A stretch of DNA of 64,000 nt. Source: Octopus sinensis. Its lineage: Eukaryota. Of the stretch, positions 1 through 64,000 are shown piece by piece. How positions within the stretch are numbered: position 1 is the stretch's first letter; every line of letters begins with the position of its first letter. The notes under the pieces are model-generated. The model was given only the letters and a program-made list of their open reading frames with translations. It made no database searches and had not been told where the DNA came from. The position numbers and the translations under genes were made by a program. The stretch covers positions 5,583 through 69,582 of the forward strand of contig NW_021834018.1 in assembly GCF_006345805.1 (NCBI RefSeq). The letters run 5' to 3'.

Positions 1-143
1 AAGCATCACGGGCACTATATATCCTGTTAATTAAACGATAAAATGAAAGCGACAGACGTGATATAACAGAGCATTGTGATCCGAACCATAAGAGCTTTGA
101 TTACCCCGTCTTCTTGTATGTTTTTGTATATCTATATATCTAA

Positions 144-353
144 TACTCTTTTACTCATTTACTTGTTTCAGTCATTTGACTGCGGCCATGCTGGAGCACC
201 GCCTTTAGTCGAGCAAATCGACCCCGGGACTTATTCTTTGTAAGCCCAGTACTTATTCTATCGGTCTCTTTTGCCGAACCGCTATGTGACGGGGACGTAA
301 ACACACCAGCATTAGTTGTCAAGCAATACTAGGGGGACAAACACAGACACACA

Positions 354-421
<68 letters not shown>

Positions 422-588
422 TATATGACAGGCTTCTGTCAGTTTCCGTCTACGAAATCCACTCACAAGGCATTGGTCGGCCCGGGGGCTATAGCAGAAG
501 ACACTTGCCCAAGGTGCCACGCAGTGGGACTGAACCCGGAACCATGTGGTTGGTAAACAACCTACTTACCACACAGCCACTCCTGCGC
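144..588 (-). mobile_element. tRNA-derived SINE, family A (my label), full length
   Basis: Reverse complement starts GCGCAGGAGTGGCTGTGTGGTAAG with A-box/B-box-like motifs (TGGCTGTGTGG; GGTTCAGTCCC), has an internal (TA)n(TG)n tract and ends CCAGCATGGCCGCAGTCAAATGACTGAAACAAGTAAA; more than 12 related copies in the window. Confidence 0.9.
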
Positions 589-819
589 ATGGATACTGAA
601 ATTTTACAGAAATCAAGCAACGGTAATTATTATCCTTGTGGCTGTTGTCGCCATTCTCATGTCACCGAAAGTTAGTTTCCATCGAACACGTCAATAAAAT
701 ATATTTCATAAAGCCACTGAGTGTATGCGATCCGCAGTCCTAGTGTTCTAGATATACTGTACATGCATGGATCCCTAGATACACCTTACTTGGACTGAAG
801 ACTACAAGAATAATTCTTT

Positions 820-947
820 TATTCTTTTACTCTTTTACATGTGTTAATCATTTGACTACGGCCAAGTTGAAGCACCACAATGGGTCTTGAACCCGGAAAC
901 ATGTCTTTGGAAAGCAAGGTTCATAACAAAGAGTCACGCCTGCGCCT
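820..947 (-). mobile_element. Family A SINE, internally deleted (head fused to tail)
   Basis: Degenerate A tail (ttgactacggccaagttgaagcacc) joined directly to a degenerate A head (cacgcctgcgcc). Confidence 0.6.
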
Positions 948-1003
948 AGCTGAGTCAACAGAGTAACTTAAGATCAGAGTTTCGTGCGTTTGCACTTAAA
1001 TAT

Positions 1004-1054
<51 letters not shown>

Positions 1055-1134
1055 GTGCATATACATTATATATATGATTACATGGTATATAATATATATA
1101 CATATATACATATATAAGCAAATATCACTTTCGA

Positions 1135-1385
1135 AAACACGCGGAGTTGAACTAGGGACAGCTGATGAAGGGGATTTTCCTTGTGTAGTTTGTCTTGTAC
1201 TCTGTTTTTTTTTGTAAAAAAAATGGTTCGTTCATGCTTGTTTTTACGTTTTCGTTCTCGTTGAGTTCTGCGTCTATTTGTGGTGTCCTGTACTCACGGA
1301 TATATATTTATATATGCATGTAGATGTAGGTACGTACATATATGTATGTATGTATGCATAATTTTTTATTTATTACACTATTATA
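1135..1385 (+). mobile_element. Dispersed repeat, family G (possibly Penelope-tail derived)
   Basis: AACACGCGGAGTTGAACTAGGGACAGCTGATGAAGGGG...TTTATTACACTATT recurs at 6736-6995 and, diverged, on the minus strand at ~7225-7400. Confidence 0.7.
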
Positions 1386-1386
1386 T

Positions 1387-1451
<65 letters not shown>

Positions 1452-1547
1452 TATATACATATACATATATATATAATATACTATATACACACACATATAC
1501 ATATATATACACATATATATATAACACATATATATATATACATATTA

Positions 1548-1611
<64 letters not shown>

Positions 1612-1873
1612 AAGATTACATATATAAAGGCACTAATGTCTCTCCTAGGCTATTGCACGTAAAGGCGGTGGGTTTCTAGGATTTTGGTGCGTGTATACCT
1701 CCATTCTTGACGGGAGGATCAATAGTACAGTACAATAGGTATTTGTTTTGTGTTCCATATTCTTCCTTGCATTACCAGACATATGTATGTATGTAAATAA
1801 AATAAAAGCATGTAAATATGCATACAGCTATGCATATATAGTACATGCAAGCATATATACATACATACATACA

Positions 1874-1907
<34 letters not shown>

Positions 1908-1930
1908 CATGATATGTATATTTATATATA

Positions 1931-2339
1931 GGCGCAGGAGTGGCTGCGTGATAAGTAGCTTGCTTACCAACCACATGATTCCGGGTTCAGTCTCACTGCG
2001 TAGCACGTTGGACAAGTGTATTCTGTTATAGCCTCGGGCCGACCAAAGACTTCTGAGAGGATTTAGTTGACGGAAACTGAAAGAAGACTGTCGTATATAT
2101 GTATATGTATATATATAGTGTGTGTACTTGTGTGTCTGTGTTTATTTCCCCCAACATCGCTTGGCAACCGATGCTGGTGTGTTTACGTCCCCGTAACCTA
2201 GCGGTTCGGCAAAAGAGACGGATAAAATAAGTACTAGGCTTACAAAGAATAAGTCCTGGGGTAGATTTGGTCGACTAAAGGCGGTGCTCTAGCTTGGCCG
2301 CAGTCAAATGACTGAAACAAGTAAAAGAGTAAAAGAGTA
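1931..2339 (+). mobile_element. Family A SINE, full length
   Basis: GGCGCAGGAGTGGCTGCGTGATAAG head, internal TA/TG tract, GTAAAAGAGTAAAAGAGTA tail. Confidence 0.9.
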
Positions 2340-2346
2340 TATGTAT

Positions 2347-2396
<50 letters not shown>

Positions 2397-2749
2397 GTAT
2401 ACATATACAGAGATCGGGAGAGAGAGAGGTAGACAGAGACAGACAGCCAGAGATAGAGATGTATATACATACATATACTTGTATATACGCATGCTATGTA
2501 TATATACATTACACATATATGTAAATATATTCTTAACATCGTACATAAATAGATATATAATATGCAGACGAAATCTCATATATACGTACATGCATAAATG
2601 CACGAATGCATACATATACACATATATGAATACATGCATATATATATATCACGTGATCACGTGACCGACCAGACCATCAGATGTTGCTACACATCGCTGG
2701 TCACAATGCATTCACATTGTTTTAGCCTTCGAACGACGCTACCCCGCTG

Positions 2750-2927
2750 GCTAAGAGTGAGAGAAAGAGTGGTGAAAGAGTACAGCAGGGATCACCACCA
2801 CCTGCCGGAGCCTCGTGGAGCTTTTAAGTGTTTTCGCTCAATAAACACACACAACGTCTGGGAATCGAAACCGCGATCCTACGACTGCGAGTCCACTGCC
2901 CTAACCACTGGGCCGTTGCGTTTCCAC
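2750..2927 (-). mobile_element. tRNA-derived SINE, family C, 5' part
   Basis: Reverse complement matches the head of the full copy at 8544 (GTGGA.GCGCAA.GGCCCAGTGGTTAGGGCAG.GGACTCGC). Confidence 0.8.
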
Positions 2928-3041
2928 ACACACGCACACACACACACACACACATACGCACACACACATATATATATATATACATGCATACATATATTTA
3001 CAACATACATACACACACTATATATATATAATAAATATATA

Positions 3042-3099
<58 letters not shown>

Positions 3100-3569
3100 C
3101 ATTGCATACATGCATATACATGCATATATAATATGTATATATATTATTATATATATATATATCGAAGAATAATTAAATGTAACTCATTCCAATATTATTA
3201 ACGGTCTGGTTCCTTAAACCAGAAAGAATAACTAATATATTAGATATATGATAAACCTTATCAGTGTAAAATTACAGTCTAATTGAATGCATTATTGTTA
3301 CATAAATATTTATTCGCCGAGATTCGCTAACGAAGGCACTACAGCCGAGAGGACAATATGGCGTACATTGGCAAAGTTGCCGTTTGAAATCTAATATGTC
3401 ACTGTACAAAGTAAGTGTAGCCTTGCTTTATTGGAAATCATTTTGCTTTTAATTTTGTTGTTTTAGTATGTGTCACTCAAGGCGAACTTGATTTTCTATG
3501 TATGATACGATGAAACGGTTAAACACTGGAGTTTAGATAAGATTCATTTTCTCTTTACTTCGGCTATTG

Positions 3570-3631
3570 TTGCTGTTGTTTTGTTGTTGTCGATGTTATT
3601 ATTATTATTGTTACTACTACTACTATACTAT

Positions 3632-3704
<73 letters not shown>

Positions 3705-3711
3705 GCTGCTG

Positions 3712-3749
<38 letters not shown>

Positions 3750-3756
3750 GCTACTA

Positions 3757-3791
<35 letters not shown>

Positions 3792-3893
3792 ACTACTACT
3801 ACTACTGCTGCTGCTACAATTACTACTACTACTACTGCTGCTGCTGCTACAATTACTACTACTACTACTGCTGCTGCTGCTGTTGCTTGCTGC

Positions 3894-3926
<33 letters not shown>

Positions 3927-3979
3927 AGTTACTACTACTGCTTCTACCACCACCACTACTACTACTTCTACTACTGCTG

Positions 3980-4050
<71 letters not shown>

Positions 4051-4090
4051 GCTGCTGCTTCTGCTGCTACTACCACTACTACTACTGACA
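3570..4090. repeat. Compound trinucleotide microsatellite (CTA/CTG/CCA)n
   Basis: Directly visible; explains the poly-S/T/Y/L/V ORFs at 3564-4227. Confidence 0.95.
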
Positions 4091-4094
4091 TAAT

Positions 4095-4510
4095 AATCCT
4101 TTCTTCTATAGAGCTGAAATTTTGTGGGGAGGAGATAAGACGATTTTATCGATCCCAGTTCTTGATTGGAAGCTGTTTTATCGACCGCGAAAGGATGAAA
4201 TGCAAAATCGACGTTGGCGGAATTTGAACTCAGATCGTAAAGACGGACAAAATGCCGCTAAGCACTTTACCCGGCGTGCCAACGATTCTACCAGCTCACG
4301 CCTTAACCACAATAATAAAGCAATCATTTCAGGGGAGGGTTAAGTCGATTACATCGACCCCTGTGTTCAACTGGTACATATTTTATCGACCCCGAAACGA
4401 AGAAAGGCGGAGTCGTTCTCGATGGAATTTGATCTCACAACGTAAAGACGGACGAATTGCCGCTAAGCATTTTACCTTACAGGCTAGCAATTCTACCAGT
4501 TTGCCGCCTA
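4095..4510 (-). mobile_element. Two adjacent degenerate family B SINEs (alternative B2 tail)
   Basis: Two copies of TTTATCGACC.CGAAA.GA.GAAA.GC..AGTCG...GGAATTTGA.CTCA.AAC...GCTAAGCA...CCAG.T.GCC, the reverse complement of the B head and core. Confidence 0.8.
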
Positions 4511-4514
4511 AGCC

Positions 4515-4559
<45 letters not shown>

Positions 4560-4590
4560 TAATAATAGTAATAATAATAATAATAATAAT

Positions 4591-5013
4591 GCTTGTCAGT
4601 TGTTTGACCTTAACCAGTTGAGCATGTCCCTTAGTGGCTGACGATATGTGCATCTCTGATCATGAGCAGAAGTATGGGGGAGGCATCATAGCCATGTGTT
4701 GAGAGGGATTCTTTGGGGTTTGAATAATTCACCTCTGGAAACATGGTGTGTTCTCTTTCAACATCCTTAAACAACCCTTATTCAGGGACCCTTTGAGCGG
4801 GATGGGCTACTCAACCTGAAGAAAATTCTAACTGGGCCCCACCTGCAAGGTCATGTGCTGTTTATCTTGATATGAGATCACCATGTCGCGCACATATTGT
4901 TGTGATGCATGTGCCTGGTGTACCCTTATCAGATGGGCAGTCATGATGGGTATATTGGGCTTCGTATATTTTACCCCAGTGTCTCTTTGATGGCATGCAC
5001 TGTTCTCTCACTC
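4591..5013 (-). mobile_element. Dispersed repeat, family E
   Basis: Reverse complement is homologous to 30963-31380 (GCAGTGCATGCCATCAA...GGTGGGGCCCAGTTAGAATT...CATGCTCAA.TGGTTAA.GTCAA.CAACTGAC). Confidence 0.8.
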
Positions 5014-5261
5014 AATAATAATAATAATAATAAGTGACATCTTTATGTCCTGCGTTCAAAATCACTAAGGTCGGCTTTGCCTTTCAAACTTTTGTTTGAT
5101 AAAGAAATGCCAGTTGACCAAAAGGAAATCGGTGATCTGGCAGCTCATGCCAGACAAAATTTCTGCAGCATTTCGCCCATCTTTACGTTCTTAGCTTGAA
5201 TTCCTCTTACAAAGCAATTCTCCTCTAATAAAAAAAACAAGAAGAAATCTTTTCTATGTAA

Positions 5262-5673
5262 GGCGCAGGAGTGGCTGTGTGGTAAGTAGCTTGCTTACTA
5301 ACCACATGGTTCAGGGTTCAGTCCTACTGCGTGGCATCTCGGGCAAGTGTCTTCTACTACAGCCTCGGGCCGACCAAAGCCTTGTGAGTGGATTTGGTAG
5401 ACGGAAACTGAAAGAAGCCCGTCATATATATGTATATGTATATGTATATATGTATGTGTTTGCGTGTGCATGTTTGTGTGTCTGTGTTCGCCCCCCTAGC
5501 ATTGCTTGACGAACGATGCTGGTGTGTTTACGTCGCCGTCACTTAGCGGTTCGGCAAAAGAACCGATAGAATAAGTACTGGGCTTAGAAAGAATAAGTCC
5601 CGGAGTCGAGTTGCTCAACTAAAGGCGGTGCTCCAGCATGGCCGCAGTCAATGGACTGAAACAAGTAAAAGAA
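5262..5673 (+). mobile_element. Family A SINE, full length
   Basis: Head at 5262 (GGCGCAGGAGTGGCTGTGTGGTAAG), internal microsatellite, standard tail. Confidence 0.9.
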
Positions 5674-5780
5674 GAAAAGAAAAAGAAGAGAAGAATGTTG
5701 CCACCAAGTGAGTGGCCAGTGAAAACAAACTTTAAAATATCAAAGTGGAAGAGCAAAAAATTTTTTAAAAAACGGTAGTC

Positions 5781-5823
5781 ACTACTGACGAGCCAACGAT
5801 GTGATGGGTGAAACTAGTCTAGT
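5781..5823 (+). ncRNA. Type I hammerhead ribozyme motif, near intact
   Basis: ACTA-CTGACGA-GCC(12 nt)GGT-GAAA-CTAG-TC-TAGT: stem I ACTA/TAGT, complete core, palindromic stem III ACTAGT, GUC site after 5819; stem II closes with G-U instead of G-C. Confidence 0.65.
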
Positions 5824-6023
5824 CTAGAGATCCTAGAGACGCTCACGGAGTGGTTATCTTCCCTGTCAATGTATATATATATATATATATATTGCGCGCT
5901 TCTTGCAGTATTAAGAATTTTAAACTATTATTTCTTGTTATGTAGATATAACAGCTCCGACTGTCATTAGTGACGGTGAAATGGTTCATTTATGGTATAT
6001 CATTGGGACTTGCTGTTTATACA

Positions 6024-6086
<63 letters not shown>

Positions 6087-6089
<3 letters not shown>

Positions 6090-6724
6090 CTAAGCAATAA
6101 AGGGTTTAGCAACGAATTGCCTTACCACAGATCGAATTTAGAAATAGCAGTCAAAGAGTTATAGCTATTTCTTCTACTAAAAAGGGAGATCTCAGTAAAA
6201 AACACAGCAATTGGAAGGCAGACACAAACAGGTAAGAGAGAATGAATTGACGGCAATCTATCATACAATTTTAAGTTATCTACGGACGCACGTTTCGAAA
6301 TCAAGTTTTTAGGAAAGGAAAGCATAAGAATTAAATATTAAATAATTCTACCTTACCCAAACTTCTTTTCTCTTCAGCGTAGAATACTATAATCATAAAT
6401 GATTATATATTGAATTTTGAGATACTAGAAGGCACCAACTCAACTCAGTATCAGAGAGCGAGCTAGAATCCGCAACTAGTATCACCAAATTCAAAGGGTG
6501 AATGAAAAGATTGTGTCACCAGCCCCTTCCCACCCGCGTGTAGCCAAAACAAGATGCTGTGGTCATCTACTGAGATAAAATATTGGTTATCCGTAATAAT
6601 GAAGGGTGAAATTAATTAATTTGGAATAATTATCAATTACACCAAGTAGTCTTCGGCATGTAAAAGCCTCATTCGAGGAAAATTTAAGTAATACTAAGCA
6701 ATAAAGGGTTTAGCAACGAATTGC
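6087..6724 (-). mobile_element. 604-bp unit with 34-bp terminal direct repeat, carrying a hammerhead (retrozyme/Penelope pLTR-like)
   Basis: ATACTAAGCAATAAAGGGTTTAGCAACGAATTGC at 6087-6120 and 6691-6724; (TA)n on both flanks; no ORF; internal HHR. Confidence 0.7.
6280..6382 (-). ncRNA. Type I hammerhead ribozyme with 74-nt stem II
   Basis: Minus strand CTACG-CTGAAGA-[GAAA...74 nt...TTTC]-GAAA-CGTGCG-TC-CGTAG: 5-bp stem I, complete core, G10.1-C11.1 pair, GUC triplet; stem II arms pair (GAAA/TTTC, AAGTTT/AAACTT, AGAATTA/TAATTCT). Confidence 0.8.
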
Positions 6725-6735
6725 TATATATATAT

Positions 6736-6995
6736 AAACACGCTGGAGTTGAACTAGGGACAGCTGATGAAGGGGAATTTTCCTTGTGTAGTTTGTCTTG
6801 TACTCTGGTTTTTCGTTGTTAGAAAAGGTCCGTTTCCATGTTTGTTTTTACGTTTCTCGTTGAGTTCTACGTCTAGTTGTGGTGTCCTGTACTCACGTAT
6901 ATATATTTATATATGCATGTATATATACATTTAGATGTAGCTACGTACATATATGTATGTATGTATGCATATATTTTATTTATTACACTATTGTA
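6736..6995 (+). mobile_element. Family G repeat
   Basis: Homologous to 1135-1385. Confidence 0.75.
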
Positions 6996-7049
6996 TGACT
7001 GAGCGCCCTCGCGTCGATTCGATACGTTTCGTTTCGTTTCATCTCCTCC

Positions 7050-7550
7050 AAGATCGACCCCAGGACTAAATCTTTGTAAGCCTAGTACTTATCGCAACGG
7101 TACTTTTGCCGAACCGCTAATTACGGGAACGTAAACACTCCAACACAGGTTGTCAACTGATGATGGTAGGGACAAGCACAGACACATAAATACATACATG
7201 CCTACATATATACATATGTGCATGCATACAAGGGTACACGATGTCATCAACGGTGCAAATAACATATACCCGAAAGACAGATACAAGACGTGAACAGTAA
7301 TTACAGGATAAAAACGAGTGAAATACGTAAACAACGAGAAAGAAATGAAACAGAGGACAAGCTAAGACAGAAAAAGGACCCTTCATCCGTTGTCGGCTAT
7401 CTACTCCTCTTAGTTTCCGTCTACCAAATCCACTCACAAAGCTTTGGTCGGCCCGTGGCTATAGTAGAAGACGTTTGCCCAAGGTTCCACGCAGTGGGAC
7501 TGAACTCGGCCCTATGTAATTGGGAAGTAAGCTTCTTACAACGATATATA
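7050..7550 (-). mobile_element. Family A SINE interrupted by a diverged family G-like insertion (~7225-7400)
   Basis: A tail part at 7050-7190 and A head part at 7410-7550 flank unrelated sequence at the position of the internal microsatellite. Confidence 0.7.
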
Positions 7551-8222
7551 CATACATATACACCGGATTAAATTTATATATCACATATGCGTATATCATG
7601 TGATCACTACTCAACTAGACTACCGGATTTTTTTATGCAACACTAGCCACAATGCCGACCATACGAGCAGAGCATTATTGCCCTGACTGGAAAGATTTAC
7701 CCGTATACAGCCGAGTGGATTGGAGCAATATGAAATGAAATGTTTTACTAAAAGAAGACATGTATCTCGGTCTCGGAATCGATCCTACACTCTAGCGACC
7801 GTGAGTGCAGTACACTCACCACTAGTCCACGGTGAAATTATCCTGGTGTTATGAATCATATACTCTCGTTTCAAGTTCAGAATAACTTGTGTAGGACGAT
7901 TATATAAACGTTTCCTTATATCGTAAGAGCAGTTGGTAGATAGCAATAACAACACGAAAATGTTTTAACATTTTTCTGTGCCCAGGTCAACTCATGCACT
8001 AAAAATGCGGATGAAACAATAGCATTTGACATCGGTTAGTGAGCCAAATGTCAGTACAAACAAGTAGTAGTAGTAGTAGCAGTGGTGGTGGTGGTTGCAG
8101 TAGTAGAAGTAGTAAGTTAAACAGATAACGTAATGATATCGAAAATGTCTTTTAATTTTTTGTGTAACATGAGAGTGCAATATGATGTATATCGAAAGGA
8201 ATGTAAATACATACGTACATAC

Positions 8223-8306
<84 letters not shown>

Positions 8307-8543
8307 ATATGTATATATGTATGTATATATGTGTATATAACTTATATATTTATTTGTATATGTGTGTATGATCATATATACATACATGCATATATAAATA
8401 TACGTATATTTTAACATTCCAATTATATATACATATATAAGTACATAAAACAACCACCCACCGCACGTATATAGATGAATTATGTATGCTTGCATGTATG
8501 TATGTATGTATGTATGTATGTATGTATGTATGTATGTATGTAT

Positions 8544-8929
8544 GTGGAGGCGCAATGGCCCAGTGGTTAGGGCAGCGGACTCGCGGTCATAGGATCGCGG
8601 TTTCGATTCCCAGACCGGGCGTTGTGAGTGTTTATTGAGCGAAAACACCTAAAAGCTCCACGAGGCTCCGGCAGGGGATGGTGGTGATCCCTGCTTTACT
8701 CTTTCACCACAACTTTCTCTCACTCTTACTTCCTGTTTCTGGTGTACCTGTATTTCAAGGGGTCGGCCTTGTCACTCTCTGTGTCACGCTGAATATCCCC
8801 GAGAACTGCGTTAAGGGTACACGTGTCTGTGGAGTGCTCAGCCACTTACACGTTAATTTCACGAGCAGGCTGTTCCGTTGATTCGGATCAACCGGAACCC
8901 TCATCGTCGTAACCGACGGAGTGCTTCCA
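8544..8929 (+). mobile_element. Family C SINE, full length, (TCCA)n tail
   Basis: GTGGAGGCGCAATGGCCCAGTGGTTAGGG tRNA-like head, B-box-like GTTTCGATTCC, 3' end CGTCGTAACCGACGGAGTGCTTCCA; near-identical copies at 57164 and 61560. Confidence 0.92.
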
Positions 8930-9289
8930 TCCATCCATCCATCCATCCATGTATGTATGTATGTATGTATGTATTGTGGCACGTTAAAGAAGAAATCCGG
9001 GATGCTTAGGTGTTAGCCAGCAGTTTCGATCCCATTTACGAAAGAATAAAGCATGTTTTGAGCATCAGTTGACAACCGGTGTTGGAGTGTTTACGTTCCC
9101 GTAATTACCGATGCAATAAGTACTAGGCTTACAAAGATTTAGTCCTGGGTTCGATTTGTTCGACAAAAGGTGTTGCTCCAGCATGGCTTCAGTCAAATGA
9201 TTGGAACAAGTAAAAGAATAAAAGAATATATATATATAAATATGGTTACAGTCCCAAGAAACGCACTGCCATCTTCATTCATTCCTGAG

Positions 9290-9870
9290 TGTCAATTTCT
9301 GCCGTGATCGACTTTGCCTTTAATCCTTTCGAGATCAATAAATTAAGTACCAATTGCATACTGGAGTCGATCTAATCGACTGGCCCCCTCCCCCCCAAAT
9401 TTAGCGCCTTGTGCCTAGAGTAGGAAAGAATATTACCGTCTATTGAGACCGGCAAAATCTTTAGCACTCCATGCAAAATACTTAGTAGAATTACATCTGT
9501 CTGTAGGTTCTGAGCTCAAATTCAACCAAGCTTCACTTTGCATTTCATCCATTTCCGGAAAAAATAGGAATCAATTGAATACTGGCGTTGATCTAATCGG
9601 CTTAACCCTCCCCCGCATTTGCTGGCCTTATGCAAAAATTAAAAAAAAATATTAGTGAGAGCGGCGAGTTGGCACAATCGTTACTGCACCGGATAAAATG
9701 CTGATCGGTATTTCGCCCGTCTTTACGTTCTGAATTCAAATTTCGCTAAGGCTGGCGTCGCCTTTCATTATTTCAAGGTTGATAAATTAAGTACCAGTTG
9801 AGGTACTGGAGTCGATTTAATCATCTTCCCACCTACCCTACATTACTGGCTTTGTGCCAAAATTTGAAAC
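9290..9870 (+). mobile_element. Cluster of three degenerate family B SINE fragments
   Basis: Repeated TTCTGAG.TCAAATT...GCCTTTCAT...GATAAATTAAGTACCAG...GTCGAT.TAATC motifs. Confidence 0.7.
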
Positions 9871-10274
9871 GATCTTTACTGTCTACTATGAAACGTCAAC
9901 GCATTTCGTCGTACTTCATAAATGTTCGTAATATTCTATGTAACATCTGGAAGACCCATCTAGTTTGCTCCAAGTTCACATTGTCAAATTCAGGAGATTC
10001 CATTTGTATGGTGGTTTACGATAAAGATGACAGTAACTAAAACTAAATCATACAGTCTTCCTGATACAGGAAAACTGGGTCGCATGAAGAAACAGCACAG
10101 ACTCAAGATTATCCTCAACCCTAAATACACAAGCTCTTGTTCAGCTGCCGTTCTCCGATGTACAATCACATGCTTAGAGCAGGTCCATTCAAACAAACCA
10201 GTTTTACATGCCAAACACAGTCACACAAATTTCCTGGGAGGTGAATTTGTGTGACAGATTGTTGGATCTCCAGT

Positions 10275-10362
10275 TCATTTTCCTTTCCAATTGGTACTTA
10301 AAAAGTCCATGACGGCTTCACTGAAGAGTAAAGTGTCCACCACACACTCTTTTTCGCCATAG
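10275..10362 (-). CDS. Putative terminal coding exon of an unidentified minus-strand gene
   Basis: Strong acceptor TTTTTCTCTTTCTTGTAG, phase-2 frame YGEKECVVDTLLFSEAVMDFLSTNWKGK*, followed by ~400 bp of unique non-repeat sequence (possible 3' UTR). Protein family not recognised. Confidence 0.5.
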
Positions 10363-10491
10363 CTACAAGAAAGAGAAAAATCGCTTATACAGCCGTGTTA
10401 AAGGTGAGCGGTGGGGTTAATCTGACGATGTCATTGGCCGATAGTTGGATTCTTCCTACGTGTGACAAAAGTTGTTCGACACAAATCCACA

Positions 10492-10870
10492 GGCGCAGGA
10501 GTGGCTGTGAGGTAAGTAGCTTGCTTACCAACCACATGGTTCCGGGTTCATTCCAACTGCGTGGAACCTTGGGCAAGTGTCTTCTACTATAGCCTCGGGC
10601 CGACCAAAGCCTTGTCAGTGGATTTGGTAGACGGAAACTGAAAGAATCCCGTCGTATATATATATATGTATGTGTGTGTGTGTGTGTATATGTTTGTGTG
10701 TCTGTGTCTTTCCCCCCCCCCCCCACCAACATCGCTTGACAACCGATGGTGGTGTGTTTACATCACCGTAACATAGCGGTTCGGCAAAAGAGACTGATAG
10801 AATAAGTACTAGGCTTACAAAGAATAAGACCTGGAGTCGATTTGCTCGACTAAAGGCGGTGCTCTAGCAT
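10492..10870 (+). mobile_element. Family A SINE, near full length
   Basis: Standard head and body; tail truncated after GGCGGTGCTCTAGCAT. Confidence 0.9.
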
Positions 10871-11232
10871 TGCTGGGCCAGTTATTTCTGGAAGTTAGCC
10901 ATGATAGTTCTCAGCCCGAAAATCCTTCTAAATTTTTCGTCATCACCAACGACAAGATTTTCCTCGAGATTTTCTATATTTTGCTAATGTAGAACTTTCA
11001 TCGACCTCATTGCCCCGTTGGTAAAGGGTGGCGAACATTTGACGGCATTTCAGTTGCCAGGTGCGGAATTTTGTCTTTCAGCCATAGGAAGAAATTTTTG
11101 ACAAAATGGCTAGTCTATTGCACCGACCCAAGCGCTCAACTAGTACATATTGCATCGACTTCCAAAGGACGAAATGGAGTGTTGACACCAGTGAAATTTG
11201 AACTCAGAACATAAGAGCAATAAACGGAAAAG

Positions 11233-11635
11233 AGGATGTACGGGCAATGTTACAGAGATACAGAAACCGAAATCGATTTGGAGAGGAGGTGGCTAGGGAT
11301 GCGGAAAAGTGATATTAAACGAGAAAAAGAAGCTTCAAATTGTGGAGCAATGGAGCAATTCCTGAGGACAAATTATGTCAAGCGCGAGATTAACAACTCA
11401 GGGGCAACGGAAAAGTACAGCATGGGGGAGAAAGGGGAGAAACTGGAGTATGTCACCAGCGAGTGCTCAAAGCTCACACAATCAGAATAAAAGCCAGATC
11501 ATGATAACGAAGTGATAATCGCTAATTAGGTGCTATGGGGGTTAAACCGTTTTGTAAAATATGAAGTTAGTGGTATAAGCACTAACCCAGAGAGAGTCGC
11601 TGAAAATGACCTAAAAAGATTCTATGGGAGTTTGT
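11233..11635 (+). mobile_element. Decayed R4/Dong-like (RLE-type) non-LTR retrotransposon fragment
   Basis: Translation MYGQCYRD...RWLGMRKSDIKREKEA...AMEQFLRTNYVKREI...VTSECSKLTQSE*KPDHD...PERVAEND follows the MHGQF...W.W...LK.ETE...AQEQAL.TN...C.KLAQ.EY..RHD...PE.V.EN pattern of the C-terminal region; contains stops. Confidence 0.75.
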
Positions 11636-11664
11636 GGTACTTACCACACAGCCACTCCTGCGCC

Positions 11665-11955
11665 TGCAAAATTGATGAAAGGCAAAGTCAACCTCGGCGG
11701 AATTTGAACACAGAAAGTAAAGACATACGGAATACCTATTTCTTAACTACCCGCAAGAGGCTAAACACAGATAGAACAAACAAGGACAGACAAACGGATT
11801 AAGTCGATTATATCAACCCCAGTGCGTAACTGGTTCTTAATTTATCGACCCCGAAAGGATGAAAGCTTTCTAATGGATGAAGGCGTTCTAAAGTTTCTGC
11901 CATCTCGCTAAGCATTTCACTCGGAATGCTAAAGTTTCTGCTGGCTCGCCGCCTT
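11665..11955 (-). mobile_element. Rearranged family B SINE fragments
   Basis: B core and B1 tail (GGCTAAACACAGA.AG.ACAAACAAGGACAGACAAACGGATTAAGTCGAT) in permuted order. Confidence 0.7.
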
Positions 11956-12097
11956 TATTTATGTATAATATATACATATACATATGCATAAATATATATA
12001 TACGTATATGTTCATTTATATATGCATGTATATATATATGTATATATCATATATATATATACATACTTACATATACATATATATTATATATATATAT

Positions 12098-12192
<95 letters not shown>

Positions 12193-12260
12193 CATGCATA
12201 GATACTTAGAGGGATAGATATAGATATACATATCCACTTAGATATATATACATATATATA

Positions 12261-12300
<40 letters not shown>

Positions 12301-12901
12301 TATATATATGAATATATCTATGTATATCCACGCGCATATATATGTATTTATACATATGCGTGTGTGTGTATTTGCATGTGTTTGCATACATGTGTTGTGT
12401 GTGTGTGTGTGTTGTGTGTATGTGTGTATGTGTGTGTGTGCATGTGTGTCTACGTACTTATAGAAGTCTATTAAGCTCTCATGTTTGAGATATAACTGTT
12501 GTTTCGATAAAGAAAAAGAGAAGCAAATGCTGTCAGGCTCTTCGGATACTCTGTTAATTACAGCCCTTATTTGATAATTATCTTCACTGTCGGCTGATAC
12601 CCTGACCTCACCATCTACGGGTGGTGTTGATGGTACACATTGGGTAGATTTACATAATCTGAGAAGAATGTTTACATTATGGGGCGTAATGTGGCTCCTA
12701 CAATTCCATTTGGATAACCTTAGCTTGCCAGAAATCTTCTGAGTAATACAAAATATATGAGGTAAGGAGGGCAGAAATGATTGTATATCTCGCACTCTCT
12801 CTCTCTCTCTTTCTCTCCATATATATCTTTCTCATTCCTCACACAGACATACAATCACACACCACATATATATATTTATATATATATTGTGTGTATATAT
12901 A

Positions 12902-12958
<57 letters not shown>

Positions 12959-13130
12959 TTATATATGTGTGTGTGTGTATATATACAAGTGGCGGTGAAC
13001 ATTAACTTCATATCTATAAACATATATTTATTTACACACACATGAACACACACAAACACACATACACACATAAACACACAAATATAAAATACAGTTCTGT
13101 ATCAGTTCTATATATATATATATATATATA

Positions 13131-13166
<36 letters not shown>

Positions 13167-13184
13167 TTAATAATAGTAATAATG

Positions 13185-13257
<73 letters not shown>

Positions 13258-13345
13258 GCTTATAAGCGATCATCGTGTATTAGCTAAAGAAAATAGTATA
13301 ATATTGAGGATTATAATCCCTCGTGAGAAAAAGGTGTGTTTTTGG

Positions 13346-13384
<39 letters not shown>

Positions 13385-13620
13385 AAGAAAAGAATATGAA
13401 TATGGAGGAATCTTTTTAAAATATTTATTATCTTTACCGGTTTTACTTATCAAAAAAGAGCTTCAAATGTAAATTACGGGGCTTCTTTTTAACCCTCTGT
13501 TGTGTCAAATGTTAGTTTGTATAAACGTATTCAAATCAAGTGAGAGCGTCTTCGACAATGATAAGAAAATGTTCGCAGCTTTGTGAATCCTATGTAAACT
13601 ATCAAAAGATAGTTTACATA

Positions 13621-13950
13621 GGCGAAGAAGTGGCTGTGTTGTAGGTAGCTTGCTTACCAACCACATAGTTCCGGCTTCAGTTCCACTGTATGGCACCTTG
13701 TGCAAGTGTCTTCCACTATAGCCTCGGGCCAACCAATGCCTTGTGAGTGGATTCGGTAGACGGAAACTAAAAGAAGCCCGTCGTATATATAAATATATCT
13801 ATGTGTGTGTGTGTATGTGTTTGTGTGTCTGTGTTTGTCCCCCCCCCCAACATCGCTTGACAACCGATGGTGGTGTGTTTACATCCCCGTAACTTAGCGG
13901 TTCTGCAAAAATGAAACTGATAAATAAGTCCTGGGGTCGATTTGCTCGAC
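13621..13950 (+). mobile_element. Family A SINE, 3' truncated
   Basis: GGCGAAGAAGTGGCTGTGTTGTAGG head, typical body. Confidence 0.85.
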
Positions 13951-14077
13951 ATGATGTTGAAATTCCAATGAAGAAGCCTCGGATCTAGGTTAGAAAGCGG
14001 CCCTTTCTCTATTTGCAAAATATATTGAAATAAAACTGAATAGGGACATATGTATATATATATATATATATATATAT

Positions 14078-14231
14078 GTTGGCTGTGTGGTAAGTAGCTT
14101 GCTTACCAATCATGTAGATCTGGGTTCAGTCCCACTGCGTGACATCTTGGACAAATATCTTCTACTATGACCTCGGGCTAACCAAAGCTTTGTGAGTGGA
14201 GTTAATTGACGGAAACTGAAAGAAGCCCGTC

Positions 14232-14268
<37 letters not shown>

Positions 14269-14366
14269 CGTGTGTGAGTGTGTGTGGTGTGTGTGTGTGT
14301 GTTAGTCCCCCCAATATGCTAAGCATCTCGCCCGACGTGCTAACGTTTCTGCCAGCTCTCCGCCTC
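14078..14366 (+). mobile_element. Family A SINE head joined to an inverted family B head fragment
   Basis: A head and microsatellite to ~14315, then GCTAAGCATCTCGCCCGACGTGCTAACGTTTCTGCCAGCTCTCCGCC (B head, minus strand). Confidence 0.7.
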
Positions 14367-14594
14367 ACTAATACCTACACCTCGATTCTTGGATCTTAAC
14401 TTTAACACACACACATACACACACACATACATGCATATACACACATCGTTTAAATTCGCTTAGGTAACGTTAGGGGTATACAAATAAAGCTCCTATTTCA
14501 TTGTGCCAGTTACCGTTTAATGATACTGACTTGCGAGTCATATTTTCAGGGTTGCATCATGGTTATAACCGTTATAATTTGGGGGTAATTATAA

Positions 14595-14905
14595 TAATAC
14601 CAGGATGGAATTTTAAATATTTAATACGTTGCTACGTACGTTTCCACAGATCAGATGATCTTTAACATCAGAGTCGGTATCCTTGGGATTATTATAGTAT
14701 AGTCTGTATTATTCGTGGGCAACAACATTGATCCATTTCATCAGGCGATACTGTACAATACGGATAATACGGACTATAATACAGATAGTACAGACTATAC
14801 TGTACTAATCCCAATGACACCGACTCTGATGTCAAAATCATCTGATCGGTGGAAACGTACGTAGCGATGTATTAGATGTTTATAAATTCCTTCTCGGTAA
14901 TATTA
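14595..14905. mobile_element. MITE-like foldback element with ~100-bp inverted arms
   Basis: 14607-14708 (GGAATTTTAAATATTTAATACGTTGCTACGTACGTTTCCAC.GATCAGATGAT...AGTCTGTA) is an imperfect reverse complement of 14789-14890. Confidence 0.85.
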
Positions 14906-15445
14906 TTATTATTATTATTATTATTGGTATTCCTTGAAGAAATTTGTCCGGATTATGTTTGAAGGTGCTGGGATCAGTTTCCTCTTTGATTTATATGTAT
15001 GCATAATTTTTTATAGAAAGCAAATTCTAGGAATAAAGTCACTCGCCAAAGATCAAGATATATTCCTCGTAGAGAATCAATGTATTGTGATACTAAATAA
15101 GTTTACATTCGAGCTGCCCTTAACATCGCATATCAAAACATAGACACGGAATTAAGTTTAATATTCCCAGAGGTATAAAATATAATTCTGTATACAAGTT
15201 CTGATAATGCAAAGCAACAGAAATCGAAGCTGAAATAGAAAAGTGACTGCATACATTACATACATGTGAATGTATACACACACATATTATGTATATATAT
15301 ATATTATATATATATAATATATATATATTATATATATATATATATAATATATATATATTATATATGTATGTATATGTATATATATTTGTATGTAAGTATA
15401 TATATGTAAATATTGTATCTATATAAATATATTTCTATATGCATG

Positions 15446-15485
<40 letters not shown>

Positions 15486-15844
15486 TATATGTATATATTA
15501 CGTGTATTTATAAAGGCATTTACGTGCGTGGGTTTGTGTAACCATCAATATAAATATAACCTACCTTCCCATGTATATGTGAAGGTTTAGTTGTAAGTCT
15601 CGCGCTAATAATATATCTTGCAGTGTTTTTCCGTTTCTTACAGTTGGATTCTAATTGAATCAATCAGTTCAATGAAAATCTGTGGAGAAATAAAATGAAA
15701 TTAAGCGATTGATTTGAATCCGTTTACTCCGATTATAATATTAATAGTAATAATAATAATGAATATTTTTATTATTATTATTATTATTACTATTATTATA
15801 TTATTATTATTATTATAACGTTCTTTTATACAATTTGATTAAAC

Positions 15845-15880
<36 letters not shown>

Positions 15881-16125
15881 ACACAATATATATATATACT
15901 TATAATATATATATATATACATATATATATATAGACAGATAGATAGATTTAGATATTATATATATATATATATATAGATAGATAGATAGAAAGATAGACA
16001 GAGAGATAGATATACCCATGTATTATAAATAAACATGAGTATATATGTATATGATCGATAAATACATACATACAAAGATATATTTATATGTATGTATATC
16101 TATCTATCTCTTCTCTCTCTCACTC

Positions 16126-16157
<32 letters not shown>

Positions 16158-16183
16158 TCATATATATATATAAATATATATAT

Positions 16184-16261
<78 letters not shown>

Positions 16262-17145
16262 AATATATATTCATATATACATAGATACATTTATGCGTGT
16301 TTGAGCTTGGAAATTATTACATTATATTTGTTTAGGGTTTTCACTGTTAATAATTATTGATCTGACCTCGTAGCAAACATCTATGTGTGTTATGTCTATG
16401 TTTTTACGTTTGATGGGTGGTGAGGATTGTTGCTGGTATTTTGATTGCGCAAAACCTTAAAATACCCAACATCCTCTACCATATTTATATTTATATTTGT
16501 CCCTCGTTACACTGTCATTAACCTCTCTCTCTTTCTATCGCTGAACTAACTCTTGACTTAACAAACACTACAACATATTCTCCCTGTGTTAGGCTAAAGG
16601 TTACCCGAAATTCTTATTTGAAGTGCATCTCCAATTGTCCGTATGTTTATCGTTTATCTAATTCATTTATATATTAGCAATACAACTTTCCCTATTCTCG
16701 TTACTGCTTCTAATTCGAACCACGCCATCATAACCGACTTCATGTTCATAAGGAATTCATACATAAACCACACGCATACACACAGCCAGAAACATACTTA
16801 CAAACACACAAGATTATTCACAGACACATCTATACACAAACACACACACGCATATATTGAGACAGATACATATACAGATTGATAGGCACATATAAGTATA
16901 CACATACATGCTTATATATGTTCTTTTGCATATACGCATTAAATATATATATGTAGATATATGTGCGTGAAAGTTTGTGAATATTTTTGATGTGTATAAA
17001 TAAGTATGAAATTTATTTGTTAATATACATACCTATATACATATATATATATATATATATACATGCCTATATACATATATATATATACATGCCTATATAC
17101 AGATATATATATATATATATATACATGCCTATGTACAGACATATA

Positions 17146-17223
<78 letters not shown>

Positions 17224-17935
17224 AAGTATATATATGTATGTATAAGTATATACATATATATATGTAAGTATAAGTATATATACATACACGCACTCATAGA
17301 TCTGTGTGCATATATTTATGTGTACATATAGAGATACTTACAAATGTATGCAAAAAAGCAAACAAGCCAATATATATAATACAATATGACAATATAATAG
17401 AACAAAGTATTATGGAAGCTATTTATCTTCATTTCTAAAGCCTTTGCATAATATTATTAATAAATATCGGTATAGATTGAAAGCAGGGTATTTTTAAACT
17501 AAAACTTCATTGATTAAACATGTCTTACTCACATTTAATTTAACGTTGCTATTATTAAATGTACACGCTCAATCGAATACAACCTCTAATTCTTAATTCT
17601 ATCAACCTGGGTAATATATAAATTGCAGTTGATGACTTGGGCTTCCATACGACCAGAAGAGAGAGAGAGAGAGAGAGAAAAAAAATCAAAACGAAGTAAC
17701 TTAATTTCATTTCTCGGTTGGTGAATTTTATATTTGAGGTCTAACATGATATCAAGCATGAATAATGTAAAATAGAAATTGGTGGAGATTGATGTTAGCA
17801 CGTAAAATGGAAAGAACTGGTGAAGAGCTCAGTTGAGACTATTTATATTTGTGGATCCCATTCGTTTGTTCTAATCATTTCACTTCACTTAAGTCTATAT
17901 TGCCTTGGGAAAGGCATGAACATCAGAAGGATCAC

Positions 17936-17976
<41 letters not shown>

Positions 17977-17995
17977 TAATTTATATACACTCATG

Positions 17996-18052
<57 letters not shown>

Positions 18053-18248
18053 TGCATATACACTCATGTGTATATATATATATAAGTATACGCACATTCA
18101 TTCATGTATGTTTTTTATACATATATGTTTATAATCCTGTGCATATATTCATACACACTGTACCCCCACATATATGTATGTATCTATACATATTCATGTT
18201 AGCATATGTGCTTCTCACTCACTGAATCTCTCTTTCTTTCTCCTTCGG

Positions 18249-18294
<46 letters not shown>

Positions 18295-18305
18295 CATATA
18301 TATAC

Positions 18306-18352
<47 letters not shown>

Positions 18353-18505
18353 TTATGTATGTGTCTGTGTATACATTTAAACATCTATATATATATATAT
18401 ATATATCTTTCAATCTATATATCTACAAACACACGTACACATACTCGTACATACACACGCACACATATGCACAGATATACATATATACATACACACATGT
18501 ACACC

Positions 18506-18540
<35 letters not shown>

Positions 18541-18777
18541 ACACACACACATGTATATATATCGGTGTGCAATCCTACACAGCTATATCTATACATGTAT
18601 ACAAATATGCGTATCTAACCAAAATCAATTTTGAACTACTCTTATACGGTATCTCCATTTATATATTTTTGTTATATCTTGCTTTCACTACAGAATCGAG
18701 TATAGCCCTCTATGTCTTTGGTACAAACAGATTTTTTTCTGTATTCTATTGAAAATTATTCTATTTACTCGGTTCCA

Positions 18778-19110
18778 TTGAAAACTAATATATATACACT
18801 GCCTAGCAGTGATATTTTCGGTATGTTTTGTACATGAATAAATTTTCCGATTGTGTTAGAATTTTTTTTACTTCTTTCCGTGTTAATCATTGGTATTGCA
18901 GCTATCATTAGAAAGATTATTTCTGCATTCAAACAACACATTTTGGTTATCTATATTTCCATAGTTTGGTATTTCCATAGTGTATCCAGTTCTATTAACG
19001 TTACATTATCCTCTATATTGATTGATTCATCGGCCAGGATAAATTTCCTTTCGTGTTGTTACTTAACAACAATATCTGGGTGATTCGTCTTTAATATAAT
19101 GTTAGACTAC
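18778..19110 (-). mobile_element. Decayed R4/Dong-like retrotransposon, restriction-like endonuclease (PD..D) C-terminus
   Basis: Minus frame HPDIVVK*...ILADESINIEDNVTLIELDTLWKYQTMEI*ITKM...VQNIPKISLLGSVYIL matches the RPDIV...LID.S...D.N...KE.EKL.KY..L..EI..MW...IQK..LLG...IL pattern; contains stops. Confidence 0.75.
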
Positions 19111-20771
19111 ATTGCTATGCTTACTCATCGTATTCGGTTTATGTAGTTTCGCTCAATATTAACATATTTTGCGGCGCACAAGTCGAATTTTGGGGACCAA
19201 AACATACAGTTAAGTAGGTCAGTGGACTTATAGACGAAAAGAATGTGGAGGACTAATAATTTCATGCGTAATGACGCAGGGTGTGGAAAGATAATGGCAA
19301 TGTTCAAATGTTTAGACTACATGTTTATATTAATACTTCAACGACACGTATGCCTTCAAATGTGGTATATCAATGATTTGCCAACATACATACCGGCCTC
19401 CCTGTCGACCTACATACTTACCTACCTACCTACCTACCTACCTACCTACCTACCTACCTACCTACTAGCCTCCCTAACTACCTACCTCTGTATGTCTGTC
19501 CATCTATACCTCAGTTTCCACATCAAATTGTCAGTCAATATGTGTGTCTGTCAGCCATTTAATATATATATATATATTATAATCTGGAAAGCAAGCTTCT
19601 TACCACCACCACGTCTATACTTATATATAATATATATATATATATATATGATATATATATTATTCGCTTATATATATGTGGACAGGATCATAAAAAAATT
19701 CTTTATATATTTCCTATGTGATTTTTTTTTTTACACATATCTAAATAAATTATTTTCTCCTTCTCACCAGGATTTATTGTTGAAGCTCTGACGAAGCTAT
19801 GTGTGTTTTGCAACTTATAGCAGAAACTGTTATAAACGAATGGAGTTCATTATTTAATTTTCTTATTCTTTTATCATTTGTTTAGCTTCTCATATGTGTG
19901 TGCGTGTGTGTATATACAAATATACATATGTGTGTGTGCATGTGTGTATGTGTGAATGTGTGTGTGTTGGTGACATCCTGTGTATGTATATATATTATAT
20001 TATTTATTATTTAATTTCCAAGTAATCTTATCTTCACCTTTTTCATGCCACTCTCTACTCTATATCTTTCTCTAATTCCCTTTCTCTATATATACACACA
20101 CGCACACATATATGTTTGTATGCATGTATGTATGTATGTATGTATGTATGTATGTATGTATGTATGCAGGTATGTATGTGTGAATAACTTTCAGGACTAG
20201 TGCTGTTTCCTTCGTCAAAGAAGAAACCTCAATATATATTTATAAATGTAGGTTCTTTGTTTAGCAAATAATTGTATTTCTACTTGATATATAAATTACT
20301 TGAAGTCGGTATGTTTTTGTTTATATAAATGCTTATGTGTGTGCGCGCGCCTATGTGTATGTGTGTGCCCGTGTGTCTCCGTATGTGAATGAATATATAT
20401 TTCAAACTAGTCGAGACGATCTGCTCCGTGGTATTTTTTGAAGTCACGGTGTGTGTCGTATGGTTACCAGCCGGGATACAGCTGCCTGTTGTTCTAAACA
20501 CCGTGCTGCTTCTCTTAATCAGGATAAAGCCTTACTTTGAAAGAATAACAACATTAGACTTTTAATATGTCTGTCAAACAATTTTTATTGTATATCTTCA
20601 TACATTTGTGATTCCATGAATCATTCAACAGACAAATATTAGCATAAATTTATCTTAGAAAAATGCATATAATAGAAAATTCTGATTAACGTAATAAAGA
20701 TCCAAGGTACAATTTTATATAAATTGTCTCTCCACTGTTAAGAAAATACCAGTAATATATACGGTAATATC

Positions 20772-21004
20772 TATTTCTGTACTACCCACAAGGGGCTAAA
20801 CGCAGAGGGGACAAACAAGGACAGACAAACGGATTAAGTCGATTATATCGACCCCAGTGCGTAACTGGTACTTATTTAATCGACCCCGAAAGGATGAAAG
20901 GCAAAGTCGACCTCGGCGGAATTTGAACTCAGAATGTGAAGACAGACGAAATACCGCTAAGTATTCCGTCCGGCGTGCTAACGATTCTGCCAGCTCGCCG
21001 CCTT
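20772..21004 (-). mobile_element. Family B SINE, full length, 14-bp target-site duplication
   Basis: Head GGCGGCGAGCTGGCAGAATCGTTAGC, core GCCTTTCATCCTTTCGGGGTCGAT, B1 tail; TSD TATACGGTAATATC at 20758-20771 and 21005-21018. Confidence 0.95.
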
Positions 21005-23216
21005 TATACGGTAATATCGTGTGACGCTTCGCTTTTTACATCAACTTCTCTGAATTTATCTTTGTGTATACAGAAAGAGAATTATAAATGGCTCTGTTTA
21101 AATACGACATAAAATGCTAGCTCAGAATGCATTATTACATTACAAAGAAACACTCGAGATACGTTAGATTTGAAGAAAGTTCGAATAAAACAATATAAAA
21201 AAGGTTTGAATAATGTTTACACACGTGCTTACGAAGACTCATGAATACGCATGTAAGCATTATTGTATAGAGACATAGAATTACACAAGAACAGACAGAC
21301 AGACAGACACATACACACATGTATATATATATATATATATATATTTTTGTGTAGTTCGTTGAATGCATATTTGCTTTTCGTTGAAGTGCTTTGTTGAATC
21401 AGCGTTAGAATAAAATAAACCATATGTTTGTGTGCTTGCGTCTTTTGTGTGTATATATGTGTGAGTGTGTGTGTGTGTGTTGCTGCGTGTGAATGTGCAT
21501 TACCCTATAATCATTTTAATTCTTCACATTTGTTTTCTTTTCGGTTCGTCAATTAAATAATCACAGCTCAGCCTGCTGAAAGCTTGAGTTGAAGAAAAAT
21601 TTTCAAAATGGCGTCCGTTGTAATTTGCGCATCAATTTGAAGACACCTGAAAAGTGTTGTTATCGGGTTTGACTTTTTAAGCTGGACTATTTAACTCTGC
21701 TACTTGTCGCATAAGTGTTCACGTTTTTTAAATAGCGATAAAATTTACAAGACTCCTCTTTCGCTATGCTCCCACCACACTCTCGTCTTCTTTTTTTCCT
21801 TTCAAAAATATATATCTGTGTGTGTGTATGTATGTGTATATATATATGTATTTATGTATGTATGTTTATATATGTGTACATGTCTATAAATGTATGTGTA
21901 TGTCTATATGTATGTACGTATATATATTTGTGCTTTTTTGCACTTGAGGTTTTTAACCATTTAGTATGATTCAGTGTCGTGTTATCTTGACAAAAAGTTC
22001 AAGTTGAGGGATCGTTAGAAGTCGTGATTATGTGTGTTTTAAGCAGGAAGGGTGGTGCTGGTTGATGGAAGGGTTTTCGGGGATTACACTTCTTAAACCT
22101 TTTGTCTGAATATCTGAAGTAAAAGGTCTAGCTGACAAAACAAAGCAGAAGAGAACAAAAAAAAAAGAGTTTCGAAAAGAATGCATCTGAGGGCTATGCA
22201 AGCTATCATTGTTTAACACAAAGTAGAAAGACGAAGAATTATAAGATATGGCAGTTAGTTACTGATAAAAACAAAGGGAAAAAAGAAGAAAAACACAGAC
22301 AGACAGAAGGGAAATCCTTAGAATATACGGACTTAAAATGACAACCACTGGAACGGGGCCTATAAAGATGAAGTTGAAACAAGAACAAAACGAAGAGAGG
22401 ATAAAAAAAGAGAGAGAGATAGAAAAACAAAACTAGAAAACAAAGATAAAACGAATAACAAATGAAAGGATTGCAACAATCTAGTCTTTATTCTGTACTC
22501 GAATAATTAGATTTGGATTAAATGCCTTTTAGACTGGTTAAGGGTGTTATCTAATAAGAGCTATAGCGTGATATGTTGCCAAGTTAAAACCCAAAGCAAG
22601 AAATCTCGTTGTCAATTAACAGGTTTTTATTTAGAACTTACGATCTATTGTTTACCTATATTACTGTTTTGTGATCTTTTAAAGGCGTTTTGTTTTTATA
22701 TTTTTAAGGGAGGCGTCACATCCCGAAGTACATATTATACAATCACTGCGTGCGTGAGTATACATGCATATATTTACATACATACGTATGTATATACGTA
22801 TAAATATATTTTAGAAACTTAAGTAGATAGACACACACAGAAATACGTACGCACACATGCATTTACATATGCATATATATGTATACACATATTTATTCGT
22901 ACACACACACACATATATGTATGTATGTATTTATGTGTGTGTGTGTGAGTATGTGTTATCTTTTACTCGTTTCAGCCACTCGTCTGTGGCCATCTTGGGA
23001 TACCGCTTCCAGAAGGTTAATCAAACAAATCGAGCCATGTACTGCTTCTTTTTCTTTGAGCGTGGTACTCATTCTATCGGTCTCTTATTTTCGAGCCACT
23101 AAGTCACGGGGGCAAACCAACACTATCCAACACTACATTTCAAGCGATGGTGAGAAAGAAACACAGACACAAACACCCCCACAATCACCCATGTATACAT
23201 ACATACATACATACAC

Positions 23217-23263
<47 letters not shown>

Positions 23264-23494
23264 ATATTATATATATATATATATATAATATATATATATA
23301 TATACGAAAGAAGGTTTGAAAATGCAATTTAAAAGATTATACTTTACCGGTTTCACTCTTTGTATATGTGTGTATGTATATGTATGGTGCTCCAGCATGG
23401 CCGCAGTGAAAATGACTGAAACAAGTAAAAGAATGTATATGCATTGTCTATATATATATTATATGTATATATTGTGTATATATATATATCAAAA

Positions 23495-23793
23495 GTAGCA
23501 CTCCGTCGGTTACGACGATGACGAACTTTCCAGCTGATACATGAAATTAAAGTGCAAGTGGCTGAGCACTCCACAGACACTTGTACCCTTAACGTACTTC
23601 TCAGGGAAGGTTCAGCGTGACACAGAGTGTGACAAGGCTGTCCCTTTTAATTACAGCTACTACTCATTTTCGGCAGCTGAGTGAACTGGAGCAACGTGAA
23701 ATAAAGTGTCTTGCTCAAGGACACAACGCGTCACTGAACTCACGACCTTACAATCGTGAGCCGAATGCTCTCACCACTTAGCCACGTGCCTTC
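23495..23793 (-). mobile_element. Chimeric SINE: family D head/core with family C tail
   Basis: Minus strand starts GAAGGCACGTGGCTAAGTGG...TTTATTTCACGTTGCTCCAGTTCACTCAGCTG (D) and continues CCTTGTCACACTCTGTGTCACGCTGAA...CGTCGTAACCGACGGAGTGC (C). Confidence 0.8.
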
Positions 23794-23815
23794 GACATAT
23801 ATATATATATGTATG

Positions 23816-23867
<52 letters not shown>

Positions 23868-23892
23868 ATACATGTATGTATGTATGTATGTG

Positions 23893-23948
<56 letters not shown>

Positions 23949-23977
23949 GTATATCTATCTATCAAGCTATCTATCTC

Positions 23978-24038
<61 letters not shown>

Positions 24039-24064
24039 TGTGTGTGTGTGTATATATATACATA

Positions 24065-24245
24065 TGTAGATAGGATGGGTTTTTCAAGTTTCTCTTTACC
24101 AAATCCGCTCACTAGGGTTTGACCGCCAACACGAGGCTATATCAAAAGACTGTTGCCCAAAATGCCACGCAATGCAACCGAACCCGAAACCATGTGGTTA
24201 GGATGTAAAACTTAGTACGACAGAGCCACTCTTGCGCTGCGCCCA
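24065..24245 (-). mobile_element. Family A SINE head, diverged
   Basis: Reverse complement resembles GCGCAAGAGTGGCT...ACCACATGGTTTCGGGTTCG. Confidence 0.65.
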
Positions 24246-24518
24246 TATCATGACGTGAAACTAGATAACGCTTGTGTTCACGGTTCGAATGAGTTTGTAT
24301 CAGAATGAGATAAAGGGAGATTTGAAACACAGATCTGAAGACAAAGCGCAAAGAAGCGTAATTATTAATTGTAAATTGCCTGTCAAATGACAGGTTCTTT
24401 CAGTTGGTTGCTCATAATAAAGACACCCACCTCGAATTAGCTCCGTACTTTGTTAGAAGAGGACTGTACTCCGTTTTCCATTGAATGGTCATCTGTTGCG
24501 TAGAAATAAAAATGTATA

Positions 24519-24716
24519 GGCGTAATTATGGCTACGGTTGATAAGCTCAATTCGCTTCGAATTGAGTCCTACAGCGTAGCACGTTGGGCAAGTTACTTCT
24601 GTAGTACCGGGTCGACCAATGTGTGTTGAGTGAATTTTGGGGGGCAGACGAAAACTGTGAGGTAAGTCGCCGTACCTATATGTATTAGTGCGTGCATGAA
24701 TGTGTTTGCACGTGTG

Positions 24717-24764
<48 letters not shown>

Positions 24765-24964
24765 GGTTTTCAGTTGTGTACTATTACCTTTGACAACCGT
24801 TGTTAACATATTTACGTCTCTGTAACTTGGCCTTTCGGCAGAAGGACTGGCAGAATAAGTAGTTGACCGTCAAAAGAAATTACAGGGGTCGATTTTCCGA
24901 CTAAACACTTCATGCTGGGGCCTCTGCATGGATGCAGTCCAATAACTTAAACCAGCAACAGAAG
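24519..24964 (+). mobile_element. Family A SINE, diverged full length
   Basis: Recognisable head, (TG)n tract, GACAACCG...TTTACGT body and GCATGGATGCAGTC tail. Confidence 0.7.
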
Positions 24965-25597
24965 AAATTTACTGTGGAAGACCAATGAACGAACGAATCT
25001 TCTCTTTCATTGCTTAGAGTGTAACAATAATATCTGAGGGTAACAACAATAACCTTATTAGTTTACAAGGGATTATTTAAAGTTCATGCACTGAAAATCG
25101 AGCTGTATTTTAGCCGAACATAATGAGTTATAATAACAATAGGGAGAGGCCGTTCAACGTTTAACTAAAAAAGATTATGATGATAAAATACCTGTTTGTT
25201 ATCTAATTTTAATACAATAAGGCTGTTATCCTTCAGAAAAACAATTTACAGTAAGATACAATGTCGTCGCTATAGTGTGTTCGTGGCCACTCCTGCTCAG
25301 TCTTAAATCACTGTCAAATACCGCGCAGCAGTCAGTAAATAGACTGATAACGTTACTACATGAACAAAACACCTTCTTATAAAATTATATGCCAGATGAC
25401 TGCGTTATAAGTTACTCCAGAGAAAGAGCCAAAGTCAACGAGGGACAAAATTCTGGGTCACCGAACCTGTTAGAAATAGCAGCTTAAAACGTCCATAAAA
25501 ATTATTTTACGCATCCAAAGATGGTGAAGGTCCTTCAGGTAATTCTAAAAGACGGTGAGTTGTCATTGTTAGATGACTGATCATTGGGTTTGATCGG

Positions 25598-26355
25598 CTA
25601 GGTTTCATCCGGTACTAAGAGACAACTACAACCAGGGTTGATCCGTTACTGAATGACAACTATTACTAGGCTTGATTCGTTACTAAATGACGAATATTAC
25701 CAGGTTTGATCCGTTACTACATGACAACTATTCTCAGGTTTGATCCAGTACTAAATGACGACTTTTCCCAGGTTTGATCTGGTACTACATGACAACTATT
25801 ACCAGAGTCGATCCGGTACTAAATGGCAACTATTCCCAGGTTTGATCTGGTACTAAATAACAACTATTACCAGGCTTGATCCGTTACTAAATGACGAATA
25901 TTACCAGGTTTGATCCGTTACTAAATATCAACTATTCCCAGGTTTGATCCGGTACTAAATGGCAACTATTACCAGAGTTGATCCGGTACTAAATGGCAAC
26001 TATTCCCAGGTTTGATCCGGTACTAAATAACAACTATTACCAGGTTTGAGCCGGTACTAAATAACAACTATTACCAGAGTTGATCCGGTACTAAATAACA
26101 ACTATTACCAGGTTTGAGCCGGTACTAAATAACAACTATTACCAGAGTTGATCCGGTACTAAATGGCAACTATTCCCAGGTTTGATCCGGTACTAAATAA
26201 CAACTATTACCAGGTTTGAGCCGGTACTAAATGAGAGCTATTACCAGGTTTGATCCGTTACTACATGATAACTATTCCCAGGTACTAAATGACAAATATT
26301 ACCAGGTTTCATCCGTTGCTAAATGACATCTTATAACCGGGTTTGATCCATTATT
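25598..26355. repeat. 34-bp minisatellite, about 22 units
   Basis: Consensus TTACCAGGTTTGATCCGGTACTAAATGACAACTA repeated head to tail without spacers. Confidence 0.95.
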
Positions 26356-26451
26356 TAAACGAAGCCCTTGTCACGGTTTGACTGACAACCTCGTTACGCT
26401 TGAGGAAATTACAACTAGTGGATACCTGGGCAAAATGCTTTTAATACTTAC

Positions 26452-26577
26452 ACCCCTTTCGTGAAAGTTTGAGGCCAAGTGTTTAGGGTGTTTAGCACAC
26501 AATCTTGAACTTGTGGATTCCATGTCTGGACCTGGGACTTGGCGGCACGTTGAGGGCTTTTACGTTGATGCAGTTTC
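26452..26577 (-). CDS. Putative internal coding exon (126 nt, phase 2-2)
   Basis: Acceptor TTCATTTAAGTTCAG, donor GT|GTAAGTA, open frame KLHQRKSPQRAAKSQVQTWNPQVQDCVLNTLNTWPQTFTKG, GC-richer than flanks, phase-compatible with the exon at 10275-10362. Confidence 0.5.
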
Positions 26578-26596
26578 CTGAACTTAAATGAATACC

Positions 26597-26829
26597 TATT
26601 TCTTTACTACCCACAAGGGGCTAAACACAGAGAGGACAAACAAGGACAGACAAACGGATTAAGTCGATTATATCGACCCAGTGCGTAACTGGTACTTAAT
26701 TTATCGACCCCGAAAGGATGAAAGGCAAAGTCGACCTCGGTGGAATTTGAACTCAGAACGTAGCAGCAGACGAAATACTGCAAAGCATTGCCGCCCTGCA
26801 TGCTAACGTTTCTGCCAGCTCGCCACCTT
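26597..26829 (-). mobile_element. Family B SINE, full length with TSD
   Basis: Complete head, core and B1 tail; TTAAATGAATACC duplicated at 26584-26596 and 26841-26853. Confidence 0.93.
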
Positions 26830-26894
26830 ATTAAATGAAATTAAATGAATACCGTCTCTTTATCTCTCTGTCACTCACTCACTCACTCACTCAC

Positions 26895-26966
<72 letters not shown>

Positions 26967-28660
26967 TCCTGCCGTCAAATCTTCGAAATTCTTTTGTATC
27001 AATGATGGAACAACCAAGGTTTCTATGTCCACCTAAGCATCTAAAACAATTAGTGAAATCATCTTACCAGATCCTAATCGCTTACCAGTGACAGACTTCC
27101 CTTTACATTATATAGTCTGAAATCTCGTCCTGGATTTGCCATTTCTTTTTCATTCTTTTTGATAAAGCGTCGCCCAGTCAATGAGAGTATTTAATCACCT
27201 CTTAGCTGCGTCATGGTTTGTAGTTTCTTTCATTTTTGTTAAGGTAAAAATTATGCAGAAATTATTTACATAGATTACGTTTGTAATTAAAAAGGCCAAC
27301 GTTACCAACTGATTTTGCCCGAGGATTAAGTGATTAACTTTACAACCACTTACATATTATTCAGAGATTATACAGTTTCATAGATGGCACAACTAAAATA
27401 AAATTGATACGAAATCCATTTACTTTTAATTTTACTGTATAGATTCTTGTGATGCGCCAAACATCTCTGATTTATCTCCAATACAGGAAATGAAACACTG
27501 TGGTGTTTAAAACTTTTCTCATCTGCAATAACGACGTCGTAGGAAAAGTTGAAAAGAAAATCACCAGTTGTAAGAAGTCGATAACGCGAAACTTGTAATG
27601 GGTATGTGTGAAGATAGGGCCAGCATTAAGGGCGGCAACTGCTTTGATAAATGATTCTTAGATACACATTATGCTTGAGGTTTATATGGAAAAGGAAATA
27701 GAAAGAATTGATGTTAATGTGTTTCTCAAAGACATTAAGCAAGCGACAAGACAGTCATAGAGTATGAAAGTCAATTCTCAGTAGCGTTTACTTTGATCTA
27801 TATAGATAGTGACATATTCTATAATGAAAGATGGTTCCATTATTTACGAAGTGTTTTCTTATGGAATCACATTTGCCAAACTGTATTTCCTGTTAACATC
27901 TTCATGAACTACATTAGTGTTGCGCTGTATAGTAACCTGATGCTGGAACTTCGAGCTATTGTGTTCGGGACTGTTGCAACTACAGGAAACGACAGTGTTT
28001 ATATTTATAGAATTTTTGAACCGAATTAAGTATGAGGAACAAAGCATTCTCTTGTCACCCGTTAAAAGGAAATATTTTCATTTATAACTTTCAACGATAT
28101 ATATAATTATGCCTTTCATTGATATATATATATATATAATTATGCCTTTCAACGATCTATATACTTATATGTCTTTCAACGATGTATTTAATTATAATAT
28201 GATACGTACATAGGGATTTTCAGATAATGTTTTGTATTGTGTACACCAAACTTTTTTACTGCCCGACATGCTTTCCGCAATATCAATGAATATAAAAATT
28301 AATTTTTCCTTTTTATTGGATAACGATTTCTCGTGAGTCGCTCCTGCTGGTACTTCATCACATTGATCCAGAAGGAATGTAAAGCAAATTTGACTTCGGC
28401 GTTGTTTGAACTCAGAACGTGCAGGGCCCAAAGTTATATTGCTATGCTTTTGCTTGGACGTTGTAATGAATCTGTCTCTTCACCGCTTTTGCCAGCACGA
28501 ACATTCTTTTCTTCTACAGGCACATGGTCTGAGAATTTGGAGGAGGGGGTGTAGTCGAAATTTCGGGGGAAACTGGTACTTATTTTATCGACCCCTAAAG
28601 AAAGAAAGGCAAAGTCGATCTCGGTAGTATTTGAACTTGTACCGCAAAGTCAGAAGAAAT

Positions 28661-29060
28661 GTGGCTGTGTGGTAAGTAGCTTGTTTACCAACCACATGGT
28701 TCTGGGTTCAGTCCCACTGCGTGGCACTTTGGGCAAGTGTCTTCTACTATAGCCTCGGGCCGACCAAAGCCTTGTGAGTGGATTTGGTAGACGGAAACTG
28801 AAAGAAGCCCGTCGTATATATGTATATATATATATATACGTGTGTGTGTTTGTGTGAGTGTGTTTGTCCCCCTAGCATTGCTTGACAACCGATGCTGGTG
28901 TGTTTATGTCCCCGTTACTTAGCAGTTCGGCAAAAGAGACCGATAGAATAAGTACTGGGCTTATAAAAGAATAAGTCCCCGGGGTCGAGTTGCTCAACTA
29001 AAGGCGGTGCTCCAGCATGGCCGCTGTCAAATGACTGAAACAAGTAAAAGAGTAAAGAGT
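28661..29060 (+). mobile_element. Family A SINE, near full length, young
   Basis: Close to family consensus throughout. Confidence 0.9.
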
Positions 29061-29883
29061 AACATTTTGTCCTCGAGCTAACCACATTCTACCAGCTCAC
29101 AGCGTTTTCCCGCTCGAATAATAATTTTATATATTTTCTCGTCCATGGTCTGACAATAAAAAGAACGATTCCTCTATAAGATTTGAAGTTGCACCGATTA
29201 GAACTAAAAGCTGAAACTGCAAATACATTCTTCCGGCAAGTGTTGTGTACGTCGACAATCCCTAGAGCTAGAACCAAAATAATTATATATGACAAAGACA
29301 GATTATATTGTGTGATCCAGGGGGCAGAGATTGTGACATGTTTTTGTCGCCAAATAATTAATTACACAAGTAAGCTGACTCCTACAGGAAATCAGTCTCA
29401 GGTAGGCGCACATTACAGCAGTTGACACTTCTCTATAATAAATAATGGTATCTTATCTAAAATAATGAAACATAATATTTAGGAAGTTGTGCGGTTCATG
29501 TGATATTCTCTAAAATGTTTGTTACTAGATATCAAATCTGATAGAAATTAACGCAATAACGTATTCCAAATCATTCACCACACCTGAATTATATTTTTGA
29601 AGTTAAAGAAGAATTTTACGTTAGCTTTAACTGCGTCATGTTCAGAATACCACAGTGACAATTAACAATCGTATTTTCTGGACGGCCTCAATACCAGATT
29701 CCGCAAAAACTCTAATGCCTTGGTTGGTCAGTTACAAAAGTGGAAGATGAGAAAAGCTAACTCTAAAAGACGATAAGACTGCTTCTATCTTCATCGCATT
29801 TGTCATCGTCGTGATCACCTTCGCCGTCGTTGTCATCACTGTAGCAGCAGCCTTTGTCATTCGGAGGCGATAAAATAAATACT

Positions 29884-30138
29884 TATTTCTTTATTGCCCA
29901 CAAGGGGCTAAACATAGAGAGGACAAACAAGGACAGACAAAGGTATTAAGTCGATTACATCGACCCCAGTGCGGAACTGGTAATTAATTTATCGACCTCA
30001 GTGCCGAACTGGTACTTAGTTTATCGACCCCGAAAGGATGAAAGGCAAAGTCAACCTCGGCGGAATTTGAACTCACAACGTAACGACAGACGAAATACCG
30101 CTAAGCATTTCATCCGGCGTGCTAACGTTTCTGCCGCC
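29884..30138 (-). mobile_element. Family B SINE with short internal duplication
   Basis: B1 tail and head present; CAGTGC.GAACTGGTA.TTA.TTTATCGACC is duplicated. Confidence 0.9.
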
Positions 30139-30220
30139 TTCATAAAATAAATACCAGTTAAGCACTGGCGTCGATGTAGTTTCAGGTTTTGTGCCTATAG
30201 TAAAAGGATTATTATCATCA

Positions 30221-30625
30221 GGCGTAGGAGTGGCTGTGTGGTAAGTAGCTTGCTTACCAACCACATGGTTCCGGGTTCAGTCCCACTGCGTGGAACCTTG
30301 GGCAAGTGCCTTCAACTATAGCCTTGGGCCGAGCAAAGCCTTGTGAGTGGATTTGGTAGACGGAAGCTGACAGAAGCCCGTCGTATATCTGTGTATATGT
30401 GTGTGTGTGTGTGTATATGTTTGTATGTTTGTGTTTGTTCCCCCACCATCATTTGACAACCGGTGCTGGTGTGTTTACGTCCCCGTAACTTAGCGGTTTG
30501 GCATAAGAAACCGATAGAATAAGTACTAGGCTTACAAAGAATAAGTCCTAGGGTCGATTTGCTCTACTAAAGGCGGTGCACCAGCATGGCCACAGTCAAA
30601 TGACTAAAGCAAGTAAAAAAGAGTA
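30221..30625 (+). mobile_element. Family A SINE, full length
   Basis: GGCGTAGGAGTGGCTGTGTGG head to AAGTAAAAAAGAGTA tail. Confidence 0.9.
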
Positions 30626-30906
30626 TCAGTAATATAGGTATTAGTAATTAAGGTACCGACGTGGAGCAGTCATTACTGTGACGATTTCTTCAGGTTTTAT
30701 GCCCTGAGTTCAAATTACAGCTAGGTCGTTTGTGTCTTTCATCCTTTCGGTGTCGGTTAAATAAGTACCAGTTAAGCACTGTCGTCATTGTAATCCACAT
30801 TCCCTCCTCGCAACATTTCTAGTATTCTGCCAAAAATTAGAAAGAACTACTACTACTACTACTACTACTACTTACTACTACTACTACACTACTACTACTA
30901 CTACTA

Positions 30907-30953
<47 letters not shown>

Positions 30954-30962
30954 TCGTTATTA

Positions 30963-31380
30963 TTGAGTAAGAGCAGTGCATGCCATCAATGTGATAACTG
31001 AGATACAAATGTACGTAGCCCATCTGATAAGGTTTCACCAAGTAAATGCACCACAAACATATGTGCGTAACATGGTGACCTCATATCAAGAAAAACATTG
31101 CCTGTTCTTACAGGTGGGGCCCAGTTAGAATTTCCCTCAGGTCGTGTAACTCATCACCCTCAAAATCTCCCTGAATAAAGGTTGCTTAAGGGTGATGAAC
31201 GAAGCACCCATGTTTCCAAGGGATGAATCATTCAACCCCACTAAAGGATTCCTGTCAACATATGGGCTGTGATGCTCCCCCACTACTTCTGCTCATGATC
31301 AAAGATGCCTGTATCGTCAGGTAAGTAAGGAACATGCTCAAGTGGTTAATGTCAAGCAACTGACGAGCAAATCTGTGGTA
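30963..31380 (+). mobile_element. Family E repeat
   Basis: Homologous to the minus-strand copy at 4591-5013. Confidence 0.8.
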
Positions 31381-31483
31381 TTGAGCAGAATATCTGATGT
31401 AGACCTTCTCTTACACCAAGACAAAACATGTATATGTTAACACTTCCAATCAGTTAAGATCAGAAGCCATGGGAGTCACTTAC

Positions 31484-31542
31484 CTGGCTGAAGAATTGCA
31501 TACGAGGAGGACATTGAAAAGACAATGATGCCATGCAACTTT
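31484..31542 (-). CDS. Weak candidate internal exon (59 nt)
   Basis: Donor CAG|GTAAGT, weak acceptor TTCAAATCAG, frame KVAWHHCLFNVLLVCNSSA(R) phase-compatible with neighbours; the donor abuts repeat-like sequence and may be fortuitous. Confidence 0.2.
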
Positions 31543-31811
31543 CTGATTTGAAGATTGCAAACATAAGTATATAATAAGATTTTCAAGAGGAAGCCCCATT
31601 GGATTTAATGTTTTCAGGCCTACAAAGACGTGTGAGACTAAAACATAAATGCTAAATTTGAATAAAATTTGAACCAATATTTGCCGGAAAAGCGTATGGT
31701 TGGAATATTTCATTAGTTCTCGAGGCGTAAGGAAGGGAATGATATGGTTAAATGTTTAGTAAGGGCATGTCAAAATTCTGTCTTGTGATGGAGAGATGAA
31801 TAGGATTAGGG

Positions 31812-32148
31812 GACTCCCATCGGTCATGAATGACCATGAGATTGATTGCACCTAGAAAGTTCCCCTCCGAGGCACAATCTGGGTATTGTTGTTTGTGGAA
31901 GGCCAGCAGTCGCCCATGCATGCTAGCCTCTCCTCTCCACACCACTGTTGTTATCCAAGGGAAAGACAAAGGCCGATACAGTTTGGCACCTGTGACGTCG
32001 CAACTAATTTCTACAGCTGAGTGAACTGGAGCAACGTGAAATAAAATGTGTTGCTCAAGAACACAACACGCAGCCCGGTGCGGGAATCGAACTCATAACC
32101 TCACGATCGTAAGCTCGACGCTCTCAACACTGAGCCATGCGACTTCAC
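31812..32148 (-). mobile_element. tRNA-derived SINE, family D, full length
   Basis: Minus strand GTGAAGTCGCATGGCTCAGTG...GAGTTCGATTCCCG head, TTCACGTTGCTCCAGTTCACTCAGCTGTAGAAA core, ATGGTCATTCATGACCGATGGGAGTC tail; partial copy at 62511. Confidence 0.85.
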
Positions 32149-33065
32149 TAGAGATGAATAATAGTAAAAATGATATGGAGTATGTAAACATGTAATGTTA
32201 AGATAGGTGTCCTGAATGAAAAGTGTATTTAGAAAATTAGAAAATAGCACAAGCCGATGTAATAGAGGAAACCACGTGATAAAACGGGATAATAGGAAAG
32301 TATCAAAATAGTCTGTCGTCTGGCAAGAAATAGCTGCCGAATCATCCTCTGTTTAGATATTTAACGTTTTAATAATGAATGAATAATTTAAAGAATGAAG
32401 TCCTAGATAAGCTGAGAATAAAAAAACAGCAAAAAATTTGACGTGGCCGCTGGAGCAACATTTTCGATCATAGGTCATCTGGATCAAAATTGCTTTGACA
32501 CAACAAGAGCAATAGCAATGGTGACAGCAGCAGCAACAAACAATGAAAAGAATAACAGTAAAAATATAAATTACCAACGATTCATTTAGGCTGTTCACTA
32601 AATCAGTTTTCTCTCTCACAATGCTGGAGGTTTTTTTTTTTTTCCTTTTTCAACAACAGCAACGTTTAAGGATTAGGTGTCAAAAGAAAAATGAAAGATT
32701 AGAGTTTTTAAAAATTCAAGCGTTTAATAGCGAAGTTAAACTTCTGCGCCTCATTTGAAATACAAAAGAAGTTGATGGTAATGTATGCATGTATGTTTGT
32801 ACGTATGAATGTATGTATATTTAAGTATATATATGTAGGTATTCATGTATGTATGCATGTATGTATGTATGTTTGTACGTATGTTTGTACGTATGTGTGC
32901 ATGTATATATGCATATGTTTCTACGCGTGTATTTATGTATGTATGCATGTATGTTTGTAAGTATTTATGTATGTGTGTATGCATGTACGCACGTATGCGT
33001 CTTTGGTTGTATGTATAAAACTGCATACATGTATACATGTATACATGCTTTTTTATATATATGTA

Positions 33066-33103
<38 letters not shown>

Positions 33104-33909
33104 ATGTGTGTGTGTGTGTGTATACATTTATATAAATAAATATATATATATATATTATGAGTTTATGCGTGTATGTGTGTTTGTAGATAAATATATATAT
33201 GTATATAGGTATATATATATATGTGTGTGTGTGCGTGTGTATGTATATTCATACATACGCACATAGATATACATATATATCATATCCATACAACACAAAT
33301 TATATTACCACTAATTAACTGACATATTTACAGAGTAAATGTTTATTATTGACGTCATCAAAGAATGTGCTCTTTGTTAGCCTCTTCAAGACAGTTCACG
33401 TTGTAATAGTAACACGGATCGTGTTAAATATAAATAAAAAATATCTTCCCTCATTATTTCAGCGAGACAGCGGTTACAACAGCTCTGCTTACATGAATTG
33501 AGCGTATTGCTAAACCACAATAGGGCAATTGTAAATGTGTTCTTTCCCCACTTTTTTCTAACAGAGAAATGACAAAATAACTTATCCTTTACAATTTCAT
33601 TGTAAACCGTGTTTTAAATGAATTAATGTTTCCACTATATCTTAGATAGGAAAATATCGGATTTACAATGCTTTTTTAGCTGTATTGGTTGACAAGTGTA
33701 GTTTGAATTTTTATTTTCAGCATGTGGTACGTGAGTATATACACAGACATACGCATATGAATATACATAGAGGTACACACGCACACCCAAGGATATATAT
33801 ATGTGCATATGTGTGTAATGTGTGTGCGCATATATATGTCTATATGTGTGTGTATGTGTGTGTGTGTGCGCGCGTGTAGTCAGCAGCTAAGATTCATAGA
33901 TACTCAATA

Positions 33910-34045
33910 TCATCATCATCAGTGTTCGACCGTGGTCGAGACAATGGAATTTACCATGCTACGCCAAACTTCACGGTCCATCATGGCATTACGGAGGTCC
34001 TGTTGCTGGATGCCTGTATCCCTGGATACTCAAGATAGGGCACAC
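33910..34045 (-). mobile_element. 3' end of a LINE (probably RTE-like), 5' truncated
   Basis: Minus frame VSRDTGIQQQDLRNAMMDREVWRSMVNSIVSTTVEH* followed by (TGA)n, fitting the 'A.DR..WR..V' C-terminal motif of RTE-type ORFs. Confidence 0.7.
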
Positions 34046-34289
34046 GTTACTATTTCCCGATCTTCCTACCCTGACGAAGGAAGCCGGTATTACGGTAATG
34101 TTTTTCTTGCATCCTGTATTGGTTGCATTTCCTTGCATTTTGGAACAAATTATCTGACAATAATGAAATTACTACTATTACGTAATTCCTAGCCTTCAGG
34201 AACAGCTGTAGGACCAAAAATACCATGTCTAACATTAGTTTCCAGTATCTTTTCTACACCATGTAAACTTGAGAAAACCTCGACAAGGT

Positions 34290-35022
34290 TATCATACGAG
34301 CTCATTAAGATTGGTAATAGGATATTCACATTCAACTCAAGAATTCAGCTACATGAAATTACATGCTTTCTCTTAGAGATCTTATGGATAAAGTATTTCC
34401 TAATTCATCTGTCAATTACTCTGATATAAACTGACTATGTGAATGAGCTATACTGGACCCAACTAATGAAATAGCTGATAAACTAAATCATGAGCTTGTT
34501 CAAAAGTTAACAGACAAATCGGAAGTGTTTTTCGATCAATTGACAATAGTTGATCAAGATCATGTTGTTCAATACCCTGTTGAATTTCTGAACACACTTA
34601 AGCCCTCTGGCATGCCATTGCATAACTTGTCACTAAAACTGGGCGCTCCCATTATGTTGCTTAGGAATCTTGAGCCATCTCAAATATGTAATGGAATTTG
34701 TTTAATTAAAACCTCATGTCCTACTGGCAACAATCATAACAGGTAGTCACAAAGGAGAAAATGACTTTATTCCAAATATTCCTCTCATACCTACAGATGT
34801 TGCATTTGAATATAAGTGGCTTCAGCTTCCAGTCAAACTAACTTTTGGTATTTCATTTAAGAAATCTCAGGGTGCATCCCTCGAGGGAGTTGGACATGCT
34901 TCTCCCATGGTCAGTTCTATGTTGTTTGCTCGCGACTTGGAAGCGGCAACAATCTATTCATTTCGACACCAACAAAAAATTACACAATGAATATTGTTAA
35001 CCCTGAAGGGCTTCAACATTGA
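34290..35022 (+). mobile_element. Helitron RepHel fragment: PIF1-type helicase C-terminus, pseudogenised
   Basis: Frames give KVFPN...AILDPTNEIADKLN...YPVEFLNTLKPSGMPLHNLSLKLGAPIMLLRNLEPSQICNG...IITGSHKGE..FIPNIPLIP...QLPVKLTFGISFKKSQGASLEGVG...SHGQFYVVCSR; contains frameshifts and stops. Confidence 0.92.
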
Positions 35023-35250
35023 CAGATATCCAGTTCGAAATTGCATTATCATTACAACTCGGATATTTCTTTATAAAACATAGATATTTTGAAATAATTA
35101 TGAAAATATATCTATATATTTATTGTTTACTAATCTGAATAAGAATACATACATACATATACATTATATAGATGTATATATATATATACATATATCCATA
35201 TATATACATATATATATATTTATATGTGTGTACATATATATATATTTATA

Positions 35251-35323
<73 letters not shown>

Positions 35324-35399
35324 CAAATATATATACACATACATATATATACATGTATATCAATATATATATATATATACAGACACATATATACATATT

Positions 35400-35600
35400 T
35401 ATAACGAACGTGTGTTTTCTCGCACGATTGTTTTCCTTCCTTTTGAACTTGTTCCTCTGTCTTCTTTCTGATGAAGAGACATGCTCGAAACTTCACAACC
35501 CTTCTTCTGTCCATTTTAAACTGTTTCTAAGCGTCAATGCAATATATTCATTGTGTGTGTGCGTCCTTTTGACTTTCGTTGTTTTCCTGATTTGGTTTTC
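35400..35600 (+). mobile_element. Family H-related Penelope-like tail remnant
   Basis: Contains CTGATGAAGAG(ACATG)CTCGAAAC and T-rich downstream sequence similar to 41434-41625. Confidence 0.55.
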
Positions 35601-35795
35601 ATTTTTATCTTGAATTTGCACCCCTCCTCCCAAACATACGTACGCACACAATACACATACACGCACAAGTATACATATCTGAAACTTTTCGAGGTTTTTC
35701 TGTATAGAACTACAAATCAAATACGATGTTCGGTGCCTGATTAATAATGATAAATGCTTAAACAAAAATCTATATGTATTTGTATATGATCCTAT

Positions 35796-35857
<62 letters not shown>

Positions 35858-36958
35858 CATAGATAATGTTCATATTATAATTCAAAACACTATCTGTAAA
35901 ATGATTGCTTCTAATTTTAACATAAGGTCAATAATTTTGAGAGACCCGTTACCATCGCCCTCTGTAATTCGTTTTATCGAACATAGAGAGAGATGAAGGG
36001 CAAAGATGAACAAGGAGATGATTTGAAATTGCTATGTCATGTAAGGCAACTATTACATACTGTTACACATGTACGACGATTTAACGACCGCTTTCGATTA
36101 TACCACCTCAATGTCAGTAAAATTTTAAGGGTAGGCCTAAAATTTTAAGGGTAGGAATTTAATCAGTTACATCAGCCTCAATACCCACTCAAATGGAACT
36201 TATTTTATCGACCATGAAATGATCAGGAGGCACAATCGATTTCGGGAGTATTTGAAGTCAGACTAAACCGGAAGAAATAGCTCTCCGCCATGTGTCCAGC
36301 GAGTTATCGATCCTGCGAGCTCGCTGCTTTAATGTCGGCAAAATATGATACGCTTAATAAGTAAACATCATCGTAATTTCCTTGCATTAAAAGCAATCTA
36401 CAGAAGAAAGTACGACCTAGTAGCACTAATAAGACTAGTTAGGCTGAGGAGGTTAAATAAGACCAAAACAGGCACAGAATTTTACCGTATTATTTGCTCA
36501 ATGCCAGATTCTCCTCATTTTGTCTTACATGTCCATCTTTTATGCTTCCTCCGTTACATTTCGTGACGCGATGGAAAAAAATCTAATGAATTATATAATG
36601 TAATTTTAATGAGTATATATTTCTTGTCTCGGTACCATAGATATATTACAACTCAACTTGTAATTTGATATTACAAGAATGAAAAACAAAAAACAATTTC
36701 TAAAAAAATTTTTTTTACCTTTTCACTTATTCTTATCTTGTTTATAGCTTCATTTGATTTTTTAAAACTTCTCTTAGTTTATTCAGTTACAGTATTTCAC
36801 TCTTGTCCTGTACCTTCTTAACCTTACCCATCTAACAGCGGTGTTGACAGAAACGTTTGAGCGTTCCACGAAAAAGCCTTGTGGTATTTCTTGCCCCTCT
36901 TTTCGTTCTGAGTTCAAATTCTAATTTTGTCTTTCATCCTTTCAAGGTAGGCAAAATA

Positions 36959-37186
36959 TATTTCTTTACTATCCACAAGGGGCTAAACATAGAGGGGACA
37001 AACAAGGACAGACAAAGGGATCAAGTCGATTACATCGACCCCAGTGCGAAATTGGTACTTTATTTATCGACCCCGAAAGGATGAAAGGCAAAGTCGACCT
37101 CGGCGGAATTTGAACTCAGAACGTAACGACAGACGAAATACCGCTAAGCACTTCGCCCGGCGCGCTAACGTTTCTGCCAGCTCGCC
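36959..37186 (-). mobile_element. Family B SINE, full length, tail-to-tail with a degenerate plus-strand B copy at ~36845-36950
   Basis: Complete B head, core and B1 tail. Confidence 0.93.
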
Positions 37187-37821
37187 AGGCTAAATAAACA
37201 ACCAACCAAATAATAGAGTCAGCACGTTATCAGCACATTTCCTAGGCAAAATTACAGGCCTTGTGCTTAAACTGGAAACAACAAATTGTCCCCTAACTAA
37301 AATACTCTAAATCCATTTCAAAGTGCTTAACTAAAGCATAAACTTATTTTTGGACAGGAAATACGGACAATACAGTCAGTATGGTTAATCATAAATATGA
37401 TAAGCCAACAAGGAAACAAGTACGAGGTTAGTGGTCTTACTAGCAATAACAAATTCTCTTTTATATCACACACTACCATATTAAGCGATGAAGGACACAT
37501 AACTAATGCAGTTTGAAATATACTGTCTGAATATAAAATGGAATTCTCACAGCTGGAACGCTTTGATCATAGATTTACAGGTCAATCAAATCTAATTTGG
37601 TATGAAACAGCAGCAACAATAACACGACGACGAAAATGACCTTACTGTTACGCATTCGCCCAACATATAAACGTGCACGATTTGTTTAAATATTAACTGA
37701 TTCTATGTTCACGTAAACAGGGTTTAATGGTGTGAAAGGGTAAATGGGTGAAATAACTTCTTATATACTGTATGCTATTTGCATAGATTGTGCTATTATC
37801 GAAGTAATATACTCTGCAAAC

Positions 37822-37898
37822 TTGGTCAAAGACTTGGACATTTGTCACATTTCTCCAGTGTTCCAAGATCCTGCACTCTGGCTGAAGGTTTGAAGCAT
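37822..37898 (-). CDS. Candidate internal exon (77 nt)
   Basis: Acceptor TTGTATGTTTTAG, frame ASNLQPECRILEHWRNVTNVQVFDQ, donor GTTTGC (or GTATAT 9 nt further); unique sequence among microsatellites. Confidence 0.3.
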
Positions 37899-37948
37899 CT
37901 AAAACATACAAGTCTAAATCATATACGCAAAATATATATATCCACACA

Positions 37949-38001
<53 letters not shown>

Positions 38002-38232
38002 GATACTCACATATATGTGCATGTTTATATGTATATATATGCGTGTGTGTGTGTGTGCATAATAATGTATTCGTATAGATATATAAATGTATATATATAT
38101 ATATATATATGCATACACACACAAACATACAGATACAAATACATATATAAACACACACACGCGTACACATTCGCACATACACATAAGCCTATGTCTATAT
38201 GTTGTCTGTCTATCTACCTCCCTCTCTGTATT

Positions 38233-38278
<46 letters not shown>

Positions 38279-38540
38279 AACATACACAAACACACACACT
38301 CACTCTCACATATATTTAGGTGTATGAATATGTTTTTGATAGTGTGTATGTGTATGTTGATATTACAAATTCATGTTTGTGTACATATAGTATGTGTGTG
38401 TATATAATGTATATTTATATCGAATTTATAATATATATCATGTACATACTACATCTTTATGCATTGTATTCACACATAAATACATACATATATAAATACA
38501 TGGATATATATATATATACATACATTCACATATACATACA

Positions 38541-38574
<34 letters not shown>

Positions 38575-39387
38575 CATATATACATACATATACACACTCA
38601 CAGATACATACGTTTGTATATATTTATGTGTGTATACGTATACATAAATGCATCTACATTGTTTGTGTATGAGTTTGTGTGCATGCGTAAATACGTATAT
38701 GTATCTTCTTGTGAATCTCTCTACGTGTGCGTGAGAGATTTCATCTTATTTCTTTTTCTTCCTTTGTTGGTTCGCCATTAAATTTGCTTTGTTTATTTTA
38801 TAAAGTCGTTCTTCTTGTTGCTAATGCTATTGATATTGTTTAAATCTTGTCGATTTATTTTGTTTTGTTTTGTTTTTTTCGTTTGTTTTCTTTTACGCTT
38901 TCATTTTGTCAGACGAGTTGTAGCTGACGTTTGGAGTCAGATTGACGTTTGGTCGTATTTGGGCGCGACGACGGAGAAAAAGAGCTGTTTTATACTTTTT
39001 GTGGTCGCCATTTTTTTCTCACAATTTTCTTTCTATTTCATGCCCTTTTATGCAAATATATTCATTAATGAAGCAAAACAGAAATGACAACAAAAAGAAT
39101 AACAACAACAACAACAACAATCGTTTCTATGATAGGTAAAAGACACCAAATTTCTTTTGCTTGGGATGTAAAAGTAGATTACACCCATTCAAGTTGTCAT
39201 CTGCTATTTATTTTATCTACAGCGAATGGATAAAAGAAGTTTAGCTCAGCAGAATATAAAATTCAGAGCATATAGCCGGAAGAAATGCCACTGAGCATTT
39301 TCTCCGGCAATCCTAATATTCTGCTAGGTCGTCATCTTAATAATAATATTAGCGACAAGTACTACTACTACTACTACCACCACCACC

Positions 39388-39460
<73 letters not shown>

Positions 39461-39662
39461 ATCGTTTCCACTAAAGTCAGAAGGTTTGAAATTTCGGTGA
39501 GTGGTCCACTCGACAATAAAAAGAATCCAGTGTTTCACTAGTATTTAATTTATCGACCTCGAAAGGTTGAACCGTAAAGTCGAACTCGGCGGAATTTAAA
39601 CCCAGGGCGTAAAGACATAGAGTACAAGTGTGTAAGTCGGAATTATATATATATATATAAAA

Positions 39663-40156
39663 CATGGAAAAATGCGAGCATGAAATGCAATATTCTTAAG
39701 ATTATAAACCTGGGAAAGTACAGGACAAGTTATTACACTTGTAAAAGTATAAGACAAAATAAAAAAAAAAGATACTTTTTTCTTAAAATATTGCAGCAAA
39801 GAATGCCAGTTCTAATTTATCACTCTTTTCAGTTCTCATCTTTTAAATTTATTGTACAAAACTGTTCAGCTGATTGGTAAGTTTGTCTAATTAGTGACTT
39901 TTTTCTGTATTTAAGGTAGTAAATTAGCTAAATTGTACTTAAATAAGTATAGTGTTATTTGTAAACTATAATAAAATAAGTTTTAATATTCAAATTTTAA
40001 TTTAAGCAGCAACATTTTAAGTAAATGTTTCTTTTTCTTTACTTTACTAGAAGTTATAGCTTGTCCTATACTTTTCCAGGTGTAATAACTTGTCCTGTAG
40101 TTTTCCAGGTTTATAATATTAACAATATTACTTTACATACTCGCATTTTTTCCATG
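39663..40156. mobile_element. MITE-like element with ~95-bp inverted arms
   Basis: 39663-39756 (CATGGAAAAATGCGAG...AAACCTGGGAAAGTACAGGACAAGTTATTACAC..GTAAAAGTATA.GACA) is an imperfect reverse complement of 40062-40156. Confidence 0.85.
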
Positions 40157-41325
40157 TGGTCCATGATTTTTCCAGGCATTGAAGTTATAAGATAATTAGC
40201 AATGTGTCAATTAATAATTTAAGATTTTACCTAATCAAACACTAAAAGATAATATTTCAATTTTTCTATGTAAGTGATGATAATATTTCAATTTTTTTCA
40301 TATTTAATTTAAATATATGCTGTTATTAAATTATTTGATATCACCCACCCACTCCATATTAATGGCAAGGAATTTTACCATGTTGTTGTTTGCACCATGG
40401 CTCACCAAAAGTTGCAAACAACAAGAGCCAAAGCCCGAAACCACCACTTACCAGGCTCACCTTCAGTAACTTAATTTTGCAACATTAGGAGGTCACAGGA
40501 ATTCATTCAACGCAAAAAAAATTTCCAATGATTCGGGGATTGGGGGGGGGGCAGCTCCCTCATTTTTTCCAAACTAAAATAAGGGATTTGCAGTATATGA
40601 GGAGGTCAGGGGCCACACGATCATTGTATGTAATGCCCTAGATTATCCCTGAATTTGTCCATTGTCACTCTGTAACTTCTGACGAAATAACTTCTAAAAT
40701 ACAAAATTTTGTCAAAAACGTTATGAGTTTAACCCTGTTCTATGTGACACATTCTACTAGTATCGAAATTATGAAAGCGTTTAGTTAAAAAAAAAAAATA
40801 ACTAATTTATACGTTAAAGTTTTACCTCGGCGAAATTTGAACTCAAAACTTAAAGGAAGAGGGAATATCGTTAAGTACCAGTTTCGCACTGGGGTCGATG
40901 TAATCGACTTAATCCCTTTGTCTGTCCTTGTTTGTCCTCTCTATGTTTAGCCCCTTGTGGGCAATAAAGAAATATATATGATTAAAAGTAGGACAATGAG
41001 AATAATTGCTCAGCACCACATTGGAGGATAGAAATTCTTTATTTGTATATTAAGGTTACCATTGGTTTCATGTTAAGAAAATGCATTAATATCTTATTGT
41101 GCATGTGCGTCTGTGCGCGCGCGCGCGTCTGTATGTATGTTTCTGTGTGTGTATGTGCGTGAGTATGTTTATGTATGTCATGTAAGTTTACATGTGGATG
41201 TATATATTTAGGCTTGACTGTACGTATACTTGTATGTACCATTTTACATCTAACTGCACAAGAACTCGTGTGCGTATATATATATATATAGTCGAAATTT
41301 ACAGAGCAACAAACGACGAAGACAC

Positions 41326-41399
<74 letters not shown>

Positions 41400-41411
<12 letters not shown>

Positions 41412-42740
41412 TATATATATACATATGTATATATCATTCGCCATGATAGATCGCTAGCCGCTACACATTCTATACTTCCTCTCCTTGTTTCTTTCGGTGT
41501 TCCTTCCTGTGGAAGAGCGTAGGCTCGAAACGTTAAAGACTGTTTCACCTCCCGAGCGTTATACATCTGTTTGTTGTCTACACCACCTGTCTTCGACTTT
41601 TGTTTATTTGCGAATTCTTCCTATACACACACACATATATATATATATATACACACACATATATATATATATGTGTGTTTGTGCGTTTGTATTCCGGAAT
41701 ATGAGTGTATGCACTCGTGTCTTTGTGCGTGCGTGTATTTGTGGTCATGCACTCAGAGATATTGTACATGCGTATGTGTGTATATATATACATTTATACA
41801 TATATAACCATCTAAAATGTATATCTGTATGTATGTATATATATGTGTGTATGCATGTATATATATATGTATATGTATGTGTTTGTATGCATGTATGTCT
41901 GTATGAATACACTGTCCTATGTTCGAACTAGTTTACTGTTACCTTGTATATAACACGTATGTATGTAGAAAGGAGAAAAACAAATATATAAAATGGCACC
42001 CCGTTCCCCCCTTATCTTCCAATAAACAAATTTATTAAACTGAGCCTCTATTGTTGTCCTTCTTGTTTCTGTTGTTGCTATTGTTGTTGCTGTATATTTT
42101 ATTTTTCTCTTTATCCATTTATTTATTTATTTGTTTTATTTTATTTATTTATCTTTTTTTTCCTATGAATGTTTCTTCTGTTTAAAGATATAAAGTAGTG
42201 AAACAAGAACAAGAACAAGATGAACAACAACGATAATAGCAGGATCAGCAACATATAAAGAGGCATAAAGGAAGAAAGAAAACAAGATTTTTAAAATTTG
42301 AATAAAGGAAGAAAAGAACGATTATCTTGAATATACGATGAAAATGATAGTTAAATAGCTGAATAAGAAAGAAGATGTAGAGAAAGAAAAAGAAGGAAAA
42401 AAATAGATGTGATTGTTTGAGTTGTTTTAATGCATTCTTTCCCATTATCTATGTGTTTTGTTGCTTTTTGTCTTTTTTGTATAAGAACTGTTGCTAATCA
42501 GACATGACGGCTACCCCGTGTGTATTTTGTACACTCTGAAATTCCATATACTGTAAAACATAAAACAGAATTAACAAAAAATACTGTCGTCTTTGTCTAT
42601 TGTAAAGGCAGGGTTATGACGTCCTGTTCAGAAATAAAGACGATAAGTAGTGCAATTACTTGAAATGAATAATGAAACAAAACAGACAAACCCTGAACAT
42701 ATATATAAATATATATATATATATATTATATATATACATA
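41400..42740. repeat. Tandem duplication, copy 1 (~1341 bp)
   Basis: Near identical to 42741-44062; the same 66-aa minus ORF appears at 42245 and 43586 (offset 1341). Confidence 0.95.
41434..41625 (+). mobile_element. Family H repeat (Penelope-like tail), also duplicated at 42778-42970
   Basis: GAAGAGCGTAGGCTCGAAACGT motif with downstream CCCGAGCG...TGTTTGTTGT...; related copies at 56865-57060 (+) and 60060-60170 (-). Confidence 0.7.
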
Positions 42741-44062
42741 TATATATATATAATATATATATATACATATGTATATATCATTCGCCATGATAGATCGCTA
42801 GCCGCTACACATTCTATACTTCCTCTCCTTGTTTCTTTCGGTGTTCCTTCCTGTGGAAGAGCGTAGGCTCGAAACGTTAAAGACTGTTTCACCTCCCGAG
42901 CGTTATACATCTGTTTGTTGTCTACACCACCTGTTTTTGACTTTTGTTTATTTGCGAATTCTTCCTATACACACACACACATATATATATACATATACAC
43001 ACACATATATATATATATGTGTGTTTGTGCGTTTGTATTCCGGAATATGAGTGTATGCACTCGTGTCTTTGTGCGTGTATTTGTGGTCATGCACTCAGAG
43101 ATATTGTACATGCGTATGTGTGTATATATATACATTTATACATATATAACCATCTAAAATGTATATCTGTATGTATGTATATATATGTGTGTATGCATGT
43201 ATATATATATGTATATGTATGTGTTTGTATGCATGTATGTCTGTATGAATACACTGTCCTATGTTCGAACTAGTTTACTGTTACCTTGTATATAACACGT
43301 ATGTATGTAGAAAGGAAAAAACAAATATATAAAATGGCACCCCGTTCCCCCCTTATCTTCCAATAAACAAATTTATTAAACTGAGCCTCTATTGTTGTCC
43401 TTCTTGTTTCTGTTGTTGCTATTGTTGTTGCTGTATATTTTATTTTTCTCTTTATCCATTTATTTATTTATTTGTTTTATTTTATTTATTTATCTTTTTT
43501 TTCCTATGAATGTTTCTTCTGTTTAAAGATATAAAGTAGTGAAACAAGAACAAGAACAAGATGAACAACAACGATAATAGCAGGATCAGCAACATATAAA
43601 GAGGCATAAAGGAAGAAAGAAAACAAGATTTTTAAAATTTGAATAAAGGAAGAAAAGAACGATTATCTTGAATATACGATGAAAATGATAGTTAAATAGC
43701 TGAATAAGAAAGAAGATGTAGAGAAAGAAAAAGAAGGAAAAAAATAGATGTGATTGTTTGAGTTGTTTTAATGCATTCTTTCCCATTATCTATGTGTTTT
43801 GTTGCTTTTTGTCTTTTTTGTATAAGAACTGTTGCTAATCAGACATGACGGCTACCCCGTGTGTATTTTGTACACTCTGAAATTCCATATACTGTAAAAC
43901 ATAAAACAGAATTAACAAAAAATACTGTCGTCTTTGTCTATTGTAAAGGCAGGGTTATGACGTCCTGTTCAGAAATAAAGACGATAAGTAGTGCAATTAC
44001 TTGAAATGAATAATGAAACAAAACAGACAAACCCTGAACATATATAAATATATATATATATA
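42741..44062. repeat. Tandem duplication, copy 2
   Basis: As copy 1; differs by a few substitutions and microsatellite-length changes; boundaries fall in (TA)n tracts and are approximate. Confidence 0.95.
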
Positions 44063-44462
44063 TAACACGTTTTTTCTGTTTGTGTTGAAATTCTGGTTTA
44101 TGGAAATTATAGCATATATTTTAAAAAGAATTCTGGGTTGATTATAAAGTCTACTTTATTCGTATACTTATAAAGTTTATCTTTAGGTAAATCACTACAG
44201 GGTCTCTATTGATAAAACTTGAATTGTCGTTGGATTTCTACGCGCGTTATATAGATTGCAAATATTGTCACAATATTGACCAGGTTTTGACCTGTTAATC
44301 GTTTTAGCCATGAAAGCTATCTTAAACTATATTTTCCATTCATTTCCTGCGTTGTTCGTCCAAAAGTTAATTCTAGTGTCATATATGAGCAAGCCTTATT
44401 AACTTATATAGTTTACCATCAACTGGACCACTCTTCAGGATAAAACGCTTATGTAATTATAA

Positions 44463-44692
44463 CTATTTCTTTATTACCCACAAGGGGCTAAACACAGAGG
44501 TGACAAACAAGGACAGACATAGGTATTAAGTCGATTACATCGACCCCAGTGCGTAACTGGTACTTAACTTATCGACCCCGAAAGGATGAAAGGCAAAGTC
44601 GACATCGGCGGAATTTGAACTCAGAACGTAACGCAGACGAAATACCGTTAAACATCTCGCCCGCCGTGCTAACGTTTCTGCCAGCTCGCCGC
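44463..44692 (-). mobile_element. Family B SINE, full length, 15-bp TSD
   Basis: TSD CTTATGTAATTATAA at 44448-44462 and 44693-44707. Confidence 0.95.
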
Positions 44693-44709
44693 CTTATGTA
44701 ATTATAATG

Positions 44710-44900
44710 TGAAGTCGATTGACCTAGTGGTTAGTGAGTTGCACTCACGATGTAGTGATCTTGGGTTCAAATTCGGGACAGAGTGGCACGTTGAGCCCTT
44801 GAGCAAAACAAGTCTTTTAACGCTGATTCAGTCCAGACAGCCGTAAATGGGCAATCCTGCGACGGGCTAGCCTTTCGTTCATGGAAATCACTCGATGCTA
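44710..44900 (+). mobile_element. Diverged tRNA-headed SINE
   Basis: GTGAAGTCG...CCTAGTGGTTAG...GGGTTCAAATTC head, CCTTGAGCAA, CCTGCGACGGGCTAGC body. Confidence 0.55.
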
Positions 44901-45100
44901 AAACGAAGTAAAGCGCATTGTGACCATCGATGTATAACACCATGCGTTAGTCTGGTCGATCACGCAATTACATGATATCTAATGCAGTGCTTCTCAAAAT
45001 TTCGGAATGGCATTTCATTAATATCCCCTCTCAACACGCACGTGCGCGCGCACACACACACACAAACACACACACACAAAAGAAGAAGAAAACCAGGTTA

Positions 45101-45284
45101 TACAGTCCTATATTTAAGAGATGGGGAATTATGTACATTATTTACATTGTTTACATTTGACGGATATTTGTCCTCATCTTGTTTGTTGTTAACACAATGT
45201 TTCGGCTGATATTCTCTCCAGCCTTCATCAGGTGTCTTGGGGGAAATTAGTAGACTGCGCTCTTAACCACTACACCATATGCCC
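45101..45284 (-). mobile_element. tRNA-headed SINE, family F, internally deleted, with hammerhead-like 3' module
   Basis: Minus strand GGGCATATGGTGTAGTGGTTAAGAGCG...CTACTAA fused to CCCAAGACAC-CTGATGA-A-GGCTG(10 nt)CAGCC-GAAA-CATT-GTGTT. Confidence 0.8.
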
Positions 45285-45352
45285 GTGGCGTAGTAGTTAA
45301 GAGCGTGGAGGTACTAACCCCAAGATTCCGAGTTCGAATCCAGGCAGTGACT

Positions 45353-45397
<45 letters not shown>

Positions 45398-45556
45398 TAA
45401 TAATAATAATAATTATAACATCGAAAAATATCCTAGGAATGAGAACCCAGGTACGAAATTTCCTCAAGACACCTGATGAAGGCTGGAAGGTATATCAGCC
45501 GTAACATTGTGTTAACAACAAACAAGATGGGGGAAAATATCCGTCAAATGTAAATA
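45285..45556 (+). mobile_element. Family F SINE, head-to-head with the previous copy
   Basis: TGGCGTAGTAG A-box-like, GAGTTCGAATCC B-box, (AAT)n, then GACAC-CTGATGA-A-GGCTG...CAGCC-GTAA-CATT-GTGTT at 45468-45513. Confidence 0.8.
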
Positions 45557-45691
45557 AAAAACAAGGTTATATTGCTAAAAAATATGCTAATTATGAGCAG
45601 TGGTTTATTTTCATTGTTTTTTTTTATTATGTCTCCAGCAGGTACCCCAATGTTAGACTTTTGTCTTTTGGTCTTTATAATTTAAGATTTA

Positions 45692-46025
45692 TGGAAGCAC
45701 TCCGTCGGTTACGACGACGAGGGTTCCGGTTGATCCGAATCAACGGAACAGCCTGCTCGTGAAATTAACGTGTAAGTGGCTGAGCACTCCACAGACACGT
45801 GTAGCCTAAACTTAGTTCTCGGGGATATTCAGCGTGACACAGAGAGTGACAAGGCCGGCCCTTTGAAATACAGGTACAACAGAAACAGGAAGTAAGAGTG
45901 AGAGAAAGTTGTGGTGAAAGAGTACAGCAGGGATCACCACCATACCCTGCCGGAGCCTCGTGGAGCTTTAGGTGTTTTCGCTCAATAAACACTCACAACG
46001 CCCGGTCTGGGAATCGAAACCGCGA
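45692..46025 (-). mobile_element. Family C SINE, 5' truncated
   Basis: Near identical to the reverse complement of 8590-8929. Confidence 0.9.
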
Positions 46026-46569
46026 TTAAGATTTATAACGAATCTATGTTAGACATCGGCGCCTCATCAATAATTCTTCTACTTTTTTTGATAAGATAAT
46101 GGATCGACTTACATCGTAAAACAGACAAAGAATTTTCTATTATTATCCTTGTACTTGTCTGAGTACTAGGGCACTTAACGGGTTAAGTCGAACAAATCGA
46201 CCCAGATAGTACTTGTTTTTAAATTCGATATCTATTCTATCAGCCGCATTTGGCGAACTGCTAAGGTCGTAAACAATCAAGCACAGGTTGTCAAGCGGAA
46301 CTAAACTCAGGTTGTCACGTAAAACTAAAAATACAGAAGCAAAGTAAGCAACTGGAGTGGGTTGAAATCAAAACGAAAAAAAAATGCCGAATCAAATGCT
46401 GCAGAGCTTCTAGTCCGTAACTTTTAAAGTTCAATGTAATCTACTATCATGGATTGGTAGTTTTTTATCGATCAGGAAAGGATGAAACACAAAACTGACT
46501 TGGACTAAGTAACTCCTTAGAAATAACGCAAGACATTGTATGCGATACTTGAATGACTTAGCAAATTTG

Positions 46570-46592
46570 CATCCACCACCACCACCACCACC

Positions 46593-46636
<44 letters not shown>

Positions 46637-46999
46637 CACTACTACCATTACTACTACTACTACTACTACTACAACCACTACCACAAATACTACTACTACT
46701 ACTGCTGCTGCTACTACTACTATTACTACAACTACTACTACTACTACTACTGCTACTACTGCTGATGCTACTACTACTACTACTACTACTACTGCTGCTA
46801 CTGCTGCTACTACTACTACTACCTCAACTACAGTAGTAGTAGTAGTAGTAGTAGTAGCAGCAGCATTAGTAATACTACTAGTAGTAGTAGCAGCAACAAT
46901 ACTACGAAGCAATAGTAGCAATAACAATAGCAGTGGAAACGGCAGTTGCAGCAGCAGCAGCAGTATTATTATTATTATTACTATTATTATTATTATTAT

Positions 47000-47030
<31 letters not shown>

Positions 47031-47105
47031 TGTGTTGCTGGTGGTGGTGGTGGTGGTGGTGGTAGTAGTAGTAGTGGGAGTAGTAGTAGTAGTAGTAGTA
47101 GTAGT
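46570..47105. repeat. Compound trinucleotide microsatellite, (CCA/CTA)n then (GTA/GTG)n
   Basis: Directly visible. Confidence 0.95.
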
Positions 47106-47429
47106 CGACATCTATTACATTTAGTCATTATAAACCGGTGAAGGAACAATCATCAGTCAGAGAATCAATTTCGGATTTATTAATATTTTATATCTGTCAA
47201 CGTCAGCCAATGTAATTTAAAGATTCCACTGCCCACATATATGTTGCCAACATCATCATGTAATGTATAATTTATGAGAAAATTGAACGAAACTTTGGCT
47301 ATATTTAGTAAAATGATATATGAAAATGTTCATAAATAAAAGAATTGTTGAATTATAAATGATTTAACAACTTATACTGAAAGCTGCTACGAAATAAAAT
47401 ACTGGATGAAAAAGGAAGTTGTTGGAGAT

Positions 47430-47481
<52 letters not shown>

Positions 47482-47814
47482 AGAAAGAGAGAGAGAACAT
47501 TTTTGAGTGTGGGGCGTAGTTTGAATATTTGATTATTCAAATACCTCAATTAGGATGTGTTGATAATTCGTATAAAAGAGGTAGTAGTAGTAGTAGTAGT
47601 AGTAGTAGCTGTTGTTGTTGTATTTGTTGTGGTTGTCGTTTAACTCAGTTCTAAGGTGAGCTCCGTCTGGTCCAGAAGACCTAAAGAGCAAACGAGTAAA
47701 AACTGCATAAGACGTGACGTCTGTACTATATTGCTAAAATTATTGGGCCTGGATGTGCCTATGGGTCAGTGTATGTCTCTAGCGTAGTCTGTGGGGGTTC
47801 TGTGTTTCTTTCTT

Positions 47815-47850
<36 letters not shown>

Positions 47851-47999
47851 TCTTTCTCTCTCCTTCTCTCTCTGTGAGCGTGCGTGTGAGGGCTTGCTGA
47901 TAGATATAACCAAAATGAAAGGAACAGAAAACCAGAAAATTCCTGAAAATAAATAAAATAAAACTTCCAAAAGAAATCATAATAGTATATTGTATTGTA

Positions 48000-48068
<69 letters not shown>

Positions 48069-48111
48069 GTCTGACTGTGTGTCTATCTGTGTGTCTGTCT
48101 GTCTGTCTGTC

Positions 48112-48318
48112 TAGCACGCCGGTCGAAACGCCTAGCCGTAATCGTCTGTCGCTACGTTCTGAGTTCGAATTCCGCCGAGGTCGACATTGCCTTTCATCCT
48201 TTCGGGGTCGATAAATTAAGTACCAGTTACGCACTGGGGTCGATATAATCGACTTAATCCGTTTGTCTGTCCTTGTTTGTCCCCTCTGTGTTTAGCCCCT
48301 TGTGGGTAGTAAAGAAAT
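48112..48318 (+). mobile_element. Family B SINE, slightly 5' truncated
   Basis: TAGCACGCCGG...GTTTAGCCCCTTGTGGGTAGTAAAGAAAT. Confidence 0.92.
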
Positions 48319-48937
48319 CTATCTATCTTTCTGTCTGTCAATCTATCTACCAACATATATATATATATATATCAGTTTGACTGTCTATCTATACGTGTAT
48401 ACACACACATATGTATATATATATATGTGTATGTATGCGTGTGTGTGTGTGCATATATACACAGAGAGCGAAAGAGCGAGATGTATATATATATATGCTT
48501 GTCCGACGTATGTATGTACAAGCGTTATGTTGTTTCAATAGTTTATTCCTTCCGCCTTCGTGTTCGAGAATGCTATGCACCTACTCTCTCCTTTACAAAT
48601 ATGTTTGGTTCCAAACGAAGGTTACGTAACTCTTTCAAATATCAACGATTTGGTATTGAAATTATTAATTGGCTAAATCAGTAGACATACTGTAGTCTAA
48701 TGGTTACCTGTGCTTTGCAACCAACGCGCTACGAGATCGAACGCACTGCATTCCATCTTCAGCAAATAACAGTTTCTATATTTTCACCTGGATTTATACG
48801 TTGTGAAGAATAGTGGGTAGATGGAAACTGCATAGAACCCTACCAGAAGGGATTTTACTTGCAATTTCAAAGGTTTATATATTCCTCACGTACTTCTCTT
48901 TGACTTTTTACTGAGAAATTAAGTTAAGGTTACATAC

Positions 48938-49055
48938 AAAAGCTTCTGGGAAACTTATCCATCTGCAGAAAATTCAGGAGCAGATAATTCAGTTGTTCCT
49001 CAAGCGCAGAACTGCTCCTCGTCGAAAGGAGAAGAGGATTTGTCCATACGCATAG
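48938..49055 (-). CDS. Weak candidate internal exon (118 nt)
   Basis: Acceptor GCTTTGTCAG, donor GTATGT, frame LCVWTNPLLLSTRSSSALEEQLNYLLLNFLQMDKFPRSF, phase-compatible with 37822-37898; a plus-strand frame is also open here, so the strand is uncertain. Confidence 0.2.
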
Positions 49056-49314
49056 CTGACAAAGCTACACACTTCTACATAATTATGGATGCATTATACA
49101 TGAAAAAACATTAAGAAGATTGAAAGCCATGCCATGTGTGTCTGCGGGCTAAAGGCAATTATGGGATCGAGTTTCACTAATTTGTGTAATAACGACAATA
49201 AATAAACACAACGTACCATCACAATATAAGCTTTCTTTATATCAGCCACCTAGACACAGTCAGGTAGTGTATATATATATATATATATATATATACAGAT
49301 AGAAAGTTTTCTCT

Positions 49315-49395
<81 letters not shown>

Positions 49396-49484
49396 GTATG
49401 TATGTATGTATATTTATATATATATATATACATATACACACAAACACATACACACACACATATATATACATGTATATATATATG

Positions 49485-49515
<31 letters not shown>

Positions 49516-49523
49516 GTGGGTGT

Positions 49524-49565
<42 letters not shown>

Positions 49566-49707
49566 GTGAGTGCGTGTGTCTTGTGCGTGCGTCCCTGTGC
49601 GTGCGTGTATGTGTGTGTGTGGTGTGTGCGTGTATATACACACATTGTAGAAATAAACGAACATGAAAATACAAAGAGCATATAGGAAGCCTTATTTTAC
49701 ATTTTTT

Positions 49708-50075
49708 GCTTATGTGCTAAGAAATTTGCTTGTCAACAACATGGATCCAGTTTCAGTCCCACTGCGTGGAACCTTCGACAAGTGTCTGCTTATACACACA
49801 CACACAAACCACACACACACACAAACACACACACCCATACACACACACACACACGCACACATATACACATCTATATCTGTATATATATGTGTTTGTTTGT
49901 GTCTGTATTTGTTTCCCCACCACCGCTTGACAGACGATGTTGGTGTGTTTTCGTCCCAGTAACTTATCTGGTTGGCAAAAAAGACAGTTAGTGTAAGTAC
50001 ACCGCTTAGACAATAAGTCTTGGTGTTGATTCATTCGATTAAAACCACCTTCCGAGATGGTGCCCCAGCATGGCT
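49708..50075 (+). mobile_element. Family A SINE, diverged
   Basis: TTCAGTCCCACTGCGTGGAACC head, microsatellite, CCCCAGCATGGC tail. Confidence 0.7.
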
Positions 50076-50350
50076 GTAATCAACTATAATCTTATTTAAC
50101 CCAGTTATGGTGACATTTTTGTGTTAAATATATTATTTTAGTAAATGATTAAGTAATTTTAACGAAAATTTGGTGAGTATTATTAAAAAATAATGTTACT
50201 ATCAAACTGTCTGGAGTGAACATTTGTTATAATAAATGCAGTTAGAAACTGTTGGAAACTGCAAGGGAATAAAAATAATTATTTAGTTCGTAAATTTTCG
50301 CATCATCCGTTTAAATATGTTGTGTTTACAGAATAAATACAAATAAACAG

Positions 50351-50413
<63 letters not shown>

Positions 50414-50739
50414 CAGACAGAGAGAGACAGAGAGAGAGAGAGACCAGTCGTTGGATATGTAGGCGTGTGTGTGCGTCTCTGCACGTACGCGAGTGTGTTA
50501 AATGAAATAAACTAACGATTCCCAGCCTGACACACACACATGAGGTAAGGTGAAGAGGGCTTAATGAAAATCCAGTGGAAATAAAATGAACATAACTGAA
50601 ATTTGCGTTATAATAAACTTAAAAGAAAGGTATGAACCAATTTCATGAACAAAGATTTTTATATAATCAAGAATAGCATCGATTGTGAACGGTGTATCGT
50701 ATATTACTGATGTATTTTATAACATATTCATTCATGGTT

Positions 50740-51345
50740 CATATTTTTTCATAAACGAATTTTCTTCATCCATTCAGGTTTCGTCTGCGGTATTAACTGC
50801 ACATTGATAAAGTGGGAAGACTGAGAATTTGGCAGATTTCGTTGCTGCGCATATGTCCAAATGTCTACTGAGTGGAATTTGTCTAGTACCGGGGTCACAT
50901 ATTTGTTGTCGATGAATTGTTAATCTCTGTCTTAATATGAGTGAGTTTGGTTTGTCCAGTGTAATTTTGTCCATCGCTGCATCCATTACATTTGAATGGA
51001 TATATTAAAATTTTTGAAGAGCAAGTAAGAGGTTTTTCGTAGTATTCAAAGTTACATGATGTGTCTCGAATAATATTGGTACACGCTCCACATTTAGATT
51101 GGCCACATTTTTTAACTGTTTGAGCAGAGTCTGTAGCTGGTAGTTTTGCCTTCTTAAGCAATTTGTTTTAGCGATTCTACGTTTGATTACATTGCTTGTT
51201 TGAAGTCTCGTTTTCATTCCTAGGTCTTGACTCTGCATCTGTGTCTTCTAATGGATAATACCAAATATTTCTGTGTTTCTTGAGTTATGCGTTGTAATTA
51301 AAAATAGTTTTGGGTGAATCTGAACTGTTTTTGTTCGTTTAAACG
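50740..51345 (-). mobile_element. Penelope-like element, GIY-YIG endonuclease region, pseudogenised
   Basis: Frames give LFLITTHNSRNTEIF...LKKAK...VKKCGQSKCGAC...LTCSSKILIYPFKCNGC...NYTGQT...HRQQICDPGTRQIPLSRHLDICA...FSVFPLYQC: Cys-rich linker followed by a GIY-YIG-like (LIY...YTGQT) motif; frameshifted. Confidence 0.88.
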
Positions 51346-52060
51346 CTTCAAGGCAGTGCTGTAGCTTGGCCACAGTACAATGCCTGAAAGAAGTAAAAGA
51401 TAGAAGATAAAAGAGATGCAGCAGAAGGGAAAGAAGAAAGAGAAACGAAAGAAGAATGAGAAGAAGAAGAAGAAGAAGAAGAAGAAGAAGAATAAGAAGA
51501 AGAATGACAACAACAACAGCAACAACTAGAAGTAAGTGGAGAAGGGCGGTGGGCGGCATTATGATTGCACATTTTTACTAAGAGAGAGAGAAACTAATGA
51601 ATTTTGAATTTTACAAATATATTGAGGTATGTACGCGGTCACATTAAGCAGGATTCATTAAAATGCCATATTGCATTAATTAACCAGATATTTATAATGC
51701 CTCAAATACCAAAACACTGGATGTCATAAAGAATAATGAGCAATAGTTGGAATTTCAAACTCCTGCTAATTGTAATGCCTTTGAGAAAGTCAAAAATTCT
51801 GGGTAGAAAGTAAAGGCGTTGTGTTTTGTTCCATTGTTAATTATGCTGGGAAAAAACAAACAATTGCTGTCCGTTTCTTTTCTTCATATGTAATGTTTTG
51901 AAGTCGGCCAGCTGGCAGACGATAAAATACTTAGCGATGGTTCTTCCGGTTTTACATTGTGAGCTGAAATTCCATTGCGGATAATGACTTTGGCTTTTCG
52001 GATCGATAATATAAATACTAGGGTCGATACAACCGATAAGTCTTTCGCACATACTTCCCT

Positions 52061-52355
52061 GTGGAGGCACATGGCCTAGTGGTTAGAGAAGCGGACTCGC
52101 GGTCGAGGGATCGCGGGTTCGAATCTCAGACCAAGTGATGTGCGTGTTTATGAGCGAAACACCTAAGCTCCAGGTGGTTCAGGCAGAAGGTAATGGCGAA
52201 CTTCTGCTGACTCTTTCGCCACAACTTTCTCTCACTCTTTCCTCCTGCGTCTTGTAGCTCACCTGCGATGGACCGGCGTCCCGTCCAGGTGGGAAACCTA
52301 TATGCCAAGGAAACCGGGAAACCAGCCTTTATCAGCCAGGCATGGCCCGAGAAGG
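52061..52355 (+). mobile_element. SINE with family C-like tRNA head but a different body
   Basis: GTGGAGGCACATGGCCTAGTGGTTAG...GGGTTCGAATC head; body CTGCGATGGACCGGCGTCCCGTCCAGG resembles the V-SINE core as I recall it (unverified). Confidence 0.75.
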
Positions 52356-52864
52356 AACAAACATACATCCCTCCCCCAGACGTACAAATATTTCAGGCCT
52401 TCTGCCTATAGTGGAAACAAAATCGTATTTGCATAATGGATTCTGATTTTGGAACAAGGTTGCCATTTTGGAAGAGATGAGTTGGTCAATACCATCCACC
52501 CCAGTACTTGACTGGTACATCATTTTATCGAATGTGAAAGAATGAAATGCAAAATTTGGCTTTTGTAAGTCACTCCACTGTTTAATTTAATAAATAAAGA
52601 AGTGGTAACTATTTGCTGCATTGGCTAGTATTGAACCAAAATTAGGATTAATGATAATATGTATTATGATCTTAGAGAATCTATGTGGCTCAATGTTGAT
52701 AATATAGGCGCAGTCAAGGTTGCAGCATTGATAAGCATCAGTGCAACCACGTGCACGGCACATTGGGCATTAGTGAAGCTCCGGGCTAACAAAACATTTT
52801 GTGATTGATTTTTGGATATGAAAACTGTGAGGAAGCCCGCGATATGAATATATATCTTATCGCG

Positions 52865-53236
52865 GCACTCCGTCGGTTAGGATGTCGAGGGTTCCAGGTG
52901 ATCCGATCAACGGAACAGCCTGCTCGTGAAATTGACGTGCAAGTTGCTGAGCACTCCACAGACATGTGTACCCTTAACGTAGTTCTCGGGGAGATTCAGC
53001 GTGACTTAGAGTGTGACAAGGTTGACTCTTTCATATACAGGTACAACAGGAAACATAAAGAAAGAGTGAGAGATAGTTGTGGTAAAATAGTACAGCAGGG
53101 TTCGCCACCACAAACCCTGCCGGACGGAGCCTCATGGAGCTTTAAGAGTGCTTTCGCTCAATAAACACTCACAACGCTCGGTCTGGGAATCCTACGACCG
53201 CAAGCCCGCTGTCCTAACCACTGGGCCATTGCGCTT
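52865..53236 (-). mobile_element. Family C SINE, diverged full length
   Basis: Reverse complement of the C consensus from head to GGAGTGC tail. Confidence 0.85.
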
Positions 53237-53742
53237 ACGTATATCTTACATATTACACATGGATATTATACATATACACATTATATATATATATATAAAT
53301 TGTCAGGCAGAGAAACAGATACATATTCATACATACTTAAATATACACATATACACATAGAGTATATTTAATATAAACATACACATAAAGGAAACAATAT
53401 TCAAGGTACGACAACTTGTGTTGCATTGTATTGAAATGAAGAACGTGTCTAGTTTAAACATAGATAAGGATTGATGTGTGAAGGTTTGAACAGGAAGTGT
53501 GGCCCTTTAAGTTCGGAGGTTAAGTCAAAAGCACGGATGTGGGGTGATGTATAGTACCAAAATTGTTTTTAGAAAATGACAAAAACACTTTCGCTTCAAT
53601 CGACAAGAGAACAATAGGAAAAAGATATTCAGCAAGAGATTAGTAAAGAAATTAAATACCTACACACATAAACACGCACAAGCACGCACGTGCATACGCA
53701 TACATACAAGTATACGCATACACACGTACATATATATATAGC

Positions 53743-53774
<32 letters not shown>

Positions 53775-53929
53775 GCTCACTAATATATACACATATACAC
53801 GACGTTTCATCCCTCGACACAAAACAAAAATTTACTGGCACACAAGCGCATACGTTACTCATACACATACACACACATACACACAGATATTTATCGTATG
53901 TACACACGCACAAACACCTGTCACAGAAT

Positions 53930-53994
53930 TAATGATGATGACGACGATGATGTTGATGATGGTGTTGATAATAATAATAATAATGATAATAATG

Positions 53995-54088
<94 letters not shown>

Positions 54089-54102
54089 AACAACAACAAC
54101 AC

Positions 54103-54186
<84 letters not shown>

Positions 54187-54205
54187 TAATAATAATAATA
54201 ATAAT
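53930..54205. repeat. (GAT)n/(AAT)n microsatellite
   Basis: Directly visible. Confidence 0.95.
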
Positions 54206-54400
54206 CCTTTCTATTATAGGTACAAGGGTTGAAATTTGGAGGAGAGGATAGTCGATGTTATCGACCTCAGTACTCAACTGGTATTTAATTTATCGACCCC
54301 GAAACGATGATAGGCAAAGTCGACCTTGGCGGAATTTGAACTCAGAACGTCAAGACATTTTGTCCAGCGTGCTAATGATTCTTTCAGCTCGCCGCCTTAA
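54205..54400 (-). mobile_element. Family B SINE with B2 tail
   Basis: B head and core plus a tail whose reverse complement reads CCTCC.AATTTCAACCCTTGTACCTATAATAGAAAGG. Confidence 0.8.
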
Positions 54401-54784
54401 TAATAATAAGAAGAATTCTTTCTTTTATAGGCACTAGGCCTGAAATCTGTGGGAGGGGGCTTGTCAATTACATCGACCCCAGAACTCGATTGGTACTTAA
54501 TTTAGCGACCTCGAAATGATGGAAGTCGACATTGAATACAACAGTATTTACAGGATACCGGAGATATGCAATTAGCAATTCCCGTTGGAATCAAAAGATC
54601 TCACTCTGTGTGGCGTAAGAATAAAAAGCAAACAAAAATGGCGCTTAAAATTTACGACAGCGTTTTTGGGAGAAATTTTATTCATTTAATTGTGATATAA
54701 AACATTACAGAAAAATATACAATCCACCGTCATCACACTATTCTATATTTTGGGGATGATAAATTATTATGTACATTCTCTTTT

Positions 54785-55024
54785 ACACTTTTACTCGTTT
54801 CAACCAGAACTTATTATATCGCCCGCTTTTGACAAACCACTAAATTGCGGGGAGGTGAACACACCAACGTCGGTTGTCAAGTAATGGTGGAGGGACAAAC
54901 ACAAACATACAAACTCATACACACACACACACGCACACATATACATATATATATATATACATACATACATGCATACATACATACATACATACACACACAT
55001 ATATATATATATACATACATATAT

Positions 55025-55073
<49 letters not shown>

Positions 55074-55084
55074 CATACATATAT

Positions 55085-55135
<51 letters not shown>

Positions 55136-55160
55136 CGATGGACTTCTTTCAGTTTCCGTC
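54785..55160 (-). mobile_element. Family A SINE remnant with expanded internal microsatellite
   Basis: A body at 54785-54905 and ACGA...CTTCTTTCAGTTTCCGTCTA at 55135-55160 flank ~230 bp of CA/TA repeats. Confidence 0.7.
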
Positions 55161-55710
55161 TAAAAATTCTTGGAAGAGGTGCCCCAGCATGGCCACTGAA
55201 ACAAATAAAATGACAAAAGATAAAAGATATGGTGTTGTCGACACCGGGAAGCTGGAAATGTTAAAACCAGAGTCCAGAGGTTAAGAAAAGGTTTTAAAAT
55301 CGCATCATCCACTTACGTGAAACTTGGGTACAATTGGATTGTCAAACTCACGTTGCACCGCGGTAAAGACAAGGCACAGCGTTAAACTTACGCTGACTTC
55401 TGGTATGTTTATGTTCGTTGCCTGCTTTGTATTTTTCGGCTATAATTTAAGATTTTCATATACAACTCGAGCGATTTGAGAAATTTTATCGTCAAACTGG
55501 AAAAAAACATTGCAAGACAGATAGAACAACGAGGCTGTATATTAAAACATACACATACACATACACACACACGTACACGCACACTCACACACTCATATAC
55601 ATATACATATATCGATATATAATTAGGCCAACACGTCGCAGCCTTTGAGCTAAAACGCATAAAAGCATAAAAAGGAACTTATCTCTCTCTCCCCCTCTCT
55701 CTCTCTATAA

Positions 55711-55750
<40 letters not shown>

Positions 55751-55751
<1 letters not shown>

Positions 55752-56127
55752 GATAAATATCAAAGTGAGTTATATACAGTAGCGGTAACACATCGTGACG
55801 TATATTTGCCATTTCAATATGGCTACCCCTAAGGGTGGATGCTACTGTAGATTTTAGCCCCAGGAGGACACACTCCTCCAGCTGGCCATAGACACACTTT
55901 CTGTGTCCTGTCAGTATTTGCAAAGGGAAGTCATCCTTCCCGTCTTCAACTTATGATACACACGGACTCGAGTTTCGAGGTATTGACCTCTCGTCAGCGT
56001 GTGACAATCATAGTTGTCGCCGAGAATTAGATTTCCTTCACAAATACTTATACTTTTTCCAGCGTCCACTGTCGCTGATATTGAAAAAGTGAAATCAAAC
56101 AATGATAAATATCAAAGTGAGTTATAT
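55751..56127 (-). mobile_element. Retrozyme-like unit, copy A (352 nt plus ~25-nt terminal redundancy)
   Basis: TGATAAATATCAAAGTGAGTTATATA at both 55751 and 56103; reverse complement about 99% identical to copies B and C; contains an HHR. Confidence 0.88.
55959..56003 (-). ncRNA. Type I hammerhead ribozyme, copy A
   Basis: CACACG-CTGACGA-GAGG(TCAATA)CCTC-GAAA-CTCGAG-TC-CGTGTG on the minus strand. Confidence 0.92.
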
Positions 56128-56151
56128 AACTCACTTTGATATTATAACTAA

Positions 56152-56503
56152 CTGTATATAACTCACTTTGATATTTATCATTGTTTGATTTCACTTTTTC
56201 AATATCAGCGACAGTGGACGCTGGAAAAAGTATAAGTATTTGTGAAGGAAATCTAATTCTCGGCGACAACTATGATTGTCACACGCTGACGAGAGGTCAA
56301 TACCTCGAAACTCGAGTCCGTGTGTATCATAAGTTGAAGACGGGAAGGATGACTTCCCTTTGCAAATACTGACAGGACACAGAAATTGTGTCTATGGCCA
56401 GCTGGAGGAGTGTGTCCTCCTGGGGCTAAAAACTACAGTAGCATCCACCCTTAGGGGTAGCCATATTGAAATGGCAAATATACGTCACGATGTGTTACCG
56501 CTA
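56152..56503 (+). mobile_element. Retrozyme-like unit, copy B (352 nt)
   Basis: Exact 352-nt period with copy C (identical ORF-track entries at 56181 and 56533). Confidence 0.9.
56280..56324 (+). ncRNA. Type I hammerhead ribozyme, copy B; predicted cleavage after C56318
   Basis: Stem I CACACG/CGTGTG, core CUGACGA and GAAA, stem II GAGG/CCUC, palindromic stem III ACUCGAGU, GUC triplet. Confidence 0.93.
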
Positions 56504-56843
56504 CTGTATATAACTCACTTTGATATTTATCATTGTTTGATTTCACTTTTTCAATATCAGCGACAGTGGACGCTGGAAAAAGTGTAAGTATTTGTGAAGG
56601 AAATCTAATTCTCGGCGACAACTATGATTGTCACACGCTGACGAGAGGTCAATACCTCGAAACTCGAGTCCGTGTGTATCATAAGTTGAAGACGGGAAGG
56701 ATGACTTCCCTTTGCAAATACTGACAGGACACAGAGAGTGTGTCTATGGCCAGCTGGAGGAGTGTGTCCTCCTGGGGCTAAAAACTACAGTAGCATCCAC
56801 CCTTAGGGGTAGCCATATTGAAATGGCAAATATACGTCACGAT
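56504..56843 (+). mobile_element. Retrozyme-like unit, copy C (slightly truncated, ends in (AT)n)
   Basis: Tandem repeat of copy B with two or three substitutions. Confidence 0.9.
56632..56676 (+). ncRNA. Type I hammerhead ribozyme, copy C; predicted cleavage after C56670
   Basis: Identical motif to copy B, 352 nt downstream. Confidence 0.93.
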
Positions 56844-56864
56844 ATATATATATATATATATATA

Positions 56865-57060
56865 TTCGCCAAGCTGGAACGCTGAAATCTAAAAGGATTT
56901 TTTCATTCTCTCTCTGTTTATTTTCACTTATTCCATTCTGCCGAAGAGCGTAGGCTCGAAACGTAAAAGACTTCTTCATTTTCTCAAGCGTCAGAATAAT
57001 ACACTTGTTTGTTGTTTACACATCTACCTTTGTCCTTTCTTTTCCTATAACTATCAACTA
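56865..57060 (+). mobile_element. Family H repeat (Penelope-like tail)
   Basis: CTGCCGAAGAGCGTAGGCTCGAAACGTAAAAGAC; homologous to 41434-41625. Confidence 0.7.
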
Positions 57061-57096
57061 TACATACTTATATACACACACACATACATACATACA

Positions 57097-57132
<36 letters not shown>

Positions 57133-57163
57133 TTATATATACATATGCATGTATATATGTGTA

Positions 57164-57548
57164 GTGGAGGCGCAATGGCCCAGTGGTTAGGGCAGCGGAC
57201 TCGCGGTCATAGGATCGCAGTTTCGATTTCCAGACCGGGCGTTGTGAGTGTTTATTGAGCGAAAACACCTAAAGCCCCACGAGGCTCCGGCAGGGGTTGG
57301 TGGTGATCCCTGCTGTACTCTTTCACCACAACTTTCTCTCACTCTTACTTCCTGTTTCTGTTGTACCTGTATTTCAAGGGGCCGGCCTGGTCACTCTCTG
57401 TGTCACGCTGAATATCCCCGAGAATTACGTTAAGGTTACACGTGTCTATGGAGTGCTCAGTCACTTACACGTTAATTTCACGAACAGGCTGTTCCGTTGA
57501 TTTGGGATCAACCGGAATTCTCGTCGTCGTAACCGACGCAGTGCTTCC
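57164..57548 (+). mobile_element. Family C SINE, full length
   Basis: Near identical to 8544-8929. Confidence 0.92.
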
Positions 57549-57912
57549 TTCCATATATGTGTATATATATAAAACAGAGCTAATAGTGAGGGATTATCAA
57601 TCCGGGCAAAATACTTCATAAACTCTCTGCTGGCAAAACCAAGTTAAGAATATTACTCAAATTCTTGAAGAACTATTCTTATGGCAGGCTCCGAGGTTAT
57701 GGTTCATCACAATTCTATATTGTAAATCTGTGTTTGGGCTCCAGTCAGACTGGTTTTTCCACAGAGTGATATATAAATAAGGCAAAGTATAAATTAATAA
57801 TCATTACGGATTTTTCCTTTATTACAAGAAATTCTGCTCTAATAAAGAAAAAAAACATTTAATGAGCATTATACTTACATTTCGTCTTATATACATACAT
57901 ACACACACACAC

Positions 57913-57974
<62 letters not shown>

Positions 57975-58541
57975 GTGTATATATATATATGTATATATAT
58001 ATATATGTGTATATATATATATTATATATATATATTATATATATGTATGTACATGTGCGTGAGTGTGTGCGTTTAAATAGAAAGGGATAGAAAGAGAAAA
58101 GAAAGAGGGGGGAGAGAAAATATCATAGACAAAGTATATGTGCGTGTGAACGTGTGCACGTGCGTGTATGTGTGTTTGCGTGTGTGTGTGGTGTGTGTTT
58201 GTGAACACATGTATAAAAAATATATAGATACAAATTTCGTACGAGACTTTTCACCTCAGTTGCAAGCGATTTTAATGATATGTAAATATATTGTGTGAAA
58301 AAACTACGTATAGTAAATTGGAACCTTTTATGATTGTCAACAATACTTCTATTATTTAGTTTATGGCATGTTATATGATAATTTCTATCTGCGTATTGTA
58401 CGTCGCCACCTCTACATACTTGTCTCTTTCCACCTTTAATTTAACACATACATACATGCATACGTACATACGTGCACATACATACACAAACATACACACA
58501 TAAACACATGCATACAGACAAAGACATATATAGAATCAGAT

Positions 58542-58595
<54 letters not shown>

Positions 58596-58685
58596 GCACA
58601 CAGTATTCCCAAGACTATCGCGGATGTTACGTTCAGTAACACCACCTCCGTGATAGGTGAAACTCCGCGAAGTAGAAACAATACT

Positions 58686-59104
58686 GGGATCTTTTTGGTT
58701 TGAACGGCAGTTTTTTCTAGCGGTGTCATATGAAATTGGTACCCATAATTATGACCCTAGTATCGATCTATTGCATTTCAATCTGTTTTAGGGTTAGGAT
58801 TAGGGTTGGAGGGAAGGGTATCTTTTTTCTTCACAAATGTAAATAAATCCAATCTGTTTGTTAAACGAGGGACATATTCATACGGCACAAAATGGTTTTT
58901 TACCTCAATGGACGTCACTGATTGGTTGAAATTGTAGAAATTGAAGAAAAATAACAACAAATATCTTACAAACTATAACATTTTCTCAATAAAGCCAAGA
59001 GAAAAAGATGTTTTATAAACACATTCTACCAGTATACGAAGTTAAAAATTTTTTAGTTACCTAGAAATTATGTTAAAAACTGCCGTTCAAACCGAAAAGA
59101 TCCC
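58686..59104. mobile_element. MITE with ~30-bp TIRs and 6-bp TSD
   Basis: GGGATCTTTTTGGTTTGAACGGCAGTTTTT ... AAAAACTGCCGTTCAAACCGAAAAGATCCC; AATACT at 58680-58685 and 59105-59110; internal TTAGGG-TTAGGA-TTAGGG at 58788-58805. Confidence 0.9.
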
Positions 59105-60059
59105 AATACTGTACTACATATTTTAAAAATTGTTTCTATAATTTGTATATATTTTATTATAAATGCGAAACAACACCAGAGAAGAATCGACGTAAGCTTT
59201 AAATAACAAACCGCGATATGGCGGTGGATTACTGTATATAGAGAGAGACAAGCAAAGAAATAAGAATATAGACATTTTTTTGGTTACATCAGTTTTCTCA
59301 AACGATTTTGTTTTTTAACCTATGGACACGTTTGATTCTCTTTTACACGGATGGAATGTCCTCCTCATTCCAATGTTTAAAAGAGTCATATTTTTATAAT
59401 TCAATATTATTAGGAATTAAGGCTGTATAATTAGGACTTTACGTTCTCAGTTCAAATTCCACCGAGGTCGACTTTGCTTTTCATGCTTTCGTTGTTGATT
59501 AAATACGTACCAGTTAGGTGTATACGTGCGTGACTCTGTGTGTGTGTGTGGGGGGGGGTTGTGTTTGTGTTTGTGTGTGTGTTTGTGTGTATGTGTCACT
59601 GTCACCCTGGATCGACCAGTCTACTGGATGTTATTATATACCGCTGCTCGCAACAGGTTCCCTCTCGTTGATTTAGCATTCAAACGATGCCACCCTGTCG
59701 AGTAGGCAGGCAGACCTATATTCCCCATGAAGCGAACGGCAGGCTGCCGCGGCTGAGTATGATTGGAACAGCGTGAAATAGAAGTTAGTTGCTCTCTGAA
59801 CACAACGATTCCTCTATCCGAGAAACCAACTCACGGTCTTTTCTTGCGTATGGGTCATGCCAAACTTCTCTATAGCATACCAATTTTAGAATAGCTACTG
59901 CCGAAGCCACGATCTTATGGTCGTGTGTGCCACAACCAAAAGACCACTCAATTCGCTGTCTCTTTCTGTCTCTCTAACTCAAAATCTTGCTTTCTCTTCT
60001 CTCTCTCACTATGTGTGTATATATGTATGTGTATATATGTATGTGTGTTTATATATATA

Positions 60060-60170
60060 TAGTTCAAATTTACGGAAAACGAAAGACGAAGACAGATGAG
60101 GGAACAACGGAACAACAAGTAGGTGTAATGGTTTTACGCTCGGGAAGAATGGAAAAGTCTCCGACGTGTG
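60060..60170 (-). mobile_element. Family H repeat, 3' fragment
   Basis: Reverse complement CCCGAGCGTAAAACCATTACACCTACTTGTTGTT...TGTCTTCGTCTTTCGTTTTCCGTAAATTTGAACTA matches the H tail. Confidence 0.6.
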
Positions 60171-60374
60171 TATCTGTATATATATATGTACGAATATTTG
60201 GATGTATATGCATGCGCGCCTGCATATATGTATGTATGCATGTATGTATGCATGCGCGCCTGCATATATGTATGTATGCATGTATGCATGTATGTATGTA
60301 TGCATGTATCTATCGATCTATCTATCTATCATCTATCTATCTATATCTATCTATATTTCTGTCTATCTAAAGAA

Positions 60375-60442
<68 letters not shown>

Positions 60443-60727
60443 CTTTATCCATCTCTCTATGTATGTATGTACGTACGTATGTATGTATGTATGTATGTAT
60501 GTATGTATGTATGTATTATCTATTTATCTATATATCTATCTATCTTATGATTGGACCAGGCAAAATATCGGGTGGGTTATGTTGATTTAGGGACCAAGTT
60601 TCTTTTTCGACAGCTTTGCTTCCATGATATAGATAGATAGATAGATAGATAAATATATATTTTTCTTTATTAGCCACAGAGGGCTGCACAAAGACGGGAC
60701 AAATTACAAGGTAGAGGTTTTAGATAA

Positions 60728-60802
<75 letters not shown>

Positions 60803-61559
60803 CATACGCACGCAGCAGTCTCATACAAACGCACTTGCATGCACGCTCGCATACATACACACACACAAACAGAGTTTCATATAGTTTCATATAGGGTTAT
60901 TTATTGTACACGTGACAAAATATTCAGTGTCTATCTTAGTGTTTCGTGTTCAAATCATGCCGAAGTCGTCTTTGCCTTTCATCTTTTCGAGTTCCATAAA
61001 TTAAGTACCAGATACGTACTGGGGTCTATTTAATCAACTGGTTCCCCACCTTAAATTGCTGACCTTGTGGCTACATGAGAGAAGATTATTATTATTGTTA
61101 TTGTCATTATTATTATTATTATCATCGTCGTCGTCATTATTATTATTATTATATTATTATTATTATTATTATTATTATATTATTATTATTATTATCATTA
61201 TTATTATTATTATTATTATTATCTCTATTTAAATTATTATTATTATTTCAGTGTATACCCTGCTGTCAATGTAGTATGTACGGTCGAGTAAACTTCTTGT
61301 GAAAAAGAAAATACTGTCCACTGAAAAAGGATGCACACTTTGTGAAGAAGAGCCGACGACATGGGAGACGGACAAGCTTCCCCGACCCCACTCGACCTGA
61401 ATGACATGAAATTCACAGCCACTGATTGGCAAGAGAAACAAAGTTCCAATAAAACACTTAAACAAATGGAATATTTAAACGAATTGCTGTGCGAAACTGC
61501 TGATAAATGATCATATTTTAAAACCGCTTAAAAACGACACAAGACTGTTTCAAACTGTG

Positions 61560-61942
61560 TGGAAGCACTCCGTCGGTTACGACGATGAGGGTTCTCGTTG
61601 ATCCGAATCAACGGAACAGCCTACTCGTGAAATTCACGTGTAAGTGGCTGAGCACTCCACAGACACGTGTATCCTTAACGTAGTTCTCGGGGATATTCAG
61701 CGTGACACAGAGAGTGACAAGACCGGCCCTTTGAAGTAGAGGTACAACAGAAACAGGAAGTAAGAGTGAAAGAAAGTCGTGGTGAAAGAGTACAGCAGGA
61801 ATCACCACCATCCCCTGCCGGAGCCTCGTGGAGCTTTAGGTGTTTTCGCTCAATAAATACTCACAACGCCCGGTAGTTGAATCGAAACCGCGATTCTATG
61901 ACCGCGAGTCCGCTGCCCTAACCACTAGGCCATTGCGCCCCC
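61560..61942 (-). mobile_element. Family C SINE, full length
   Basis: Reverse complement of the C consensus. Confidence 0.92.
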
Positions 61943-62459
61943 TGTTTCAAACTAGTGAGGGAGAGAGTATATTTCAACAATAAAAAAAGAACAGACCCTC
62001 AAGGTTTTTTTTCTTTTCGTGTGTGTGTGGGAAGGTTTTGTCTTAAACAATGCACGAGGCTAACGTAGCGTATGGGACAACAAATAAGGTAAAGAATGGG
62101 CCTACAAATTCAAAAGGTGGCGATTGATTCAATATCACTGGAGCCGAGGAGAGCAATACCACATAAGTGAGTTCCAGAGATCGGCAGTTCGAATAATGTA
62201 GCTGTTAAAATGAAAAGACTTTTAACTAACACAAAGGTGAATGGAGAAACAATGCGCCGTGGGAAGGGAGACGGATGACACGTTTAGGGGTCATGCTCTA
62301 ATATGAGACAAAAACTCCCTAAACTAAGGATCTGGGATCTCTAACTCTAAATAACACATTCGTGAATTATGTCGCAGATGTTATCAGTGAAGCGGGGTAG
62401 ATTAATATATTGCTTGGAGACTTAGTATGTATGTATGTATGTATGTATGTATGTATTGG

Positions 62460-62491
<32 letters not shown>

Positions 62492-62510
62492 ATATGTATG
62501 TATGTATGTA

Positions 62511-62736
62511 TTTCACGTTGCTCCAGTTCACTCAGCTGTAGAAATGAGTTGCGACGTCACTGGTGCCAAGCTGTATCGATCTTTGTCTTTCCCTTGGATA
62601 ACACGGTGGCGTGGAAGGGGAGGCTGTGTTATGCGTGGGCGACTGCTGGCCTTCCATAAACAACCTTGCCCGGACTTGTGTCTAGGAGGGTAACTTTCTA
62701 GGTGCAATCCATGGTCATTCATGACCGAATGGGGTC
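62511..62736 (+). mobile_element. Family D SINE, 5' truncated
   Basis: Homologous to the reverse complement of 31812-32045. Confidence 0.85.
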
Positions 62737-62770
62737 AAAATGTAATGTATGTACGTATGTATGTACGAAT

Positions 62771-62818
<48 letters not shown>

Positions 62819-63041
62819 ATATATACATATATTATATATGTATGTATACATTCATATACATATAAATATATATATATAGAGAGAGATATATATAGATATA
62901 TATACATATATATATATGTATACACATATACATATATATACAATTATATATATATATATATAAATATATATATATATTTATTTATGCATTTATATTTATA
63001 TATATATCATATATATAAATATAATACATGTATACACACAC

Positions 63042-63072
<31 letters not shown>

Positions 63073-63423
63073 TACATGTATACATGTATACACACATATA
63101 TATAGGCACATGGTTTGGTGGTTAGGGTGTTGCGATCGCGAGGTCGCTGTCTCAGTTCCTAGACCGGGAGGTGCGTTCTGTTCTCGATCAAAACGCTTCG
63201 CCTTACGTTTTTTTTTTTCTGCGGTCACTTCGCTTCCTGGCGCACGTAGGTACATCGCACATCTTTTCAGACAACGTCGATTTGGCAGAGAGAGTGAGCT
63301 AATGAGCGGCACATACTCTTGACAACTACAAACAAATCATTTTTGCAGGTCGGTTGGTAACAGCTGGACTCTCAAACATTGTCTTCGAAGGGAGAGTCCA
63401 TCTTGTCTTTTCGTATCTAAATA

Positions 63424-63684
63424 TCTTTTTAGTTCATTTAAAGGAATTATATATGAATCAAATTCGATGTTTATGAAATCTGAATATTCATATCTTCAAT
63501 ATCATTGGTGTCCCAATGCTTTAATTGTAAGGAGTGGGTTAATAGATTCATCCAGTAGATATAGTAATTTTAAAGATGGTAACGCGAGAAAAAGTAGGAT
63601 GATTCTGGGGATGATTGTTCAGATTGTTTCAATTTTTTGACTTTCTGTAATTATTAATGAAGAAAATTTATTTGTTATTATAAA
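63424..63684 (-). pseudogene. cox2: NUMT: fragment of mitochondrial cytochrome c oxidase subunit II
   Basis: In the invertebrate mitochondrial code (TGA=W, AGA=S, ATA=M) the minus strand reads [85 protein letters not shown], with the conserved IETIWT, LPSL and GHQWYWSYEY motifs; truncated at both ends and embedded in nuclear repeats. Confidence 0.96.
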
Positions 63685-64000
63685 TTATAAGGGTAGAAAA
63701 TTCAGAGAAATTTTCCACCGGTGGCCAGCATGTATATTATAAAGTCAATAGACCACATATTTTTCATATAAAAGAGGTAACATTTAACAAGACACATTAC
63801 ATGCTAGAAAGGGCAGTTAAAGCCCACACCACGATTAAGAGTAATTTCAAAGGTAATATTCTTATTTTTCATTCCATTTGAAATTACTCTTAGTACTGTG
63901 TTTTTGTATCAGTCTGCTATTTATCTCCGTGCGTATTTTAAGCCATGTATTTTTAAATTCAGTTCATCCACTCTCAAGGAAATGACGGTCAACTCTCAAC

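What the first reader, a model, noticed from the sequence alone, without database searches (positions are those of the whole stretch)
55751..56843. Young hammerhead-ribozyme repeat: candidate octopus non-LTR retrozyme producing a 352-nt circular RNA
Seen: a non-coding 352-nt unit occurs three times at about 99% identity, and each copy has a complete type I hammerhead (CACACG-CTGACGA-GAGG/TCAATA/CCTC-GAAA-CTCGAG-TC-CGTGTG). The plus-strand tandem copies place GUC sites at 56318 and 56670, so read-through transcription would excise an exact monomer (56319-56670). Known: metazoan non-LTR retrozymes are short tandem units with type I hammerheads that give abundant circular RNAs and encode no protein. 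Inference: this is an active or recently active family of that kind, which I cannot match to a named element.
Basis: partly seen in the sequence, partly recalled or inferred. Interest (0 to 1): 0.93.

Follow-up and report, generated by a model that had tools for sequence, protein, structure and literature searches.

The report
Young hammerhead retrozyme insertion in (TA)n
This is a real, young copy of a known kind of small non-coding mobile element (an animal "retrozyme" carrying a self-cutting hammerhead RNA), and the shape of its insertion suggests that a Penelope-like retrotransposon's enzymes put it there.

Summary
A 352-nt non-coding unit is present as 3.05 unit-equivalents at about 99.6% identity. 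An explicit hammerhead descriptor finds only these three in 64 kb and none in 300 shuffles. Rfam Hammerhead_1 scores 32.2 bits, just under its cut-off of 34.

Every sequence-testable feature of metazoan non-LTR retrozymes is met: unit size, 42.6% GC, no ORF, and a strongly self-paired circle (z = -7).

A 380-nt inverted, 5'-truncated copy lies head-to-head with 1.97 tandem units. Both outward-facing 3' ends abut one split (TA)n run, and they are offset by 43 nt in monomer coordinates. This matches published Penelope-like-element insertion signatures.

Two qualifications follow. Helix III is an 8-nt palindrome, so the ribozyme probably cleaves as a dimer. A transcript entering from the left would bury hammerhead #1 in a 380-bp hairpin.

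Host identity, copy number, cleavage and circRNA could not be tested. Verdict: a new member of a known kind, of moderate interest.

The parts
55706..55748 (.). Left half of the (TA)n target microsatellite
   Evidence: TRF finds period 2 at 55706-55749. The perfect (TA)18 run is 55714-55749. The junction is ambiguous by 1-2 nt.
55749..56128 (-). Inverted, 5'-truncated retrozyme copy. On the minus strand it reads monomer 189-352 then 1-216 (380 nt, 1.08 units). Its 3' end abuts the left (TA)n.
   Evidence: BLAST of the monomer. Inverted repeat I1, 380 nt, 99% complementary to 56155-56534.
55749..55791 (-). Candidate PLE-type 'tail': monomer 174-216 (43 nt). It is present at the 3' end of the inverted copy and absent from the 3' end of the direct copies.
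   Evidence: Coordinates. Compared with the 30-40 bp tail, read as two RT start sites, in PMC8557442 and PMC11167929. This is a single locus, so it is only suggestive.
55959..56003 (-). Type I hammerhead of the inverted copy. It cleaves 3' of C at 55965 on the minus strand.
   Evidence: Rfam RF00163, 32.2 bits. Descriptor hit.
56125..56175 (.). 5'-to-5' junction. It contains a 14-nt palindrome GAGTTATATAACTC and about 3 stuttered copies of TATAACTCACTTTGATAT. The non-repeat spacer is 56129-56150.
   Evidence: TRF finds period 18, 3.1 copies. Sequence. Interpreted as microhomology or template-switch joining (inference).
56151..56318 (+). Direct partial unit A (monomer 185-352), ending at the first plus-strand cleavage site
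56280..56324 (+). Type I hammerhead #1, with C17 at 56318. Helix I is CACACG/CGUGUG. The core is CUGACGA...GAAA. Helix II is GAGG/CCUC with loop UCAAUA. Helix III is A:U and C:G plus the UCGA loop, within the 8-nt palindrome ACUCGAGU.
56319..56670 (+). Complete 352-nt monomer between two cleavage sites, the predicted circRNA sequence
   Evidence: Circular MFE is -117.6 kcal/mol, z = -7.0, 63% paired, and the longest ATG ORF is 38 aa.
56632..56676 (+). Type I hammerhead #2, with C17 at 56670
56671..56843 (+). Direct partial unit C (monomer 1-173). Its 3' end lies in a small AC-rich hairpin (AUACGU-CACG-AUGUGU) and abuts the right (TA)n.
56844..56866 (.). Right half of the (TA)n target microsatellite
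   Evidence: Perfect (TA)11 at 56843-56864. Sequence.

Best explanation
The locus is one young insertion of a non-autonomous, non-coding retroelement of the metazoan 'non-LTR retrozyme' kind. Its unit is 352 nt and carries one type I hammerhead.

How it most likely works:
1. A multimeric plus-strand transcript is cut at the two GUC sites. The ribozyme probably acts as a double hammerhead, in which the palindromic ACUCGAGU segments of two ribozymes pair to give a stable 8-bp helix III.
2. The 352-nt monomer, with a 5'-OH and a 2',3'-cyclic phosphate, is closed into a compact circRNA by a host RtcB-type ligase.
3. Multimeric or circular RNA is copied back into DNA by the RT/GIY-YIG protein of an autonomous Penelope-like element (PLE).

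The insertion at this locus looks like the product of that enzyme. A (TA)n run was cut, and both DNA ends primed reverse transcription at two internal RNA sites 43 nt apart (monomer 173 and 216). The two cDNAs ran through the cleavage/ligation junction once and twice respectively. They were joined 5'-to-5' at a TATATA palindrome with some template-switch stutter.

Shown from sequence: the hammerheads, the unit, the lack of an ORF, the strong fold, the architecture, the (TA)n flanks, and the fact that the template had 352-nt periodicity across the cleavage site. A cleaved linear monomer therefore cannot have been the template.

Inferred: cleavage, circularisation, the PLE partner, priming on both strands, and the host.

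Sub-confidences: retrozyme class about 0.85; PLE-type integration on both strands about 0.55.
For: Hammerhead: the match is full length to RF00163 and all core positions are conserved. Loop 2 (UCAAUA) agrees with the consensus CAAAUA at 5 of 6 positions. The descriptor gives 3 hits in the real window against 0 in 300 shuffles.

Class features as defined in PMC7229834: tandem unit of 150-450 bp (here 352); GC below 45-50% (here 42.6%, against 35.4% for the window); no ORF; highly self-paired circle (z = -7.0 for plus and -6.2 for minus, with 0 of 200 shuffles as stable).

Dimer: the MFE of two 45-mers is a double hammerhead with all three helices, at -33.9 against -29.0 kcal/mol for two separate monomers. 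The GAAACUCGAGUC self-duplex is -12.1. Dimer-dependent cleavage is published for the amphibian retrozymes, whose short helix III makes them weak as single motifs.

PLE-type insertion: Craig et al. describe partial tandems, an adjacent inverted 5'-truncated copy, a 30-40 bp tail at one end, and a (TA)n bias that hides target-site duplications. [quoted passage not shown] This locus shows all of these.

Only 3.1% of the window lies in perfect (TA)>=8 runs. The link between retrozymes and PLEs is argued independently in bioRxiv 10.64898/2026.07.22.740005.
Against: - This is one locus only. No second copy could be retrieved, so recurrent termini, copy number and target preference are untested.
- The Rfam score is 1.8 bits below the gathering cut-off.
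- The 43-nt offset is slightly longer than the published 30-40 bp tail. A random end would fall within 45 nt of the other about a quarter of the time.
- The window contains no PLE RT or GIY-YIG sequence.
- If the host is a cephalopod, the (TA)n-targeting Naiad PLEs are reported as long-dead remnants there, so another active partner would be needed.
- All RNA statements rest on thermodynamic prediction.
- This particular locus may be a poor circRNA source, because hammerhead #1 is predicted to be buried in the hairpin in a read-through transcript.
Confidence: 0.7

Rival explanations
1. DNA-level rearrangement of a hammerhead-bearing repeat. A single direct copy, inserted or inherited, was tandemly duplicated by slippage or unequal exchange. 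Its 5' part was then duplicated in inverted orientation by fold-back or microhomology-mediated template switching of a DNA polymerase at a fragile (TA)n site. Priming of reverse transcription on both strands plays no part.
For: The junction shows stutter and microhomology (TATAACTCACTTTGATAT about 3 times), which a DNA polymerase can also produce. The window is full of unstable microsatellites and has another 1.34-kb tandem duplication. Li and Pollet propose local amplification and unequal crossover for retrozyme arrays.
Against: The direct array ends at non-integer unit boundaries that abut (TA)n on both sides. The inverted copy's outer end also lands exactly on (TA)n and 43 nt from the other 3' end, as the PLE model predicts. 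Unequal exchange would not by itself explain an insertion inside a single (TA)n run.
Confidence: 0.15
2. It is the truncated end (pseudo-LTR) of an autonomous Penelope-like element rather than a separate non-autonomous family.
For: PLE pLTRs carry type I hammerheads, and most PLE insertions are heavily 5'-truncated.
Against: The copied template repeats every 352 nt across three cleavage-site crossings with no coding sequence in between. An autonomous PLE tandem would repeat every 3 kb or more. The hammerhead also has a 6-bp helix I with an internal loop and a consensus-like loop 2, unlike the 'minimal' PLE variants described in PMC7229834.
Confidence: 0.07
3. Assembly artefact: the inverted and tandem copies were created or miscounted by the assembler, for example through a chimeric or fold-back long read or a collapsed or expanded repeat.
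For: Craig et al. warn that tandem/inverted PLE structures cause assembly problems. No reads are available here.
Against: The arms are asymmetric (380 against 693 nt). The flanks beyond the (TA)n runs are unique and are not reverse complements of each other. The copies differ at 4 singleton sites. The structure is also what PLE biology predicts.
Confidence: 0.05
4. Endogenised copy of an infectious viroid-like or deltavirus-like circular RNA.
For: Small size, a hammerhead, and a compact fold.
Against: A ribozyme is found in one polarity only. There is no ORF. The hammerhead pattern has no match in 2.9 million viral contigs. The DNA tandem/inverted architecture in (TA)n is that of a retroelement.
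Confidence: 0.02

Closest known systems
Metazoan non-LTR retrozymes (Cervera & de la Pena 2020, PMC7229834), especially the ~350-390 bp Mytilus galloprovincialis repeats
   Same: One type I hammerhead per unit, short tandem units, low GC, no ORF, LTR, PBS or PPT, and a monomer predicted to fold into a compact, self-paired circle. The unit length of 352 nt is in the same range.
   Different: There is no detectable sequence similarity available to test. Only 1.97 direct units are present here, plus an inverted copy. Expression, cleavage, circularity and copy number are untested. No cephalopod member was found in the searchable literature.
Newt/axolotl satellite-2 retrozymes (HHR_Amex1/Amex2; 330 and 350 nt)
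   Same: Unit size, and a short helix III capped by a palindromic tetraloop. Dimeric constructs cleave much better than monomers in those species. Here the predicted two-molecule MFE is a double hammerhead.
   Different: Helix III here has 2 bp (A:U, C:G) plus UCGA, embedded in a full 8-nt palindrome, which is closer to the 'invertebrate-like' 2-bp form. The host appears to be an invertebrate. The amphibian families have around 10^5 copies, while copy number here is unknown.
Penelope-like elements (Penelope/Poseidon, Neptune, Naiad, Hydra) and their insertion signature (PMC8557442, PMC11167929)
   Same: Partial tandem, an adjacent inverted 5'-truncated copy, a short extension at one end only, an AT-rich/(TA)n target with no discernible target-site duplication, and a type I hammerhead in the repeated non-coding part.
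   Different: There is no RT/GIY-YIG ORF, and the period is 352 nt rather than 3 kb or more. The hammerhead is canonical-looking, not the minimal PLE variant. The offset between the two 3' ends is 43 nt rather than 30-40 nt.
Plant LTR retrozymes (PMC4918200)
   Same: Non-autonomous, hammerhead-processed, with a circRNA intermediate.
   Different: Those have type III hammerheads inside LTRs, PBS/PPT, 4-bp TSDs, GC above 55% and 600-1000 nt circles. None of that applies here.
Unnamed hammerhead family in JGI metagenome Ga0126336 / Ga0099820 (loci L001-L016)
   Same: Identical GAAACUCGAGUC helix III palindrome and the CUGAUGAG core.
   Different: Different helices I and II, no similarity to the 352-nt body, one hammerhead per contig, and no Rfam hit at E<=0.01. 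The source organism is unknown.

Membership tests
Hammerhead ribozyme, type I (Rfam RF00163) | Conserved catalytic core (C3 U4 G5 A6 N7 G8 A9 ... G12 A13 A14 ... H17) at a three-helix junction with helix I open | tested here: met
   CUGACGA / GAAA / GUC are all present. Helix I has 6 bp, helix II 4 bp, and helix III has A:U and C:G. The alignment to the model is full length. The descriptor finds 3 hits against 0 in 300 shuffles.
Hammerhead ribozyme, type I (Rfam RF00163) | Score at or above Rfam's curated gathering threshold (34 bits) | tested here: not met
   The score is 32.2 bits, so there is no hit in gathering mode. E = 4.2e-4 per site at window scale. This is a curation cut-off, not a structural feature. 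The shortfall comes from divergent helix I and II sequence.
Hammerhead ribozyme, type I (Rfam RF00163) | Mg2+-dependent self-cleavage 3' of H17 | not testable with these tools
   Needs in vitro transcription. In silico the single-molecule hammerhead fold is not the MFE (-7.8 against -14.5), whereas the dimer MFE is a double hammerhead.
Metazoan non-LTR retrozyme (PMC7229834) | Type I hammerhead in every repeat unit | tested here: met
   All three copies of the hammerhead region are intact and identical.
Metazoan non-LTR retrozyme (PMC7229834) | Short tandem repeats, 150-450 bp per unit, dimers to multimers | tested here: met
   The period is 352 nt with 1.97 direct units, plus 1.08 inverted units.
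Metazoan non-LTR retrozyme (PMC7229834) | Low GC (<45-50%), with no LTR/PBS/PPT and no coding capacity | tested here: met
   GC is 42.6%. The longest ATG ORF is 38 aa and the longest stop-free stretch is 84 aa. Neither has a relative among 5.8 billion proteins. No terminal direct repeats other than the unit itself were found.
Metazoan non-LTR retrozyme (PMC7229834) | Monomer RNA highly self-paired | tested here: met
   Circular MFE is -117.6 kcal/mol against -82.7 +/- 5.0 for shuffles, z = -7.0.
Metazoan non-LTR retrozyme (PMC7229834) | Multi-copy dispersed family in the host genome | not testable with these tools
   No eukaryotic genome collection is available. There is no other copy in the window and no copies of this family in the metagenome or viral scans.
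Metazoan non-LTR retrozyme (PMC7229834) | Expressed as linear and circular monomeric RNA | not testable with these tools
   No RNA data are available. Spurious-ORF searches aimed at transcriptome assemblies found nothing.
PLE-type insertion (PMC8557442, PMC11167929) | Partial tandem with an adjacent inverted 5'-truncated copy at the 5' end | tested here: met
PLE-type insertion (PMC8557442, PMC11167929) | AT-rich / (TA)n target, with target-site duplication not discernible | tested here: met
   (TA)18 on the left and (TA)11 on the right. The background fraction of perfect (TA)>=8 runs is 3.1%.
PLE-type insertion (PMC8557442, PMC11167929) | 30-40 bp 'tail' at one end only, reflecting two internal RT start sites | tested here: inconclusive
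   The two 3' ends are at monomer 173 and 216, a 43-nt offset present only on the inverted copy. This is one locus, slightly over the published range, and the chance expectation is about 0.26.
Autonomous Penelope-like element | ORF with telomerase-like RT and GIY-YIG endonuclease | tested here: not met
   There is no such ORF in the element or anywhere in the 64 kb. The element is therefore non-autonomous at best.
Plant LTR retrozyme | Type III hammerheads within LTRs, PBS/PPT, 4-bp TSD | tested here: not met
   The topology is type I, with no LTRs.
Viroid-like / deltavirus-like circular RNA replicon | Self-cleaving ribozymes in both polarities (or an encoded antigen ORF) | tested here: not met
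   A ribozyme is present in one polarity only, there is no ORF, and there are 0 viral contig matches.
miRNA families hit on the hairpin (MIR7533, MIR4208 and others) | Score at or above the family gathering threshold | tested here: not met
   108.8 against 230 bits, 71.7 against 140, and so on. These are generic long-hairpin matches on both strands.

The most novel reading that the evidence does not exclude
This single young locus preserves the full footprint of a retrozyme integration. A (TA)n run was cut, reverse transcription was primed on both DNA ends at two internal RNA sites 43 nt apart, copying ran around a circular or multimeric 352-nt template, and the cDNAs were joined 5'-to-5' at a palindrome. 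If so, it would be direct structural evidence that invertebrate retrozymes are mobilised by PLE enzymes. That link has so far been argued from co-occurrence and from pLTR phylogeny in vertebrates. It would also be the first described retrozyme family in a cephalopod, if the host is one, and would imply a recently active PLE partner other than the extinct Naiads. As a by-product, the 380-bp perfect hairpin could feed siRNA or piRNA silencing of its own family.
Probability: 0.35. Interest if true: 0.55.

Novelty: new member of a known kind. Interest (0 to 1): 0.35.

Why it matters
Retrozymes are a hammerhead-ribozyme route to abundant circRNAs in animals that is separate from back-splicing. How they are copied back into DNA is still open; the 2026 preprint explicitly lists mobilisation as future work.

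A very young insertion whose ends, junction and target are all still readable is a useful specimen. It rules out a cleaved linear monomer as the template. It also shows the same inverted-plus-tandem, (TA)n-targeted, offset-end footprint as autonomous Penelope-like elements.

If a genome-wide census confirms this, the locus gives a concrete, testable model for retrozyme mobilisation and extends the family to a new lineage. On present evidence it is not a new kind of element.

Tried and rejected
1. Rfam in gathering mode returned nothing. The hammerheads appear only with E-value thresholds.
2. Strong Rfam 'miRNA' hits on 56032-56251 (MIR7533 and others) were rejected. They hit both strands, score far below the gathering cut-offs, and are generic hairpin matches. 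Dozens of mir-297/mir-3149 hits elsewhere are microsatellite artefacts.
3. Other copies and transcripts were sought through spurious ORFs, first with the 84-aa stop-free stretch and then with all nine other stretches concatenated. No homologue was found.
4. The metagenome scan with the family-specific hammerhead pattern returned 16 contigs, all from a different family with no similarity to the monomer body. Rfam did not call them at E<=0.01, and no PLE ORF lies beside them. The viral contig scan gave 0 matches.
5. Host identification failed by every route. The Helitron-type Pif1 fragment gave only ~50% identical hits, with arachnid names. Two window ORFs are not on record as called genes. SINE and hammerhead strings do not appear in the searchable literature.
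6. A PLE partner was sought in the window. No RT or GIY-YIG sequence was found among ORFs of 120 aa or more, or among non-low-complexity stop-free stretches.
7. The bacterial/archaeal genome collection and the phage, plasmid and E. coli collections were not searched, because they are irrelevant to a eukaryotic repeat.
Full report
**1. What is in the sequence**

Tandem Repeats Finder reports a 352-nt period, 2.0 copies and 99% matches at 56151-56843. I defined the monomer as the stretch between the two plus-strand cleavage sites (56319-56670) and compared it with the window by BLAST. This accounts for 1,073 nt of repeat.
- Plus strand, 56151-56843: monomer positions 185-352, 1-352 and 1-173 (693 nt, 1.97 units).
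- Minus strand, 56128 down to 55749: monomer positions 189-352 then 1-216 (380 nt, 1.08 units).

The repeat finder sees the same thing as a 380-nt inverted repeat, 99% complementary, with arms 26 nt apart. Only four of the 352 alignment columns vary (monomer 66, 68, 114, 266), each in a single copy. The window contains no other copy. The correction is that the 'third copy' is inverted and head-to-head with the tandem pair.

**2. The hammerheads are real**

Rfam's default thresholds return nothing. With E-value thresholds, RF00163 (Hammerhead_1) matches full length at 56280-56324(+), 56632-56676(+) and 55959-56003(-). Each scores 32.2 bits against a gathering score of 34, with E = 9e-6 on 1.4 kb and 4.2e-4 on the whole window.

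The alignment shows the following:
- CUGACGA, GAAA and GUC are intact.
- Helix I has 6 bp (CACACG/CGUGUG).
- Helix II has 4 bp (GAGG/CCUC), with loop UCAAUA against the consensus CAAAUA.
- Helix III has A:U and C:G closing a UCGA loop.

As an independent test I wrote an explicit type I descriptor. It finds exactly these three sites in the 64 kb and none in 300 dinucleotide-preserving shuffles. No ribozyme is detected in the opposite polarity.

**3. Properties of the unit**

- GC is 42.6%, against 35.4% for the window.
- The longest ATG ORF over a multimer is 38 aa and the longest stop-free stretch is 84 aa.
- None of the stop-free stretches has any relative among 5.8 billion proteins.
- Folded as a circle, the plus RNA has an MFE of -117.6 kcal/mol against -82.7 +/- 5.0 for shuffles (z = -7.0). 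The minus RNA gives z = -6.2.

These are the sequence-level hallmarks that Cervera & de la Pena (PMC7229834) give for metazoan non-LTR retrozymes. They list type I hammerheads in 150-450 bp tandem units of GC below 45-50%, no LTR/PBS/PPT, no coding capacity, and small, highly self-paired circRNAs of ~170-400 nt.

**4. How the ribozyme probably works**

Helix III sits inside a perfect 8-nt palindrome, ACUCGAGU.
- Taken alone, the 45-mer prefers a non-hammerhead fold (-14.5 kcal/mol) over the canonical hammerhead (-7.8).
- The minimum-energy structure of two molecules is a double hammerhead, with helices I and II formed and an 8-bp intermolecular helix III. Its energy is -33.9 against -29.0 for two separate monomers. 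The same holds for 81-mers with the extended helix I.

This is the behaviour published for newt and axolotl retrozymes. There, a short helix III (capped by a palindromic tetraloop in HHR_Amex1) gives poor cleavage in monomeric constructs and efficient cleavage in dimeric ones. I therefore infer that cleavage here depends on multimeric transcripts. This is prediction, not measurement.

**5. The insertion architecture points to Penelope-like-element (PLE) machinery**

The element sits inside one (TA)n run, with (TA)18 on the left and (TA)11 on the right. Perfect (TA)>=8 runs cover only 3.1% of the window. Both outward-facing ends are 3' ends of the element:
- The direct copies end at monomer 173 (...ACGTCACGAT|ATAT).
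- The inverted copy ends at monomer 216 (...TTTATCATT|ATAT), 43 nt further along the monomer.

The 5' ends meet head-to-head at monomer 185-191, at a TATATA palindrome, with about three stuttered copies of TATAACTCACTTTGATAT.

Craig et al. [quoted passage not shown]

Frangieh et al. (PMC11167929) show biochemically that a PLE protein does the following:
- It cuts AT-rich DNA.
- It starts reverse transcription at two adjacent internal RNA sites whose spacing corresponds to the tail.

Here the monomer-173 end lies in a small AC-rich hairpin, AUACGU-CACG-AUGUGU.

The sequence itself shows that the cDNA crossed the cleavage/ligation junction once in the inverted copy and twice in the direct copies. 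The template therefore had 352-nt periodicity. It was an uncleaved multimer or a circle copied by rolling-circle reverse transcription, not a cleaved linear monomer and not an autonomous PLE with a period of 3 kb or more.

The rest of the mechanism is inference from one locus. A DNA-level fold-back could produce the same inverted copy. The 43-nt offset is only weak evidence, with a chance expectation of about 0.26.

**6. A qualification on circRNA output from this locus**

If a transcript enters from the left, it contains the antisense copy first. In the MFE of the 1,095-nt transcript, all 45 nt of hammerhead #1 pair with the antisense arm and only hammerhead #2 stays locally folded. The 786-nt hairpin has an MFE of -723.7 kcal/mol. 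Excision of the exact monomer therefore requires initiation to the right of the inverted arm, for example from an internal promoter of the kind proposed for PLE pLTRs. Otherwise the locus is more likely to yield long dsRNA.

**7. What could not be established**

- The host is unverified. The window is 35% GC, dense in microsatellites, and holds eight copies of a tRNA-derived SINE. From my own recollection this fits octopus genomes, but no tool could test it.
- The only related hammerheads retrievable were 16 contigs from two JGI metagenomes. They share the GAAACUCGAGUC helix III but nothing else.
- I found no open paper describing cephalopod hammerheads or retrozymes.
- Craig et al. state that Naiad PLEs in cephalopods are ancient remnants. 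A young insertion there would therefore imply another active partner.

**8. Age**

There are four singleton differences in 1,073 nt (0.37%). This implies a recent event if all copies were made from one template. Alternatively, some of the differences may come from a heterogeneous multimeric template or from RT errors. Two of the four are A-to-G in the plus sense, which is too few to interpret.

**9. Verdict**

This is a genuine, well-preserved, young insertion of a hammerhead retrozyme, and a new member of a known kind. Interest is moderate (0.35). A genome-wide census of insertion termini is the decisive next computation.

Noticed in passing
window 34447-34743 (+): A stop-free 99-aa stretch matches Pfam PF21530 (Pif1 helicase 2B domain, E = 2.9e-15). 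It is probably a Helitron-type helicase remnant. The nearest database proteins are only ~50% identical, and those that carry a name are from arachnids.
   Followed up: partly
window 57164-57480 (+); also 8544-8861, 45760-46026, 61628-61942, 52927-53234, 2752-2927, 52061-52247, 23542-23663: Eight copies or fragments of a ~320-nt SINE with a tRNA-like head, 80-96% identical to one another. ARAGORN calls none of them a tRNA. One copy lies 320 nt to the right of the retrozyme.
   Followed up: partly
window 41354-42700 and 42699-44041: A 1.34-kb segment is tandemly duplicated at 98.9% identity (TRF rows are mirrored). This shows recent DNA-level duplication in the same window.
   Followed up: no
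window 25600-26349: A 34-bp minisatellite (AGGTTTGATCCGGTACTAAATGACAACTATTACC) is present in 22 copies at 81% matches. Its origin is unknown.
   Followed up: no
L001-L016 (JGI metagenomes Ga0126336, Ga0099820): A separate hammerhead family (CUGAUGAG-GGUUCACUGAAGAACC-GAAACUCGAGUC, helix I AGCAA/UUGCU) has the same palindromic helix III, with one copy per contig and two alternative upstream contexts. The source organism is unknown. L008 also carries DIRS-like RNase H and recombinase fragments. Rfam does not call these at E<=0.01.
   Followed up: partly
window 56384/56736, 56232/56584 (monomer 66 and 266): Two of the four differences between copies are A-to-G in the plus sense. Copying from an ADAR-edited RNA would produce this, but the number is far too small to conclude anything.
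   Followed up: no
window-wide, e.g. 8207-8288, 49395-49465, 46699-46948: More than 150 sub-threshold Rfam 'miRNA/sRNA' matches (mir-297, mir-3149, mir-1277, isrG) fall on CA/TA/trinucleotide microsatellites. All are far below their gathering scores and appear to be compositional artefacts.
   Followed up: yes
window 3612-4086 and 46602-47105: Very long trinucleotide arrays, (TAC)158 and (ACT)74 followed by (AGT)91, create the longest 'ORFs' in the window. They are not genes.
   Followed up: yes
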